DNA from: an uncultured Spirochaetota bacterium
GTDB lineage: Bacteria > Spirochaetota > Spirochaetia > SZUA-6 > CAVTHK01
Direction of reading: 5' to 3'
Length of the DNA stretch: 64,000 bases
NCBI GenBank assembly: GCA_963734495.1
Contig: CAVTHK010000007.1
Coordinates: 320,001-384,000, forward strand
This document shows positions 1 to 64,000 of this stretch, in pieces (the first letter of the stretch is position 1; every line of letters starts with the position of its first letter). Below the pieces are notes generated by a model. The model had not been told where the DNA came from. It did not search any database and saw only the letters and a program-made list of their open reading frames with translations. A program made the position numbers and the translations under genes.

Positions 1-2
1 TG

Positions 3-707
3 AGATCCCAGATCCGGGGCCTGCGTCAGGCGGAAAAGAACGCCGAGAACGGGATTTCCTTTATCCAGGTGACGGAGGGGTTCCTCCAGGAGACCCAGGA
101 CGTGCTGCAGCGCATCCGCGAGCTGGCCGTCCAGTCGTCCAACGGCATCTATACGCCCGAGGACCGGATGCAGATCCAGGTCGAGGTCTCCCAGCTCATC
201 GACGAGATCGACCGCGTGGCTTCGCACGGCCAGTTCAACGGCATGACGCTGCTCACGGGACGCTTCGCGCGGGAAGAGGGCCAGAACGTCATCACGGCTT
301 CGATGTACTTCCACATCGGCGCCAACATGGACCAGAGGGAGCGCGTGTTCATCGGCACGATGACTTCCGACGCCCTCGGAGTGCGCGACATCGCCAGCCG
401 GCAGATCATCACCCTCTCGACGCCGGACGGCTCCAACCGCTCCATCGGCATCGTCGACGAGGCCCTCAAGCGCGTCAACAAGCAGCGCGCGGACCTCGGG
501 GCCTACCAGAACCGCCTCGAGATGGCCGCGCAGGGCATCGCGATCGGCGCCGAGAACCTCCAGGCGGCCGAGTCCGGCATCCGGGACGCCAACATGGCCG
601 AGCAGATGGTGAACTTCACCAAGAACACGATTCTCGTGCAGTCGGCGACGGCCATGCTGGCGCATGCGAACGTGAAGACCCAGTCCGTGTTGCAACTGCT
701 CGGGTGA
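3..707 (+). CDS. flaB: Flagellin (FlaB-type core protein), 5' truncated by window edge
   Basis: Open frame from position 3: [26 protein letters not shown]...[10 protein letters not shown]...[13 protein letters not shown]...QSVLQLLG. Confidence 0.95.
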
Positions 708-889
708 GGTAGTAGACTTCAGGTTGCGGTGACGGCTCTTTGACATAAGGCCCTCCTCGGGTGCCACGGGCAAAGGGGTGCTCCGACCGTCGCGGCCGGA
801 GTCATCTCTGTGCCTGCAAGGGGTGGAGAGCGGGAACGGTCGGGGTCCGAAGGCGCGACGAGGGGCCCCGTCCTCCCCTGATGGCGCAG

Positions 890-930
890 CGGGGCATAAG
901 GATGTGCCCCGAGAGACTTTCTCAAGGAGG
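890..930 (+). promoter_or_regulatory. CsrA binding sites in flagellin leader
   Basis: CGGGGCA-TAAGGATG-TGCCCCG hairpin with GGA in loop; second GGA in SD AAGGAGG at 924-930. Confidence 0.75.
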
Positions 931-935
931 GCCTG

Positions 936-1775
936 ATGATTATCAATCACAACTTGAGCTCCATGTACGCGAACCGGGTGCTCAAGTACCGTGAGGTGGG
1001 CCTGAACAAGGACATCGAGAAGCTGTCGAGCGGCATGCGGATCAACCGCGCCGGCGACGACGCCTCGGGCCTGGCGGTCTCCGAGAAGCTGCGGTCGCAG
1101 ATCCGGGGCCTCAACCAGGCGGAGCGGAACATCGGCAACGCGGTGTCCTTTATCCAGACCACCGAGGGCTACCTGCAGGAGAGCCAGGACATCCTTCACA
1201 GGGTCCGGGAGCTCGCGGTGCAGTCGGCCAACGGTATCTACACGCAGGAAGACCGGATGCAGATCCAGGTTGAGGTCTCGCAGCTGGTCGACGAAGTGAA
1301 CCGGATCGCCTCCCACGCGCAGTTCAATGGGATGAACCTGCTGACGGGCCTGTTCGCAAGAGCGGGCACGCTCGGCGGGGTGCAGTTCCAGGTGGGAGCC
1401 AACATGGACCAGAACGAGAAGGCGTTCATCGGAACGATGACCGCCCGTGCCCTCGGGCTCGAGGCTCCCGAGCCGATCGCGATCACGAGCCCCGATTCCG
1501 CGAACCGGGCCATAGGGACGGTCGACAAGGCGCTGCAGGTCGTATCGAAGCAGCGCGCGGACCTGGGTGCGTACCAGAACCGCTTCGAGATGGCTGCTCA
1601 GGGTGTTGCCGTGGCTGCGGAGAACCTGCAGGCCGCGGAGTCCCAGATCAGGGACACGGACATGGCCTCTCAGATGGTCGAGTTCGTGAAAGACAGCATC
1701 CTGATGCAGTCCGGAACGGCGATGCTGGCGCACTCCAACGTCAAGACGCAGTCCGTTCTGCAGTTGCTGGGGTAG
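936..1775 (+). CDS. flaB: Flagellin (FlaB-type core protein)
   Basis: MIINHNLSS...[24 protein letters not shown]; typical spirochaete FlaB N-terminus; SD AAGGAGG. Confidence 0.97.
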
Positions 1776-1943
1776 AGCGGATCCGCAGTTCGGAATCCGT
1801 TCCCGGTAAAGAGGTCCCTGGACGTCACCTCTTTACGAAGCTCCCGAGCATAGGGGGGACAGCCCCCTGAGCGGAGGGGGCTGTGCGCCGAAGGCGAGAG
1901 GGAGGTCGCGCCCTTCCTCTTGTCACTTCCCTGGAGGAAAGCG

Positions 1944-2288
1944 ATGAGCATGCAGATACCCGCAAATCTCAGCCGCGGAGCTCCGGACCCGCGGATGTTC
2001 GAGGGCAGGCCGCCGAAGGCCGCGGTCGTGGAGAGGCCGCAGCGGGCCGAAAGCCGGCGGCAGTCCGAGCTCGACCTGAAGGCGGCCATGGAGGGCCTGG
2101 AGAAGCAGATCACCCGGTTCAACCGCCGGTTCGAGTTCAGGCTGGACCAGCAGATCAACCGGGTCGTCGTCAAGGTCATCGACAGGGACACCGATAAACT
2201 CATCAAGGAGATCCCGCCCGAGGAGATCCAGCATCTGATCGCCCGGCTGCGCGAGACGATGGGTCTCCTCGTCGACGAGAAGATCTAG
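1944..2288 (+). CDS. flaG: Flagellar protein FlaG
   Basis: VVVKVIDRDTDKLIKEIPPEE...GLLVDEKI motif; between flagellin and fliD; SD GGAGG. Confidence 0.9.
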   Translation: MSMQIPANLSRGAPDPRMFEGRPPKAAVVERPQRAESRRQSELDLKAAMEGLEKQITRFNRRFEFRLDQQINRVVVKVIDRDTDKLIKEIPPEEIQHLIARLRETMGLLVDEKI

Positions 2289-2332
2289 TCCCGGGCGGCG
2301 GCCGCTGCGTCCTCTCCCGAACGGCACACGAC

Positions 2333-4354
2333 ATGTCGGATTTGTCCATACCAGGCGTCAAGAGCGGCATCGACACCAAGGCCATGGTGGACGCCGTCAT
2401 GGAGCCGGACCGTGCGCGCCTCAAGAGGCAGGAGCAGGACCTCCAGAAGATCCGGGATCAGAAGACGATCTGGCAGGACGTGCGCCAGCGCATGTCCCAG
2501 GTGGAGACGAGCGCGCGGGGTCTCTACAGCTTCCAGAACCCCTTCCGCGAGAAGACCGCGGCCTCCAGCGACGCGGCAGTCCTCACCGCGACGGCCACCC
2601 GCGACGCGGGCATCGAGAGCCACACGGTCCGCGTCGTCCAGACGGCGACGGCGGACCGATTCCAGTCCGACCCGCTCGATCGCGACTTCCGCGCGCCGGC
2701 GGGGACGTACCGTTTCCGCGTCGGCGAAGAGGAAGCGAAGGTAAGCTTTCGGGGAGGCAGCCTCGGGGAGTTGGTGGACGCCATCAACCGCGGGGCCGGC
2801 CGCCTTGTCGAGGCGCGGGTCGTGCGGGTGACCGACACTTCGCAGGTCCTCGTGATCGAGGCGAAGAAGACCGGCTCGGCGAACCCGCTTTCGCTGCTGG
2901 ACGCGGCAGCGGAGCTCGGCGTGAGGATCGGGGTGCTCACCCCTTCCGGCCGGCAGATCTCGACCCCTCCCCTCGCGCCCGAGAGCCTCGCCGCGCCGGT
3001 GAGCCCGGACAAGGTGTCGTTCAGCAACGGAACGCTCGACCTCAAGCCTGGCGGCGAGGCGACCCTGCCCTTCCCGGGCGGCCGGTCACTCGCCCCCGAG
3101 ATCCAGCTCGAGGTGCGCCTGCGCGTGATTGACCTGGCCGAGGAGGCCTTCAGGTCGCCCGCGCCTCCGCCGGGGCCGCAGGTGGCGAGCTCGGGCCGCG
3201 GCGAGTTCCAGGGCGCCACGGTCCCGAACGAGCCCTCCGAGCCGCTCGCGCCGCCGTGGAAGCCGCCGGAGCCGCCGCGCAGAGTCGATGACCTGCGGGT
3301 GATCAGCGCGCAGTCGGGCGGCCGCTCGATCGAGCTGCCGCCGCTCGAGGCGCGAGAGGGCGAGCAGACGTACCGCGTCGGCCTCGGCGCGCTGACGAAC
3401 AGCCTCGACGCGCTCGCGTTCAGCAACCGCAACACGAACCGCGAGATCCTCATCGAAGAGGTCCGTCTCGTGGACCCCACCGCGCGCGGTGAGTACAAGC
3501 CCAAGAACGCAGTCACGCAGGCGCGCGACGCCGTCGTCGAGATGGACGGCATCAGGATCACGCGCGGCGCCAACCAGATCGACGACCTCCTGCCGGGAGT
3601 GAGCCTGACGCTGCGGAGCGCCAGCGAGAAGCCGGTGACTCTCGACGTCAAGACCAACACCGAGGCGGTCAAGAACGCGGTCATCCAGTTCGTCGGCTAT
3701 TACAACCAGCTCCTCGGCCGCATCGACGTGCTCACGCGCAGCGACGACCAGGTGGTGGCCGACCTGTCCTACCTCAGCGACGAGGAGAAGAAGAAGGCGC
3801 GGGAGGAGCTCGGCGCGCTGCAGGGCGATCTGGCGCTCAACCAGATCAAGAACCGCCTGCGCGAGACGGTGGCTGCCCCCTACCCCACGAGCGCGGGCCG
3901 GGAGCTCACGCTCCTCGTCCAGATCGGCGTGGGGACCGACACCGGACGCCCGGGCGGCTCCGCCGGCGTCGACAAGTCGCGTCTCCGCGGCTACCTCGAG
4001 ATCGACGAGGCGAAGCTGGAAAAGGCCATCGACAGCAGGATCGACGCGGTTCGCGAGCTCTTCGGCAACGACACCGACGGCGACTTCGCCGTGAACACAG
4101 GCGTGGCCTTCGCGGTGGCCGAGAACATCAGGCCTTACACCCAGCCCGGCGGCGTCGTCGGGAACCGGATCGCGGCGGTCGACGACACCGCCGGCCGCCG
4201 CGAGCGCGACATCGCGACGCTCACGAGGCAGCTCGCGGACAAGGAGGCCCGCCTCAAGAGGGAGTACGCCACAATGGAAGGGGCGCTGGGCACGCTCAAC
4301 CGCAGCTCGCGCGCCCTGGAGAACTTCAACAACAACCAGGGCGGTCAGCGATAG
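2333..4354 (+). CDS. fliD: Flagellar filament cap protein FliD
   Basis: SGIDTKAMVDAVM N-terminus, QARDAVVEMDGI..IDDLLPGVSLTL, coiled-coil C-terminus; long central insert. Confidence 0.93.
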   Translation: MSDLSIPGVKSGIDTKAMVDAVMEPDRARLKRQEQDLQKIRDQKTIWQDVRQRMSQVETSARGLYSFQNPFREKTAASSDAAVLTATATRDAGIESHTVRVVQTATADRFQSDPLDRDFRAPAGTYRFRVGEEEAKVSFRGGSLGELVDAINRGAGRLVEARVVRVTDTSQVLVIEAKKTGSANPLSLLDAAAELGVRIGVLTPSGRQISTPPLAPESLAAPVSPDKVSFSNGTLDLKPGGEATLPFPGGRSLAPEIQLEVRLRVIDLAEEAFRSPAPPPGPQVASSGRGEFQGATVPNEPSEPLAPPWKPPEPPRRVDDLRVISAQSGGRSIELPPLEAREGEQTYRVGLGALTNSLDALAFSNRNTNREILIEEVRLVDPTARGEYKPKNAVTQARDAVVEMDGIRITRGANQIDDLLPGVSLTLRSASEKPVTLDVKTNTEAVKNAVIQFVGYYNQLLGRIDVLTRSDDQVVADLSYLSDEEKKKAREELGALQGDLALNQIKNRLRETVAAPYPTSAGRELTLLVQIGVGTDTGRPGGSAGVDKSRLRGYLEIDEAKLEKAIDSRIDAVRELFGNDTDGDFAVNTGVAFAVAENIRPYTQPGGVVGNRIAAVDDTAGRRERDIATLTRQLADKEARLKREYATMEGALGTLNRSSRALENFNNNQGGQR

Positions 4355-4362
4355 GAGCGGCG

Positions 4363-5271
4363 GTGCAAGTCGTCATCAACGGCGATCCGATCGACTACAC
4401 GCTCGAAGGCGAGCGGCTGCTCGGCGAGGTCGTCGGCGCCATCGAGAAATGGCTCAACAGCGCCGGGGCGGTGGTCACTTCCGTGCGCCTCGGTGAGCGC
4501 GAGCTCGCCTCCGCGCCCGAACCGGAATGGGCGCAAATGCCCGTCGAAGGCATCGCCCGGCTGGACATCACCGCCCGCTCGCTGGCGGAGCTCGAGCGCG
4601 AGCAGGTCGCGGTCGTCGGTTCGTACCTGGAGCAGCTGGAAGGCGGCATCGCCGGCACGCGCCCGCTGGCGGCGGAAGCGGTCGCCGACGTCGCGGCTCT
4701 CGCCGCGACCGCCCGCGGGAGGCTCGGCCTGTCCGGGGATTCCGAGCGGGCGCTCGGCGATCTGGAGCAGCTCCTGAGGGGGGCCACGCCCGAGTCGGTC
4801 CGGGCCTGGCCGGAGGGCATCCGCGCGCGGGCCCTGGGCGCGGTCGCGCTCCTCAGCGCGACGGTCCGCGCCCGATCCATCGAGATCGCGCACCCGGAGG
4901 AAGCGCTGCACGCGGCCGCCTCGGAGCTGGCCGGGAGCTCGCGCGACCTCGCCGAGGTCTCGCTTCTGCTGCAGACGGGCCAGGACGCGAAGGCGATGGC
5001 GCACATCGGTCGATTCACCGAGCTGCTGCAGTCCCTCCTGCGGATGGTGGGCCGCCTGGGCGGGGAAGCGCGCCGGGAGGCGCCGGGCGGCCCAACCGGC
5101 GCCGGGCTGAAAGAGGCCTTCGAGGATTTGAACGGAGTCCTGGCCCAGTCAGTCGAGGCCCTCGCCTCGCGCGACACCGTCCTTCTGGGCGACCTGCTCG
5201 AATACGAGGTGGCACCCCGCCTGGCGACCCTCTCAGGGCTCCTCGCGAAGACCGAGGCAAAGCCGCTATGA
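4363..5271 (+). CDS. Hypothetical helical protein downstream of fliD
   Basis: 302-aa ORF with SD GGAG; C-terminal DTVLLGDLLEYEVAPRL motif. Confidence 0.75.
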   Translation: MQVVINGDPIDYTLEGERLLGEVVGAIEKWLNSAGAVVTSVRLGERELASAPEPEWAQMPVEGIARLDITARSLAELEREQVAVVGSYLEQLEGGIAGTRPLAAEAVADVAALAATARGRLGLSGDSERALGDLEQLLRGATPESVRAWPEGIRARALGAVALLSATVRARSIEIAHPEEALHAAASELAGSSRDLAEVSLLLQTGQDAKAMAHIGRFTELLQSLLRMVGRLGGEARREAPGGPTGAGLKEAFEDLNGVLAQSVEALASRDTVLLGDLLEYEVAPRLATLSGLLAKTEAKPL

Positions 5272-6413
5272 TCTTGAGCCCGGCCACCATGCTCCTGCAG
5301 ACCACGTTCATCAAGCAGCAGGACACGAGCGCGGTCATCGTGGTGGTCGCGATCATCCTGGGCCTGGCCCTCGCCCTGATCATTGCCGGCGCCCTGGCGG
5401 GGAGCGGCCGGCAGCGCGCCTCGCGGCGCTCCGCACGCTACAGCCGCAACGCGTTCCGCCGCACGGCGGCGGCGCACGGGCTCTCGCGGATGCACATCGA
5501 GGCGCTCGAGGACCTGGTTGCCGCGACGCGCATCGGGCAGCCCATGCTGCTCTTCACGAGCCAGAGCCTCCTCGACGAGACGCTGCGAAAGGGGATCTAC
5601 TCGATCACCGCCAACCAGGAGCTCGCCGAGGAAGAGCGCCAGGCCAGGCTCGCCCGTCTGCTTCAGATCAAGCAGCTCGTCGAGAAGAACTCCCGGCGCG
5701 AGAGCGGCGCGGCATCGACGGCCACGCTGCGGCCGGGGCAGGACCTGGGGGTGACGTTCCCCGACGGGAGCGGCATCCAGACCAGGGTGACGCACAACCT
5801 CCGCAGGATGCTGGCCTGCGAGATCCCCGAAGGCTTCGACCGCAACAAGTGGCGGAAGGGCACGCCGGTGCGGGCGATGCTCTGGCGCCACGGGGACTCG
5901 GGCTACGCGTTCCAGACCAAGATCCTGGCCTTCGACAACATCGGCGGGCGGCCCGTGTTCCTCCTGCAGCACACGAAGACCATGCGGCGGAGCCAGCGCC
6001 GCGCCAACAGGCGCAGGGACATCGGCCGCAACTGCTTCTTCTACCCGGTGACGATCCTCGAGACGGGCCACGGGCGGCTTGCGCGCCGCGAGGCCGTGGT
6101 CCAGCAGAGCTTCCGCCACCTCGGCGTGCTGCAGGACGTCTCGGCCGGCGGCTGCGCGATCGTCACCCAGGGGCCCCTCGCGCGCGGCAAGCTCCTGCGC
6201 GTGGACTTCGAGCTCGGCGCCCACCACCGCATCGTCGCGTACGGGAAGGTCCAGCGCGTCGGCGGCGGCGGCGACGGCCGCCGCAACACGATGCACATCA
6301 TGTTCACGCGCGTGTCGAGCCGCCACATGAACGAGATCCTGGCGTACGTCTACGATTTCGACGCGGCGACGATGGGCCAGCGGAGCGTCGGCGGACAACC
6401 GAGGTCCCGTTGA
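5268..6413 (+). CDS. Membrane-anchored PilZ-domain (c-di-GMP binding, YcgR-like) protein
   Basis: ATGA overlap with upstream gene; N-terminal TM helix; QRRANRR (RxxxR) and DVSAGG (DxSxxG) motifs. Confidence 0.85.
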   Translation: MILSPATMLLQTTFIKQQDTSAVIVVVAIILGLALALIIAGALAGSGRQRASRRSARYSRNAFRRTAAAHGLSRMHIEALEDLVAATRIGQPMLLFTSQSLLDETLRKGIYSITANQELAEEERQARLARLLQIKQLVEKNSRRESGAASTATLRPGQDLGVTFPDGSGIQTRVTHNLRRMLACEIPEGFDRNKWRKGTPVRAMLWRHGDSGYAFQTKILAFDNIGGRPVFLLQHTKTMRRSQRRANRRRDIGRNCFFYPVTILETGHGRLARREAVVQQSFRHLGVLQDVSAGGCAIVTQGPLARGKLLRVDFELGAHHRIVAYGKVQRVGGGGDGRRNTMHIMFTRVSSRHMNEILAYVYDFDAATMGQRSVGGQPRSR

Positions 6414-6438
6414 CCCGCGCGGGGGCGCACGATAGACT
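6410..6438 (+). promoter_or_regulatory. sigma70-type promoter for tsaE
   Basis: TTGACC-17-TAGACT, 12 nt before ATG. Confidence 0.55.
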
Positions 6439-6450
6439 CCCCGCTCGTAC

Positions 6451-6870
6451 ATGACGCGCCTTGAGAGCACCTCCGCCGAGCAGACGGTCGAGATCGGAAG
6501 ACGCCTCGGCCGCGTGCTGCGCGCGGGAGCCGTCGTCTCGCTGGAGGGACCGCTCGGCGCCGGCAAAACGACGCTCGTCAAGGGGATCGCCCGCGCTCTC
6601 GGCGTCGAGGAGCCCGTGACGAGCCCGAGCTTCACCCTGATCTCGTCCTACCATGGGGCGACCGACCTTCACCATGTCGATCTCTACAGGCTGGAGGCTC
6701 TCGCGGAGATCGAAGACCTGGGGCTCGAGGAGCTGATGGCCGGCGGGGGCGTCACCGTCATCGAGTGGGGCGAGAAGGCGGAGGCCCTGCTCCCCGCCGG
6801 CGCGATCCGCGTGCGCGTGGCGATCGACGGCGGCGCGCGCGCGGTGAGCATCGAGGGGGCGGCGCCGTGA
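6451..6870 (+). CDS. tsaE: tRNA t6A biosynthesis ATPase TsaE
   Basis: LEGPLGAGKTT, VTSPSFTL, HVDLYRL, IEWGE. Confidence 0.95.
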   Translation: MTRLESTSAEQTVEIGRRLGRVLRAGAVVSLEGPLGAGKTTLVKGIARALGVEEPVTSPSFTLISSYHGATDLHHVDLYRLEALAEIEDLGLEELMAGGGVTVIEWGEKAEALLPAGAIRVRVAIDGGARAVSIEGAAP

Positions 6871-7514
6871 ACGTCCTCGCGCTGGACACCGCGACCGAGG
6901 CGGCGGCGATGGGCTTGCGCGCCGGCGACCGCCTGTACGCGCGGGTTGCGCGCGAAGGGCTGCGCCACGCCCAGACGCTCGTGCCGCAGATCGAGCAGCT
7001 GCTCGCGCAGGCGTCGCTCGCGGCCGCGGCCCTGGACCTCGTCGTCGTGGGGGTCGGCCCGGGATCGTTCACGGGGCTGCGGATCGCGCTCGCGACAGCG
7101 AGGGGAGTGGCGCGGGGCGCCTCGTGCGCCCTGGTCGGGGTGGCCACCCTGGACGTCCTGGCCCGGCCGCTGCGGGCGTGGCCGGGCCTCGTCGTCCCGG
7201 TCATCGACGCGAAGAAGGACCGCGTCTACGCCGCGGCGTACCGCGGCGGCGAACGCGTGTCGGAGTTCCTCGACGTGGCGGCGGCCGATCTCGAGGCCGC
7301 GGTCGGCGGGGGGCCGGCGCTCCTCACCGGCCCGTTCGCGGCCGAAGCGGCGCGGCGCGCCGGCCTCGCGGCCTGGACGCTCGACCTTTCGCACGGGTTT
7401 CCCGACCCCGTCGCGCTGCTCGAGCTCGGCGAGGCCGCGGGCGCTCGCGGCGAAGGCGCGGACCCCGCGCCGGTCTACCTGAGGAAGAGCGAGGCGGAGT
7501 ACAAAATCAGATGA
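6867..7514 (+). CDS. tsaB: tRNA t6A biosynthesis protein TsaB
   Basis: VLALDTAT, GVGPGSFTGLRI, IDAKK, PVYLRKSEAE; GTGA overlap. Confidence 0.95.
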   Translation: MNVLALDTATEAAAMGLRAGDRLYARVAREGLRHAQTLVPQIEQLLAQASLAAAALDLVVVGVGPGSFTGLRIALATARGVARGASCALVGVATLDVLARPLRAWPGLVVPVIDAKKDRVYAAAYRGGERVSEFLDVAAADLEAAVGGGPALLTGPFAAEAARRAGLAAWTLDLSHGFPDPVALLELGEAAGARGEGADPAPVYLRKSEAEYKIR

Positions 7515-8620
7515 GCAACGGGAACGGCGGCGAGCCGGTCGGCGACCTCGAGCCGGCCGAGGACAGGCACGAGGGGGCTCCGGAGGCCGCACAGCCGGTC
7601 GAGGCGGCGGCGGCCGATCAGTACCGGGCGCTGCTGGAGCACCCGTCCGCGTCGACGTGGACTCGCTGCTACTGGGACAGCGCCGTGCCCGTCGTGCTCC
7701 TGAGCACCGGGCTCCGCATCATGTGGACCAACCGGTCGTTCCAGGTCGTCTTCGGCGACATGGGGGCCTACTACGGGCAAAGCGTCGGCCGTTTCTTCGA
7801 AGGCTCGTTCGACGACGCGCGGCGCGGCGAGCTGCTCTCCTCGGTGGCTTCGGCGGAGCGCTCCTACAGCTGGAGAGGGCTCGTGAGCCGCAAGAACAGG
7901 AGCGCCCTGAGCATCGTCGCGCACCTGCTGATCCTCCCCCTGTATCATTCGCCCCGGGACACGGGCGTGCCCATGGCCTACGTGATGCTCGTCGACGACA
8001 TCAGCGAGTACCACAAGCAGATGCTCCGCGACACGTTCAAGAGCCTGCTCGAGGCCTCCATGCTCAAGGACCAGGACACCGGGCACCACATCCAGCGGGT
8101 GAACGCCTACACGCGCGCGCTCTGCGGCCGGCTTCTCGGCCACCCCCTGTACCCGCAGATCGACCGGCAGTACATGGAGGACATCGCGTTTCTCGCGGCG
8201 ATGCACGACGTCGGCAAGATCGGCATCTCCGACAACATCCTCAACAAGACCGGTCCGCTCGACGATTGGGAGTGGGCGCTGATGAAGGAGCACACGATCA
8301 ACGGCGCGTTCCTTCTGTCGACCTACCCGAACCGCATGGCGCGCGACATCGCGCTCTTCCACCACGAGTGGTGGGACGGGTCGGGCTATCCGTACGGCCT
8401 CGGCTCGGACATGATCCCGCTCGCGGCGCGCCTGGTCGCCATCGCGGACGTCTACGACGCGCTTCGGATGCGGCGCAGCTACAAAGAAGCCCTCGACCAC
8501 GAGCACACCACGGCCATCATCGCCCAGAACGCGGGCAGCCACTTCGACCCGGCGCTCGTCACCCACTTCGATGCGGTCAACCGCGAGTTCCGCGAGATCT
8601 TCGTGAGCCTGAGAGACTGA
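7511..8620 (+). CDS. PAS-like + HD-GYP cyclic dinucleotide phosphodiesterase
   Basis: KDQDTGHH, HDVGKIG, HHEWWDGSGYP, ADVYDAL motifs; ATGA overlap with tsaB. Confidence 0.9.
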   Translation: MSNGNGGEPVGDLEPAEDRHEGAPEAAQPVEAAAADQYRALLEHPSASTWTRCYWDSAVPVVLLSTGLRIMWTNRSFQVVFGDMGAYYGQSVGRFFEGSFDDARRGELLSSVASAERSYSWRGLVSRKNRSALSIVAHLLILPLYHSPRDTGVPMAYVMLVDDISEYHKQMLRDTFKSLLEASMLKDQDTGHHIQRVNAYTRALCGRLLGHPLYPQIDRQYMEDIAFLAAMHDVGKIGISDNILNKTGPLDDWEWALMKEHTINGAFLLSTYPNRMARDIALFHHEWWDGSGYPYGLGSDMIPLAARLVAIADVYDALRMRRSYKEALDHEHTTAIIAQNAGSHFDPALVTHFDAVNREFREIFVSLRD

Positions 8621-8641
8621 CAGGTCGAAGGCGGCCGCCGC

Positions 8642-8896
8642 CTACTTGTCGGCTGCCGGGGGCTTGCCGCCCTTGCGCAGGTACTCGTCCAGGGGCGGAA
8701 GGTCTCTCGGCGGGGCGCTGGCCGCGGCGACGTTCTCCTGCTGGATCGCGCGGTAGACTTCCTGCCGGTAGACCTTGACGTTCGAGGGCGCCTTGATCCC
8801 GATCTTGACCTGCTCCCCGCGGATGTCCACGATCGAGACCTCGATCTGGTCGCCGATCATGATGGATTCGTTGACCTTGCGCGCCAGGATCAGCAT
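8642..8896 (-). CDS. csrA: Carbon storage regulator CsrA
   Basis: [16 protein letters not shown]...[13 protein letters not shown]. Confidence 0.96.
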
Positions 8897-8901
8897 CGCC
8901 G

Positions 8902-9342
8902 TCAGCGCTCCACCGCCGACAGCTCCTTGATGATCGGGTGGCGGACCTTCCATCGAGGATCGAGGCTGATGCTCTGGCGGCCCACGCGGGTCGCCCTGTT
9001 GATCACGATCGGCCCCTGCAGGTTCGCCGTCATCTCGGCCGGGTCCTCCGGAATCGTGACGATGGCAAAGTCGAGCGCGTCCGCCGCCGACTGGATCCCG
9101 ATCTCCGCGAGCTCGCCCGGGTCCACTGCCAGCGCGTAGTCGGGGCGGAAGACGCGCGGGTCGATCAGCGGAAACGCGACCTCGGGCCGCTCGGTCGACT
9201 GCAGCCAGTAGAATGGCGGCTGGGCGGCGTCCAGCAGCACATAACTCCTGAGCGGTTCGAACCCGAGGATCCCGTAGGGGAAGAAGATCTTCTGCCGTTC
9301 GTCGACGTCGACCGCGCCGAACGGCTTGGTATTGACGGTCAT
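8902..9342 (-). CDS. fliW: Flagellar assembly factor FliW
   Basis: [24 protein letters not shown]; adjacent to csrA. Confidence 0.95.
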
Positions 9343-9344
9343 GG

Positions 9345-10613
9345 CTACCTCAGGAAGTCCATCAGCGTCGGCCGCAGGATGCGCGCGGCGGTGCCGAGAG
9401 CCGCCTGGTGCGTGTAGTCGAGCATCTTGAGGTCCGTGATCGCGCGTGACAGGTCCAGGTCGGTCTCCTGGGAGAGCAGCCCGGTGACCTCCGGGATCTC
9501 GTACTGGAGCCTCCCCGAGATCATCCCCAACCGCTCATCCCTGGCCCCGAGGTCCGCCAGCGTCGCGGTCAGGCTCTCGATCGCCTGGTGGATGCCCTGC
9601 AGCGCCGAGCCGCCCACCTCGGCGGAGTCTCCCGCGAACAGGCGGTCGCGCAGGTGGATCACCATGTCGAAGACCGAGCCGCCGAAGGCACGCGCGGACG
9701 GCGCGAGGTTCGTGCCGGGGGCGCCGGGAGCACCGGGGGCGCCCGGCGTCCCGCCCCGCAGCAGCCCCAGGTCCTGCAGCACGGTGCCGCCGCCGAGGTC
9801 CTCGAGCCAGATCTGGTGCGGCCGCGTGCTCGCGATGACGAGCGAGTTCTGCACGGGGTCGAGCGATGCCCGCACGGGTGCCGCGGAGTCATTGATCTTG
9901 GCGATGATGGCGGCGGCGTTGTCGCCCACCGCGAGCTTGATCTCGACGCCGTCTATCCGGATGGAGGAGTCCTGCTGCACCCGGTACGTCGTGGCGTCCA
10001 CGGCCGCGTAGACCTGCTGGTTCTCCGCCCAGAACGCGACGTTGCCGGGCAGCGCGGCCTGCATAAAGGCGCCCTGGTCCACCTCGGCGGTGTTGACCCC
10101 GACGTTCCCGGTGTAGTCGACGGCCACGATCCTCTCCACGCCGCTGCCGGCCACGGGCCCGAGCCTGGTGCGGAACGCGTCCATGTTCACCTGGGTTCCG
10201 GCGAAGATGGTGTTGCCTTCCTCGGAGCGGGCGTTGCCGAGCTGGACCAGCTCCTTGAGGAGCTGGTCGACCTCCTCGCCCATCGAGGCGAGCTGCTCCC
10301 GGCTGTAGATCCCGTTGGCGCCCTGCACGGCGAGCTCGTTCGCGCGCTGCAGGATGTCGATCGCCTCGCGCGTGTAGCCCTCCGTGACCGCCAGGTTGCC
10401 CCGCACGATCTCGATGTTGCGGTCGAAGCGGCTCATGCGCCGCACGCCCGAGTCGAAGCGGACCGCGCGGCCGGCGCCGAGAGGATCGTCGCGCAGGCTC
10501 TTGATCCGCTGCTGGGACGCCATCTTTTCCTGCAGCTCGTTCATGTGGAACTCGCGCAGCCGCAGATGATACTGCATGTCGTCGCTGGGCATGGCCGAGC
10601 TGATGCGCCTCAT
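9345..10613 (-). CDS. flgL: Hook-associated protein 3 FlgL
   Basis: [30 protein letters not shown]-terminus; follows flgK. Confidence 0.93.
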
Positions 10614-10614
10614 G

Positions 10615-12483
10615 CTAGACCCCCATCCGGTTGATGACCGTGTCGAGCAGCGTGTCCCACTGCGCGATAAAGCGCGCCGCGGCGTTGAAGCCGTGCTGGA
10701 TCTTGACCATGTTGGCCATTTCCTCGTCGAGGTTCACGCCCGAGACGGAGCTCTTCATGTCGTTGAGCTCCTTCATCACGAGGTTCTGCGTTTGCAGCGC
10801 CTGGTCCGCCTGCTCTCCCTTGAGCCCGATCTGCGCCACGGCGGCTGCGAAGAAGTCGTCGAACGTCGCGATGTCGCCGCCCAGCACCCGCGTGGTGCGT
10901 AGCTGCGCGACGGCGAGCGCGGCCGCCCCGTCGCCCGGCCCGCCCAGGGTCTCGTCGAAGGAGGTGGCCACGCGGCCCGGGTCCGCGGCCAGGACCGGGT
11001 TGATCGTGATCCACCCGGCCGGGTGCGCGACCGGCGCGACCGCAAACACGGCGCCCGGCGCCAGCTGCGCGGTCGCCCCCGCCTGCCCTCCGTCGTAAGC
11101 GCCGGCCGCTCCGGGCGCCCGCAGGAGCCCCGCGTAGCCGGTGAGGAACTCGCCATCGTCCTGGATCGTGCGCAGCACGAAGTCCGGGTTGGCGGCGTCC
11201 GCCGCCGTCGTCGCCCGTATGGTGAGGGCGCCTTCGCGGTTCAGGCGCGCCGTCACCTCGGCGCCGGATCGGTTGATGCGCTCGATCAGGTCCCCGACGG
11301 TGTCCGTCGGAAAGTACTCCACGCGCACCGGGTCGATCGGGCCGGCCATCGTGAGGGTGCCCCGAAGCCCGATCTGCGCCTTGGGATCGAGGGCGTTCGC
11401 GCCGGTCAGGCGGAAGAGGCGGGTCGAATCGAACGCGCCGTCGCCGTTCGCGTCGTAGTTGCCGAGCGGGTTGTCGACAAAGGGCTGCTCGACGAAGAAA
11501 TCGAGGCCCCTCTGCCGCGTCGTGCCGTAGCCGCTGCGGTGGATCTCGTTGACCAGGTCGACGAGGTTGATGGTCATGGTGTCGAGCTTCTGGATCTCGT
11601 CGCGGACGTCACCGTCCCGCATCTCGATGAGAGCGGCGACCTTGCCCCCGCGAAAGAACATCTCGCGCTGGCCGCCCGCCCAGAGGATCCGCGAGTACCC
11701 CTCGTTCCGGTTGTCGGGCACGGTCGCGAGCTCCTCGAAGTGCTTGCCCTGCACCAGGTGGTAGCCGCCGCTGTACACGGTGTACTCGTCCGGGTCGCGG
11801 TCGTCGACCGTGATGTCGATCAGGGTCGAGAGCCGGTTGATGAGGAGGTCGCGCCGGTCCATGTAGTCGTTGGGGTTGTCGCCCATCGCCTTGACCTTGA
11901 GGATCTGGTCGTTGAGGGCGGCGATCTGCTTGGTGAGGTCGTTGACCTGCTTGACCGAGCCGACGACGTCGTCGTCGAGCATGTTGCGGATGCCCTTGAA
12001 GCGCTCGAACCGCGCGTGGATCGCGTCGATGAGGGTCTCGCCGCGCTGCAGCACGGCCTCGCGCGCGCCGGCCTCGTTCGGCCTCACCGAGAGCTCCTGC
12101 CAGCTCTCCCAGAAGTGGTCCAGCATCGTGCGGACCGAGTGCTCGGTGGGCTCGTTGTGGACCTGCTCCACCATCTGAATGTACTTGTCCCGCGACTCCC
12201 AGTAGCCCTGGCCGTTCGCCTCGGCCACGATCCGCTGCTCCAGCAGCATGTCCTTGATCCTTTCGATGCGCTCGGCCTGCATGCCCTGGCCGAGCTGCCC
12301 GGCCCTCTCGGCGCGGTTCAAGGCGGGGTCGTAGATGGGCGGGAACGGCTCCATCTCGACCCGCTGCCGGCTGTAGCCCTCCACGTCGGCGTTGCTGACG
12401 TTGTGGCCCACCGTGTCCATGGCGAGCGTGTGCCCGATGAGGCTCCGCTTGCCGATCTCTATCCCGCCAAAGGTCGAGCCCAT
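10615..12483 (-). CDS. flgK: Hook-associated protein 1 FlgK
   Basis: GHNVSNADVEGYSRQ, PNDYMDRRDLL, SGVNLDEEMAN. Confidence 0.96.
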   Translation of the reverse strand: MGSTFGGIEIGKRSLIGHTLAMDTVGHNVSNADVEGYSRQRVEMEPFPPIYDPALNRAERAGQLGQGMQAERIERIKDMLLEQRIVAEANGQGYWESRDKYIQMVEQVHNEPTEHSVRTMLDHFWESWQELSVRPNEAGAREAVLQRGETLIDAIHARFERFKGIRNMLDDDVVGSVKQVNDLTKQIAALNDQILKVKAMGDNPNDYMDRRDLLINRLSTLIDITVDDRDPDEYTVYSGGYHLVQGKHFEELATVPDNRNEGYSRILWAGGQREMFFRGGKVAALIEMRDGDVRDEIQKLDTMTINLVDLVNEIHRSGYGTTRQRGLDFFVEQPFVDNPLGNYDANGDGAFDSTRLFRLTGANALDPKAQIGLRGTLTMAGPIDPVRVEYFPTDTVGDLIERINRSGAEVTARLNREGALTIRATTAADAANPDFVLRTIQDDGEFLTGYAGLLRAPGAAGAYDGGQAGATAQLAPGAVFAVAPVAHPAGWITINPVLAADPGRVATSFDETLGGPGDGAAALAVAQLRTTRVLGGDIATFDDFFAAAVAQIGLKGEQADQALQTQNLVMKELNDMKSSVSGVNLDEEMANMVKIQHGFNAAARFIAQWDTLLDTVINRMGV

Positions 12484-12492
12484 GATGCTCTC

Positions 12493-12993
12493 CTACAAGC
12501 TGCGGTTGATCACGACCGGGTCCGCCCCCGCCTCAGCGGGCCGGCCGGCGCGCGAGTAGATCCGCCCCCTGCGGTGGGGGAAGGCCTCGACGAGGATCTG
12601 CTCCACCGATTCCTTGATGTAGCGGAAGTAGTACGCGAGGCTCGACGACAGCGTCCTCACCCGTGCGACGGCGCTCCGCAGCTCCTCGTGGCACGCGGCC
12701 AGGCGGCCGCGCAAAGGCTCGGGGATGCGGGAGACCACCAGGGCGAAGCCGGCGCGGTCGCCGACGCCAAGCTGCTGCTTGAGCTCCTGGAACCGCCGGT
12801 GACGAACCTGCTCCGCGGCCTCGATCTCGCCCGCGAGCCGGTCGAGGTCCGCGAGGGACTGCTCGAGCCTCTGCCAGTCACGCTCCTGCACGACCCGGGT
12901 CAGGCCCGCCTCTTTTTCGGTGAACCGGAGGAAAAGCCCCTTCTCGTCGGCCATGGCGCGCGCGAGCAGAGCCGCCGTAGAATCATGTCCCAT
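12493..12993 (-). CDS. flgN: FlgN-like flagellar export chaperone
   Basis: Helical 166-aa ORF directly upstream of flgK ending IYSRAG...VVINRSL; SD GGGAG. Confidence 0.65.
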   Translation of the reverse strand: MGHDSTAALLARAMADEKGLFLRFTEKEAGLTRVVQERDWQRLEQSLADLDRLAGEIEAAEQVRHRRFQELKQQLGVGDRAGFALVVSRIPEPLRGRLAACHEELRSAVARVRTLSSSLAYYFRYIKESVEQILVEAFPHRRGRIYSRAGRPAEAGADPVVINRSL

Positions 12994-13015
12994 GGGTATA
13001 CACTCCCTGCTCTCA

Positions 13016-13042
13016 TTGTCGGAGGGCGGGAGGGGGGCCTGA
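13016..13042 (-). promoter_or_regulatory. Putative sigma28 promoter for flgN-flgK-flgL-fliW-csrA
   Basis: TCAG-N15-TCCGACAA versus consensus TAAA-N15-GCCGATAA. Confidence 0.5.
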
Positions 13043-13118
13043 AGGTCACGGCGGAGCAGGAGAAGGCTGAAGGGCGCCACGCGGCCGCCGGGCGGCAGGG
13101 GGGCGCGGGCGGGGGACC

Positions 13119-14132
13119 TCAGCAGCGGATCGGCAGAGGCCGGCCGCAGGACGCGCAGCGGCCTTCGCGGAGGCCGACGACCGCGGCCCGGTAGCCGGTG
13201 CGGCGCACCACGACCGCCCCGCAGCCCGGGCACACGGTGTTGGTCTCCCGCGGCCCCGCGTTGCCGACGTAGACCCAGTGCAGCCGGCGCCGCGCCGTCT
13301 CGGCGAGCCGAAGCACCGTCTCCACCGGCGTGGGAGGGATCGCGTAACGGTAGGTGGGGTAGTAGCAGGAGAGATGGTAGGGAATATCCGGGTCGAGGCC
13401 GGCGAGAAAGGCCGCGATCCCGTCGATCTGCGACGGATCGTCGTTCTTCGTCGGGATGACGAGCGTCGTCACCTCCAGGTGGATGCGCGGCGCCGCCTGC
13501 TCGAGGAAGCGGCAGACTTCGCGCAGGTCCCCCCCGATCTCCTCGCCGTAGAACCCGGAGTCCCACCCCTTGAGGTCGATGTTGGCGGCGTCGAGGAGGC
13601 CGAGCAGCTCATCGGCAGGCTCGGGCCGCACGAACCCGTTCGACACCAGGACGTTGGCGAGGCCGCGGCCGCGGGCGAGCCGCGCGGTCTCCAGGACGTA
13701 CTCGAAATGCACCAGCGGCTCGGAGTACGTGTAGGCGATCCCGATCGAGCCCTGCGCCAGCGCCGCCTCGACCAGCTCCCGCGGGCTCATCTCGCGCGTC
13801 GGGGCCCTGTTGGTCTGGCTGATCTCGTGATTCTGGCAGAACGGGCAGCGGAAGTTGCAGCCGACAAAGCCCACCGACAGGATCGCGGACCCGGGATGGA
13901 AGTGGTACAGCGGCTTCTTCTCGATCGGGTCCATCGCGACCGCGGTGACGCGGCCCGCGAACGGGATCTCTCCCCTGCCCCCGCGGTTGGCCCGCACGCG
14001 GCAGCGCCCGTACCCGCCCGGCGCGATCACGCACTCGTGCGGGCAGAGGCGGCAGCGGACGCGATCGCCGCCGGCCGCCTCGAAGAACCGCGGCGCGAGG
14101 CCCGGCTGCTCCCGTTCTACCCCGCGGCTCGT
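13119..14132 (-). CDS. amrS: AmmeMemoRadiSam system radical SAM enzyme (start uncertain)
   Basis: [32 protein letters not shown] (CxxxCxxC), YTYSEP, NIDLKG, VYVGN, C-terminal CPGCG..CASCG. Confidence 0.9.
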
Positions 14133-15259
14133 TTGAGCTCCTCCGCCTTGTCGGTGCGCTCCCAGGAGAACCCCGGACGGCCGAAATGGCCGTACACCGA
14201 CGTGGCGCTGAAGATCGGCTTCCGCAGATCGAGGGTCTCGATGATCGCCCGCGGCGTCAGGTCGAACACCTTGCGGACCGCCTGCGCCAGCCGGGAGTCC
14301 GGCAGCTTGCCCGTCCCCATGGTGTCCACGAGCAGCGACACGGGCTCCGCGACGCCGATTGCGTAGGCGACCTGAAGCTCGCAGCGCTCGGCGAGCCCGG
14401 CTGCGACGACGTTCTTGGCCACGTACCGCATCATGTAGGCCGCCGACCGGTCGACCTTGCTCGGGTCCTTGCCCGAGAAGGCCCCGCCCCCGTGCCTCGC
14501 CATGCCGCCGTAGGTGTCCACGATGATCTTGCGGCCCGTGAGGCCGCTGTCGCCGTAGGGTCCACCGACGACGAAGCGTCCCGTGGGGTTGATCAGGTAG
14601 GTCACGTTGCCGGAGAGCAGCCCCGCCGGCAGCGTCTTCTTGATGATCTCCTCGATGAGGCTCTCCTTGAGATCGTCGTAGGTCACCTCCTCGGAATGCT
14701 GGTGCGAGAGGACGACCGTGGCGACCCGCGCGGGCTTCCAGTCGCGGTACTCCACCGTGACCTGGCACTTGCCGTCGGGCCTGAGGAACGGCAGCTTGCC
14801 CTTCTTGCGCACGTCGGCGGCGGTCCGCATGATCTGGTGCGCGAACAGGATCGGCGCCGGCATCAGCTCCGGCGTGTCCTTGCACGCGTAGCCGAACATC
14901 ATCCCCTGGTCGCCCGCGCCCCCGGTGTCCACGCCCTGGGCGATGTCGGGCGACTGGTCGTGGATCGTGCTCAGCACCGCGCAGGATTCGTAGTCGATCC
15001 CGTACGAAGGGTTGTCGTACCCGATGGACTTGAGCACCCCCCGCGCCGTCCGCTGGACGTCGACGTACGACCGCGTCGTGATCTCGCCGCCGACGAGCAC
15101 CATCCCCGTCGTCACGAAGCACTCGCACGCCACGCGCGAGGCCGAGTCGCGGCCGATCGCCTCATCGAGGACGGCGTCCGAGATCTGGTCGCAGATCTTG
15201 TCGGGGTGCCCCTCGCCCACGCTCTCCGATGTGAATATGAAGTCTCCGCCTGCGTTCAA
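14117..15259 (-). CDS. metK: S-adenosylmethionine synthetase
   Basis: [38 protein letters not shown] start with SD GGAGG. Confidence 0.98.
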
Positions 15260-15296
15260 GACGTCCTCCCGTCCTTATACAATCTCGCGGGCCGCC

Positions 15297-15650
15297 TCAG
15301 CGCCCGCCGTGCAGCGTAAAGTCCTGGATCGTGTCGGCCACGACGAACGGCTCGTAGCGCAGCCCGAGGGAGCCCTTCCTCACCCAGAGCCGCACCATGG
15401 GGAGCGTCTCGCCCCCCTCGGTCACGAGGCTCGGGAGCTCGTCGACGTGCGCCACATCCTGCAGCCTGAACTCGTAGAACATCGTCTGCGCGCTGAAGGG
15501 ATCGCAGATGAGGATCAGCTTGTCGGCGTCGTACGGGTGCTTGCGCGGCGCGCCGGTGAAGCCGACGTTGTCCGCGGCGCGGCCCCCGCGCGCCGAGTAG
15601 CGCGCCACCTCGTGCAGCGGCTCCGTGCCCAGGTACTTGCGGATGCTCAC
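15297..15650 (-). CDS. Small hypothetical protein
   Basis: GTGA overlap with pfk stop; globular-looking sequence FTGAPRKHPYD..DPFS..FYEF..VRLWVRKGS. Confidence 0.7.
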   Translation of the reverse strand: MSIRKYLGTEPLHEVARYSARGGRAADNVGFTGAPRKHPYDADKLILICDPFSAQTMFYEFRLQDVAHVDELPSLVTEGGETLPMVRLWVRKGSLGLRYEPFVVADTIQDFTLHGGR

Positions 15651-17038
15651 TCGCCGGCCCTCGCCTTCCGTTTCGCGGGCAGCCCGCGCCCCTCGCCCGC
15701 GCCGGCGCGCATCTTTGCCGGCTGCCCGGTGGCGAACAGCACGTTCAGCCACAGCGGGTCCTCGGGCGAAAGCGTGTTGCGCTTGGAGATCGCCAGCTTG
15801 AGGGGCACGTGCGTGAAGAAGTCGTTCCAGCTTCCCACCAGCATGCCCGTCTTGCCCGCCAGGGCGGCATGAGCCGCGTTCTGCGCGAGCTGGATGCAGT
15901 AGATCGCGTCGTGGGCGTTCGCCGGCGCGGCGCGCACCATGTAGCTCGGGTCGATGTACTTGAGGCTCACGCGGTGGCCTGTGCTCCTGAAGTGCTCGAT
16001 GAGGGCGTCGCGGAGAAAGACGCCGATGTCGGCCAGGACCGGGTTGCCGGAGGGGTCGCGGCGGGCGAGATCGCAGTTGAGGTGCTCCTGTCCTGCGCCT
16101 TCCGCCACGGCGATGACCGCGTGGTTCTTGCGCTGGAACCGGCGCTCGAGAGCGGCGAAGAGGCCGTCCGGCCCCTCGAGGTCGAAGGGCACCTCGGGGA
16201 TGAGGACGAAATTCACCTCGTTGAGGGCCAGGGCCGCGTTCGCGGCGATGAACCCGGAAAGCCGGCCCATGACCTTGACCAGGCCGAGGCCGTACGGGGC
16301 GCCTTTCGCCTCTACGTGCGCGGAGCGGATCGCCTGCCCCGCGATGGAAAACGCGGTCTCCAGGCCGAAGGTTTTCTGGACGTAGGCAATGTCGTTGTCG
16401 ATCGTCTTGGGGACCCCGACGACCGCGATCTTGAGGCCGCGCCTCGTGACCTCCTCGTAGATCTCGTGGGCGGCCCGCAGCGTGCCGTCACCGCCGATGG
16501 TGAACAGCATCGAGATGTTCATCCTCTCCAGGCAGTCGACGATGTCTTCGGTCGACTGCTCGCCCCGCGACGAAGCGAGCACGCTTCCGCCCTGCTCGTG
16601 GATCTCGTCGACCACGTCGGGATCGAGCATCACGGGCTCGTGGCCGTAGCGCGGGACGAACCCCTCGAAGCCGTAAGGGATGCCGAAGATCGTCCGCACG
16701 TCGTAGGCGAGGAACAGCGTGCGCACCAGCTCGCGGATGACGTTGTTGATCCCGGGACAGAGGCCGCCGCAGGTCACGATCGCGGCGCGCGCTTTCGACG
16801 GGTCGAAGTAGATCCTGCCGCGGGGGCCGGCCTTCTCGAACGCGGGAGGGCTCCCGCCCGCCCGCAACTGCGCCGCGATCTGGCCGCGATCGTGCTGCAT
16901 CAGCACGGTGTGGCCGTCCTCGACGTAGTCGGCGAGCGCGTCGCCGAACACCTTTGAGAGGCCGAGCGGCGAGTCGACCCTGGGCTCGCCCAGCGTGGGC
17001 ACGCGAAGAGCTTCGTCTCCGAGGTCCGGAATCACCAT
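15647..17038 (-). CDS. pfkA: ATP-dependent 6-phosphofructokinase (group X/long type)
   Basis: TCGGLCPG, GGDGT (ATP-type Gly), PKTIDND, MGR, YIDPSY. Confidence 0.92.
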   Translation of the reverse strand: MVIPDLGDEALRVPTLGEPRVDSPLGLSKVFGDALADYVEDGHTVLMQHDRGQIAAQLRAGGSPPAFEKAGPRGRIYFDPSKARAAIVTCGGLCPGINNVIRELVRTLFLAYDVRTIFGIPYGFEGFVPRYGHEPVMLDPDVVDEIHEQGGSVLASSRGEQSTEDIVDCLERMNISMLFTIGGDGTLRAAHEIYEEVTRRGLKIAVVGVPKTIDNDIAYVQKTFGLETAFSIAGQAIRSAHVEAKGAPYGLGLVKVMGRLSGFIAANAALALNEVNFVLIPEVPFDLEGPDGLFAALERRFQRKNHAVIAVAEGAGQEHLNCDLARRDPSGNPVLADIGVFLRDALIEHFRSTGHRVSLKYIDPSYMVRAAPANAHDAIYCIQLAQNAAHAALAGKTGMLVGSWNDFFTHVPLKLAISKRNTLSPEDPLWLNVLFATGQPAKMRAGAGEGRGLPAKRKARAGE

Positions 17039-17094
17039 GAGCCCATTGCGGCCCCTCGACGGGCCTCCCCCCCTCTGGCGGCGTATGGTGCGCG

Positions 17095-17123
17095 ATTCTA
17101 GGAAAATCCACAGCCGGTGTCAA
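17095..17123 (-). promoter_or_regulatory. sigma70 promoter for pfk operon
   Basis: TTGACA-17-TAGAAT on minus strand. Confidence 0.75.
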
Positions 17124-17204
17124 GTTTAATCAAGTTTGCCCCGTTCCGCGAAGCGCCGCCGGCCGTGCTATCATGCGGTCTCGACTGCGAGGAGGAGGCG
17201 CTCG

Positions 17205-17894
17205 ATGGCAGTGAGCAAAAAGACGCTCGACATCTTCAGGTCGGTGCGGACCTCGGACGTCACGGATGCGCTCGACTCCATGGGCCTGCAGCAGCGTTAC
17301 GAGATGGACCCGGCGATGCGTCCCCTGTTCGCCGGCATCCGCTTCGCGGGGATCGCGCACACCGCCGAGTACCGCGCGATCGACAGGCCGCTCCGCGCGA
17401 TGACGTACGAGGAGTTCGACGAGCTGCAGTACAAGCGCGGACCCGAGGGCCTGTGGCACGAGGCCGGCGTCTGGGGCGCGCCCGACGAAGTCCTCGTGAT
17501 CGACGCGAAGCGGACCCGCGCCGGGATCCTCGGCTCCAACAACACGCTCGGCGGGCGGGCCCGGGGCGTCCTCGGCTTCGTGATCGACGGCACCTGCCGC
17601 GATTCCGGCGAGTGCATCGTCCAGAAGACCCCGGTCTTCTCCACCGTCCGATCGCCGGCGCACCCGATGGGGCGCATCGGCGCGGTGACGGACAGCCAGC
17701 CGATCGTCTGCGCCGGGGTGGTCGTGCGGCCGGGCGACGTAGTCATCGCCGACGACGACGGCGTGGTCGTGGTGCCGCAGGAGATCGCCGACGAAGCGGC
17801 GCGGCGCGCGCATCTGATCCAGGCCAAGGACCGCCCAGGCCGCAGGGCCGGCTACGAGGCGCTCGGCCTGCCGCTCGACGACACGGTCGGATAG
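17205..17894 (+). CDS. RraA-like / HMG aldolase family protein
   Basis: DVTDALD, VIDGTCRD, GVVVRPGDVVIADDDGVVVVP; SD GGAGGAGG. Confidence 0.88.
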   Translation: MAVSKKTLDIFRSVRTSDVTDALDSMGLQQRYEMDPAMRPLFAGIRFAGIAHTAEYRAIDRPLRAMTYEEFDELQYKRGPEGLWHEAGVWGAPDEVLVIDAKRTRAGILGSNNTLGGRARGVLGFVIDGTCRDSGECIVQKTPVFSTVRSPAHPMGRIGAVTDSQPIVCAGVVVRPGDVVIADDDGVVVVPQEIADEAARRAHLIQAKDRPGRRAGYEALGLPLDDTVG

Positions 17895-17986
17895 CCGCCG
17901 CCGATCCGGGGCCGCCGCTGGACAGCGGGCAAACGGGTGCGTTATGATCGCGTTATAACGCGGCGCCGGTCCCGGACAGACAAAAA

Positions 17987-18655
17987 TTGAAGGCGCGTGC
18001 GCCGGTCAACTCGATGGTGAAAAGCGACACGCAGACAGCGACTGAACGCGCGTACGTCGCGATCAGGGACGCCATCCTCGAATGCTCCCTGCAGCCGAGC
18101 ACGCGATTGACGGTGCGCGCGATGGCGGAGCTGACCGGCGTCAGCGTCATCCCCGTCATCCAGGCGCTCCACCGGCTCGAAGAGGAAGGGCTGATCGAGA
18201 CCTTCCCGCGCTGGGGCTCGCGGGTCATCACGCTGGACAACGAAACGATCCGGGACCGCTACCTGCTGCGCGAGGCCGTGGAGTGCCAGGTCGCGCGCAT
18301 CCTCGCGACGAGCCACTCCGCGGACCAGGCCGAGCAGCTCACGCGCATGGCGGTGCGCCTCGACGAGCTCGTTGCCGCGCGGGACCTGGAGGCGGAATTC
18401 CTCGCCAAGGACCACGAGATCCATTCGAAGATGGCCGAGTTCACGGGGAGCAAATCGCTGATGCGCGCCCTCGCGCGCATCAACCTCTTCCGCCTGATGC
18501 AGAAGACGCGCGAGCACATCATCCTCAGGCGCGTCGGGCTGCCGAACGACCTCCACGGCCGGCTCGTCCGCGCCATCCTCGCCAGCGACCCCGACGCCGC
18601 GGAGAAACAGATGCGGGAGCACATCTTCCAGCCCGGGGTGGGCGTGCACCGATAG
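17987..18655 (+). CDS. GntR family transcriptional regulator (FCD domain)
   Basis: AYVAIRDAIL..GVSVIPVIQALHRLEEEGLI HTH; DHEIH, HGRLVRAI..DPDAAEKQMREHI. Confidence 0.92.
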   Translation: MKARAPVNSMVKSDTQTATERAYVAIRDAILECSLQPSTRLTVRAMAELTGVSVIPVIQALHRLEEEGLIETFPRWGSRVITLDNETIRDRYLLREAVECQVARILATSHSADQAEQLTRMAVRLDELVAARDLEAEFLAKDHEIHSKMAEFTGSKSLMRALARINLFRLMQKTREHIILRRVGLPNDLHGRLVRAILASDPDAAEKQMREHIFQPGVGVHR

Positions 18656-18671
18656 GGCGGGCGCGCCCGCC

Positions 18672-19910
18672 TCAGAAGGGGCGCAGGCGGCCCGCCTCGT
18701 CGAACGCCGGTGAGGCGGTCGCGTCCACGCGCGAGACGTTCGGCCGCGATCCCATCACGCGCCACAGCGGCTCGGACGCCTGGAACTCGCCGATGGCGAG
18801 CGTGTTGCGGACGCGCAGGACGCGCAGGTCCTCCAGCTCCACGGGCCCGCAGGCGCGGATCGCCCACTCGTAGGCCTCACGGTCCGTCGGCGCCACCAGG
18901 GGCATCTTGCCCCGCTCGAGGAACGTGCTGGTGATCACGTTCTGGGCGACGGAGGCGAGGTCCACCTTCTCGTAGAGCCGCCGCGTGATGACGTCGGCGA
19001 GCCCCATCCCGAGCGCGTTGCCGTGCGAAGCCTCCGTGAGGTCGCAGACGACGATTGCCTTGATCCGGGGCGACTCCGGCTCCGGGTCCCCCTTGATGTA
19101 GATGCGGCCGATGATGTTCGTGTCCAGCCCGGTCCCGCTCACGTCCTTGCCGAGCTCGTCGACGATGAGGATGTCGATGTCGTCGGCGGGCAGGCGCGGC
19201 ATGAGGCCGCGCGCCGCCGCGAGCAGGGCGCGGTCGGCGTCGATGAGCTCGCGCGGCCGGGCGGCGCGCACCTCCGCCAGGTCGTGGCGCGCGTTCTCGA
19301 CGAGCCCGACGCCCAGCAGGATGTTGCCGTCGGCCAGCACCCGGCGCGCGACCAGCGGGATGAACTCGCGCAGCCCGCGCGTGCCGTGCCGGTGCACCTC
19401 GAGGGCCTGGGCGTGCTTGCCCAGGCCGATCACGGCCATCTTGACCAGCCCGCTCTCGTGCTCGCCGTGGTAGTCGGTGTGGGGCTTCACGCGGTTGACG
19501 AGGATCGTGCCGCGCGCCTCCGACGCGAGCCGGTCCATGAAGACGCGGCACGGCGCGTCGCCGCGCGGGAGCTCGACGACCTCCATCGAGGAGCGGATGG
19601 GCGCGCCGACTTCGGCCTCCGTGATGCCGTAGCTGGCGAGCACCTCGCGCTGGCCTTCGGCGGTGGCGCCCCCGTGGCTCCCCATGGCCGGGATCACGAA
19701 GGGCTCGCCCCCGCGCTCCCGCACGGCGGCGACCGTCGCGCGCACGACTTCCTGCAGCCGGGCGATGCCGCGGCTTCCGACCGCGATCGCGATCGGGTCG
19801 CCCCTGCCTATGGCGGGGTTGCAGCGCGCGATCTCCTCGCGCACGCGCGAGGCCACGTCGACGATATGTTCCGAGGGGAAGGACTGCCTTCCCCGGATCA
19901 GTCGCAGCAT
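18672..19910 (-). CDS. LarA-like N-terminal domain protein (lactate racemase-related family)
   Basis: AVGSRGI, PAMGSHGGATAEGQ, NRVKPHTDY, ESGLVKMAVIGLGKH, GKDVSGTGLDTNIIGR. Confidence 0.8.
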   Translation of the reverse strand: MLRLIRGRQSFPSEHIVDVASRVREEIARCNPAIGRGDPIAIAVGSRGIARLQEVVRATVAAVRERGGEPFVIPAMGSHGGATAEGQREVLASYGITEAEVGAPIRSSMEVVELPRGDAPCRVFMDRLASEARGTILVNRVKPHTDYHGEHESGLVKMAVIGLGKHAQALEVHRHGTRGLREFIPLVARRVLADGNILLGVGLVENARHDLAEVRAARPRELIDADRALLAAARGLMPRLPADDIDILIVDELGKDVSGTGLDTNIIGRIYIKGDPEPESPRIKAIVVCDLTEASHGNALGMGLADVITRRLYEKVDLASVAQNVITSTFLERGKMPLVAPTDREAYEWAIRACGPVELEDLRVLRVRNTLAIGEFQASEPLWRVMGSRPNVSRVDATASPAFDEAGRLRPF

Positions 19911-19943
19911 GCCGCTATCTTGAGCCGGAAAGGCGCCCCGCTG

Positions 19944-22784
19944 TCAATCGAACTCCCGCGGCCCCTTCCACATCAGCCCCTCCCCCTCGACCCGCCGGGG
20001 CCGGATCCGCGGCGCAATCGCCGCGGCGGCGAGAAAGGCCACCTCGAGCGCGCAGGCGACGGCGACCGCGGCGCCGCCGCCCGGGAGAAAGCCGTACGAG
20101 TGGAGACCGACGCGCATCAGGTTGACGCCGATCCACGAGAACATCACCGCGAGGGAGAGGGCTGCGGCGGCCCCCGCCGTGACGGCCGGGCGGAACAGCC
20201 GCGCGCGGGACGAGTGCAGGATCGCGGCGATCCAGAGGATCACGATCAAGGCGCCGTTTTCTTTGGGGTCCCAGTCCCAGAAGCGGCCCCAGGCGATGTC
20301 GGCCCAGGCCGCGCCCGCGAAGGTCCCGGCGACGGTCAGCAGCAGGGCCGGGCCGAGGGCCGCCCGGAGCGCGGCGTGCAGGCGATCCAGCCCCGCGACG
20401 TCGTCGGGGCGCAGCCAGCGGCGGGCGAGCCACGCGTGACCCAGCGCGGCCGCGGCGAGCGACGCCGCGTACCCGAGGCTCATCAGCCCGGCGTGAGCCG
20501 CCAGCCAGAGGTTCGTGTCCAGGGCAGCGGGGAGCACGGCGAACTCGTCGCCGGAGGCGGCGAGCACCCGGCCGACCACGGCCAGCAGCAGGGCCGCACC
20601 GCACCCTACCGCCAGCGCCGCGCGGCGCCGGCGAGCGACGTACGCGGCGAGCCCCGCCAGCGACAGCGCCCACGCGGCGAGCACGAACGTCTGCGCCAGC
20701 GTCGCGGCCGGCACCCTCGCGGTGATGAGGACCTGCAGCACCAGCCCCACGGAGAATGCGAGCAGGCCGAGCGCCAGCGCCGAGAGCGAGATCAGCTTCG
20801 CGCGCCTTTGCCGGTCGCCGGCCGCGAGGAGGAGCAGCCCGAGGCAATGCATGACGATCCCGACCGCGAACGGCCGCAGCCTGTCGTACAGCAGCTCCAG
20901 CCTCACGGCGCGCAGGCGGTCGGCCCCGCCGGCCGCTCGGGTGACCGACGCGTCCAGCTCGGAGAGCGCTCCCCTCATCGCGCGCCAGTCCCCGGCCGCG
21001 TAGGCGTCGGCGGCCCGCCCGAGCGCCGCGGACGCGCCCGAGTCGTCCGCGCCCGACGCGAGCGCCGCCACCGGGTTCGTCCAGCCCGCGGGGAGCGGGA
21101 TGATCGCCGGCACGACGGCACTGTAGTCGTCGGCCCAGCGCGCGAGCGCGTTGCGGAGCCTGCGCGCCGCGGCTGCGTCGACGCGCTCGTCCCACGGGCC
21201 GGCGAGCCGGTCGCTCACAGCCGCGACCTCGCGCAGGGAATGGCGTCCCGGCGAGAGGCCCAGGCGGGCGGAAACCGGGCCCGCGGGCACCGTAAAATCC
21301 GCATGCGGCCGCAGGTAGTCCGCCGACGCCACCAGGCGCGTGAACAGCGCCATGCGGCTCATCAGCGAGAGGATCTCCTCGTCCGCGGGCTGCGGGTCCT
21401 TGCGCGAGGAAAGCCTGCCGGCGAGCTCCTGCAGCCGCGCCTCGGCCGGCTCGAGCTGGTCGAAGCTCACGCGGCCCGCCGACACGCCGTCGAGGCGCAG
21501 CCTGCCGGGCGTCTCGCGCCGGCGCACCGCGAACACAGGGTCGGCCAGGGCCGTGTCGGGGGCAAAGAGCACCCGCGCCATCCAGGAGAGCGCCGACTCC
21601 CCCTTGAGTCCCGCCGAACCGGAAAGCTCGCGCAGGGTGAGCCTCGCGTAGGTTTCCAGGGGCATCAGCCGCCCGTCGGAGAGAACGGCGACGCGCCCGA
21701 GCGCGTCGAGCGGGGGAAGCCCCCTCGCTCCGGCGGGCCCAGGCGCGAGAAGCGAGAGCGCAAGCAGGGCGGCCAGGGGAGTCAGGCGCAGCCCGAGGTG
21801 CAGAGCCAACCCGAGCACGGTGAGGCCGAAGGCCGCATAAAGCGGTACGGGGCTGCGGCTCACGCCGAGGACGAGCACCCGCTTGCCCGCCTCATCGGTC
21901 CGCACTGAGCTCACGTAGACATTCAAGCCGGCCCGGCGCAAAGGCCGGTTCATGCCGAGCAGGGCCTCGGCGGACGACCCCGCGCCCTCGACCATGACCC
22001 TCGCGGCGACCGCCTGCAGCGTCTCGGTCTGCGGGTAGTAGGAGATCTGCAGGTCCTTGAGCGTCATCGCGAACGGCAGCCGCTCCTCGCGCCTGGCGAG
22101 CTTCGCCGTGAGCGAGGGGGCCGCGCCCGTCACGGCGGCCGTCCGCCCCGCCCAGACCACGGTCGGCGCCGTCCGCCCGCCCGAAGACGGCCGGAGGATC
22201 ACACCGGGTCGGTTCTCCGCCGGGTCCGCTTCGGGCCGCAGCGGCGCGAGGCTCGTGAGCGCGTCGCCCGAGGGCCCCACGAGGGGACGGCTGTTTGCCA
22301 GGTGCTGCTCCACGACCACCGAGGGCTCCCCCGGGACGTTCGATCCATCCCGGAGACGCTCGAAGGGCACGGCTATGCCTGCCGGGTCCAGGACCAGGTC
22401 CCAGGCGCCCGGGTCCAGCGAGGTCTCCACCCTCGCGCCCTCGCGCAGCGCGACGAACGAAAGGTCCGACGAAGCGGGCGCGGCGGCGGCCGCGCCGACC
22501 AGCACGACGACCGCGGCCACGAGCCCGGCGTGCACCAGCCCCAAGCCAAGCTGCCGGGGCCGCGGGCGCCGACGACGCAGGAAGGCAAAGAGCAGGTTCA
22601 CCCCGGCCGCAGTCGCGAGGAGCCTGAGCCCGGGCACGGGCAGGGGCCCGACCATCGTCCCCCAGGAGTCGAAGAACCGCCTGTGCACGGCCGCGACCCC
22701 ATGCGCGGGCGCGGCGAGCGTGCCCGTGAACAGGACGAGGATCGCGAGGAGGAGCAGCGCGGTCGTCACCCTGAGCGATCCCAT
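19944..22784 (-). CDS. ccsA: Fused cytochrome c biogenesis protein, System II (CcsBA / ResB-ResC)
   Basis: WWD motif WADIAWGRFWDWDPKE, LDTNLWLAAH, GLHSYG; ResB-like N-half (LVHAG, MNRPLR). Confidence 0.88.
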   Translation of the reverse strand: MGSLRVTTALLLLAILVLFTGTLAAPAHGVAAVHRRFFDSWGTMVGPLPVPGLRLLATAAGVNLLFAFLRRRRPRPRQLGLGLVHAGLVAAVVVLVGAAAAAPASSDLSFVALREGARVETSLDPGAWDLVLDPAGIAVPFERLRDGSNVPGEPSVVVEQHLANSRPLVGPSGDALTSLAPLRPEADPAENRPGVILRPSSGGRTAPTVVWAGRTAAVTGAAPSLTAKLARREERLPFAMTLKDLQISYYPQTETLQAVAARVMVEGAGSSAEALLGMNRPLRRAGLNVYVSSVRTDEAGKRVLVLGVSRSPVPLYAAFGLTVLGLALHLGLRLTPLAALLALSLLAPGPAGARGLPPLDALGRVAVLSDGRLMPLETYARLTLRELSGSAGLKGESALSWMARVLFAPDTALADPVFAVRRRETPGRLRLDGVSAGRVSFDQLEPAEARLQELAGRLSSRKDPQPADEEILSLMSRMALFTRLVASADYLRPHADFTVPAGPVSARLGLSPGRHSLREVAAVSDRLAGPWDERVDAAAARRLRNALARWADDYSAVVPAIIPLPAGWTNPVAALASGADDSGASAALGRAADAYAAGDWRAMRGALSELDASVTRAAGGADRLRAVRLELLYDRLRPFAVGIVMHCLGLLLLAAGDRQRRAKLISLSALALGLLAFSVGLVLQVLITARVPAATLAQTFVLAAWALSLAGLAAYVARRRRAALAVGCGAALLLAVVGRVLAASGDEFAVLPAALDTNLWLAAHAGLMSLGYAASLAAAALGHAWLARRWLRPDDVAGLDRLHAALRAALGPALLLTVAGTFAGAAWADIAWGRFWDWDPKENGALIVILWIAAILHSSRARLFRPAVTAGAAAALSLAVMFSWIGVNLMRVGLHSYGFLPGGGAAVAVACALEVAFLAAAAIAPRIRPRRVEGEGLMWKGPREFD

Positions 22785-22825
22785 GGTCCGCACAGGGTGG
22801 CGCAGGAGCAGCCCCAGGACCCCCC

Positions 22826-23779
22826 TCACGGCTCGAATTGCGTCCCGGTCCGGCCGGCGAGGGCGCGGCCGAGGTTTTCCGGGCTCGTGATGAATCCCCG
22901 GCCGCCGCGGTCCTCGAGGAACTCGATCATGGCGCGCACTTTGGGCCCCATGCTCCCCGCCAGGAAGTGCCCCGCAGCGAGGTACCGCCGAGCCTCCGCC
23001 GCGGTCACGCGGTCGAGCGGGCGCTGACGGCTCGTGTTGTACTCGAGGGCGACTTTCTCGACGGCCGTCGAGATCACGAACAGGTCCGCGCCGACCGCGC
23101 GCGCGAGCAGGCTCGACGCGAGGTCCTTGTCGATGACCGCTTCGACGCCTTCCAGGGACCCGTCGGCGCGGCGCACCACCGGGATGCCGCCGCCGCCGCA
23201 CGCGATCACCGTGAAGCCCTGCCTGAGGAGCGCAAGGATGGCGTCCAGCTCGACGATCTCGCGGGGCGCGGGGGACGGGACCACGCGGCGCCAGCCCCGG
23301 CCGGCATCCTCGCGCACGGTCCAACCCTGCTCGGCGGCTATCCGCCTCGCGCGCTCCTCGCTCATGTGCGAGCCGATCGGCTTGCTCGGGTCCGCGAACG
23401 CGGGATCGTCGGCGTCGACGAGGACCTCGGTGACGAGGGTGATCGCGCGGCCGCCGAGGCCGCGCCTCAGGAACTCGTTGTGGAAGGCCTTCTGGAACAT
23501 GTAGCCCGCCGCGCCCTGGACGTCGGCTCCCGCGTAGTCCATCGGGACGGGCGGCACCTCGCCCATGGCGAGCTCCGAGCGCCTCAGCGCGAAGCCCACC
23601 TGCGGCCCGTTGCCGTGGGTGAGGACGACACGCCAGCCTTCGACAATGAGATCGACGACGTGACGGATGGTCTCTCGGGCGGCTTCGTACTGGTCGGGGA
23701 TCGACTGACGCTGAGGGCCCTTGATCAGCGAGTTGCCGCCGACGGCCACGACGGCGATCCTACCCTCCCCGCCAGCCAC
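22826..23779 (-). CDS. arcC: Carbamate kinase
   Basis: AVGGNSL, THGNGPQVG, PSKPIG, WRRVVPSP, GGGGIPV, AVIDKD, GSMGPKV. Confidence 0.95.
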   Translation of the reverse strand: MAGGEGRIAVVAVGGNSLIKGPQRQSIPDQYEAARETIRHVVDLIVEGWRVVLTHGNGPQVGFALRRSELAMGEVPPVPMDYAGADVQGAAGYMFQKAFHNEFLRRGLGGRAITLVTEVLVDADDPAFADPSKPIGSHMSEERARRIAAEQGWTVREDAGRGWRRVVPSPAPREIVELDAILALLRQGFTVIACGGGGIPVVRRADGSLEGVEAVIDKDLASSLLARAVGADLFVISTAVEKVALEYNTSRQRPLDRVTAAEARRYLAAGHFLAGSMGPKVRAMIEFLEDRGGRGFITSPENLGRALAGRTGTQFEP

Positions 23780-23833
23780 GCGTCGCCTCCCTTCACCAAT
23801 AATAACACCGTGTCGGGGAGGCGGCCTCCCGGC

Positions 23834-24898
23834 TCAATCCCTGACGCGGGCCAGGGCGAGAGCGCGAAGGATCAAGGCGGGCAGCGGCCGTCCGGGATCG
23901 CGGCGGCGGAGGTCGAGGTACAGGCCCAGGCGCTTCGCGATCGGCACCTTGTGTGTCTCGACGAACTCGATGAGCGTGCCGTCGGGATCTTCGATGTAGG
24001 CAAAGTGGCCGGCCGCATCCCCCATCTCGAACGACGAGGAGCTGTCCACGGTGAAGGGGAACCCCGCGGCCGCGCAGCGTTCCCGCAGCTCCGCCATTCC
24101 GCGGATGTCGAAGCAGAGATGGATAAAGCCGAGGTCGCCCCAGTAACGGCCCTCGAAGAGCCGCCGGCCCGGCGCTTCGAGCGGCTGAATGAGCTCGAGA
24201 CGGCTCGAGCCGAACAGGCGGCTGAACGCGCCCCGGCGCGGGGCGGCGTGTCCGAGGAGCACGCGGCGGACCCGCCTGCGCCCGCCGGGGAGGCTCTCCA
24301 GGTCCGCGAACGTACCCTCGCGATCGTAGATCACCGTGTCATAGCCGACGATGTCGCGGTAGACCCGCAGGCTCGATTCCACGCTGCTCACCCCGAGGAC
24401 GCAGCCGCACGGTCCCCCGGTCGGGTGACGGCCTCCCGCGAACCAGTCGCGGCCCTCGACGACCTCGAAGAGCCTGCCCCAGGGGTCGCGCAGGTAGAAG
24501 TGGCGCGAGCCGGCCGGGTCGGGCACGACGTCGGTCAGAAGGTCGGCTCCCCTGCCCGCGAGAAAGGCGCGGGCGGCCGCCACGTCCCTCGCCTTGATGC
24601 GCGCCGCAAGAATGCCCAGGTCGCCGACGCCGGCTTGAGGCGCGAGCGGGCTCGGCTTGCGGCTGGTGTACTGCCAGATCTCGAAGCCGGAGCCGCCCTG
24701 CAGGTTCGCGGCGAGCACCGCGCGCCTCGACTGGACGACTCCGCCGGTGTAGCGGACCATGAACGGGGCTTCGCCGGCGTCATCGAACACCGGGACGTCG
24801 GTGCCGAAGCTGCGGCGGTACCAGCGGAAGGCCTCTTCGAGGTCCGCGACGCCGATGCCGATCTGCTGGATGCCGCTGACGAGGTACCCGGCGGCCAT
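23834..24898 (-). CDS. Two-domain VOC/glyoxalase family protein
   Basis: IQQIGIGVADL, FYLRDPWGRLFEV, FIHLCFD, YIEDPDGTLIEF. Confidence 0.85.
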   Translation of the reverse strand: MAAGYLVSGIQQIGIGVADLEEAFRWYRRSFGTDVPVFDDAGEAPFMVRYTGGVVQSRRAVLAANLQGGSGFEIWQYTSRKPSPLAPQAGVGDLGILAARIKARDVAAARAFLAGRGADLLTDVVPDPAGSRHFYLRDPWGRLFEVVEGRDWFAGGRHPTGGPCGCVLGVSSVESSLRVYRDIVGYDTVIYDREGTFADLESLPGGRRRVRRVLLGHAAPRRGAFSRLFGSSRLELIQPLEAPGRRLFEGRYWGDLGFIHLCFDIRGMAELRERCAAAGFPFTVDSSSSFEMGDAAGHFAYIEDPDGTLIEFVETHKVPIAKRLGLYLDLRRRDPGRPLPALILRALALARVRD

Positions 24899-25689
24899 CA
24901 GCGTTTGCGGGGGACCGCGCGGGTGTTGCCGGTCGTGATCCCGCCGTCGACCAGCACCATCTGGCCGTGCACGTAGCGCGACGCGTCGGATGCGAGAAAG
25001 ACCACCGTACCGTCGAGGTCATCCGGCTTGCCGGGCCTGCCGAGCGGGATCTTCTCCACGAGGTACGACACCCACTCCTGGTCTTCGTAGAGGACCTTGT
25101 TCTGCTCCGTGCGGAACCAGCCCGGCGCGAGGCAGTTGACGTTGATCCCGAAGGGCCCCCACTCCGATGCCAGGGCCTTGGTCATCTGCAGCACGCCCCC
25201 GCGGCTCGCGGAATACGGCACGATACCCGCGTAGCCGAAGACGCAGGTGACCGAGCCGATGTTGATGATCTTGCCGTACTTCCTCTCGATCATCCCGGGG
25301 GCGATCGCACGGGCCACGAAGAAGGCGCCCTTGAGGTTGGTGTCGACGACCGCGTCCCAGTCCTCCCAGGTCACGTCCACCGACGCCTTGCGGATGTTGC
25401 ACCCGGCGTTGTTCACGAGGACGTCAACCGCCGGGACGTCGCGCCTCAGCGCGCGGCCGAGCTCCTCGATGCTTTCCTTGACCCTTACGTCCAGCGAGTA
25501 CGCGCGCGCCTGCCGTCCGAGGGCCCTGAGCTCGGCGACGGTGGCGTCGCAGTCCGCGGCGGCGCGCGCAGTCACGACGACGTCGGCGCCGGCGCGCGCC
25601 AGGGCGAGCGCCATGTACCGGCCGAGGCCGCGGCTTCCTCCGGTGACGAGGGCGAGGCGGCCGGAGAGATCGAAGGGGTCAGGGGCCAC
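24898..25689 (-). CDS. SDR oxidoreductase, gluconate 5-dehydrogenase/KduD-like
   Basis: TGGSRGLG, NNAG, YSASR (YxxxR variant of YxxxK), APGWFRT. Confidence 0.88.
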   Translation of the reverse strand: MAPDPFDLSGRLALVTGGSRGLGRYMALALARAGADVVVTARAAADCDATVAELRALGRQARAYSLDVRVKESIEELGRALRRDVPAVDVLVNNAGCNIRKASVDVTWEDWDAVVDTNLKGAFFVARAIAPGMIERKYGKIINIGSVTCVFGYAGIVPYSASRGGVLQMTKALASEWGPFGINVNCLAPGWFRTEQNKVLYEDQEWVSYLVEKIPLGRPGKPDDLDGTVVFLASDASRYVHGQMVLVDGGITTGNTRAVPRKR

Positions 25690-25758
25690 GGGAATCTCCT
25701 TTCGGTGCAGCGGCGGGTACGCCGGGCCACAGCACGGCGGCGGGGCGCGCGCCCGCGA

Positions 25759-26790
25759 TCAGGGCTTGAGGATGACCTTGAAGAGCCGCTCCTTGCCTTC
25801 GTGCAGAAGATGGAACCAGTGCGGCGCCTCCTCGAGCGGAACGACCTTGCTGATGAGGCTCTGTACGTCCAGGCGGCCCGATGCGATCAGGGTGAGGCAG
25901 GCCGGGTACTCGCCCGCGGACGCCACCGTTCCGCGCACGTCGAGCTCCCGCTGCACCACGACCTGGAGCGGGAACTCGCCTTTCGGGGTGAGGTTCCCGA
26001 TCATCACGCACCGGCCCCCCTTGCGGACGCAGCGCACGGCCAGGTCGACGGTCGGCGCGAACCCCACCGCCTCGAGGCTCACGTCCGCGCCTTCGCCCGC
26101 GGTGAGCGCCCGGATCGCTTCGACGGCGTCGGTCTTTTTCGGGTTGATCGCGTGGTCGGCCCCCAGGCGGCGCGCCTCCTCGAGCTTGTAGTCGACGAGG
26201 TCCACCGCGATCACCTGGCCGGCGCCGGCCAGGCGCGCCGCCTGGATCGTCAGCAGGCCGATGATCCCGCAGCCGATGACGACGACGTTGTCGCCGAGGT
26301 GGATGCCCGCGCGCTCGACCGCGTGCACGGCGATCGATACCGGCTCCACCATCGCCGCCTTCTCGAACGCGAGCCCCTCGGGCAGCGGGACCACGATGTG
26401 CTCGGGAACGACGACAAAGTCGGCCATCGCCCCGTCCTGGCGATACTCGTCGCAGGAGACTCCGAGCACCTTGCGGTTCGAGCAGAGGTTGGGCTTGCCC
26501 GTGAGGCAGTAGCGGCAGCGGTTGCAGTAGATCGTCGAGTCGAACGTGATCCGGTCGCCCGGCTTGAAGCGGGTCACCGCGGCGCCGACGGCCTCCACGA
26601 CTCCCGCGGCCTCGTGGCCCATCACGATCGGCGGGATCCGCCGGCCGGTCTGTCCCGTCATGCCGTGGACATCGCTCCCGCAGATGCCGACCGAATCGAC
26701 GCGCACCAGGAGCTCATCGGCCCCGTGCTTCGGGACCGCGCGCTCCTCCATCTGGAACGTGAGGGGTTTCGTGTGGACCAGCGCTTTCAT
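25759..26790 (-). CDS. Zinc-dependent polyol/sugar-acid dehydrogenase
   Basis: GICGSDVH, GHE, CNRCRYC..C structural Zn site, GCGIIG. Confidence 0.9.
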   Translation of the reverse strand: MKALVHTKPLTFQMEERAVPKHGADELLVRVDSVGICGSDVHGMTGQTGRRIPPIVMGHEAAGVVEAVGAAVTRFKPGDRITFDSTIYCNRCRYCLTGKPNLCSNRKVLGVSCDEYRQDGAMADFVVVPEHIVVPLPEGLAFEKAAMVEPVSIAVHAVERAGIHLGDNVVVIGCGIIGLLTIQAARLAGAGQVIAVDLVDYKLEEARRLGADHAINPKKTDAVEAIRALTAGEGADVSLEAVGFAPTVDLAVRCVRKGGRCVMIGNLTPKGEFPLQVVVQRELDVRGTVASAGEYPACLTLIASGRLDVQSLISKVVPLEEAPHWFHLLHEGKERLFKVILKP

Positions 26791-26824
26791 CGCGGGGCAT
26801 TATGAGGCACGCGCCGCCCGCGGG

Positions 26825-28159
26825 TCAATCTTCGAGGATGATGATCTCGACGCGCCGGTTGAGCGCCATGCCCTCGGGCGTGTCGTTGGAGGCAACGGGT
26901 TCGGAGGCCCCGCGCCCTTCGTAGACAAAGCGCCCCGCCTCCAGCCCCGACGCCACGAAGAAGTCGACGACGGCCCTCGCGCGCTCGACCGACAGGGCCT
27001 TCTGACCGGCCTCGGTGCCGGCACGAGCCGTGTGTCCGATGACGCGGAAAGTGCGGCCCTGGATCTTCTTGAGCGCGCGCGCCACCGCCTCAAGGCGCGG
27101 CCTTTCCTCAGGCAGCACGACCGCCTGGTCGGCGACGAAGCGGATGTCGCTGATCTCGAGCTTCACCCCGGCTTCGGTCTCGCTGACCTTGACGCCGGGC
27201 GTGCCGCCCGGTTCGCTCGAAAGGCTGCCGGCCACTTCGCCCGCGCCGCCGCCGGTCTGTCGCTCGCCGCCTCCGGCACCCGGAGACCCGGGACCGGCGC
27301 CGGCGGGCGAGGCTCCGATCCGCGGCGCCGGACGCTCGCGCGCGAGCTCCGGCCCGAGCGCCTTCTTCACGTCCTCGGCGATGAGGCCGCGATCCATGGC
27401 GGCGATGCCTTCGTACCAGGTGAGCATGAAACCCTTGAAGCCCACCGACTTCCCGCCCTCGAGGGCGTACGTCTCGTCCACCATGGTCTCGACAAAGACC
27501 GGCCGGCGGGCGCCTTCATCATAATAAATCTTCGCGGAGTGGCTGCCGCTGATCGACCGTATGCGCGAGTCGCCGAGCGGATCGTCGCCGCCCTTGTAGC
27601 GCAGGGCGTAGCGCGCCGCGACCAGCTGCAGGTTCCGGCCGTTGCGCACGACCGGCCCCTGGTACTCATATCCGGCGTAGATGCGCACCCGCGTGTGCTT
27701 GCCGTCGCGGAACGGCTCCACGACCCGCGCACCGAACGCTTCCCAGCGATCGCGGGGGGCGAGGTCGCGGGTCGGAAAGACCGGGAAGCTGCGCAGGGCG
27801 GGATAGGCCTGGTCCGCGGGCACGTCGTAAGTGCCGTCCGCTCGGATGGAAAACCGCACGGGCACGACGTCGTCGATGCGCTTGGCGACGAGCCTCGAGT
27901 CCCGCCTGGTCTCCTCGAAGACGTAGAACGAGCCCTCGACGTCGGCTCCGCTCTCCGCGCCGCGGACGTCGAGCACGCCACGCACCTCGCGGTACGAGAG
28001 GCCGACGAACTTACCGTCCTCGTAGCGGCGGAGGTCGCTGCGCTCGGTGATCTTGAACTTGTCCCCCGCAGCGTACGCGACCTCGAAACGCACGCCGTCG
28101 GCGGTCATCGGCTGCGCGGCCAGGAGGAGGAAGGCAAGGAGCGCGGCGGCGGACGTCAA
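26825..28159 (-). CDS. Exported OmpA-family (peptidoglycan-binding C-domain) protein
   Basis: Signal-peptide-like N-terminus, GHTA..LSVERARAV..GRGASEP..NRRVEI; TTGA overlap with spt stop. Confidence 0.88.
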   Translation of the reverse strand: MTSAAALLAFLLLAAQPMTADGVRFEVAYAAGDKFKITERSDLRRYEDGKFVGLSYREVRGVLDVRGAESGADVEGSFYVFEETRRDSRLVAKRIDDVVPVRFSIRADGTYDVPADQAYPALRSFPVFPTRDLAPRDRWEAFGARVVEPFRDGKHTRVRIYAGYEYQGPVVRNGRNLQLVAARYALRYKGGDDPLGDSRIRSISGSHSAKIYYDEGARRPVFVETMVDETYALEGGKSVGFKGFMLTWYEGIAAMDRGLIAEDVKKALGPELARERPAPRIGASPAGAGPGSPGAGGGERQTGGGAGEVAGSLSSEPGGTPGVKVSETEAGVKLEISDIRFVADQAVVLPEERPRLEAVARALKKIQGRTFRVIGHTARAGTEAGQKALSVERARAVVDFFVASGLEAGRFVYEGRGASEPVASNDTPEGMALNRRVEIIILED

Positions 28160-29418
28160 CCCGGCGTGATCCCCAGCTTGCGCCCGGCTTCGCCCGCGAT
28201 CTCGAGGATCCGGTCGAGGTCCTGGTCGGTGTGCGTCGCCATGTACGACGTGCGGATCAGGCAGCGGTTCGGCGGCGTGGCGGGAGGCACGACCGGATTG
28301 GTGTACACCCCGCCATCCAGGAACGCGCGCCAGAGCGCAAAGGTCTTGTCCATGGGGCCGACGATCAGGGGGATGATGGGCGTCTCGGCGACGCCGATGT
28401 CGTAGCCGAGATCCTTGAACCCCTTGAGCATCTTGCGGCCGATCGCCTGAAGCCGCTGCACGTGGTGCGGCTCCCGCTCGATGATGTCGAGGCTGGCCAT
28501 CACGGAGGCGATGTTCGCCGGGGGCATGCTTGCGGTAAAGATGAGCGCCCGCGCGAAGTGCTTGATGTAGTCGACGATCATGGCGTCGCCCGCAACGAAC
28601 CCGCCGATGCTGGCGAAGGACTTGGAGAACGTGCACATCAGCAGGTCCGTGAGGCGCTTGTCGCCGTAGTGCTCCGTGGTGCCGCGGCCCGTCTTGCCGA
28701 TCGTGCCGATCGCGTGCGCCTCGTCGAGGTACACGGCGGCGCCGTGCTTTTCCGCCAGCGCCTTGAGCTCCGGCAGCTTGACGATGTCGCCCTCCATGCT
28801 GAAGACGCCGTCGGTCACGATCAGGATGGGCTCCCCCTGCGTGATGCCTTCGAGTTGCTGCTCCAGGTCCTCCATGTTGTTGTGCTTGTAGCGGTGCATC
28901 TTGACGTCCCGGTTCAGCCCCACGCTCAGGAGGATGCCGTCCACGATCGAGGCATGGTTGTACCGGTCGGTCATCACGTGCTCCTGCTTGCCGAGCAGGG
29001 CCTGGATGGAGCCGAGGTTGGTCTGGTAGCCCGTGGTAAAGCAGAGCGCCGCCTCGCGGCCGACGAACGCGGCGAGCCTGGCCTCGAGCTCCTCATGCAG
29101 CGTGAGGGTCCCGTTGATGAACCGCGATCCCGAGCAGCTCGTGCCGTGCTCGGCGATGGCCCGGCGCGCCGCCTCGATCACGCGCGGGTCGTGGGCCAGC
29201 CCGAGGTAGTTGTTCGACCCCGCCATGACCAGATCCCGGCCGCCCATGACCACGTGGCTGCCGTGGTTCTCCTGGATCGGGCGGAAGAACGGGTAGATGC
29301 CGGCTTCGCGCGCGTCGCGCGCGTCGGTGAAGTTGTAGCACTTCGCGAAGACGTAGGGCTGGCCGGCAGGCTTCCTGACGTGAGTCTTCTCGCGCACCGC
29401 TGTCTTCCTGGGCGTCAT
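28156..29418 (-). CDS. spt: Serine palmitoyltransferase-like PLP enzyme (alpha-oxoamine synthase family)
   Basis: YPFFR, GSNNYLGL, GTSCSGSRFINGTL, HASIVDG, DGVFSMEGD, DEAH, TFSKS, IFTAS. Confidence 0.78.
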   Translation of the reverse strand: MTPRKTAVREKTHVRKPAGQPYVFAKCYNFTDARDAREAGIYPFFRPIQENHGSHVVMGGRDLVMAGSNNYLGLAHDPRVIEAARRAIAEHGTSCSGSRFINGTLTLHEELEARLAAFVGREAALCFTTGYQTNLGSIQALLGKQEHVMTDRYNHASIVDGILLSVGLNRDVKMHRYKHNNMEDLEQQLEGITQGEPILIVTDGVFSMEGDIVKLPELKALAEKHGAAVYLDEAHAIGTIGKTGRGTTEHYGDKRLTDLLMCTFSKSFASIGGFVAGDAMIVDYIKHFARALIFTASMPPANIASVMASLDIIEREPHHVQRLQAIGRKMLKGFKDLGYDIGVAETPIIPLIVGPMDKTFALWRAFLDGGVYTNPVVPPATPPNRCLIRTSYMATHTDQDLDRILEIAGEAGRKLGITPG

Positions 29419-30248
29419 CTGGAGATCTCCTTGGCTTTTCGTTTGCGCGCCTTTCCCGCGTCGGAATCCATGACGGCGTAGACGAGGCGAGGCGCTATTC
29501 TGTGGACGAAATCGGTGAGCCGGCTCATGAAACCGCAGAACACGAAGGTGCGGTTCCCGCGCAGGCCGCGGATCAGGGAGCGGGCGACCTGCTCCGGGCT
29601 GTAGGTCCCCGCCGTCCCCTCGACCGCGTGCGTTTCGGCGGGCTTGTTGACGTTCTCCCGGTCGAGCCCGGGCGTGGCCGTGTTCGGCGGGCAGAGCACC
29701 ACCACGCGGATCTTCCACGGGGCGAGCTCGTTGCGGAGGGCCTCCGAAAATCCCACCACGCCGAACTTGGTGGCGCAGTACGCGGTCGCGCCGAAGTAGC
29801 CGACGAGGCCGCCGACGGACGCCACGTTCACGATCGTGCCGCCGCCCCGGGCTTTCATGTGCGGGAGGACAGCGCGGACGGTGTGGAAGCAGCCGAAAAG
29901 GTTGGTCGCGGTCATGTCGCGCAGGTGGGCTTCGGTCACGTTCTCGAAATAGTCGATATAGGCGAAACCCGCGTTGTTGACGAGCAGGTCGGGAGCCCCG
30001 ACGTCCCGGACGAGGCCGTCGAGGACGCGGCTCACCGCGGCGGGGTCGGCCACGTCGCAGGCGGCCCCCACGACCCGCTGCCCCTCGGAGAGCCGCAGGG
30101 ACTGCAGGTGCGCCGCCGCGGCATCGAGCCGCGAGCGGTCGCGCGCGATGATTGCCACGCTGGCGCCCGTCCGGACGAGCTCGGTAGCGACCGCGAAGCC
30201 GATGCCGCTCGACCCGCCGGTCACATAGCAAGTCTTGAACTCTCTCAA
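29415..30248 (-). CDS. SDR resembling 3-ketodihydrosphingosine reductase (KDSR/Tsc10-like)
   Basis: TGGSSGIG, YCATK, and PPNTATPGLDRENVNKPAET resembling KDSR PPDTDTPG..EN..KP.ET. Confidence 0.75.
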   Translation of the reverse strand: MREFKTCYVTGGSSGIGFAVATELVRTGASVAIIARDRSRLDAAAAHLQSLRLSEGQRVVGAACDVADPAAVSRVLDGLVRDVGAPDLLVNNAGFAYIDYFENVTEAHLRDMTATNLFGCFHTVRAVLPHMKARGGGTIVNVASVGGLVGYFGATAYCATKFGVVGFSEALRNELAPWKIRVVVLCPPNTATPGLDRENVNKPAETHAVEGTAGTYSPEQVARSLIRGLRGNRTFVFCGFMSRLTDFVHRIAPRLVYAVMDSDAGKARKRKAKEISR

Positions 30249-30297
30249 TTATCCCCGCCTGCGTAGCCGTCCGGGCGCGACCCGGCGAAGTCCGTGA

Positions 30298-30326
30298 AGC
30301 GTACAATCTATGCCCCACGCTGTCAA
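30298..30326 (-). promoter_or_regulatory. sigma70 promoter for SDR-spt-ompA operon
   Basis: TTGACA-17-TACGCT on minus strand. Confidence 0.6.
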
Positions 30327-30451
30327 GTTTTGGGCAGCGGCGTGGCAGCCGCGTGGGCAGCCGCGTTTCGAGGCGCCGGGCGCCCCCCGCCGTGTCGCCG
30401 GCGCGAACAGTCGCTTGCAGTCCCCGAGGCGTTTCGGTACCTTCTTCTCGT

Positions 30452-31948
30452 ATGGCCCGCAAGGTCTACCAGTTCAACATGGGCCACGTTCGCACGCGGC
30501 TTGTCGACACGCTCAAGAGCCGGCGCGAGGGTGCCACCATCGCCGACCTCGTCGCGGCCACCGGCCTCCCCGCGGTGCAGGTGCAGCAGGGCATCCGCGA
30601 GGTCGCGGACGAATACGACGGGCACCTGCGCGTCACCGAATCGGGCGAGGTCCTCTACCACTTCCCCAACGGGATGCGCAGCCGCAAGCGCGGCGCGGCC
30701 GCCGTCGCCAGGCGCGTTGTGGGACGGGCGGCGAAAGCGACCGGCCGGGTCCTCAAGTGGCTCTTCAAGGCCTGGATCACGGTCATGCTCGTCGGCTACT
30801 TCGCCCTGTTCGTCGCGATCGTCGTTCTCGCGGCCCTCGCGTCGATGGCCATGTCGGCGGCGAGCCGCAGCGACGGCCGCAGGGACGGCGGAGGGGGCGG
30901 CTTCTTTTCCTTCTACCTCGCCGCCAGGATGTTCGAGCTGTTCCTCTGGCTCTGGTTCGCGCGCGGCCCGCGCGCGACGCGCTCGCGGGGCAGGCCTCTG
31001 CGCCAGTCCGTCTTTGCGTACGTGTTCGGGGAGCCGGACCCGAACGCGCGTTGGGAGGAGACCGAGCGCCGAGCGATCGTGCACTTCCTGCGCTCGAACA
31101 AGGGGCTGATCACCGCGGAGGAGCTGATGGCGCTCACAGGTGCATCGCCCGAAGAGGCTCAAGCGAAGATCAACCGTCTCCTCCTCGAGCTCGAGGGCGA
31201 GCCGGAAGTCACGGACGAGGGGACGATCGTCTTCAGGTTCGAAAACCTCCTCCGCAGCCGCGCCGAAGAGCTGCGCGCCGAGAGCCGCGAGCGGCTGCCG
31301 CACAAGCGCCTCGTCCCGTTCAACCGGAACGAGCGCTCGCGAAACGGCTGGATCACCGTCTTCAATCTGGCGAACGCCGGCTTCGGCACCTATTTCGCCG
31401 CGCTGGCGGCGGCCAAACCGACGGAGGTCTTCACGACGCTCGCGAACGGGACGCGGCTGACGCAGATCGACGGCGCATACCTGTACCACTTCGTGATCAG
31501 AGCGGCGACGGCGCTCGGCGCCCTGAAGCCCGAGTCCCTCATATACGTCGCGCTCGGCGTCGTGCCGCTGACGTTCTCCGCGTTCTTCTTCCTGGTGCCC
31601 TTCGTCAGGCGCCTGCGCGAACGGGCCGCCAACGAGGCGACGCGCCGCGAGAACCTGCGCAGGCTCGTCTACGCCCGCGTGCTCGCCGACCCGACGCTCG
31701 TCGACCCCCGCGACATCCGGCCGACCGCCCCCGAGGAAACCACGCGCAACGCGCAGGCCGATGTCGAGCGCCTGCTCAAGGAGCTCGCCGCGACCCGCGG
31801 CGGGGAGCCCGTACAGGCGGCCGACGGCGCGTGGGTCTGGCGTTTCCCGGAGCTCGAGCGCGAGCGACAGGACGTCGAGCGCACGAGGATCGCCACCAGC
31901 ACAGCGCAGTACGACGTCGGCGGGACGGTGTTCGACTCGGACAGTTAG
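30452..31948 (+). CDS. Hypothetical membrane protein with three repeated modules
   Basis: Several TM segments; repeats YDGHLRVTESGEVLYHF / LEGEPEVTDEGTIVFRF / RGGEPVQAADGAWVWRF. Confidence 0.8.
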   Translation: MARKVYQFNMGHVRTRLVDTLKSRREGATIADLVAATGLPAVQVQQGIREVADEYDGHLRVTESGEVLYHFPNGMRSRKRGAAAVARRVVGRAAKATGRVLKWLFKAWITVMLVGYFALFVAIVVLAALASMAMSAASRSDGRRDGGGGGFFSFYLAARMFELFLWLWFARGPRATRSRGRPLRQSVFAYVFGEPDPNARWEETERRAIVHFLRSNKGLITAEELMALTGASPEEAQAKINRLLLELEGEPEVTDEGTIVFRFENLLRSRAEELRAESRERLPHKRLVPFNRNERSRNGWITVFNLANAGFGTYFAALAAAKPTEVFTTLANGTRLTQIDGAYLYHFVIRAATALGALKPESLIYVALGVVPLTFSAFFFLVPFVRRLRERAANEATRRENLRRLVYARVLADPTLVDPRDIRPTAPEETTRNAQADVERLLKELAATRGGEPVQAADGAWVWRFPELERERQDVERTRIATSTAQYDVGGTVFDSDS

Positions 31949-31967
31949 CAGTCACCGGCAGCCGCAG

Positions 31968-33981
31968 TCAGCCCTCGCGGCGGCGCCTGGACGCCCGCCG
32001 CAGCGCCCTCCCCGCCGCCCCCGCAAGCCCGGCCATGCCGTACGCGAGCGCCGCCAGCGCGCACGCCGCCGGGAACCAGTCGCCGGCGCGGCTGTAGAGC
32101 GTGGGCGGCCCGGAGTCGATCCGCACGTCGGCAATCAGGTAGTCTTCAACGTACTGGGGCAGTTTCGCCATGATGCGCCCCGAAGCGTCCAACTGCGCCG
32201 TCACTCCCGACGCCGTCGCGCACAGCAGCGGCCTGCGGTTTTCGACCGAACGGAAGACGGCAGCGGCAAAGTGCTGCTGCGCCTCCACGGGCGTGAGGGA
32301 CCAGTAGTCGTTCGACAAGTTCACGATCACATCGGCGCCGGCGAGCACGAAGCGCCGGATGTCGTCGGGAAAGATGTCCTCGAAGCAGATCGGCGTGGCG
32401 AAGCGGAACCCCGGAAAGGAGAACACCGTGCGTTCGGCCCCCGGCTCCCAGAGCGTCACGTCGAACGAGATCAGCAGCTTGTAGACGCCGGGGAGGAGAT
32501 CCCGGAACGGGAAATACTCGGTGAACGGCACGAGCCGCACCTTGTGGTAGGTCTCGCGCCGCGCCCCGCGGTCGTCAAAGAGCACGGCGGCGTTGAACTC
32601 CTCGCGCACTTCCTCGCCGTTTTTTTTGATCGAGATGCTGTAGTCGTCGTTGCCGGTCACGAGCCAGCGCTTCAGCCCGGCCTGGTAGTCGCGGAACCGG
32701 CGCACGAGCCTGATGAGCGCGGCTTCGGACTCGGGCGTGTCCGGCCCGATCTCGGTCGATCCCCAGCGGCGGATGTTGGGCACGAATGCGGTCTCCGACC
32801 AGACCACCAGGCCCGGATCGGAGGCCATGGCCGCGTCGGTGAGGCGCACGAGCGAATCGAACGTGACGTTGTAATCGTAGCGGCGGGGGTCGGAGTTCTG
32901 CTGCACGAGGGCGACGCGCACGGTGCGGGCCGCGGCCCCGGCCCCGGCCGCGGCCGGCGGCCGCGTGGCGGCGACCAGGCCCGCGCCTGCCCACAGCAGC
33001 ACGGCGACCGCGGCCGCCGCGACCGGCCGAAGCGCCGAGGCGCGCGGGAGCCGCGGGGGGCGGCGCAGCAGGGGCGCGGCCGCTTCGGCCAGCGCCGCGT
33101 TCGCCAGCAGCAGCACGAAGCTCAGGCCCCACACCCCCGTCCACGACGTCGCCTGCAGCAGCACGTGCTCGGCGTACTGCGAATGCGCCGCGAGGCCCCA
33201 GGGAAAGCCGAGGTAGCCCAGCGAGCGCAGCCACTCGAACGCCGTCCACGCCAGCGCGAACGCGAGCCAGCGCACGCGCGGGACGCCCTTGAGCAGGCCG
33301 ACGAGCGGGAAGGCGAACAGCAGGTAATAGAGCGTGAGGATGAGCATCGCCACCTGGAGCGAGATGAGGCTGAAGGTCCCCAGCCAGTACTGCCCGGCGA
33401 GCGAAACGAACGCCCCGTAAGCGGCGACGGTGAACACGCCCCGCGCGTAGCCCGAGCGGTGCAGCGAGAGCAGCAGCGGCACGAACGAGAGCCACCCCAG
33501 CGCGGGGATGCCCTGCAGGTGCACGAACGACGGCTGCGCGAGCGCGCTCAGGCCGGCCGACGCCAGGGCGGCCGCCAGCGAGAAGCGGCCGCGGCCAACG
33601 CGCGTGACGGCGTATCCCCAGAGCCCCGCGGCCAGCAGGGGAGCGCAGCGCGCAAACGCCGACAGGCGCTCGCGCCGCGTGTCCGACGGCCAGCCAGAGC
33701 GTGCCGCTGCCGCGCGCGAACCGCTGCACGTAGTCGATGTTGGCGTTCAGCGCGTATACGTAGAGAAAGAGGAAGTAGAGGAGCGAGAGCGCGAGCAGGA
33801 CCTCGGTCGTGAGAACGACGCCGGGCCGCCGGGACTCGGGGCGCGCCGCGCGCAGCGCGCCCCACACCGCGTGGAGCACGCCCAGCGCGGCCAGGCCGAA
33901 GTCGGCGCGCGGGCCGGCAATGCCGACCACCGCGACGAGGAGTCCGGCGGCCAGGTAGGCGACTGCGGCCGCGCGCCCCAC
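31968..33981 (-). CDS. lnt: Apolipoprotein N-acyltransferase with N-terminal membrane extension (frameshift near 33680)
   Basis: GFPW, VWSETA, YHKVRLVPFTEYFP, ICFED, NLSNDYW, RSVENRR. Confidence 0.9.
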
Positions 33982-34024
33982 GATCCCTCCGGCGAGCTGC
34001 GGCTCGGCCGGGGAACGGCGACTG

Positions 34025-36720
34025 CTACGCCGTTCCCTGGTACGCCGCCTTGCCCTGCTGCTTGCGTGCCCTGAGCACCGCCTGCGCTGCGGACAGCCGC
34101 GCGACCGGCACCCGGTAAGGCGAGCAGGAAACGTAGTTCATGCCCACCGTGTAGCAGAACTCGATCGACGACGGGTCCCCGCCGTGCTCGCCGCAGATCC
34201 CGACCTTGATGTCCGGGCGACCGCTGCGGCCCTTCTTCACGCCCACGTCGACAAGCTGGCCGACGCCTTCGCGGTCGAGCTCCTGGAACGGGTCCTTCTC
34301 GAGGATGCCCTGCGCGAGGTAGTCCGGGAGGAAGCTCCCGATGTCGTCGCGGGAGAAGCCGAACGTCATCTGCGTGAGGTCGTTCGTGCCGAACGAGAAG
34401 AACTCGGCCACCTTCGCGATCTTGTCCGCGGTCAGCGCCGCGCGGGGCAGCTCGATCATCGTCCCGATGGTGTACTTGACCCTGGTCTTCGTCTTCGCGA
34501 ACACGGCCTCGCAGACCCGCTCGGCGTTCTTGCGCAGGATCTCCAGCTCGGCGGTCATGCCGACGAGGGGGATCATGATCTCGGGCAGGACCTCGACGCC
34601 AGCTTTGGCCAGCTCGCACGCCGCGGTCATGATGGCCTCGACCTGCATGTCGTAGACTTCGGGGTACGTGATGCCGAGGCGGCAGCCGCGGTGTCCGAGC
34701 ATCGGGTTGAGCTCGTGCAGCGAGTCGATGCGCGCCTTGAGCTGAGCCAGGGGCACCCCGGTCTTCTCCGCCATCGCCTTGGTTTCCGGGGCGGTCTTGG
34801 GGACGAACTCGTGCAGCGGCGGGTCGAGGAGCCGGATCGTCACGGGCAGGCCCGCCATCTCTTTGAAGATGCCTTTGAAGTCGGCCTTCTGCAGGTTGCC
34901 GAGCTTCTTGAGCACCTTGCGCCTCGCCTCGACGCCGTCGGCGACGATCATCTCCTGGAACAGGTCGAGCTTGCCGGCGTCGAAGAACATGTGCTCGGTG
35001 CGGGTGAGCCCGACGCCTTCGGCGCCGAACTCCCGGGCGACCCTGGCGTCGCGCGGAAGGTCCGCGTTGGTGCGGACGCGAAAGCCCTTGTCCTTGATGC
35101 CGTCACGCACGGCCGAGAGGCGCACTTCGTCCGCCCACTCGAGCAGCGTCTTGAAGTCTCCGGCGATCTTCGGCTTGACGAGCGCGACCTGCCCCGTGAA
35201 CACCTCGCCGGTGGTCCCGTCGATCGTGAGCCAGTCGCCTTCCTTGTACTTCTTGTCCTGGATGGTCGCGATCTTGCCCTGGATGCTCACCGCCTTGCAG
35301 CCCACGACGCACGGCGTGCCCATGCCGCGGCCGACGACCGCGGCGTGGCTGGTCATGCCGCCGGTCGAGGTGAGGATGCCCTGGGAAGCGCTCATGCCGC
35401 CGATGTCCTCGGGCGAGGTCTCGCGACGCAGGAGCAGCACCTTCTTGCCCTGCTTGGCCCACTTCTCGGCTTCGGCCGCGTCAAAGACGATCTGGCCGCT
35501 CGCCGCGCCGGGCGAGGCGTTCAGGCCCTTGGCGATCGGCTTGAGGGCGCGGCGCGCCTTGGGGTCGATCATCGGGTGCAGGAGCTGGTCGAGCTGGTCC
35601 GGGCTCGACGCGCAGGAGCGCCTCCTCCTTGCTGATGACCCCTTCCTTGACCATGTCGACCGCGACCCTGACCGCGGCGAGCCCGGTGCGCTTGCCGTTC
35701 CTGGTCTGCAGCATGTAGAGCTTGCCCTGCTGGATGGTGAACTCCATGTCCTGCATGTCGCGGTAGTGCGACTCCAGGTGCCTGCGGAAGCCCTCGAGCT
35801 GGTCGTAGGCCTGCGGCTGCTTCTTGCGCAGGTTGGTGATGGTCAGCGGCGTGCGGATGCCCGCCACCACGTCCTCGCCCTGCGCGTTCATCAGGAACTC
35901 GCCGTAGAAGATGTTCTCGCCGGTGGACGGGTCGCGGGTGAAGCAGACGCCGGTGCCCGGAGTCGTTGCCGAAGTTGCCGAACACCATCGTCTGGACGTT
36001 GACGGCCGTGCCGAGGAGCCCCTTGATGCTGTTCAGCTCCCGGTACTTGATGGCGCGCTCGTTGTTCCACGACCCGAAGACCGCGTCGATGGCGCCCCAG
36101 AGCTGGGTCATCGGGTCGGTCGGGAACTCCTCTTTCGTGTGCTTCTTGAACACGCCGCGGTAGAGCGCCACGACCTTCTTGAGGTCCTCCGCGTCGAGCT
36201 CGGTGTCCTCTTCGACGCCCTTGGCCTTCTTGACCGACTGCAGCGCCTCTTCGAAGGCGTGATGCTCGACGCCCCGCACGACGTCGCCGTACATCTGCAT
36301 GAAGCGCCGGAACGCGTCCCAGGCGAAGCGCGGGTTGCCGGTCTTCCGGATGAGCCCCTCGACGACCTGGTCGTTGATGCCGAGGTTGAGCACGGTGTCC
36401 ATCATTCCGGGCATGGAGGCCGCGGCGCCGGAGCGGACGGACACCAGCAGCGGGTTCGAGGGATCGCCGAACTTCATCCCGGTGACGCGCTCGACGCGCC
36501 GCAGGTTCTCCACGACCTCTGTGCGCAGCTCGGCCGGGTACTGGTTGCCGTTCTTGTAGTAGTAGTCGCAGACCTCAGTAGAGATCGTAAACCCGGGCGG
36601 GACCGGAATGCCGAGGTTCGTCATCTCCGCCAGGTTTGCGCCTTTTCCGCCGAGCAGGTTTTTCATGTCGGCCCGACCTTCGGCTTTGCCTTCGCCGAAG
36701 AAATACACGTAGCGACCCAT
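34025..36720 (-). CDS. ppdK: Pyruvate phosphate dikinase (frameshifts near 35957 and 35601)
   Basis: [63 protein letters not shown] spread over three frames. Confidence 0.95.
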
Positions 36721-36826
36721 GGATTGCCTCCTGAAGAATGCGGGACGCGCTGCAAATGACCGAGAAAAGGGGACCGAAAAGCGCCTTGAGTCCCGGGTCG
36801 GGGCCGAAGGCCTCGAACCGGGCCCG

Positions 36827-36855
36827 ACTCTAACGAACCGGGGCGGGCCTGTCAA
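36827..36855 (-). promoter_or_regulatory. sigma70 promoter for ppdK
   Basis: TTGACA-17-TAGAGT on minus strand. Confidence 0.65.
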
Positions 36856-36938
36856 CCTAACCATGGTGTCAGACAGGGTCTGACAGGGGGTTAGGCCACG
36901 CCTGACGCACACCTCAAGCAGCCTGTCACGTGCCACAG

Positions 36939-36978
36939 GCAACAGAAGAGCCCTCGTTTCCGAGGGCTCTTCTGCTGC
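36939..36978 (-). terminator. Hairpin terminator after sigma factor gene
   Basis: CAGAAGAGCCCTCG-TTTC-CGAGGGCTCTTCTG inverted repeat. Confidence 0.6.
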
Positions 36979-37027
36979 CCGGCGGGGAGCTGTCGCCCCC
37001 TGTCGGCAGCCGGACGCGGCATCGTGA

Positions 37028-37897
37028 CTACGAGACGTACGCCTCGAGGTACTGCGAGCGCGACGGGTGCTGAAGTCTCTTGATCGCCTTCTTCTCGATC
37101 TGCCGGATCCGCTCCTTGGTCAGCTTGAACTTGTCGCCGACTTCCTTGAGCGACATCGGGATTCTCCCGTTGAGCCCGAAGCGGTACTGGATGATCTCCG
37201 CTTCCTTCTGGGACAGCGAGCGGAGGACGCTGTTGATCTCGCGCTGCAGCGACCGCTCGATGACCACCTCGTCGGGCGACTTGTAGTCGGAGTCCTCCAC
37301 GAACTCGCCGAGCAGCGTGGAGTCCTTTTCCGCGAACACGGGGGTGTCGAGCGACACCAGGTCGCGCGATATGTTGACCAGCGACTCGACGTGCTTGGCG
37401 TCCATGTCCAGGAAGCGCGCGATGTCCTCGGTCTCCGGCTCGCGGCCCTTCATGTTCTGGAGCTCTTTGCGCGCCTTCTCGATCTGGACGAGCTCGTTCG
37501 CCCTGTTGAGGGGAAGCCGGATCATCCGGGACTTCTCGCAGATCGCCTTGAGGATCGCCTGCCGGATCCACCACACCGCGTAGGAGATAAAGTGATAACC
37601 CCTGTTGACGTCGTACTTCTCAATGGCGTTCATCAGGCCGATGTTGCCCTCGCTGATGAGATCCATCAGAGGCAGGCCCTGGTTCTGGTATTTCTTGGCC
37701 ACGTTCACGACAAAGCGAAGGTTGGCTTTGATCAGCCTCTCCTTCGACCTCTTGTCGCCTTTGGCGGCCGCCCTGGCGCACGTGTCTTCCTGCTCCCTGT
37801 TGAGCAGCGGGATGGCGTTGATCTCGGCGAGGTACATGGAAAGGACGTTCTCATCCCTCCCGGCCTTCGCGATACCAGCGGCTCGAGTAGACTTCAT
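37028..37897 (-). CDS. Short sigma70-family factor lacking region 1.1 (RpoS/SigA-like)
   Basis: [44 protein letters not shown]; 289 aa. Confidence 0.92.
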
Positions 37898-37922
37898 CCC
37901 TACCTCCGTTAGCGTCTACAAA

Positions 37923-37938
37923 TACAAGAAGTATGCCA
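37923..37938 (-). promoter_or_regulatory. Putative sigma54 (-24/-12) promoter
   Basis: TGGCAT-ACTTC-TTGTA versus TGGCAC-N5-TTGCA, followed upstream by AT-rich DNA. Confidence 0.55.
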
Positions 37939-38069
37939 CGCCTAAAAGTCACCCGTTGAGTAACTTCTTTATAGATAAGAAGTAAGAAAGAGTAGAATGA
38001 AGGCTTTCAGCGGCTTTTTCGAAATCGTATCAGAATGACACATTCAGCGACGAGTGCGTCAATCCTGTG

Positions 38070-38732
38070 TCAAAACTCCCCAATCCGGACTGCGCTCAGC
38101 CTGCCGCAGCATGACATGAAGCGCAGCCCGCTGCCGCAGGGGCAGCGATCCGCGAGCGCCACGCGCCGTTTTCGCCGGAAATCCACCGGAATCACCACTC
38201 CGGGCGCCTCGTCCGGCAGCCGGTAGGGAAAGACGATCTCGACCGCCCGGAACAGGCTCTCCTTCTCGTCCGGAACGCGCCCCTCGAGGACCTCGGAGGC
38301 GCGGATCGCCCGCCAGTACTCGAACACGAGGTCCCGCACCATGTCCCGTTCGGCGGGGCTGCTGAACCGGCCGTTCTTCTTGGTGGCCAGGTAACGATCG
38401 AGCTGGATGGAGAGGAACGCCTTCCAGTCGTCCAGATCTCCGTTCGTCTGGCGCGCCATGCCGTAGCAGTTTGCGTACCTCTGCAGCATCTTCAGGGCGT
38501 AGGTGCCGCTCTTGAGCCGATGCGCCGCCCGCCAGCTGTCGATCGCGGAGCCCTTGTCGCCCAGGCGCATCAGGGCGATCCCCAGATAATAGAGCAGGCG
38601 CGCAAGCGTCTTCTCGTCCGTGACCGGACACTTGTCCACCGCCTTGCGGAAAAGTCCGAGTGCCCCGCCGGCATTGTGACGCGACAGCTCGCGCAGGGCC
38701 CGCTTGCTGTCGTGGTCGCTGCATGCGCCCAT
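38070..38732 (-). CDS. TPR-like + SEC-C motif protein
   Basis: LLYYLGIALMRLGD..AIDSW TPR-like helix; CPCGSGLRFMSCC. Confidence 0.8.
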   Translation of the reverse strand: MGACSDHDSKRALRELSRHNAGGALGLFRKAVDKCPVTDEKTLARLLYYLGIALMRLGDKGSAIDSWRAAHRLKSGTYALKMLQRYANCYGMARQTNGDLDDWKAFLSIQLDRYLATKKNGRFSSPAERDMVRDLVFEYWRAIRASEVLEGRVPDEKESLFRAVEIVFPYRLPDEAPGVVIPVDFRRKRRVALADRCPCGSGLRFMSCCGRLSAVRIGEF

Positions 38733-38939
38733 TGCAGTGGAAGTTAACACAAGGCCTCTGCGCCCGACAAATCGAGGTTACGCCTGCTCAGGCCCGCGGG
38801 CGCGCGGCGGCCATGGCTGCTGCCACCCCCGGCACCTCGGCACCTCCATGTGCCTTGACACGCGCGCGGCTGTCTCCCTATATTCAGCTTACTTTCGTTA
38901 ACATAACCCAATACGAAGCATTAAAGGCAGGAGGATCGT

Positions 38940-39209
38940 ATGAAGATCAAGCCCCTCGGTGATCGTGTGCTGATCAAGATCCAGCAGGGCGAGCAGAAGA
39001 CAGCGGGCGGGATCTACATTCCGCAAACTGCGCAGGAAAAGACCCAGGAAGGGATCGTGCTCGCGGTCGGCGACGACAAGGATGCGATCAAGGTCAAGGT
39101 CAAGGATCACGTGATCTACGACAAGTACGCCGGCACGACGATCAAGGTCGAGGGCGAAGAGCAGCTCGTCCTCAAGTCGAGCGACATCCTGGCGGTCATC
39201 GAGAAGTAG
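38940..39209 (+). CDS. groES: Co-chaperonin GroES
   Basis: IKPLGDRVLI, TAGGIYIP, KYAGT, DILAVIE; SD AGGAGG; TTGACA-18-TATATT upstream. Confidence 0.97.
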   Translation: MKIKPLGDRVLIKIQQGEQKTAGGIYIPQTAQEKTQEGIVLAVGDDKDAIKVKVKDHVIYDKYAGTTIKVEGEEQLVLKSSDILAVIEK

Positions 39210-39229
39210 GCTCGGGCGCAATCGATGAT

Positions 39230-39257
39230 GAGCGGGGCCGGGCCCCGCTCTTTTTTT
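39230..39257 (+). terminator. Intrinsic terminator after groES
   Basis: GC-rich stem GAGCGGGGC/GCCCCGCTC followed by T7. Confidence 0.8.
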
Positions 39258-39265
39258 GCGCCGCG

Positions 39266-41704
39266 TCACTTGAGGCTCGCGAGGAACTCCCCCATCGAGC
39301 GCAGGACCATCGCGCTGCTGCCGATCGCGACGGCCGTGGGAGGCAGCGACTCGAGAAACGCGCGCCCGTACGCGCGCTTGACGACGCGCGTGTCGAGGAT
39401 CAGCACCACGCCGCCGTCGCTCGAGCGCCGCATCAGCCTCCCGAAGCCCTGCCGCAGGCGCACCACCGCGTCGGGGAGCGCGAGCTGGGCAAATGCGTTC
39501 CCGCCCCGGCGCTCGAGCGCCTCCATGCGCGCCTTCATCACCGGGTCCGAGGGCACGCGGAACGGCAGCCGGCAGATGACGAGCACCTGAAGCGCCTCGC
39601 CCGGCGTGTCCACGCCCTGCCAGAAGGAATCCGTCGCGAAGAGCACGCTGCTCACGTCGTCCCGGAAACGCCGGAGCAGCCGCGACCGGTCGTCCTGGCC
39701 CTGCCGCAGCGCTTCGATGCCCCGCGCGGCGAGGCGCGGCGCCACGCCCTCGTATACCTGCTCCAGGGCGGCATACGAAGTGAAAAGAACCAGCGCGCTT
39801 CCGCCCGAGATCTCGAGCGCCTCCCCCACCACTTCCACCAGGCCCGCCTCGAATCCCTGGTCGTTGGGGGCGGGCAGGTCCGTCGGAACTCCCAGCAAGA
39901 CGCGCTCTTTATAGGGAAAAGGTGAAGGGAAAACGCCCCTCAGCGCCTCCGCGTCCAGCCCGATCCGCTTCTGCCAGTAGCTGAACTCGCCGCCCACCGT
40001 GAGCGTCGCGGACGTGAACACGATCGTCTCGTAGGGCTGGAAGAGCGCCTCGCGCATCAGCGGGGCGATCTCCAGGGGCGTGAGCGAGAAGCGCACGTAG
40101 CGCTCGCCGCGGCCGCCCCGCGCCAGCTCGATCCAGGCGATCAGCTCGCGCTGCTCCCGGTACTCGGCGAACCGGCCGCAGACGCGGATGATCTCGCGGA
40201 TGCGGCGCGTCACCATGCGCGCCTCGGCGATCGTGAAGTCCTCGGGGTCCGCCGTGTCGATGCTCTCCACGACGCGCTCGACGAGCCCCACCAGGCCGAG
40301 CAGCGCGGTCTCCAGCTCGCGCAGCGGCTCCCACAGCGCCCGCTCGAGCCCGTCCGCCGGCAGGTCGCGCACCAGCAGCGCGCTCTCCGCGGCGAGCAGC
40401 GGCTGAGCGAGGCTGTCGAGGATCTCCGCGCGGTCGAGGGCATCCTGGACGGCCGCGGGTATCTTCGCCGCCGCGTCCCTCAGGTCTCCCTCGGCCAGGC
40501 GCTCGAGCGCGAGCGCCAGCCCCAGCCTGCGGCCCTTGCGGCGGCGGAACAGCCGTCCGCAGTACCGGTGCACCGCGAAGCGGTGGAACGACTCGGAGAA
40601 AAAGGAGGTGGCGCTCTCCTCGATGGCGTGCGCCTCGTCGAACACGATGCGGTGGAAGGGCGGGAGCACCGCGGAGGTGTCGTAGCCCACTCCGGCCAGG
40701 CGCGCGGAGAGGTCGGAGAACAGCAGGTGATGATTGACGAGAAGAAGGCGGGCCGCGGCGGCCTCGCGCCGCACCCGGTGCACGAAACAGCCCTCGCGGA
40801 GGGAGCAGCGCATGCCGTGGCAGAGGTCCGCTTCGGAGCACACGCGCGACCAGACCGACTCGGCGGGGTTGAACAGCAGGTCGCTGCGGCTTCCGCTGGT
40901 GGTCGTCGCCGCCCAATCGGCGATCGCGGCGAGCTCGCGGGATTCGCCGGCGTCCAGGCCTTCTTCTTCATCCAGGGCTTCCCTGAGCCTCTTGGGACAG
41001 ACGTAGTTGCGCCTGCCCTTGACCAGGACCACCGGGACGTCGACGCCTAACAGCTGCTTGACGAGCGGGATGTCCTTGTCCAGCAGCTGCTGCTGCAGGT
41101 TGATGGTCGAGGTGGAGACCACGACGCGCTCGTCGTTGCCCGCCGCCCACTGCAGCGCCGGCAGCAGGTAGGCGAGCGACTTCCCGACTCCGGTGCCGGC
41201 CTCGGCCATGCACGGGGTCGCCTGGTTGAAGGCGCGCGCCACGAGGCGGAGCATCGCGACCTGCGTGGGCCGCGACTCGTACTCGGGGATCACCGCGGCG
41301 AGGCCGCCGCCCGGCTCGAGGACCGCCGCGAGGGAGTCGGCGTCGAGGAGCTGCAGCTCGCGCAGGGCCACGGGCTCCGCGACGACGTACACCTCCTCCA
41401 CTTCGTTGTCGACGATGAAGAAGCCGATCCCCTCCCCGCCGACGCGCGAGGCCACCGCCATGTCGGGCTCGCTCGGCGTGAGCCTTCCGGAGGGGTGGTT
41501 GTGGACGAGGACGTCGCCCTTCTCCAGGTAGGGCCTCAGCGCGGGGACCGAGGTCTCGTTGCCGCGGGCGGCCACGGCCACCGCCGCGACGAGGCCCTGC
41601 TCGTCGAGCCGGCCGACGGCGAACACCTCGTTGCCGCCGGCGTCGCGGATGGCATCCCGGAGCGCGACCGCCGCGAGAGCGGTGATCCGCTGCGAAGCCT
41701 TCAT
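39266..41704 (-). CDS. dinG: DinG/XPD-family helicase with N-terminal JAB (RadC-like) domain
   Basis: HNHPSG..PSEPD; EAGTGVGKS, Fe-S cysteines, DEAH, SATL, QGFGRLMR. Confidence 0.9.
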   Translation of the reverse strand: MKASQRITALAAVALRDAIRDAGGNEVFAVGRLDEQGLVAAVAVAARGNETSVPALRPYLEKGDVLVHNHPSGRLTPSEPDMAVASRVGGEGIGFFIVDNEVEEVYVVAEPVALRELQLLDADSLAAVLEPGGGLAAVIPEYESRPTQVAMLRLVARAFNQATPCMAEAGTGVGKSLAYLLPALQWAAGNDERVVVSTSTINLQQQLLDKDIPLVKQLLGVDVPVVLVKGRRNYVCPKRLREALDEEEGLDAGESRELAAIADWAATTTSGSRSDLLFNPAESVWSRVCSEADLCHGMRCSLREGCFVHRVRREAAAARLLLVNHHLLFSDLSARLAGVGYDTSAVLPPFHRIVFDEAHAIEESATSFFSESFHRFAVHRYCGRLFRRRKGRRLGLALALERLAEGDLRDAAAKIPAAVQDALDRAEILDSLAQPLLAAESALLVRDLPADGLERALWEPLRELETALLGLVGLVERVVESIDTADPEDFTIAEARMVTRRIREIIRVCGRFAEYREQRELIAWIELARGGRGERYVRFSLTPLEIAPLMREALFQPYETIVFTSATLTVGGEFSYWQKRIGLDAEALRGVFPSPFPYKERVLLGVPTDLPAPNDQGFEAGLVEVVGEALEISGGSALVLFTSYAALEQVYEGVAPRLAARGIEALRQGQDDRSRLLRRFRDDVSSVLFATDSFWQGVDTPGEALQVLVICRLPFRVPSDPVMKARMEALERRGGNAFAQLALPDAVVRLRQGFGRLMRRSSDGGVVLILDTRVVKRAYGRAFLESLPPTAVAIGSSAMVLRSMGEFLASLK

Positions 41705-42531
41705 AGCCGGGCGAGGACTCCGAATACGAGATCGGCAAAGCGCGCCGCGACACGTTTTCCCGTCTCGACGACTTCGGCGTGGCTGAGGGGCTGCTCGAGG
41801 ATGCCCGCGGCCATGTTGGTGACGCAGGAGATGCCGAGAACCTCGAGCCCGAGAAACCGCGCGGCGATCACCTCGGGCACGGTCGACATGCCCACGAGGT
41901 CCGCGCCCATGGCCCGCAGCATGCGGATCTCGGCGGGCGTCTCGTAGGTCGGGCCGCTGAAAGCCGCGTACACTCCCTCGGCGAGCCCGCCTCCCGACGC
42001 CGCCTGCGCCGCCTCGCGCAGGCGCCTGCTGTACGGCTCGCTCATGTCGGGGAATCGCGGCCCCAGCCCTTCGGCGAGCGGGCCGATCAGCGGGTTCGTG
42101 CCCATCAAATTGACGTGATCGCGGATCAGCACGAGATCGCCCGGAGAGTACGACGTGTTCACCGCGCCCGACGCATTGGTCACGATGAGCGTACGCGCGC
42201 CGAGACCCGCGGCGGTAAAGACTGGCAGCACGACGTCGTCGATGGAGTGGCCTTCATAGTAGTGGAAACGACCGGCGAGGACCGCGACGGCGAGGCGGCC
42301 TTTCGCCCCGTCGACCGTCCCTATGCGCAGCAGGCCGCGGTGGCCGGCCACGGTGGGCGCCGGGAAGCCGTCGACCTCGGCGTAGGGGACCGTGATCCCC
42401 TCGATGCGGTCGACGAGGTCGCCGAGGCCGGAGCCGAGCACCAGCGCCACTTCAGGGGCCCGCGCGCCCTTTACGCGGCGCTCGACCGATGCGACCGCCT
42501 GTGCGACGCGCGCCCCAAAGCCTGCTTTCAT
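41701..42531 (-). CDS. punA: Purine nucleoside phosphorylase (trimeric type)
   Basis: VLGSGLG, GRFHYYEG, GPTYETPAE, VGMSTVPE, TNMAAG. Confidence 0.95.
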   Translation of the reverse strand: MKAGFGARVAQAVASVERRVKGARAPEVALVLGSGLGDLVDRIEGITVPYAEVDGFPAPTVAGHRGLLRIGTVDGAKGRLAVAVLAGRFHYYEGHSIDDVVLPVFTAAGLGARTLIVTNASGAVNTSYSPGDLVLIRDHVNLMGTNPLIGPLAEGLGPRFPDMSEPYSRRLREAAQAASGGGLAEGVYAAFSGPTYETPAEIRMLRAMGADLVGMSTVPEVIAARFLGLEVLGISCVTNMAAGILEQPLSHAEVVETGKRVAARFADLVFGVLARL

Positions 42532-42653
42532 CGCTCCCCCCGCCCGTCTCCTGACAGTAGTCACGCTGCGGGAGGCGAGTCAACGCCGGCAGAGGTGTGC
42601 CGCCGCGAGACCTGCGGCGCGGCTTCGGGCGCGCGACTCGTCGGACCCGGCGC

Positions 42654-43850
42654 TCAGCCGACCACTTTGCCGAGGATCGCCACGCCTTCGTCGATCTCCT
42701 CTTCGTTGATCACAAGCGGGGGCGCGAGGCGGATGATGTTCGTGCCCGAGCGCAGCACCAGCAGCCCCGCGAGCTGCGCCCGCTCGATGAGAGCGGCCGG
42801 GTCGATGTCGCGCACCTCCAGGCCGCGCAGCAGCCCCTTGCCCTTGACGCGGACCGCCTTCGGCCTGCGGGCCACGAGCTCTTCGAGCCGCCGCGCGAGG
42901 TGCTCGCCCTTGCGCGCGACGCCGGCGATGAACTCGGGGTTCGAGACGATGTCCCAGACCTTGAGCGCCACTGCGGTCGTCACCGGCCCGCCGCCGAACG
43001 TGGTGCCGTGCTCGCCCGCGTGCACCTGCTCGTTGATCCGGGCCGGGATGAGCGTGGCCGACAGCGGGAGCCCCCCTGCGAGCGGCTTGGCGAGCGTGAC
43101 GATGTCCGGCTCGAGGCCGGCTCCGCTGCTCGCGTACAGAGTCCCGGTGCGCGAGAGCCCCGTCTGCACCTCGTCTGCGATCAGAACGACGTCGTGCTTG
43201 CGGCACAGCCGGTTCAGCGCCCGCGCGAACTCGGCCGTCATCGAGTCCAGCCCGCCTTCACCCTGAACGACCTCGCAGATCACCGCTGCAAAGGTGCCGT
43301 CGAGCACCGCCTCGAGCTTCGACACGTCGTTGTAGGGCGCGACTTCCACCCCCGGCATCAGGGGCTTGAAGGGATCCTGGTACTTGGCCGTGGGTGTGCA
43401 GGCCATCGTGCCGTACGTCCGGCCGTGGAAGGCGTTGGTGAAGCAGAGGACCTTGTGGTGCCCCTCGCCCCGGGTGCGCAGCGCGTACAGCCGCGCGTAC
43501 TTGAGGGCCGCCTCGTTCGCCTCGGTGCCGCTGTTGCCGAAATGGACGGCCTGGAACGGGCCGCTCGCCACGAGCCGCTCTCCGAGCTCGAGCGCGGGCT
43601 CGGTGGCGTAGAGATTGGACACGTGGGCGAGGCGCGACATCTGCTCGTACGCCGTCCGCGCGAGGTCCTCGCGCCCGTGTCCGAGGGCGTTCACGGCAAT
43701 GCCCGACGCGAAGTCCAGGTACCTGTTGCCGCTGCGGTCCTCGATCCGCACTCCTTCGCCCTTGACCAGCACGAGCATCCGGCTCGAGTAGTTCTTTGGA
43801 TACGGCACCTGCTCCACGAACGCCTGCTCCGCGATTTCGATCTTGTTCAA
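42654..43850 (-). CDS. argD: Acetylornithine aminotransferase
   Basis: YLDFASGIAVNALGH, NSGTEANE, FHGRT, DEVQTG, AKPLAGG, HGTTFGG; in arg operon. Confidence 0.9.
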   Translation of the reverse strand: MNKIEIAEQAFVEQVPYPKNYSSRMLVLVKGEGVRIEDRSGNRYLDFASGIAVNALGHGREDLARTAYEQMSRLAHVSNLYATEPALELGERLVASGPFQAVHFGNSGTEANEAALKYARLYALRTRGEGHHKVLCFTNAFHGRTYGTMACTPTAKYQDPFKPLMPGVEVAPYNDVSKLEAVLDGTFAAVICEVVQGEGGLDSMTAEFARALNRLCRKHDVVLIADEVQTGLSRTGTLYASSGAGLEPDIVTLAKPLAGGLPLSATLIPARINEQVHAGEHGTTFGGGPVTTAVALKVWDIVSNPEFIAGVARKGEHLARRLEELVARRPKAVRVKGKGLLRGLEVRDIDPAALIERAQLAGLLVLRSGTNIIRLAPPLVINEEEIDEGVAILGKVVG

Positions 43851-43953
43851 TGAGACCCTCCTATGACCTGGCGTCTCGTAGACCCCGAGTCCTCGAGGGG
43901 CTCGCCAGGTCCCAAGTCCCGAGTCCTCGAGGGGCCCCCCTCGCGGGGCCCCG

Positions 43954-44709
43954 TCACTCGCGCACGATCCGGGTTCCGCGCTCGCCGGCGAGCAGCGCCG
44001 CTACGGACCCGCGCCCGGCGTACTCACCGATAATGATGCAATCGACGCCGCCTTCCAAGGCCCCGAGGCACGCCCGCACCTTGGCCACCATCCCGCCGGT
44101 GATGGTGCCCGCCGCGATTTCCGCGACCGCGTCCGCAGGGGCCAGCTTCTCGATCACCCGCCCGCCCTTGAGCACCCCCGGTATGTCGGAAAGGAAGACC
44201 AGGGTGCGCGCGCGCAGAGCCTGCGCCACGGCGAGGGCGGCGGAGTCGGCGTTCACGTTGAGCCCCGTGCCCTCCTCGCTCATCGACGTCGAGCACAGCA
44301 CGGGGAAATACCCGCCCGCGAGCAGCATCGACAAGAGCGCGGGCTCCACGCGGGTCACTTGGCCGGTGCGGCTGCCCTCGGCGATGCTGCGGCCGGTGAA
44401 GAGGCGGCCGTCGGAGCCGCTGAGACCGACGGCGTTGAGGCCCGCCGCCTGGAACAGCCGCACGAGGCGCTTGTTGATCTGGCCGCTCAGCGCCATGTCG
44501 ACGTAGTCCATCTCCTCCGCCGAAGTCTGGCGCACGCCGTCGCGGAACCTGGGCTCGACGCCGAAACGGCGCGCAAGCTGAGAGACCTCGGCCCCGCCGC
44601 CGTGCACGAGAACCCAGCCCGGCTCCCGTCCGAGCTCGGCCCCGAGCTCCCGCACCTGGACCTCGCTCCCCGCGAGCTCACCGCCGATCTTTACGACCCG
44701 CGCCTCCAT
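43954..44709 (-). CDS. argB: Acetylglutamate kinase
   Basis: VKIGG, VHGGG, GLSGSDG, NVNAD, GGMVAKV. Confidence 0.92.
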   Translation of the reverse strand: MEARVVKIGGELAGSEVQVRELGAELGREPGWVLVHGGGAEVSQLARRFGVEPRFRDGVRQTSAEEMDYVDMALSGQINKRLVRLFQAAGLNAVGLSGSDGRLFTGRSIAEGSRTGQVTRVEPALLSMLLAGGYFPVLCSTSMSEEGTGLNVNADSAALAVAQALRARTLVFLSDIPGVLKGGRVIEKLAPADAVAEIAAGTITGGMVAKVRACLGALEGGVDCIIIGEYAGRGSVAALLAGERGTRIVRE

Positions 44710-45200
44710 CAGCCGATCCTTCCCGCGAGCTCCGGCAGCCGGCCGACGATCGCCTTCTTGAGCGTCGCGCGGCTCACGCCTTCGGCCGCCACCATCAGGA
44801 TGGTGTCGTCGCCCGCCACGGTGCCGAGCAGCCCGTCCACAGCGGCGCCGTCGAGCGCCAGCGCCACGCTCGCCGCGTATCCGGGCAGCGTCTTCACGAC
44901 CGCGACGTTCCCCGAGAAGCTCATGCCGAGGAACCCCGTGAGCGCGGACTTGACCGCGTGCTCGGCCAGCCTCGGCTCGGCCGGCAGCGCGTAGACCGAG
45001 CCGCCCCCGACGTCGGGGCCGCGCGCCACGCCCAGTCTCCGCAGGTCGCGCGACAGCGTGGCCTGCGTCACCCGGTACCCTCTGCGCCTGAGCCGGGCCT
45101 CCAGCTCGGCCTGGGTGTGGATGCGCTCCGCGCGCAGCAGGCCGGCGATGACCTCCAGCCTCCGCCCGCGCGCCGGCCTCTCGGCTCTATGCATACTCAT
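44709..45200 (-). CDS. argR: Arginine repressor (start 45200 or 45194)
   Basis: TQAEL, VTQATLSRDL, KTLPG, GTVAGDDT. Confidence 0.95.
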   Translation of the reverse strand: MSMHRAERPARGRRLEVIAGLLRAERIHTQAELEARLRRRGYRVTQATLSRDLRRLGVARGPDVGGGSVYALPAEPRLAEHAVKSALTGFLGMSFSGNVAVVKTLPGYAASVALALDGAAVDGLLGTVAGDDTILMVAAEGVSRATLKKAIVGRLPELAGRIG

Positions 45201-45245
45201 GCGCTTTCTTTGCATGATCATACGTCAGCGCCCGGGGCCTGTCAA
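45188..45245 (-). promoter_or_regulatory. argR promoter with tandem ARG-box-like operators
   Basis: TTGACA-17-TATGAT; TGCATACTCATGCG and TGCATGATCATACG cores 21 bp apart. Confidence 0.7.
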
Positions 45246-45266
45246 GCGCGCCGGCGGGCCGCAGAC

Positions 45267-45296
45267 AAAAAAAGGGGAAAGGAGGACCTTTCCCCT
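45267..45296 (-). terminator. Intrinsic terminator after HU gene
   Basis: GGGGAAAGG-TCCT-CCTTTCCCC followed by T7 on minus strand. Confidence 0.75.
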
Positions 45297-45336
45297 CTCA
45301 GAGCATGAAGTGAGGAATTGCCGGGCCGCGGTCGGG

Positions 45337-45705
45337 CTAGCGGCTGCTGACCCTGGCCTTGGCCGCGGTCTGCTTGAAGGCCCGGTTGAACGTGAACTTC
45401 GGGACCTTGGTCGCAGGCCGCGCCTTGATGGTGATCTCTTCGCCGGTGAGCGGGTTGCGGCCCTTGCGGGCCTTCTGCGCGGGTCGGATGCGGACGTACA
45501 CTTTGCCCATCTTGCCGATGGGCACGCGCACGCCAGCCATCACGCCGGCCTCGACCAGGTCGAAGACGCTCTCGAAGACTTCGCGCATCTTCGCCTTGGG
45601 CAGCTCGTTCGCCGCGGCCAGATAGGACACCATCGCGGACGCGGTGTACTTGGTCGGCTTCTGCGGAGCAGCTTTGGCTTTCTTCTTGGCCACTTGCTTC
45701 GCCAC
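45337..45705 (-). CDS. HU-family DNA-binding protein with basic N-terminal extension
   Basis: ARKGRNPLTGEEITIKA..VPKF. Confidence 0.92.
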   Translation of the reverse strand: MAKQVAKKKAKAAPQKPTKYTASAMVSYLAAANELPKAKMREVFESVFDLVEAGVMAGVRVPIGKMGKVYVRIRPAQKARKGRNPLTGEEITIKARPATKVPKFTFNRAFKQTAAKARVSSR

Positions 45706-45712
45706 GGCGACC

Positions 45713-45853
45713 CTACCTCTTCTTCGCGGCTGCCTTGCGGCGAGCCGGGGCCTTCCTCTTTTTCGCGGCGGCCTTCTTCTTCCTGGCCGGAGCCTTCTTC
45801 TTCGCGGCGGCCTTGCGCCTGGCCGGAGCCTTCTTCTTCGGTGCTTTTGCCAT
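45713..45853 (-). CDS. 46-aa Lys/Ala/Arg-rich histone H1-like microprotein (absent from ORF track)
   Basis: MAKAPKKKAPARRKAAAKKKAPARKKKAAAKKRKAPARRKAAAKKR; purine-rich SD; promoter upstream. Confidence 0.75.
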   Translation of the reverse strand: MAKAPKKKAPARRKAAAKKKAPARKKKAAAKKRKAPARRKAAAKKR

Positions 45854-45893
45854 TGGTCACCCTCTCTCCGTTATTCTATCGGATTTGCCTCGG

Positions 45894-45922
45894 AGTATAA
45901 CCCGACGCTAATGCTGCGTCAA
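45894..45922 (-). promoter_or_regulatory. sigma70 promoter for microprotein-HU operon
   Basis: TTGACG-17-TATACT on minus strand. Confidence 0.75.
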
Positions 45923-45990
45923 GTTTTTTCTCAAAAGGCTCGAAAAAAACGAAGGTCGCGTCCGCGACGGGCGCGGCGGCCTCGCGGCGG

Positions 45991-46374
45991 TCATGTCGAC
46001 TGCGTCTCGTCGCGTCCGCTCGCGGCCGGATCGCGCGCCGCGGCGCACGGCTCGCACAGGTCGTCGTCACTCGCCAGCATTCGCCCGAGGGGCAGCCGCG
46101 TGCTGCAGGCGGCGCAGCGCAGCCGCAGCGGGAGAAAGCGCCGGTGCAGCGCCCACACGAACGCCGCCGCCGAAGCGACGGGCACCAGGAACAGCACGTC
46201 GGGGATGCGCAGGCGCCCGAACAGCCATGCGCACGCGCGCAGCGCGACCAGCACGGCGGCCCATGCGACGACGGCGATGCGCTTGCGATCCGTCGCGCGC
46301 TTGCGCAGCAGCAGCGCCACGACCAGCACCGCGACGATCGGATAGTAGAGATTCCGGTTCAGCAGCTCGACCAC
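45991..46374 (-). CDS. Small membrane protein with C-terminal CxxC..CxxC
   Basis: Three hydrophobic segments, CAAC..CEPC; TTGACC-17-TAGACT 6 nt before GTG. Confidence 0.65.
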   Translation of the reverse strand: MVELLNRNLYYPIVAVLVVALLLRKRATDRKRIAVVAWAAVLVALRACAWLFGRLRIPDVLFLVPVASAAAFVWALHRRFLPLRLRCAACSTRLPLGRMLASDDDLCEPCAAARDPAASGRDETQST

Positions 46375-46461
46375 CGTACGAGTCTAACAACGGCGCAGGT
46401 CACGGTCAACGCGAAGGCTCCCTTGAAGCCCGACCGCGCGCGCGCCTACAATGCTCGTGCG

Positions 46462-47959
46462 ATGAACCGCATCTGTCTCTGCCTGACCGCGCCGACGGTG
46501 CGCGAGGATCTCGAGCTCGTTTCGCGTCACCGCCCCCTGGTGCAGATGGCGGAGCTGCGCGTCGACCTTCTCGCGGCCGAAGAGCGCGCCCATGCGTGGC
46601 GCGTCGCCGTCGGCTGCGATCTTCCGCTGATCCTCACGGTCCGCAGGCAGGCCGATGGCGGCCGCTTCGACGGCCCCGAGCCCGAGCGCATCAAGCTGAT
46701 CCGCGACGTCGCGGACCGCGCCCGCGACCGCGGACGCGCCTTCGCGTTCGTGGACCTCGAGGATGATCTCGCCGTGCCCGACCTCGAGCGCAGCGTCCGC
46801 GCGGCTTCCGGCCGCATCATCCGCTCCCGCCACGACCTGTCCGGCGTCCCGCGCGGGCTCGCCGCGACGATGACGGGCATGAGGCGCCATCACTCCGATC
46901 TGCCCAAAGGCGCGTTCATGGTGCGCGGGAGCGAGGACCTGCTCGCGCTCTTCGAGGCCGGGCGGTCCCTCGACTTCGAGCGGATCCTCGTCGGGATGGG
47001 CGACTACGGTTTCCCGACGCGCATCCTCACCGCGCGCACGGGATCGTACCTGACGTTTGCCACCGCCGCCGAGGCCGGAGTCAAGGCCGCCGCGGGCCAG
47101 AGCGACCCCGCGACGCTCTGCCAGCTCTACCGCTACCCGCGGCTGCGCCGTGACACCGCGGTGTACGGCGTGATCGGCAACCCGGTGATGCACTCGCTCT
47201 CGCCGCACATCCACAACCGCGGGTTCCGCCTCTGCGGCGTCGATGCCGTATACCTGCCGTTCCGGGTCGACAGCGTCCCCGCGTTCCTCCGCCTCGCCGA
47301 TCTGCTGGAGATCCGCGGCGTCTCGGTTACCATCCCTCACAAGCAGGAAGTCATCGATCATACGGCGGCGCGCGAGCCCGCGGTTACGGCGGTCGGCGCC
47401 TGCAACACCCTCGTGCGCGAGGCGGGCGGCTGGCGCGGGATGAACACCGACGTGGCCGGATTCCTCGCGCCGCTCGCGAGCGGAGGCTTCGACGGCGCGG
47501 GCCGGCGGGCGACCGTCATCGGCGCGGGCGGCGCCGCACGCTCCGTCGTCTACGCTCTGCGCGGGCTGGGCATGCCCGTGCTGATCCTCAACCGCACGGT
47601 CGCGAGGGCGGAGGCGCTGGCGCGCGACTTCGGTTGCGAGTGGGGCTCGCTCGCCGAGGCCGACCTGGCCCGCATCGGCGCGTTCGCGGATCTGATCGTG
47701 CAGACGACGAGCTGCGGGAATGACTCCGCACGCCGATGAAGATCCGATCGCCGCCTTCCCCCTGCGCGGGACCGAATGGGTCTACGACCTGGTGTACAGC
47801 CCGCCCGAAACGGCGCTGCTGCGCAGGGCGGCGGCACGCGGCTGTCGCACGATCCGCGGCGGCCGCATGCTGATCGCGCAGGCGCTCGCTCAGTTCCGCG
47901 CCTTCTGCGGCCAGGAGTACCCCGACCCCGAAGGGCTCGAGCAGGAGCTCGGTCTGTAG
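46462..47959 (+). CDS. aroE: Bifunctional type I 3-dehydroquinase / shikimate dehydrogenase (frameshift near 47718)
   Basis: ELRVD, ILTVRR..GG, SRHD; GVIGNPVMHSLSP, VTIPHK, NTD, GAGGAA, DLVYSP. Confidence 0.9.
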
Positions 47960-47998
47960 ATCTCTTGAGGTTGAAGGCGCCCGCGGCGAGTCCTGCCC

Positions 47999-50053
47999 TC
48001 AGTCGAGCAGGGACCGCATCACGAGCCTGACCCGGCTCAGGCGCGAGACCGCGACCTTGACGCGATGACCGTCCGGGAGCGCCTCGGCGGCGAGGATCAG
48101 CCCCGCGGCGCTCTTCTCCAGCTTCTCGGGCCGGGCGAGAATCTTGTGCGGCGCCCCCGAGGCGCCTCGCTCGAGCATCTCGACGAGGGCGCCGCGTTCG
48201 ATCGCGCGCTCGATCAGGCGCACCTTTCCGAGGTAGTCGAGGCCGCGCGCCTCCGCCTTCTCGGTCGCGAGCGGCCGGAGCTGCCGCGGAACCAGGATCA
48301 GGCCGCGCTCGATGCGGTCGCGGATCTCGGCCGCTTCGTCGTCCTCGAGCCCCAACGCCTCGAGCTCCGCGAGCAGCGCCGTCTTCGCCGCCGCCGCCGC
48401 AGGACCGGCCGCGCGCGTTCCCTTTGTCAAAAGCTCGTCGTCCCACGGCGCGCTCCGGCCCGACCCCACGTCGACGCTGAGGTCCGCGCCCAGCAGCGGC
48501 TCCTCGAACGGCAGCTCCACCGCCGGCCCCTCGTCTTCGCCTTCGGGCCGCACCGACACGATCTCAGGCACGTGGTCGACTCCCGCGCGGCGAAGCGCGG
48601 CGACCCAGGCGTCCCGGTCCGCGGCCGCGAGCAGGTAGACGCCCGGAGCGATCTTCTTGCGCATGTGCCTGCGCAGCGCGGGCGAGTTGTCGAGGAGGTA
48701 CTGGTGCTCCTCGTCCGCGACCAGCACGACGCCGTCGTAGAGCGCGAGGCGGCGATACTCGCGCTCCCAGGTGCGGAGGCTGAAGAGCACGTTCTGCGGC
48801 AGCGCGGCCGCGCCGCGCGGCTTTTCCAGGCGCTCGAGCGCATCCACCAGCCGCTCCGCCGAACCCCCGAGGTCGAGGTAGCGCTGGAACGAGGCGCGCG
48901 TGATGTCGAAGACGGCCGCCGCGTCGACCCGCCTGACCTCCGCGGATAGCGCGACTTCGAGGCCATCGGCGAGCAGGACCTCGCCGGGGAACGTGACCTC
49001 GAAGTTGGGCTGCACGACAGCCGGCGCGGCGGGCTGGTCGCGCGCGATGTCCGGGTGGAGCATGAGCCGATCGCCGGCCTCGATCAGCACGTTGAGCTCG
49101 CGCAGGCGCGAGATCAGGGACGGTACCGAGGCCGCCGTCTCGGGGGCGACGCGCAGCGCGAGCATGACGCACACCGCGTGCAGGCCGGCCGGCTCAAAGG
49201 CGCGCGCGACGTCGCCGGGGCCCTCGAGGGCGGCGAGCAGCCCGGCGACGTGGTGCGCGGCGAGGTCCCTGCGCACGTCCTTGCCGAGCAGCGGAGCCAG
49301 CAGCGCGACCGCGCGACCGCGACGCGCGCGCGCGGCCAGGCTCCGCCACGCGGCGACACGGGGCCGTCCGTCTTCGGCGAGCAGGCCGTGCTCCTCCAGC
49401 AGCCGCAGAAGCGTGGCGACCGCCCTCGCGAGCGAGTCACCCGCGTCGTCCTCGCCCGCACGCGAGGCGTGGGCGGGAAAGATGGACGCGAGCGCGGAGA
49501 GGTCCCTCTTGCGCAGGCCCCCGTCCTTCTTGAACACGATCGCGCCCGAGCAGAGCTGCGAGACGATGGCCAGGAGCGCGACGTCGGAGACCCACAGGAC
49601 GGGAGCGCGTCCCGGCGGCGCGGCCGCGCTCCACGGGAAGAGCCTGCCGGTGTCATGGACGCGCGCCCGGAACACCGGGTCGAGGATCGGGTTGACCGCC
49701 ACGAGGCGCGCCTCGTCATGGCCCCGGTACACCAGGAGCCGCTCCTCCATGTTGGCCAGCATCTCCCCGAGGGCCAGCAGGCCGATGCGGCCCTGGAACA
49801 GCGCGGCGAGGCTCTCGAGGCTCGCGGCGCCCAGCAGCTCGAGCGCCGTGATCACCGCGGCCTCGCGCGGGTCGACGAAGGCGAGGATCTTTTCCTGGAT
49901 CCCGCGGTCCGAGAGGAAGGCGGCGAGCTGCCGGATCAGCTCCTGCTTGTTGTACGGCGTGCGGATCTCGCCGAGATAGTTGCGGACGAGGAGCAGGAAG
50001 CGGTCGCCTGGAAGCGTGAGCAGCGCCCGCTTCCAACCTTCGAGATCGCTCAT
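47999..50053 (-). CDS. XPB-associated protein (helicase-associated domain, possible C-terminal WYL-like domain)
   Basis: VQPNFEV..FDITRASF..LPQNVLFSLRTW motif; ATGA overlap with XPB stop. Confidence 0.75.
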   Translation of the reverse strand: MSDLEGWKRALLTLPGDRFLLLVRNYLGEIRTPYNKQELIRQLAAFLSDRGIQEKILAFVDPREAAVITALELLGAASLESLAALFQGRIGLLALGEMLANMEERLLVYRGHDEARLVAVNPILDPVFRARVHDTGRLFPWSAAAPPGRAPVLWVSDVALLAIVSQLCSGAIVFKKDGGLRKRDLSALASIFPAHASRAGEDDAGDSLARAVATLLRLLEEHGLLAEDGRPRVAAWRSLAARARRGRAVALLAPLLGKDVRRDLAAHHVAGLLAALEGPGDVARAFEPAGLHAVCVMLALRVAPETAASVPSLISRLRELNVLIEAGDRLMLHPDIARDQPAAPAVVQPNFEVTFPGEVLLADGLEVALSAEVRRVDAAAVFDITRASFQRYLDLGGSAERLVDALERLEKPRGAAALPQNVLFSLRTWEREYRRLALYDGVVLVADEEHQYLLDNSPALRRHMRKKIAPGVYLLAAADRDAWVAALRRAGVDHVPEIVSVRPEGEDEGPAVELPFEEPLLGADLSVDVGSGRSAPWDDELLTKGTRAAGPAAAAAKTALLAELEALGLEDDEAAEIRDRIERGLILVPRQLRPLATEKAEARGLDYLGKVRLIERAIERGALVEMLERGASGAPHKILARPEKLEKSAAGLILAAEALPDGHRVKVAVSRLSRVRLVMRSLLD

Positions 50054-51727
50054 CCCAGCTCCTCTTCGGTCCAGAGCTCGATCGTGTAGCGGTAGCCCTG
50101 CTCGGTGAGGAACTTCTGGCGGTTGGCCGCGAACGTCTCCTCGACTGTGGCGCGGGACACCAGCGAGTAGAAGTGCGAGTTGCGCTCCTTGGGCCTGAGG
50201 ATCCGTCCGAGTCGCTGCGCTTCCTCCTGCCGCGAGCCGAAGGTGCCGGACACCTGGACCGCGACCGACGCGTCGGGCAGGTCGATGGCGAAGTTGGCAA
50301 CCTTGGACACCACGAGCACCGCGAGGCGTCCCGCGCGGAAGTCGCCGTAGAGCCGCTCGCGCTCGCGGTTCGCCGTCTTGCCGGTGATGATCGGGGCGCC
50401 GAGCTCCCTGGCGAGCATCTCGAGCTGCGACAGGTACTGGCCGATGACCAGCACGCCTTCGCCTTCGTGGTTGGCGATGACCTGCTTCACGATCGCGAGC
50501 TTGAGCGGGTTCTCCGAGGCGAGGCGGAACTTCCTGCGCTGGTCGGCGACCGCGTACTCCAGGCGCAGGCTCGCGCGGAAGATCCACGCGCACCTCCACG
50601 CAGTGCGCCACCGCGATCCAGCCCTTGGCCTCCAGCTCCTTCCACGGCACGTCGTAGCGCTTGGGACCGACGAGGGTGAAGACGTCGCCTTCCCTCCCGT
50701 CCTCGCGCACGAGCGTGGCGGTGAGCCCGAGGCGGCGGACCGCCTGGATCTCGGCGGTCACGCGGAAGACCGGGGCCGGCAGCAGGTGCACCTCGTCGTA
50801 GACGACGAGGCCCCACGACCGCTCGCGGAAGAGACGGAAGTGAGGGAACTCGTCGTCGGCCGACCCTCTCCAGATGAGGATCTGGTAGGTCGCGATCGTG
50901 ATCGGCCGGACCTCCTTGCGGTCGCCGGTGTACTCGCCGATCAGGTCCTCCGTGATCCAGGTCTTGTCGAGGATCTCGTCGATCCACTGGTGCACGGCGG
51001 CGACGTTGGGCGCGAGGATCAGCGTGCTGGCCCCCACGTTCGCCATGACCGCGATCCCGATCACGGTCTTGCCGGACCCGCAGGGCAGGACGACGGTGCC
51101 GAAGCCGGCCCCCGGCCGCCCCCCGCCGTCGAACGCCCTCGCCGCCTCCCTCTGGTAGTCTCGCGGGCTGAACGGCCGGCCCGATCGGGCGACGTCGCGC
51201 AGTGACGATCGCCAGCCGCTCGCCCGACGCGAGGGGGGCCTCGTCCTTGACCGGATAGCCGATGCGCATCAGCTCCTGCTTGAGCGTGCCGCGGTTGACG
51301 AGGGGGACGAGGAACCCCTCGCCGTCGGGCTCGATGAGCTTCATGATCCTGGCGTTGGCGCGGATCTCCTCGGCGATCATCGGGTCGACGGAGTCCATGC
51401 GGAGCACGGCGTCGCGCCCGCGACGGCCCGCAGCGCAAGCTTGCCGAACCGGGCGATCGTCTCGCGGATGTCGGCGACCACGTTGTCGGGAACCGGTAGC
51501 GGGAAAAGCGCGCGAGCGCCCCCGCGACGGCGTCCGCCCCGACGCCCGCCGAAGCCGCGTTCCACAGCGAAAGCGGCGTGAGGCGGTAGGTGTGGATGTG
51601 CTCCGGGGACTTTCTCGAGCTCGGCGAACAGCACGAGGTGCGAGCGGGCGGCTTCGGCCGCCGGACTGTGCACGTCCAGCAGCACGGTGCGATCGCTCTG
51701 GATGATGAGGGGCTTGTCCTCGCTCAT
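50050..51727 (-). CDS. xpb: Bacterial XPB-family DNA helicase (several frameshifts)
   Basis: PLIIQSDRTVLL, LPCGSGKT, DEVHLLPAPVFR, GLTATLVREDG, SGTFGSRQEEAQRLGRILRPK. Confidence 0.9.
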
Positions 51728-51747
51728 GGCTCGGGTGAGTGCCGGTC

Positions 51748-51776
51748 ATCATAGGGACGCGTCCCCCGAGAGTCAA
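51748..51776 (-). promoter_or_regulatory. sigma70 promoter for xpb operon
   Basis: TTGACT-17-TATGAT on minus strand. Confidence 0.65.
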
Positions 51777-51824
51777 ATGGGCCGGGCAAGGTGCCGACCA
51801 TTGCTTATAAGACGAGGTGGGACT

Positions 51825-54148
51825 TTGCGCTCCAGATCTCTCCTGGGTGTCCTGCTGCTGCTGCCGGCACTGATCGCCGCCGAGGTGGAGTTCGGGGGTC
51901 TCGACCTGACTCCCGACAACAGGCTCCTCTTCCGCGCGACGGTCGACCTGCCGGACTACGGAACGTACAGCACGCTCTTCCTGGCGGACGCCGGCGAGCG
52001 CAAGCTCAGCCAGCTCACCTTCTTCCCCGAGAAGGCGCTCGTCCTCAATGGCGAGCTCCAGGTCCAGAACCGATTCGGCGTCTTCCGCACGCGCGACGGC
52101 CTCAAGTCGATGGCGCCCGTGGATCTGTTTCCCTTCGTTCGCGTCGGGCGCCCAGGCCGAGACGGGCAGGCTCCTGCCTATCGAGTCGTCGCCCGACGGC
52201 CGGTTCCTCGTCTACGTCCGGCCGACGTCGGCGGCGTACGGCGACCTGCTCCTCTACGATATCGCCAGGTCGGCCGAGACGGTCCTTGCGAAGGCAATGG
52301 AGCTCTCCCTCGACCAGCCGCTCTCGCTCTGGTCGCCCGACTCCGCGTGGCTGGTCTACGCGTCGAGCGGCAGCCTGTACTACTACTCCATCGAGCAGCA
52401 CCGGGAGGGACGCGTCGTCGACGCGAGCTACCGGCGCATCGCGCCGGGCCGCATCGGAAGCGCCCGGTGGGCCTCCGCGGGGACGCTCACCTACGTGAGC
52501 GGCGATCTCGTGTACCGGATCAGGAGCGGCGAGTTCTTCACCAAGAGCCTCTACTTCGGGATCCTGAGCATGGGCGAGATCGTGGGGAAGATCCCCTTCA
52601 CCTTCGACCCCAATTTCGACAGCTTCTGGGTCTCGCCCGGACGGCGGGAAGATCCTCCTCGACAAGAGCGGACGCAACCTCTTTCTCTACTTCCTCGAGA
52701 CAAACGACTACGCGGGGGGCGAGACCCGCTCGCTGCCCTACCTGTACCTGCCGCGCAACGCGCGCATCCGGCGCGTCGCGTGGTCCCCCGACGACGTGAT
52801 CACGGTCCTCTCGGCGAGCGCGGTCAAGGGCCAGGAGGAGACGGCGGTCTTCCGCCTCCAGGTACCCGCAAGCCGCGACGTCACCGCGTTCACCCGCCTC
52901 GCGGACCAGGGCGTCCGCGACATCGTCCTCTCGCCGCAGGGGGACCGCATCGCGGTCGTGCAGCCGGGAGGGGTCAGCATCAGGAACACCCAGAGCTGGG
53001 CGTCGCTCAAGGAGATCGCCTCGGTCGATCCGTTCGCGGCGCTCTGGCTCAACGGCTCCGAGGTGGTGATAGCCGGCCGCTGGACGATCTCGCGCCACAA
53101 CCTGGACACCGGGGCAACGGCCCTCGTCACGCTGTCGCAGGCGGACGCCTCGGGTTTTTCCGCCGACCTCACGGCTGTCGTGGCTACCGCCGAAGGACGG
53201 GAGTGGCAGATGGCCGCCGAGCGCGGCTCGACGCCGCAGGCGGGCGGGCGAGCGCAGCCCGGCGTCGCGCACGGCGATTGGGCCGCGGCGGTGCAGGCCG
53301 CGGCACGCAAGGCCGACGTCGTGTCCCCGGACTACCGGGTGTACCTCGAGTCGAGCGCCCGGGGCAGCTACCGCAACCTCGTCATGGTGCGCAACGTGCG
53401 CGATTTCGGCACGGTTCCCCTCTTCCCGCCCGAACGGCTGCAATACGAGGCGTTCCCCGCCTACGACGAGCCGTCGAACTCCGACACGTTCGACCACGGC
53501 TCGCGGGTGCGCCGCCGCCAGCTCGCTCTCGTCTTCGACGTCGTGGACTCCATCGAAGGGCTGCCCTTGATCCTTGACGTCCTCAATCGCTACCGCATCC
53601 GCGCCACGTTCTTCGTCGGCGGCGAGGCCATCCGCCGCGCCCCCGGCGCCGTGCGGGAAATCGCGGAAAGCGGGCACGAGGTCGGGTCTCTCTTCTACCT
53701 GAACTTCGACATGACGGACACCCGCTACAGGATCGACAAGGAGTTCATCAAGCTCGGCCTCGCCCGGACCGAGGACGCCTATTTCGCGACCACGGGCCGC
53801 GAGCTCTCGCTCCTGTGGCACGCCCCGTGGTACTTCACCAACACGGACATCGTGGCGGCCTCGCGCGAGCTGAACTACACCTGCGTCGGCCGCGACGTGG
53901 ACAGCCTCGATTGGGTGGCGCGCGACGACCCGACGCCGGCCAGGGGCCTGTACATGCCGGCGTCACGCCTCGTCGAGCGGATCGTGGAGAAGAAGAAGCC
54001 GGGCTCGATCGTGCCGATCCGGGCGGGAGTTCCCAACGGCTATCGGGAGGACTACCTCTTCCAGAAGCTGGACCTCCTGATCAACGCGCTCCTGGCAAAG
54101 GGGTACGAGGTCGTCCCCGTCTCCAGGCTCATAGAGAACACTCGGTAA
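51825..54148 (+). CDS. Exported beta-propeller + polysaccharide deacetylase-like protein (frameshifts near 52139 and 52637)
   Basis: Signal peptide, SPDG/WSPD repeats, C-terminal NodB-like IRATFFVGG..GHEVG..VPVSRL. Confidence 0.78.
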
Positions 54149-54231
54149 GGGTCGTTGAATACGGACCGCAAAGAGGCTACACTGTGCTTACACAGTCGAC
54201 AGCTTGGCTGGGATCAAGGAGTGTCGGTACC

Positions 54232-54654
54232 TTGAACGGCGGCAACCCCCACGACGCGTATCGGCAGGTTCAGATCAAGACCGCCAACCAGGGCAGGCTC
54301 ATCCTGATGCTCTACGACGGCGCGGTCCGCTACATCGACGTCGCCCTCGAGGCCCTGCCGCACAAGCAGAGCCGGTACGACGTGGTCAACGCCGCGGTCG
54401 TCAAGGCGCAGGACATCATAGGCGAGCTCATGGCATCGCTGGACTTCGACAGGGGCGGCGAGCTCGCCCGCAACCTCTTCACGCTTTACGTCTTCATGAA
54501 CCGCCAGCTCCTGGAAGCCAACCTTCGCAAGACGGACAAGCCCCTGCTGGACGTTCGGCGCATGCTGCTCGAGCTGCGCGGCGCCTGGGCGCAGGTCGCG
54601 GGCAAGGCCGCGGCCAAGGACGGGGCGGCGAGCCGCGTCGACATCGCGGGATAG
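54232..54654 (+). CDS. fliS: Flagellar chaperone FliS
   Basis: TANQGRLILMLYDGA, KAQDIIGELMASLDF..GGELARNL..LY; SD AAGGAG; TTGAAT-17-TACACT upstream. Confidence 0.95.
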   Translation: MNGGNPHDAYRQVQIKTANQGRLILMLYDGAVRYIDVALEALPHKQSRYDVVNAAVVKAQDIIGELMASLDFDRGGELARNLFTLYVFMNRQLLEANLRKTDKPLLDVRRMLLELRGAWAQVAGKAAAKDGAASRVDIAG

Positions 54655-54658
54655 GCCC

Positions 54659-55117
54659 ATGGATTCCAGGGCGGCCGTGGCCGAACGGCTGCAATCCCTC
54701 TTCGACAGGCAGACCGAGTCCCTGCAGGAGTACCTGCGGCTCATCGAGGCGCAGGGCCGCTCGCTGCGGGACGGGAACGCGGCGCGCTTCGAGGCGCAGC
54801 TCGAAGCGGAGCGCGCGCTGCTCGACCGGCTGGTGGTCCTGCGACGCGCGTCGGACGGCCTGGAGCGCGCGTACCGCGAGGCTCACCCGGCAGGCGAGCA
54901 GGTCGCGGAGACCTCCCGCGCGCTGGCCGCGGCTGCGGCGGCGGCCGTGGCCCGCAGCGCCGACGGACGCAGGGCCGCGCTCACGGCGAGGCAGGCCGAG
55001 ATCGGGCGGGAGCTGCGCGCGATCGCGCGCAGCCTGGCGCGCACGCCGTCGCTCGCCGGCTCGCCCGGCCCGGGCCCCGGCCCCGACGCCGGCGGCATCG
55101 TGGACGTCTCCCGATGA
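54659..55117 (+). CDS. Helical hypothetical protein (FlgN/FliT-like by context)
   Basis: Coiled-coil-like ORF between fliS and polA, ending IVDVSR. Confidence 0.55.
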   Translation: MDSRAAVAERLQSLFDRQTESLQEYLRLIEAQGRSLRDGNAARFEAQLEAERALLDRLVVLRRASDGLERAYREAHPAGEQVAETSRALAAAAAAAVARSADGRRAALTARQAEIGRELRAIARSLARTPSLAGSPGPGPGPDAGGIVDVSR

Positions 55118-57814
55118 GCGAGCCCCTCTACCTCGTAGACGGCTACAGCCTCATCTACCGCGCCTATTTCGCCTTTATCCGGCGGCCTCTCATCAATTCC
55201 AAGGGCCGCAACACGTCGGCGATCTTCGGATTCATGAGCATGTTCCTGCAGCTCCTGCGCACGCGCAAGCCCGCGCACCTTGCCGTGGCGCTCGACTCGC
55301 TGCGGCCGACGTTCCGGCGCGAGCGCTACCAGGAGTACAAGGCCACGCGGCAGAAGGCGCCCGACGACCTTCGCGCGCAGATCCCCGTGATCGAGCAGGT
55401 CCTCGAGGCGCTCGGCGTGCCGAGCGTCCGCGTCGAGGGCTATGAGGCCGACGACGTGATGGCGACGCTCGTCCGAAGCGTGCCGGCGGTCGGGCCGGCC
55501 CTGCTATATCTACTCCGGCGACAAGGACGTGCTGCAGCTCGTGGGCGGGGGCGTGCGCGTCCTGCAGCCGCCGCGCGGCTCGGAGAGCGAGCTCCTGGAG
55601 ATCGATTCCGAGCAGGTCAAGGAGCAGCGGGGCGTGGAGCCGGGCCAGATCGTCGACTACCTCGCGCTCGTGGGCGACAGCTCGGACAACGTGCCCGGGG
55701 TGGCGGGGGTCGGGGAAAAAACCGCGGTCAAGCTGCTGCAGCAGTTCGGATCGCTCGACGCGATCTACGAGAAGCTCGCGGAGGTGTCTCCCGAGAGCCA
55801 GCGCCGCAAGCTCGAGGCGGGCCGGGACAACGCGTTCCTGAGCCGCGACCTCGTGGTCCTGCGCCGCGACGCGCCGGTGCCGGCCGAGGCCGACGCCTAC
55901 GAGCTCAAGACGACGAGCGCCGACAAGGCGCTGGCGCTGCTGCATGCCGAAGAGATCCACGCCTTCGACAAGGAGCTCGGCGCCCGCGCGGCTGTGAGGA
56001 CCGAGGACCTCAAGCGGCTGCATCCGGGCAGCTATGCCACGGTGCTCACGCGCGAGGAGCTCGCGCGCTGGGTCGGCCGCGCGCGCGAGGCGCGCCGCTA
56101 CGCGCTGGACACCGAGACCGACAGCCTGGACGAGCTGGAAGCGACACCGCTCGGGATCTCGCTCGCGGTCGCTCCCGGCCAGGCGTGCTACATCCCTTTG
56201 CGCGCCCGCGGCGTGCCGTGCCTGGACGAGGCGGTCGTCCGCGGGGCGCTCGCTCCCCTCCTCTCGGACCCGGCGCTGCGCCTGATCGGCCAGAACGTGA
56301 AGTTCGACTACAAGGTGCTCAAGCGCTGGGGCGTGGAGATGGCCCGCCCCTGGCTGGACACGATGCTCGCCGCCTTCGCGCTGGACACGACGCGCAACGT
56401 CTACAGCCTCGAGCGGCTCGCGCGCGACCTGCTTGGCTACCAGACGCTCACCTACACGGATCTCATCCCCAAGGGTGAGGCCGCGACGCTTGCCGACCTC
56501 GACGTCGCCCGGGTCACCGACTACTCGGCCGAGGACGCCGACATCGCCCTGCAACTCGCCGGCGTCCTGGAGCCGCGCCTCCGCGAGGCCGGCCTGGAGT
56601 CGCTGCTCGCCGAGGTCGACATGCCCAACGTCAAGATCCTCGGCGACATGGAGCTCGCGGGCATACGGCTCGAGCCGTCGGTCCTCGCCGATTTTTCAAA
56701 GGAGCTCGAGACAAAGCTCGCCGCCATCGAGCGGTCGATCTACGCGGCGGTGGGCCGGGAGTTCAACATAGGGAGCACCAAGCAGCTTCAGGAGATCCTC
56801 TTCGTGGAGCGCAAGCTCAAGCCGGTCAAGAAGACAAGGACCGGCTTCTCGACCGACGCCGACGTCCTCGAGGAGCTCGCCCGCGAGGACGAAGTGTGCG
56901 CCGCGATCCTCGAGCACCGGAACCTCACCAAGCTCAAGAGCACGTACGTCGACACGCTGCCGACGCTCGTCAACGGGCGCACGGGTCGCCTTCATACCCA
57001 TTATGACCAGACCGGCGCCGCCACCGGCAGGCTCGCCAGCACCGACCCCAACCTGCAGAACATCCCGGTGCGCGACGAGCTCGGCCGCCGGATCCGCAGC
57101 GCCTTCGTCGCGGACGCGGGCTGGACGCTGCTTTCGGCCGACTACTCGCAGATCGAGCTCGTGATCCTGGCGGCGCGGTCGGACGACGAGCTGCTCAGGC
57201 GCGCGTTCCGCGAGGGGCGTGACGTGCACACCCAGACGACGGCGCTCCTGTTCGGCGCCGACGAATCGCTGGTGACGCCCGAGATGCGGCGCATCGGCAA
57301 GACGATCAACTTCGGCGTGATCTACGGGATGAGCGCGTTCCGGCTGTCGCGGGAGACGGGGATCCCGCGCAAGGACGCGGACCTGTTCATCAAAAGGTAC
57401 TTCGAGCGTTTCCGCGGCGTGACGCAGCTGATCGAGCAGAGCGTGCGCGACGCCGAGGACAAGGGCTACGTGACGACGCTGCGCGGGCGCAGGCGCCCGA
57501 TCCCCGCCATCCGCAGCGCGAACCGCACGGAGAAAGCGGGCGCCGAGAGGATCGCGGTGAACACCCCGATCCAGGGCAGCGCCGCGGACATCGTCAAGAT
57601 GGCGATGGTGGCCATCTCGCGGAAGCTGGCCGACGGCGGCTTTCGCGCGAGGCTGCTGCTGCAGGTGCACGACGAGCTCATCCTCGAAGTGCCAGACGAT
57701 GAGCTCGCTCCGGTCTCCGCGCTCGTCAAGGAGGCGATGGAGGGCGTCGTCGACCTCGGGGTGCCTCTGCGCGTCGGGCTGAAGACCGGGCGCAGCTGGG
57801 GCGACCTCGACTGA
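55114..57814 (+). CDS. polA: DNA polymerase I (frameshift near 55475)
   Basis: LVDGYSLIYRAYFA, GDSSDNVPG, ALDTET, TGRL..PNLQNIP, ADYSQIEL, QVHDEL. Confidence 0.97.
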
Positions 57815-57822
57815 TACGCACC

Positions 57823-58404
57823 ATGGTGATCGGAGTCGCAGGCGGCTATTGCGCGGGCAAGAGCCTCGCCGTATCGCGCCTCCGGGAGATGGGCTTTGCC
57901 GAGATCGACGTGGACCGCGTGGGTCACGCCGCCCTGGAACGGGAGAAGGCCCGCGTGGTCGGCAGGTTCGGCCCCGGGGTCGTCGGGCCGGGCGGCAGCA
58001 TCGACCGCCGCGCCCTCGGCAGGCTCGTCTTCGCCGATCGGCGTGCGCTCCGGGATCTCGAAGCGATCGTGCACCCCGCGATGGTCGCCGAAGTCGAACG
58101 GCTGCTCGCGGACGCACCGGGCCGCGCCGCCATCAACGCGGCCATCCTCTTCAGGATGGGACTGCAGCGCCTCTGCGACGTGGTCGTCTGCGTCCGGGCG
58201 CCGTTCCTGCTGCGCCTGGCGCGCGCGATGCGCCGCGACCGGGTCGGGCCGCTCGGCGCGGGGCGGCGAATCCTCGCCCAGGGGGCCGTCTGTCCTAAGA
58301 GCGGCTCAGCGGATGTCGATATACTGTATGTGAGCAACTCCGGAAGCAGGGAACGGCTCTTTGCGCGGCTCGAGCGATCTCTGCGCGCGAAAGGAGCGGT
58401 CTGA
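57823..58404 (+). CDS. coaE: Dephospho-CoA kinase
   Basis: GGYCAGKS, IDRRALGRLVF, LEAIVHP; follows polA. Confidence 0.9.
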   Translation: MVIGVAGGYCAGKSLAVSRLREMGFAEIDVDRVGHAALEREKARVVGRFGPGVVGPGGSIDRRALGRLVFADRRALRDLEAIVHPAMVAEVERLLADAPGRAAINAAILFRMGLQRLCDVVVCVRAPFLLRLARAMRRDRVGPLGAGRRILAQGAVCPKSGSADVDILYVSNSGSRERLFARLERSLRAKGAV

Positions 58405-58409
58405 AGGCG

Positions 58410-59095
58410 ATGGAAAAGCGAAACATAATGCTAGTGATCGGGTCGGTGACCCTCTTTCTCATAGTCGTGCTCGCCGCGGGGCTGTGGCTGTTCTGGCCGG
58501 AGCCCAAGCAGGCGAGCACGGGCGCGGCCGTGAGCGTGCGCCCGATCGGCCCGGAAGCCTTCGACAGCTTCGAGTACTACAAGGGCCGGCAGGAAGCTCC
58601 CCGGTCTCGAGGAGCCCAAGACCGGCACGCCGAAGCCCAGCCCGCTCACGCTCTCACTCGGAGAGACCGCGCCGCAGGCACCGGCCGTCAGCGTGGCGCC
58701 GCGCTCTCCCGCCGCGTCGCCGCAGGCGCGCCCCCGCCGCCCCGGCGGCGCCGGCCGCGTCCCCTGCCCGGCTGGCCGCCGCAGCCCCCAGGCCTGCGGC
58801 GGCGCCTGCGCCGCGGCCGACCACTCCGAGGCTCACCAGAGTGAGCGAGTACTGGATCCAGGCCGGCGCCTACAAGAGCCGTGTCAGCGCGGAAGGCCTC
58901 AACCGCAAGCTCGCGGAGATGGGCCTGGCCGGGACCATCACCACGCGGGACGTTTCGGGCGAGACCTACTTCCGCGTGAGGATCGGGCCGTACAGGAATG
59001 CGTCGGAAGCCGGCAAGTTCCTTTCCACGGTCAAGCAGGTCGAAGGGCTGGAAAGCAGCTACGTGTCCCGGATCACCCGGACAGCGACCAACTGA
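58410..59095 (+). CDS. SPOR-domain membrane protein (frameshift near 58602)
   Basis: N-terminal TM, Pro/Ala linker, YWIQAGAY..YFRVRIGPY. Confidence 0.85.
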
Positions 59096-59103
59096 AGGGC
59101 GAG

Positions 59104-59175
59104 AGGCGCCGACCGGAATCGAACCGGTGCATAGAGGTTTTGCAGACCTCTCCCTTACCTCTTGGGTACGGCGCC
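59104..59175 (-). tRNA. tRNA-Cys(GCA)
   Basis: GGCGCCG acceptor stem, GAGGT-CTGCAAA-ACCTC anticodon arm, GGTTCGATTCC T-arm; CCA not encoded. Confidence 0.96.
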
Positions 59176-59286
59176 TTTAAAACCGCGAATCTACCAGAAA
59201 CGGCCCCTTTTGTCCACAATGTCGGCGCTTCGCGGCCTGAGCGGCTTGACCCTGCGCGGGAGGCGCGCTCTAAACTCCGCCCTCGC

Positions 59287-60644
59287 ATGAGCCGCTTCGC
59301 CGACCCTGACGACGCCTTTGCCTACATCGAGTCGTTCACGAACTTCGAGCGGCGCCGCCTGACGCCCCTCGACCGGGAGTACCGGCTCGATCGGATGTTC
59401 TCTCTCCTCGAGCATTTCGGCCGCCCGCACGAGGCCTTCGCCTGCTTCCACGTGGCCGGCACCAAGGGCAAGGGGTCTACCGCGGCGTTCCTCGCCGGAG
59501 CCCTGCGGGCCGCGGGCCACAGGACCGGGCTTTACCTCTCGCCCCACGTGTCCTCCTACAACGAACGAATCACGATCGACGGCGACGCGGTCGCGCCCGC
59601 GCTGCTCACGGAGGTCGCGTCGCGGATCGCGGCGGAGCTCGACGCGGGGGCCCTCGAGGACCTGCGCGGCGGCTTCGGCCCGACGACCTTCGAGCTGCTC
59701 ACCCTGCTGGCTTTCCTGTGCTTCCGCGAGTCGGGCTGCCGGGAGGCGGTCATAGAGGTCGGCATCGGCGGCCGGCTGGACGCCACCAACGTCGTCACTC
59801 CGACGGCGAGCGTGATCACGCCCCTGGACCTCGAGCACACTCAGCTCCTCGGGGACACCCTCGCGTCGATAGCCCGGGAAAAGGCGGGCATCATCAAGCC
59901 GGGCCGGCCGGCGTTCGTCGGCCACCAGCTCCCCGAGGCGCGCGAGGTCTTCGCGGACGGTCGCCGCGGCGCGCGGGAGCAGCATCCGGTTCCTCGCGGA
60001 CCGCATCGAGAGGCTGGACGCGACCGTCGGCCGCGACGGCACGAGCTTCACTCTGAAGCTTTCCGGCGACGCCGAGCGCCGATTCCGACCTCGCCATGAC
60101 CGGCCGTTTCCAGGCCGAGAACGCCGCCCTGGCCTACCTCGCGCTGCGCGAGACCAGGCCGGAGATCCCGTTCGAGGCGGTGCGGAGCGGGATAGAGGCG
60201 GCCCGTCTTCCCGGCCGCATGGAAATCGCCGGCGTGCGCCCGCCCCTGGTCCTCGACGCCGCGCACACGCCGCTCGCCACCGAGCGCGTCCTCGAGAGCT
60301 TCCGCGAGATCTTCCCCGAGCGGGGCGTCCTGCTCTTCGGCTCGGTGGCCGGGCAAGCGGCCGGGCGACATGGCGCGCATCCTCGCCCCGGCGTTCAGGC
60401 ACGTGGTGATCACGACGCCCGGGCACCTTCAAGGAGAGCGATCCGGAAGGCCTCTGGAATCTCTTCCGCATTGAGCATCCCGCCGCGGAGCTGGAGAGGG
60501 ACCCGGCCCGCGCGCTCGACCGCGCCTTCGAGCTCTCGGGAGGAACGCTTCCCGATCCTGGTGACCGGCTCCTTCTACCTGCTCGGCGAGATCAAGAAGG
60601 CGCTCGCCGCGCGGGACCGGCGGGCGAGCCCCGCCGTCCTCTGA
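59287..60644 (+). CDS. folC: Folylpolyglutamate synthase/dihydrofolate synthase (several frameshifts)
   Basis: HVAGTKGKGST, SPH, EVGIGGRLDATNV, EKAGIIK, PGRME, DAAHT, TGSFYL. Confidence 0.92.
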
Positions 60645-60758
60645 GACGCGCCACCGGGCGCGCCCGACCCCCATCCTTTGAAAGCCGCCGCTCGCATCGA
60701 GTAGAATCTGAAGCATGGATGCTCCTGCTTCGCCTGTCGGTCAACACAGGACGGCCGG

Positions 60759-62167
60759 GTGTCGCTGAACTGGCGGGAAATCGACGAGCTGCTCTCGGAG
60801 CTCGACCTCGAAGGTTGTCTCGTGCAGGACATCCGCCAGCCGACTCACGAGACGCTGGTCTTCGAGCTGCGCCGCCGGAACGAAGGGTTCCGCCTGCTCG
60901 ATCTCGCTCTCGAGCCGCAACGCCCGCCTGCATCGCCTCACCTCCGTGCCCCCGAACCCGGAGAAGCCGCCGCGGTTCGTGAGCTTCCTGCGCGCGCACG
61001 TGCGCGGGGGCCGCATCGTCCAGGCAGTCCAGGTCCGCGGCCAGCGGATCGTCAAGCTCGCGGTCGACCTCGGCGGCGAGGAGTGCGTTCTGTGGGTGCG
61101 CCTCTGGCCGACTGCGGCCAACGTCATCGCCACGGACCGCGACGGCCGCATCCTCGAGACCTTCTACCGCAGGCCGAAGCGCGGAGAGGTCGCCGGCGGC
61201 GAGTATGACGCCGAGGCCCTGTTCCGCGACTCCGGGCCCGCAAAGACCTTCGCGATCCGCGAGCTGCCCGGCGAGGGGGACTTCAACGCGCGGGTAGAGG
61301 CCCACTACCGGCACCTGGAGGAAGGCGAGGAGACGCAGAAGCTCCGCGACGCCCTCCTCGGCGAGCTCCGCTCGAGGGAGACCGGGATCCTCGTGCAGAA
61401 GGCGCGCCTGGAGAAACAGCTCGAGTCGCTCAAGGACCCCGGGCGGATGCGCCAGATCGGCGACATCATCATGGCCAACCTCCACCTCGTCGCTGCCAAG
61501 TCAGAGCGCCTCGAGGCCGAAGACTTTACCGACGGCGGGGCGACGATCGTGATCGAGCTCGACCCGCGCCTCAACGGACCGCGCAACGCCGAGAGATACT
61601 ACGAGCGGGCGTCGGCCGCCCGCAGGGGCGCGGAGCGGGTCCGCGAGGAGCTGGCCGCGCTCGAGCACGGCCTGTCGCAGGTCGCGGCCCGGCGCGAGGC
61701 GATCGACGGCGCCGGCTCGCTCGAGGAGCTGCGGGCGCTGCAGACGCGAGGCTCCCCGGCGGCGGCACGCGACCGCCCTGCCGGGCCTCCATTTCCGCTC
61801 GCAGAGCCACAGGATCATGGTGGGAAGGAGCGCGGCCGACAACGACGAGCTGCTGCGCTCGTACGTCGCCGGAAACGACTACTGGTTCCACGCCCGCGAC
61901 TGGCCGGGCGCCTACGTGTTCGTCAAGACACCCAGGGGCAAGAGCGTCCCGCTCGAGGTCATGCTCGACGCCGCCAACCTGGCGGTCTTCTACTCCAAGG
62001 GCCGGACCGTGGGCAGCGGCGACGTGTACTACACGCAGGTCAAGTTCCTCCGCCGGGCCAAGGGAGGCAAGAGCGGCCTCGTCATTCCGACGCGCGAGAA
62101 GAACCTGTTCGTGCGGCTCGACAGCGGCCGCGTGGAGCGGGTGAGGCAGTCGCAGGTGGTGGAATGA
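60759..62167 (+). CDS. NFACT / RqcH (FbpA-like) protein (frameshifts)
   Basis: RIVKL..LWVRLW..ANVI, NAERYY, VGRSAADNDEL, WFHARDWPGAYV, DAANLAVFYSK, YTQVK. Confidence 0.88.
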
Positions 62168-62995
62168 GCATGCGCAAGGTGAGGGCGCCGGTCGTCGACG
62201 ACATCTTCTATCCGGCCGAGCGTGAGGCGCTCGACGATGCCGTGCGCGGGCTGCTCGACCGCTCGGCCGCGGCCCCCGCCGAGACGCCAGCCCTGATCCT
62301 GCCTCACGCCGCCTACTCGATCGCAGGCGACCTGCTCGCGGCGGGGTTCCGCTCGGCGTCGCGCCGCCGGACCGAGCGCGTGGTCATCCTCGCCCCGATG
62401 CACAGGGACGCGGGCAACCGCGTCGTGCTGCCGGAATCGAGCGCGTTCCTTACGCCGATGGGCGAGACCCCGGTGGACGATAAGACGATCGGCGAGCTCG
62501 AGGGATGGAGCACCGCGATCATCCGCAACGACGTGCCGCACCTGGAAGAGCACGCCGTCGAGGTCTGCCTTCCCTTTATCCAGGTCCTCTTTCCCGGGGC
62601 CTCCCTGGTCCCGATCCTCGTGGGCCGCGCGCCCGCGGGGCTCCTGAAGACCGTGGGCCGCGCGCTCACCACCGCGCTCGGCGGACGGCTGGGACACCAC
62701 GCTGCTGGTGGCGTCCACCAACCTGAACGGCGACTCCGGCGGCCTGCGGGAGGCCAACTCGTTCCTCAGCGCGCTGGGGGTCACGAGGGCGCGCGCGCGC
62801 GTGCGCGCCTCCGCGCGGGCGGCGGCGATCATCGAAGGGGCGCGCTCCGGCCGCATCACCGCGTGCGGCGCCTACCCGGTCGCGGCGATGCTGGAGCTGG
62901 CGCCCGCGGCCGGGATGCCGCGCCTCCTGGCCCGCGGCGACTCGGGCAACGAGGCGCCGCGACGCACGTACTACGGAGCGGTGGCGCTAGGGTGA
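62164..62995 (+). CDS. amrB: AmmeMemoRadiSam protein B (MEMO1-like; frameshift near 62693)
   Basis: RAPVV..FYP, PHAAY, TPMG, EHAVEV..PFIQ, ACG. Confidence 0.85.
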
Positions 62996-63011
62996 CAAGG
63001 GGGAGACGAAA

Positions 63012-63620
63012 TTGAGCTTTGTCCTGACGGAAGACGAGCAGCGGACGCTGCTCGAGACGGCGCGGGCCGCCATCACCTCGCAGCCGCAGGCCCCGCCGGG
63101 GCCGCGGCCCGAGCCGAGCGCGGCGCTGCTCACGCCCTGCGGCGCCTTTGTGACGCTCCACGAGCGCCTCGCCGACGGCGGGCTCGAGCTGCGCGGCTGC
63201 ATCGGCTACGTGGAGGCCGGAGCGCCCCTGCTGGAGACGGTCCGCCGCGCGGCCAGGGCGGCCGCGTTTCACGACGCGCGCTTCGTCCCGGTCACCGCCG
63301 CGGAGCTGCCGCGCCTCGAGATCGAGATTTCGGTGCTGTCGCCGCTCACGCCCGTGCGCGACCCGGCGGAGATCGTCGTCGGCGAGCACGGCATCGTGAT
63401 CCGCAGCGGCATGCGCTCGGGACTGCTGCTCCCGCAGGTCGCGACGGAGCGCGGCTGGGACCGCGAGACCTTCCTCGGGCACACGTGCCTCAAGGCGGGG
63501 CTTCCGCGCAACGCCTGGAAGGAGCCGGGAGTCGCGATTGAAATCTTCTCGGCTCTCGTGTTCAATGAGCGCGACCTCGGTATATTGGTAAAAAGCGATC
63601 GGACGGAGCGCAACGGATGA
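63012..63620 (+). CDS. amrA: AmmeMemoRadiSam protein A (AMMECR1 domain)
   Basis: GAFVTL, LRGCIG, DARF, EISVLS, GLLLPQVA, CLKAGL. Confidence 0.93.
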   Translation: MSFVLTEDEQRTLLETARAAITSQPQAPPGPRPEPSAALLTPCGAFVTLHERLADGGLELRGCIGYVEAGAPLLETVRRAARAAAFHDARFVPVTAAELPRLEIEISVLSPLTPVRDPAEIVVGEHGIVIRSGMRSGLLLPQVATERGWDRETFLGHTCLKAGLPRNAWKEPGVAIEIFSALVFNERDLGILVKSDRTERNG

Positions 63621-64000
63621 GTCTGCACAACGCGATCACCGAAGAGAGAGTCACGCGGCTCGGGATCCCCACCGGCCTGGAGGGCGGCAGCTTCGCCCTG
63701 ACGAAGATCGCGGCGGCCAAGACCGAGGCCGGATACGTCGTCGCCGACAACCAGGTGAGCGAGTGGCGTTTCCTGGGCGTGACCTACGTCAAGGGCGAGC
63801 CCTGGCTGTACGGGCCGATGGCCGAGGGCAGGTCGCTCGGCGAGATGCTCGAGCAGCCGCCCGAGGCGGCTCTCGCGGCCCTGCTTGCGCTCGCCCGTGC
63901 GCTCGTGCTGCTGCAGGAGCGCGGCGTCCCGTCGTTCCGCCTGCAGACCGAGACCGTGCTCTACCTCGACGAGGGCGGCCTGCTCTTCCTGCCGCCCGCG
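63617..64000 (+). CDS. Hypothetical protein, 3' truncated by window edge
   Basis: ATGA overlap with amrA stop; open to end of window (MSLHNAITEERV...). Confidence 0.7.
   Translation, partial: MSLHNAITEERVTRLGIPTGLEGGSFALTKIAAAKTEAGYVVADNQVSEWRFLGVTYVKGEPWLYGPMAEGRSLGEMLEQPPEAALAALLALARALVLLQERGVPSFRLQTETVLYLDEGGLLFLPPA

Follow-up and report, generated by a model that had tools for sequence, protein, structure and literature searches.

A predicted sphingoid-base operon in a spirochaete: a serine palmitoyltransferase gene overlapping that of a KDSR-like reductase

Does a spirochaete make sphingoid bases by a eukaryote-like route, in which serine palmitoyltransferase (SPT) is followed by a 3-ketosphinganine reductase (KDSR)? 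The question is raised by two overlapping genes in a 64,000-nucleotide stretch of DNA (the window) from an uncultured Spirochaetota bacterium. They encode a short-chain dehydrogenase/reductase (SDR), P0001, and a PLP-dependent alpha-oxoamine synthase (AOS), P0002. The features of the locus are:

29415..30248, minus strand: SDR P0001, a classical short-chain dehydrogenase/reductase of 277 aa with a TTG start
28156..29418, minus strand: PLP alpha-oxoamine synthase P0002, a predicted CFB-type SPT of 420 aa with an ATG start
26825..28159, minus strand: OmpA-like envelope protein P0251, 444 aa, with a putative TTG start
29415..29418, minus strand: ATGA overlap of the SDR stop codon and the SPT start codon
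28156..28159, minus strand: TTGA overlap of the SPT stop codon and the putative OmpA-like TTG start
30298..30326, minus strand: promoter-like site recognized by eye (TTGACA, 17 nt, TACGCT)

The initial annotation, made from the letters alone, described an ATGA overlap between the SDR and synthase genes, and the four shared bases are present on the coding strand. The motifs that it quoted are all found in the translations: YPFFR, GSRFINGTL, and TFSKS in P0002, and PPNTATPGLDRENVNKPAET in P0001. It also placed the pair behind one sigma70 promoter; a consensus scan of 26500-30600 detected nothing promoter-like ahead of the SDR gene. By eye, a perfect -35 TTGACA (30326-30321, minus strand) can be recognized there, followed after 17 nt by a weak -10, TACGCT (3/6 matches). 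Both genes show the codon bias expected of real genes (window G+C 69.5%; GC3 of P0001, 0.90), and their near relatives are of equal length (277 aa with 92% identity for P0001; 420 aa with 91% identity for P0002). In Pfam, P0001 belongs to adh_short (184.6 bits) and P0002 to Aminotran_1_2 (169.6 bits). The window is best explained as carrying a translationally coupled operon of SDR, SPT, and OmpA-like protein.

Several lines of evidence identify P0002, by sequence, as a predicted SPT of the Bacteroidota (CFB) type that is closest to the Sphingobacterium enzyme. The best NCBIfam model is NF047600 (SPT-CFB) with 487.5 bits, ahead of bioF (360.7), KBL (335.9), and CqsA-type (214) models. This score lies below the curated equivalog cut-off of 640 bits. 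SPTs verified by their gene context likewise fall under it, namely L036, which is adjoined by both bCerS and CerR (481.1), and the myxobacterial Corallococcus locus L090 (513.3); the cut-off is passed only by three Bacteroidaceae rows of the ingroup (646.7, 678.3, and 668.4 bits). In a PDB search with P0002, the top chains are Sphingobacterium multivorum SPT (SmSPT; 3a2b/8guh) at 390 bits, followed at a distance by Sphingomonas SPT (266), KBL (248), CapB (28eh; 224), and SulA (7u7h; 208). The residues of SmSPT that contact PLP and L-serine are described as Asn52, Gly80, Ser81, His138, Ser185, Asp210, Ala212, His213, Thr241, Ser243, and Lys244 (PMC10196870). On alignment, their equivalents in P0002 are N69, G97, S98, H155, S207, D232, A234, H235, T263, S265, and K266 in the same order, and the sole change among the aligned contacts is Met271, a main-chain contact, to I293. 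K266, in the T-F-S-K-S motif, corresponds to the PLP lysine, and H155 to His138, which in SmSPT stacks against PLP and binds the carboxylate of the substrate (PMC10196870). The residues around the side chain and carboxylate of L-serine (N69, G97, S98, S207, T263, and S265) are all kept.

The phylogeny points the same way. A tree of 103 rows, with BioF and Kbl of E. coli and the KBL of this genome as the root, includes neither an experimentally characterized SPT nor a cysteate enzyme. P0002 lies in a 10-row, all-Spirochaetota clade (support 100) nested in a larger clade of 47 rows (support 96), where many of the SPTs have bCerS-like and CerR-like genes beside them. The three Bacteroidaceae SPTs that pass the cut-off are in the ingroup as well, and BioF, Kbl, and this genome's KBL fall outside it. 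The proposal of an SPT-type enzyme is upheld by model scores, PDB scores, active-site residues, and this tree alike. The proposed spirochaete origin is likewise supported by the all-Spirochaetota clade and by the relatives of the synthase: among the matches listed, the closest named ones are Spirochaetota metagenome-assembled genomes (60-68% identity), and the Spirochaeta thermophila homologue is 64% identical to P0002.

The evidence speaks against two other identities for the synthase. The absence of bio genes nearby had been taken as an argument against BioF, and the wider genome agrees: the bioF score of 360.7 is below the cut-off of 426, and in this genome (83% complete) bioB has no match and bioA none over its cut-off. 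Only one other AOS is present (two matches in all at E<=1e-5), and its TIGR01822 score of 599.5 bits (cut-off 493) marks it as a predicted true KBL. With the SPT model outscoring both bioF and KBL, a separate KBL in the genome, and P0002 placed apart in the tree, BioF/KBL was rejected. An identity as one of the cysteate enzymes CapB and SulA is made unlikely by their PDB scores and by the SPT residues at discriminating positions. The remodelled substrate pocket of COCFAT is described as comprising Ala82, Cys141, and Lys280 (PMC13692747). By the numbering offsets of that source, rather than by direct alignment, P0002 has Ser98, Ser157, and Ala296 at these positions, which are the SPT residues.

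The identity of the reductase is less direct. TGGSSGIG (G11-G17), S144, Y157, K161, and R36 are invariant in 25/25 members of the P0001 family. The glycine motif and the Ser-Tyr-Lys triad are generic to SDRs, and R36, which follows strand 2, is consistent with NADP(H) binding as known for classical SDRs; judging from this arginine, P0001 is probably NADPH-dependent. The structural model (pLDDT 94) has strand 1 starting from residue 6, so P0001 is predicted to have no signal peptide. More specific is a loop after the catalytic core, PG-D-EN--KP--T (family consensus CPPDTDTPGF-REN-TKP-ET), which aligns only with fungal TSC10 (8jat) among the PDB chains listed. The TSC10 alignment spans query residues 3-91 of the C-terminal half of P0001, whereas most of the other chains stop at about residue 50-66, with two weaker rows extending to 83-87. 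TSC10 ranks 14th in the PDB search with P0001 alone (97.3 bits) and 6th with the family profile (156.6 bits); it is absent among the Foldseek matches listed for the P0001 model (ranks to 47). Automatic names agree with a KDSR-like function, since 17 of the 23 rows with a JGI name among the best 120 homologues listed are called 3-dehydrosphinganine reductase, as are the two nearest Atlas clusters.

The likeness to KDSR that had been proposed for the SDR holds for the loop motif shared with fungal TSC10 and fails for the proven bacterial family. Against NF049977, the model of the KdsR (BT_0972) family with a curated cut-off of 400 bits, P0001 scores 98.5 bits; of the 31 SDR matches that the genome has to this model, two score higher (104.9 and 98.8), and none passes. 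An assignment as Bacteroides KdsR was rejected on this score. CerR was rejected too, because P0001 is a 277-aa classical SDR and not a ~330-aa extended SDR of the epimerase/dehydratase type. The P0001 family is best described as a separate, KDSR-like SDR family, predicted from its sequence to be a cytoplasmic 3-ketosphinganine reductase. It has been reported that 3-keto long-chain bases can be reduced by many unrelated SDRs (PMC11211663), and homology alone therefore predicts little about the substrate of P0001.

Gene neighbourhood supplies further evidence. Among 401 sampled Spirochaetota genomes, this one included, the SDR and SPT genes are immediately adjacent (gaps 0-118 nt) in six, again counting this one, and within 5 kb in 19. 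Co-occurrence, which the initial annotation had suggested examining, is borne out to this extent, and two of the six carry a bCerS-like gene as well: in G258 and G183, bCerS-like, SDR, and SPT genes stand in a row. The pair is 51 nt apart in a genome of the same genus (G401) and is also found in two complete genomes of the same class. None of 18 other genomes of the same order with an SPT has a P0001-type SDR adjoining it. Eight SDR homologues have a longest contig equal in size to that of an SPT homologue (among the best 120 listed for each), and three more are paired in this way through cluster members; the apparent shared contigs include ones of 2388 and 3466 nt, with room for little else. 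The P0001 family is not specific to SPT. Of 56 SDR-bearing genomes (SDR E<=1e-50), 14 have no AOS match even at E<=1e-70, in at least seven genomes an epimerase-like gene adjoins the SDR instead of SPT, and the SPT-adjacent members are scattered in the SDR tree rather than forming one clade. Over 80 named loci, the neighbour of SPT is an SDR in 26, a CerR-like gene (Pfam Epimerase) in 24, and both in one, so that the two are almost mutually exclusive. This alternation suggests that one step of the pathway has been replaced non-orthologously in different phyla. At two scanned loci from Bacillota/Mycoplasmatota, the SPT neighbour is a KdsR-like SDR (220.0 and 239.8 bits).

For the acylation step, the genome has four bCerS-like genes, unlinked to the operon and all split across reading frames; a genome of the same genus has an intact, full-length one (433.3 bits). 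The best match to CerR in this genome reaches 142.6 bits, compared with 300-501 for the members of the ad hoc profile. We favour a pathway, with a probability of roughly 70%, in which the operon would supply SPT for 3-ketosphinganine and the SDR for a sphinganine-type base, and the unlinked bCerS-like enzymes would form dihydroceramide. In its first step, well supported by sequence, SPT would condense L-serine with a long-chain acyl thioester. The co-translated cytoplasmic SDR would then reduce the 3-keto group, filling the place held by the extended-SDR CerR in most bacterial ceramide clusters. Finally, the bCerS-like GNAT acyltransferases may N-acylate the base. Reduction would precede acylation, as in eukaryotes. 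The locus is a credible sphingoid-base/dihydroceramide module, a variant of the known pathway with a predicted order and predicted products.

The same two chemical steps, in the order proposed here, are carried out by eukaryotic SPT and TSC10/KDSR (FVT1), and TSC10 is a classical SDR with the triad and loop found in P0001. The eukaryotic SPT is a membrane heteromer, whereas P0002 is of the soluble bacterial homodimer type; P0001 has neither an N-terminal nor a clear C-terminal membrane anchor, unlike the eukaryotic reductase; and the genes here overlap and are co-transcribed, unlike those for eukaryotic SPT and KDSR. In Bacteroides thetaiotaomicron, SPT (BT_0870) is of the same CFB type as P0002, and BT_0972 (KdsR), a classical SDR, reduces 3-ketosphinganine with NADPH (PMC9278070). 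BT_0972 is the only proven bacterial 3-ketosphinganine reductase, and it is possibly multifunctional and unlinked to SPT (PMC9278070); the P0001 gene, of another family, overlaps its SPT gene. The Caulobacter-type system of Spt, bCerS, and CerR (PMC11087976) shares with this lineage the SPT first step and the bCerS-like GNATs, but the position of CerR is taken here by a classical cytoplasmic SDR. In the sulfonolipid route, CapB/SulA and a ketocapnine reductase likewise act as an AOS followed by an SDR, although the ketocapnine reductases known from these sources are not clustered with their synthase (PMC13692747; PMC11211663).

An improbable alternative keeps the same genes and reverses the order: the SPT product would be N-acylated first by a bCerS-like enzyme and the SDR would then reduce 3-oxo-ceramide, as a cytoplasmic analogue of CerR and not as KDSR. 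It agrees with the Caulobacter model, in which acylation precedes reduction (PMC11087976), with the bCerS-like genes of the lineage, which directly adjoin the pair in G258 and G183, and with the replacement of SDR and CerR-like genes by one another beside SPT. However, the SDR has its substrate loop in common with TSC10, whose substrate is the free base, and Caulobacter CerR is described as periplasmic (PMC11087976), whereas P0001 lacks a signal peptide. Moreover, no bCerS-like match (E<=1e-5) was obtained in G030, an S. thermophila-like genome in which the SDR-SPT pair is present.

Use of another amino acid by the synthase is less likely still: cysteate, leading to a sulfonolipid as with CapB/SulA and a ketocapnine reductase, or alanine or glycine, leading to 1-deoxy bases. 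Capnine synthesis also combines an AOS with an SDR (PMC11211663; PMC13692747), P0002 is under the curated SPT cut-off, and 1-deoxy-ceramides are reported to be abundant in anoxic waters (PMC11334938). The retained serine contacts argue against it, as do the lead of SmSPT over CapB and SulA and the SPT residues at the CFAT-discriminating positions, taken from numbering offsets (PMC13692747). That the pair has nothing to do with long-chain bases is very improbable. The synthase would then be BioF/KBL or make another alpha-amino ketone, for a signal or a polyketide-like product, that the SDR reduces. The automatic JGI name of the synthase family is indeed 8-amino-7-oxononanoate synthase, one NCBI record names a homologue PigH, and the SDR family is also found without an SPT-like gene; yet the low bioF and CqsA-type scores, the true KBL elsewhere, the lack of a bioB match in the genome, and the position of P0002 inside the SPT ingroup all speak for SPT.

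The third gene of the locus had been overlooked in the initial annotation. P0251 matches Pfam OmpA (61.8 bits). Its N-terminus resembles a signal peptide and is followed by a predicted beta-barrel (~26-252), a disordered Gly/Pro linker (277-319), and, at the C-terminus, the peptidoglycan-binding OmpA domain; its model has a pLDDT of 85.6, and fold matches were found. Homologues with 83-85% identity share the N-terminus, and homologues apparently lie on the contigs of SDR and SPT homologues (equal contig sizes). One possible role of the OmpA-like protein is to link the lipid with the cell envelope.

Earlier predictions place Spt-like genes in ~40 phyla (PMC11334938), and whether acylation or reduction comes first in bacterial ceramide synthesis is disputed (PMC11087976). 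In the literature searched, no report of sphingolipids or of an SDR-SPT operon in Spirochaetota was found. A wider and distinctly tentative idea is that bacteria have two interchangeable solutions to keto-reduction: the extended SDR CerR, periplasmic in Caulobacter (PMC11087976), and a classical SDR in the cytoplasm. The latter would have been recruited on three or more occasions, as a KdsR-like enzyme in Bacillota, a FabG-like one in Kapaibacteria and Ignavibacteria, and a eukaryote-KDSR-like one in Spirochaetota. Where the classical SDR is used, as in this spirochaete, reduction would come first and acylation by a bCerS-type enzyme second, and the module here would also be coupled to a beta-barrel protein, anchored to peptidoglycan, with a role in handling or positioning the lipid within the envelope. 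For the pathway favoured here, sphingoid lipids are predicted in Spirochaetota, including the cultured Spirochaeta thermophila. An SPT translationally coupled to a KDSR-like reductase, with no recognizable CerR in the genome, would offer a compact genetic test system for a eukaryote-like route in bacteria.

The candidate sphingolipid operon comprises three genes on the minus strand:

29415-30248, minus: SDR (P0001), 277 aa, TTG start
28156-29418, minus: PLP-dependent synthase (P0002), 420 aa, ATG start
26825-28159, minus: OmpA-like protein, 444 aa, TTG start overlapping the synthase stop (TTGA)

The ATGA overlap between the SDR and synthase genes described in the initial annotation is present (bases 29415-29418 are common to both ORFs), and every string quoted there from the two proteins is found in their translations. 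The sigma-70 promoter that had been placed before the SDR was not recovered by a consensus scan of the upstream region; by eye, a perfect -35 element and a weak -10 element can be seen. Because the G+C content of the window is 69.5%, long spurious ORFs are plentiful, and a 768-aa ORF in another frame spans both the SDR and the synthase. The two genes have a high GC3, as real genes do, their products match adh_short (P0001, 184.6 bits) and Aminotran_1_2 (P0002, 169.6 bits) in Pfam, and both have relatives of equal length at 91-92% identity. At most 16% of the words sampled from 28156-30248 occur in any one sequencing run. Directly 3' of the operon (23834-26790, minus) are genes for a Zn-dependent alcohol dehydrogenase, another SDR and a glyoxalase/dioxygenase-family protein with two domains, preceded by a promoter-like site at 26828-26799. 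Elsewhere in the window, a pyruvate-phosphate-dikinase/PEP-synthase-like enzyme is encoded by two minus-strand ORFs with a four-base overlap (34025-35572 and 35569-36942), the upstream one carrying PPDK_N and the downstream one the mobile and PEP-binding domains, and ResB-like and CcsA-like (cytochrome c assembly) regions are fused in a single long ORF (19944-22826, minus).

In eukaryotes, serine palmitoyltransferase (SPT) acts first and is followed by 3-ketodihydrosphingosine reductase (KDSR). The proven bacterial KDSR, BT_0972 of Bacteroides, is not linked to SPT (PMC9278070). In the Caulobacter model, the acyltransferase bCerS is followed by the periplasmic reductase CerR (PMC11087976). One study predicted Spt-like genes for 38 phyla of the Black Sea and raised the possibility that non-homologous proteins take the place of bCerS/CerR (PMC11334938 and its preprint); the main texts of both are without the string "Spiroch". 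Our literature search turned up neither a paper on sphingolipids of spirochaetes nor one describing an SDR-SPT operon.

As judged from its sequence, P0002 is an SPT. In NCBIfam it matches best the model for CFB-type serine palmitoyltransferase, with 487.5 bits. This is under the cut-off of 640, which is passed by Bacteroidaceae sequences from our named loci (646.7, 678.3 and 668.4 bits); scores like that of P0002 are obtained for an SPT flanked by ceramide genes (L036, 481.1 bits) and for a myxobacterial SPT (513.3 bits). Among solved structures, the SPT of Sphingobacterium multivorum gives 390 bits and Sphingomonas-type SPTs about 260-266 bits. When P0002 was aligned residue by residue to 8guh, using the residue roles assigned in an SPT structural paper (PMC10196870), the PLP lysine, the stacking His and the residues contacting the serine side chain and carboxylate were all found to be kept; the sole exception in the active site is Met271, a main-chain contact, which is replaced by Ile.

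Three other assignments within the alpha-oxoamine synthase (AOS) family were weighed against SPT. For a BioF function, P0002 scores 360.7 bits with the bioF model, 349.0 bits with the BioF/Kbl subfamily model and 207 bits against the solved structure; this reading was rejected on the higher SPT score, on the tree described below, and on the absence of any bioB match in the host genome (5.38 Mb, 18 contigs, completeness score 83%), where bioA also gave none above cut-off. A KBL function (model score 335.9 bits; structure 248 bits) was rejected likewise, because the tree sets P0002 apart from KBL and the genome has a separate true KBL: only two AOS matches were found at E<=1e-5, and the second is a true glycine C-acetyltransferase (599.5 bits versus a cut-off of 493). 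The cysteate-using enzymes of the sulfonolipid route are an unlikely identity, as CapB and SulA reach 224 and 208 bits versus 390 for the S. multivorum SPT, and at the positions listed in a 2026 CFAT paper as distinguishing cysteate enzymes from SPT (PMC13692747), mapped via that paper's numbering offsets, P0002 has the SPT residue. The synthase tree (103 rows; IQ-TREE quick mode, LG+G4, SH-aLRT support only) was rooted with E. coli BioF, E. coli Kbl and the genome's own KBL and was built without assayed SPTs or cysteate enzymes. Within this sampling it places P0002 with SPTs and apart from BioF and KBL, as the initial annotation had anticipated: P0002 falls in a 10-row clade of Spirochaetota rows only (support 100) and is nested in a 47-row clade rich in SPTs flanked by bCerS/CerR (support 96). 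Its closest named homologues, among the matches listed, are from Spirochaetota MAGs and Spirochaeta thermophila DSM 6578 (64% identity), and two complete genomes belonging to the same class have a 64%-identical copy, with the SDR adjoining it in both.

The neighbors of SPT were clustered within 7 kb at 80 named loci (L013-L092) retrieved by an SPT alignment search. A GNAT-type, bCerS-like protein of about 375 aa is found at 27 of the 80 loci, an epimerase-type, CerR-like protein of about 330 aa at 24, and an SDR at 26; the last two occur together at L050 only. The SDR neighbors belong to at least three subfamilies, which differ by phylum. Those scanned are KdsR-like in loci of Oscillospiraceae and Acholeplasmataceae (NF049977, the model of the Bacteroides KdsR family, gives 220.0 and 239.8 bits), FabG-like in Kapaibacterium, and P0001-like in one Spirochaetaceae locus. 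At four loci from Spirochaetota MAGs (L015-L018), a gene for a FabZ-like dehydratase of about 140 aa is situated 3-31 nt 3' of SPT, and no SDR, bCerS-like or CerR-like neighbor is found there.

P0001 is a classical SDR. In its predicted structure (pLDDT 94), strand 1 begins at residue 6, so the protein has no signal peptide. A CerR-like identity is ruled out because the CerR-like neighbors of SPT are epimerase-type proteins. With the Bacteroides KdsR model, P0001 scores 98.5 bits versus a cut-off of 400 and comes third of the 31 ordinary SDRs that the model matches in the genome, so that it is placed outside that family. The consensus of P0001's own family after the catalytic core reads CPPDTDTPGF-REN-TKP-ET, and in a search limited to the C-terminal half the chain that aligns through this loop is that of the fungal KDSR, TSC10, with PG-D-EN--KP--T in common. 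TSC10 ranks only 14th in the sequence search with P0001 alone and 6th with the family profile. Among the best 120 homologues listed, 17 of the 23 with JGI names are called 3-dehydrosphinganine reductase, an automatic name also attached to the two nearest Atlas clusters. A Foldseek search of the model against the PDB gave generic SDRs, and TSC10 is absent from the listed matches, which extend to rank 47; the fold therefore does not discriminate. It also speaks against a simple KDSR assignment that 3-keto long-chain bases are reducible by diverse SDRs (PMC11211663).

Linkage of the two genes was surveyed in 401 genomes of the phylum. An SPT-like gene is present in 73 of them at E<=1e-90; loosening the threshold to E<=1e-70 raises this to 123 and lets in a more distant AOS class. 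At E<=1e-35, 96 genomes carry a P0001-like SDR, and 55-56 do so at about 1e-50. The two genes directly adjoin one another, with gaps of 0-118 nt, in six genomes (the host genome G000, the S. thermophila-like G030, G094, G230, G258 and G183), and bCerS-like, SDR and SPT genes are consecutive in G258 and G183. The SPT-adjacent SDRs are dispersed across the SDR family tree. Among the 30 closest genomes, SPT is found in 19, and the P0001-like SDR adjoins it only in G401, of the same genus. Homologues of the SDR and the SPT also occur as pairs on metagenome contigs of identical size (eight pairs in the two best-120 lists and three via cluster members), and each such pair presumably shares one contig.

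Other arrangements are seen as well. The SDR and an SPT-like gene are separated by 2.7-3.5 kb in 13 genomes and by 9.3 kb in a further one. The synthase of the 13 belongs to the distant AOS class (39-42% identical to P0002); these genomes, of family f41, are that of L110 (G208:C56) and 12 more, and at L110 an AMP-binding (acyl-activating) enzyme lies between the two genes. No AOS match at E<=1e-70 was found in 14 of 56 SDR-bearing genomes. In at least seven cases an epimerase-like gene adjoins the SDR instead (L111, L132, L134, L135, L140, L141 and L149), and SDR plus epimerase/dehydratase is a second conserved pairing in other Spirochaetota. The partner scores 167-186 bits on the CerR-like profile, under the member range.

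The third gene, missed in the initial annotation, is translationally coupled to SPT. The N-terminus of its product resembles a signal peptide, and an OmpA domain lies at the C-terminus; in the model (pLDDT 85.6) the latter is preceded by an all-beta N-terminal domain and a disordered linker. The N-terminal domain spans about 230 residues and is predicted with confidence to be a beta-barrel. An Atlas search with it gave scores <=0.81 and no family, and Foldseek of the model matched the OmpA domain alone. In the VIA comparison, the outer-membrane barrel BrkA (Z 12.8, rmsd 3.9, 186 aligned) and the lipid-binding barrel lipovitellin (Z 11.4, rmsd 5.1, 196 aligned) are nearly tied. Homologues of the OmpA-like protein occur on contigs equal in size to those of the SDR/SPT homologues (6027, 200797, 10680, 52717 and 24656). 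A full-length copy was not found in G401, and the coupling is thus limited to the nearest relatives.

The later steps were sought in the host genome with profiles of the bCerS-like and CerR-like neighbor clusters. The best CerR-class match reaches 142.6 bits versus 300-501 for members. Four bCerS-like, GNAT-type genes were found outside the window, each broken across two or three reading frames:

C9:253190-254180, bCerS-like
C13:52657-53778, bCerS-like
C13:399065-400199, bCerS-like
C11:269167-270241, bCerS-like

The copy in G401 (C14:61762-62886) is intact and covers the full profile (433.3 bits), which suggests that the breaks are likelier to be assembly indel errors than gene decay. The host genome also has a class-III aminotransferase-like gene in three pieces (C9:397165-398291). 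In G030, no bCerS-like match was found at E<=1e-5, and sphingoid bases in free form or with another modification would be expected in S. thermophila. It is credible, from the sequence comparisons, that SPT and the KDSR-like SDR form a sphingoid-base module, and this module would probably feed the bCerS-like acyltransferases.
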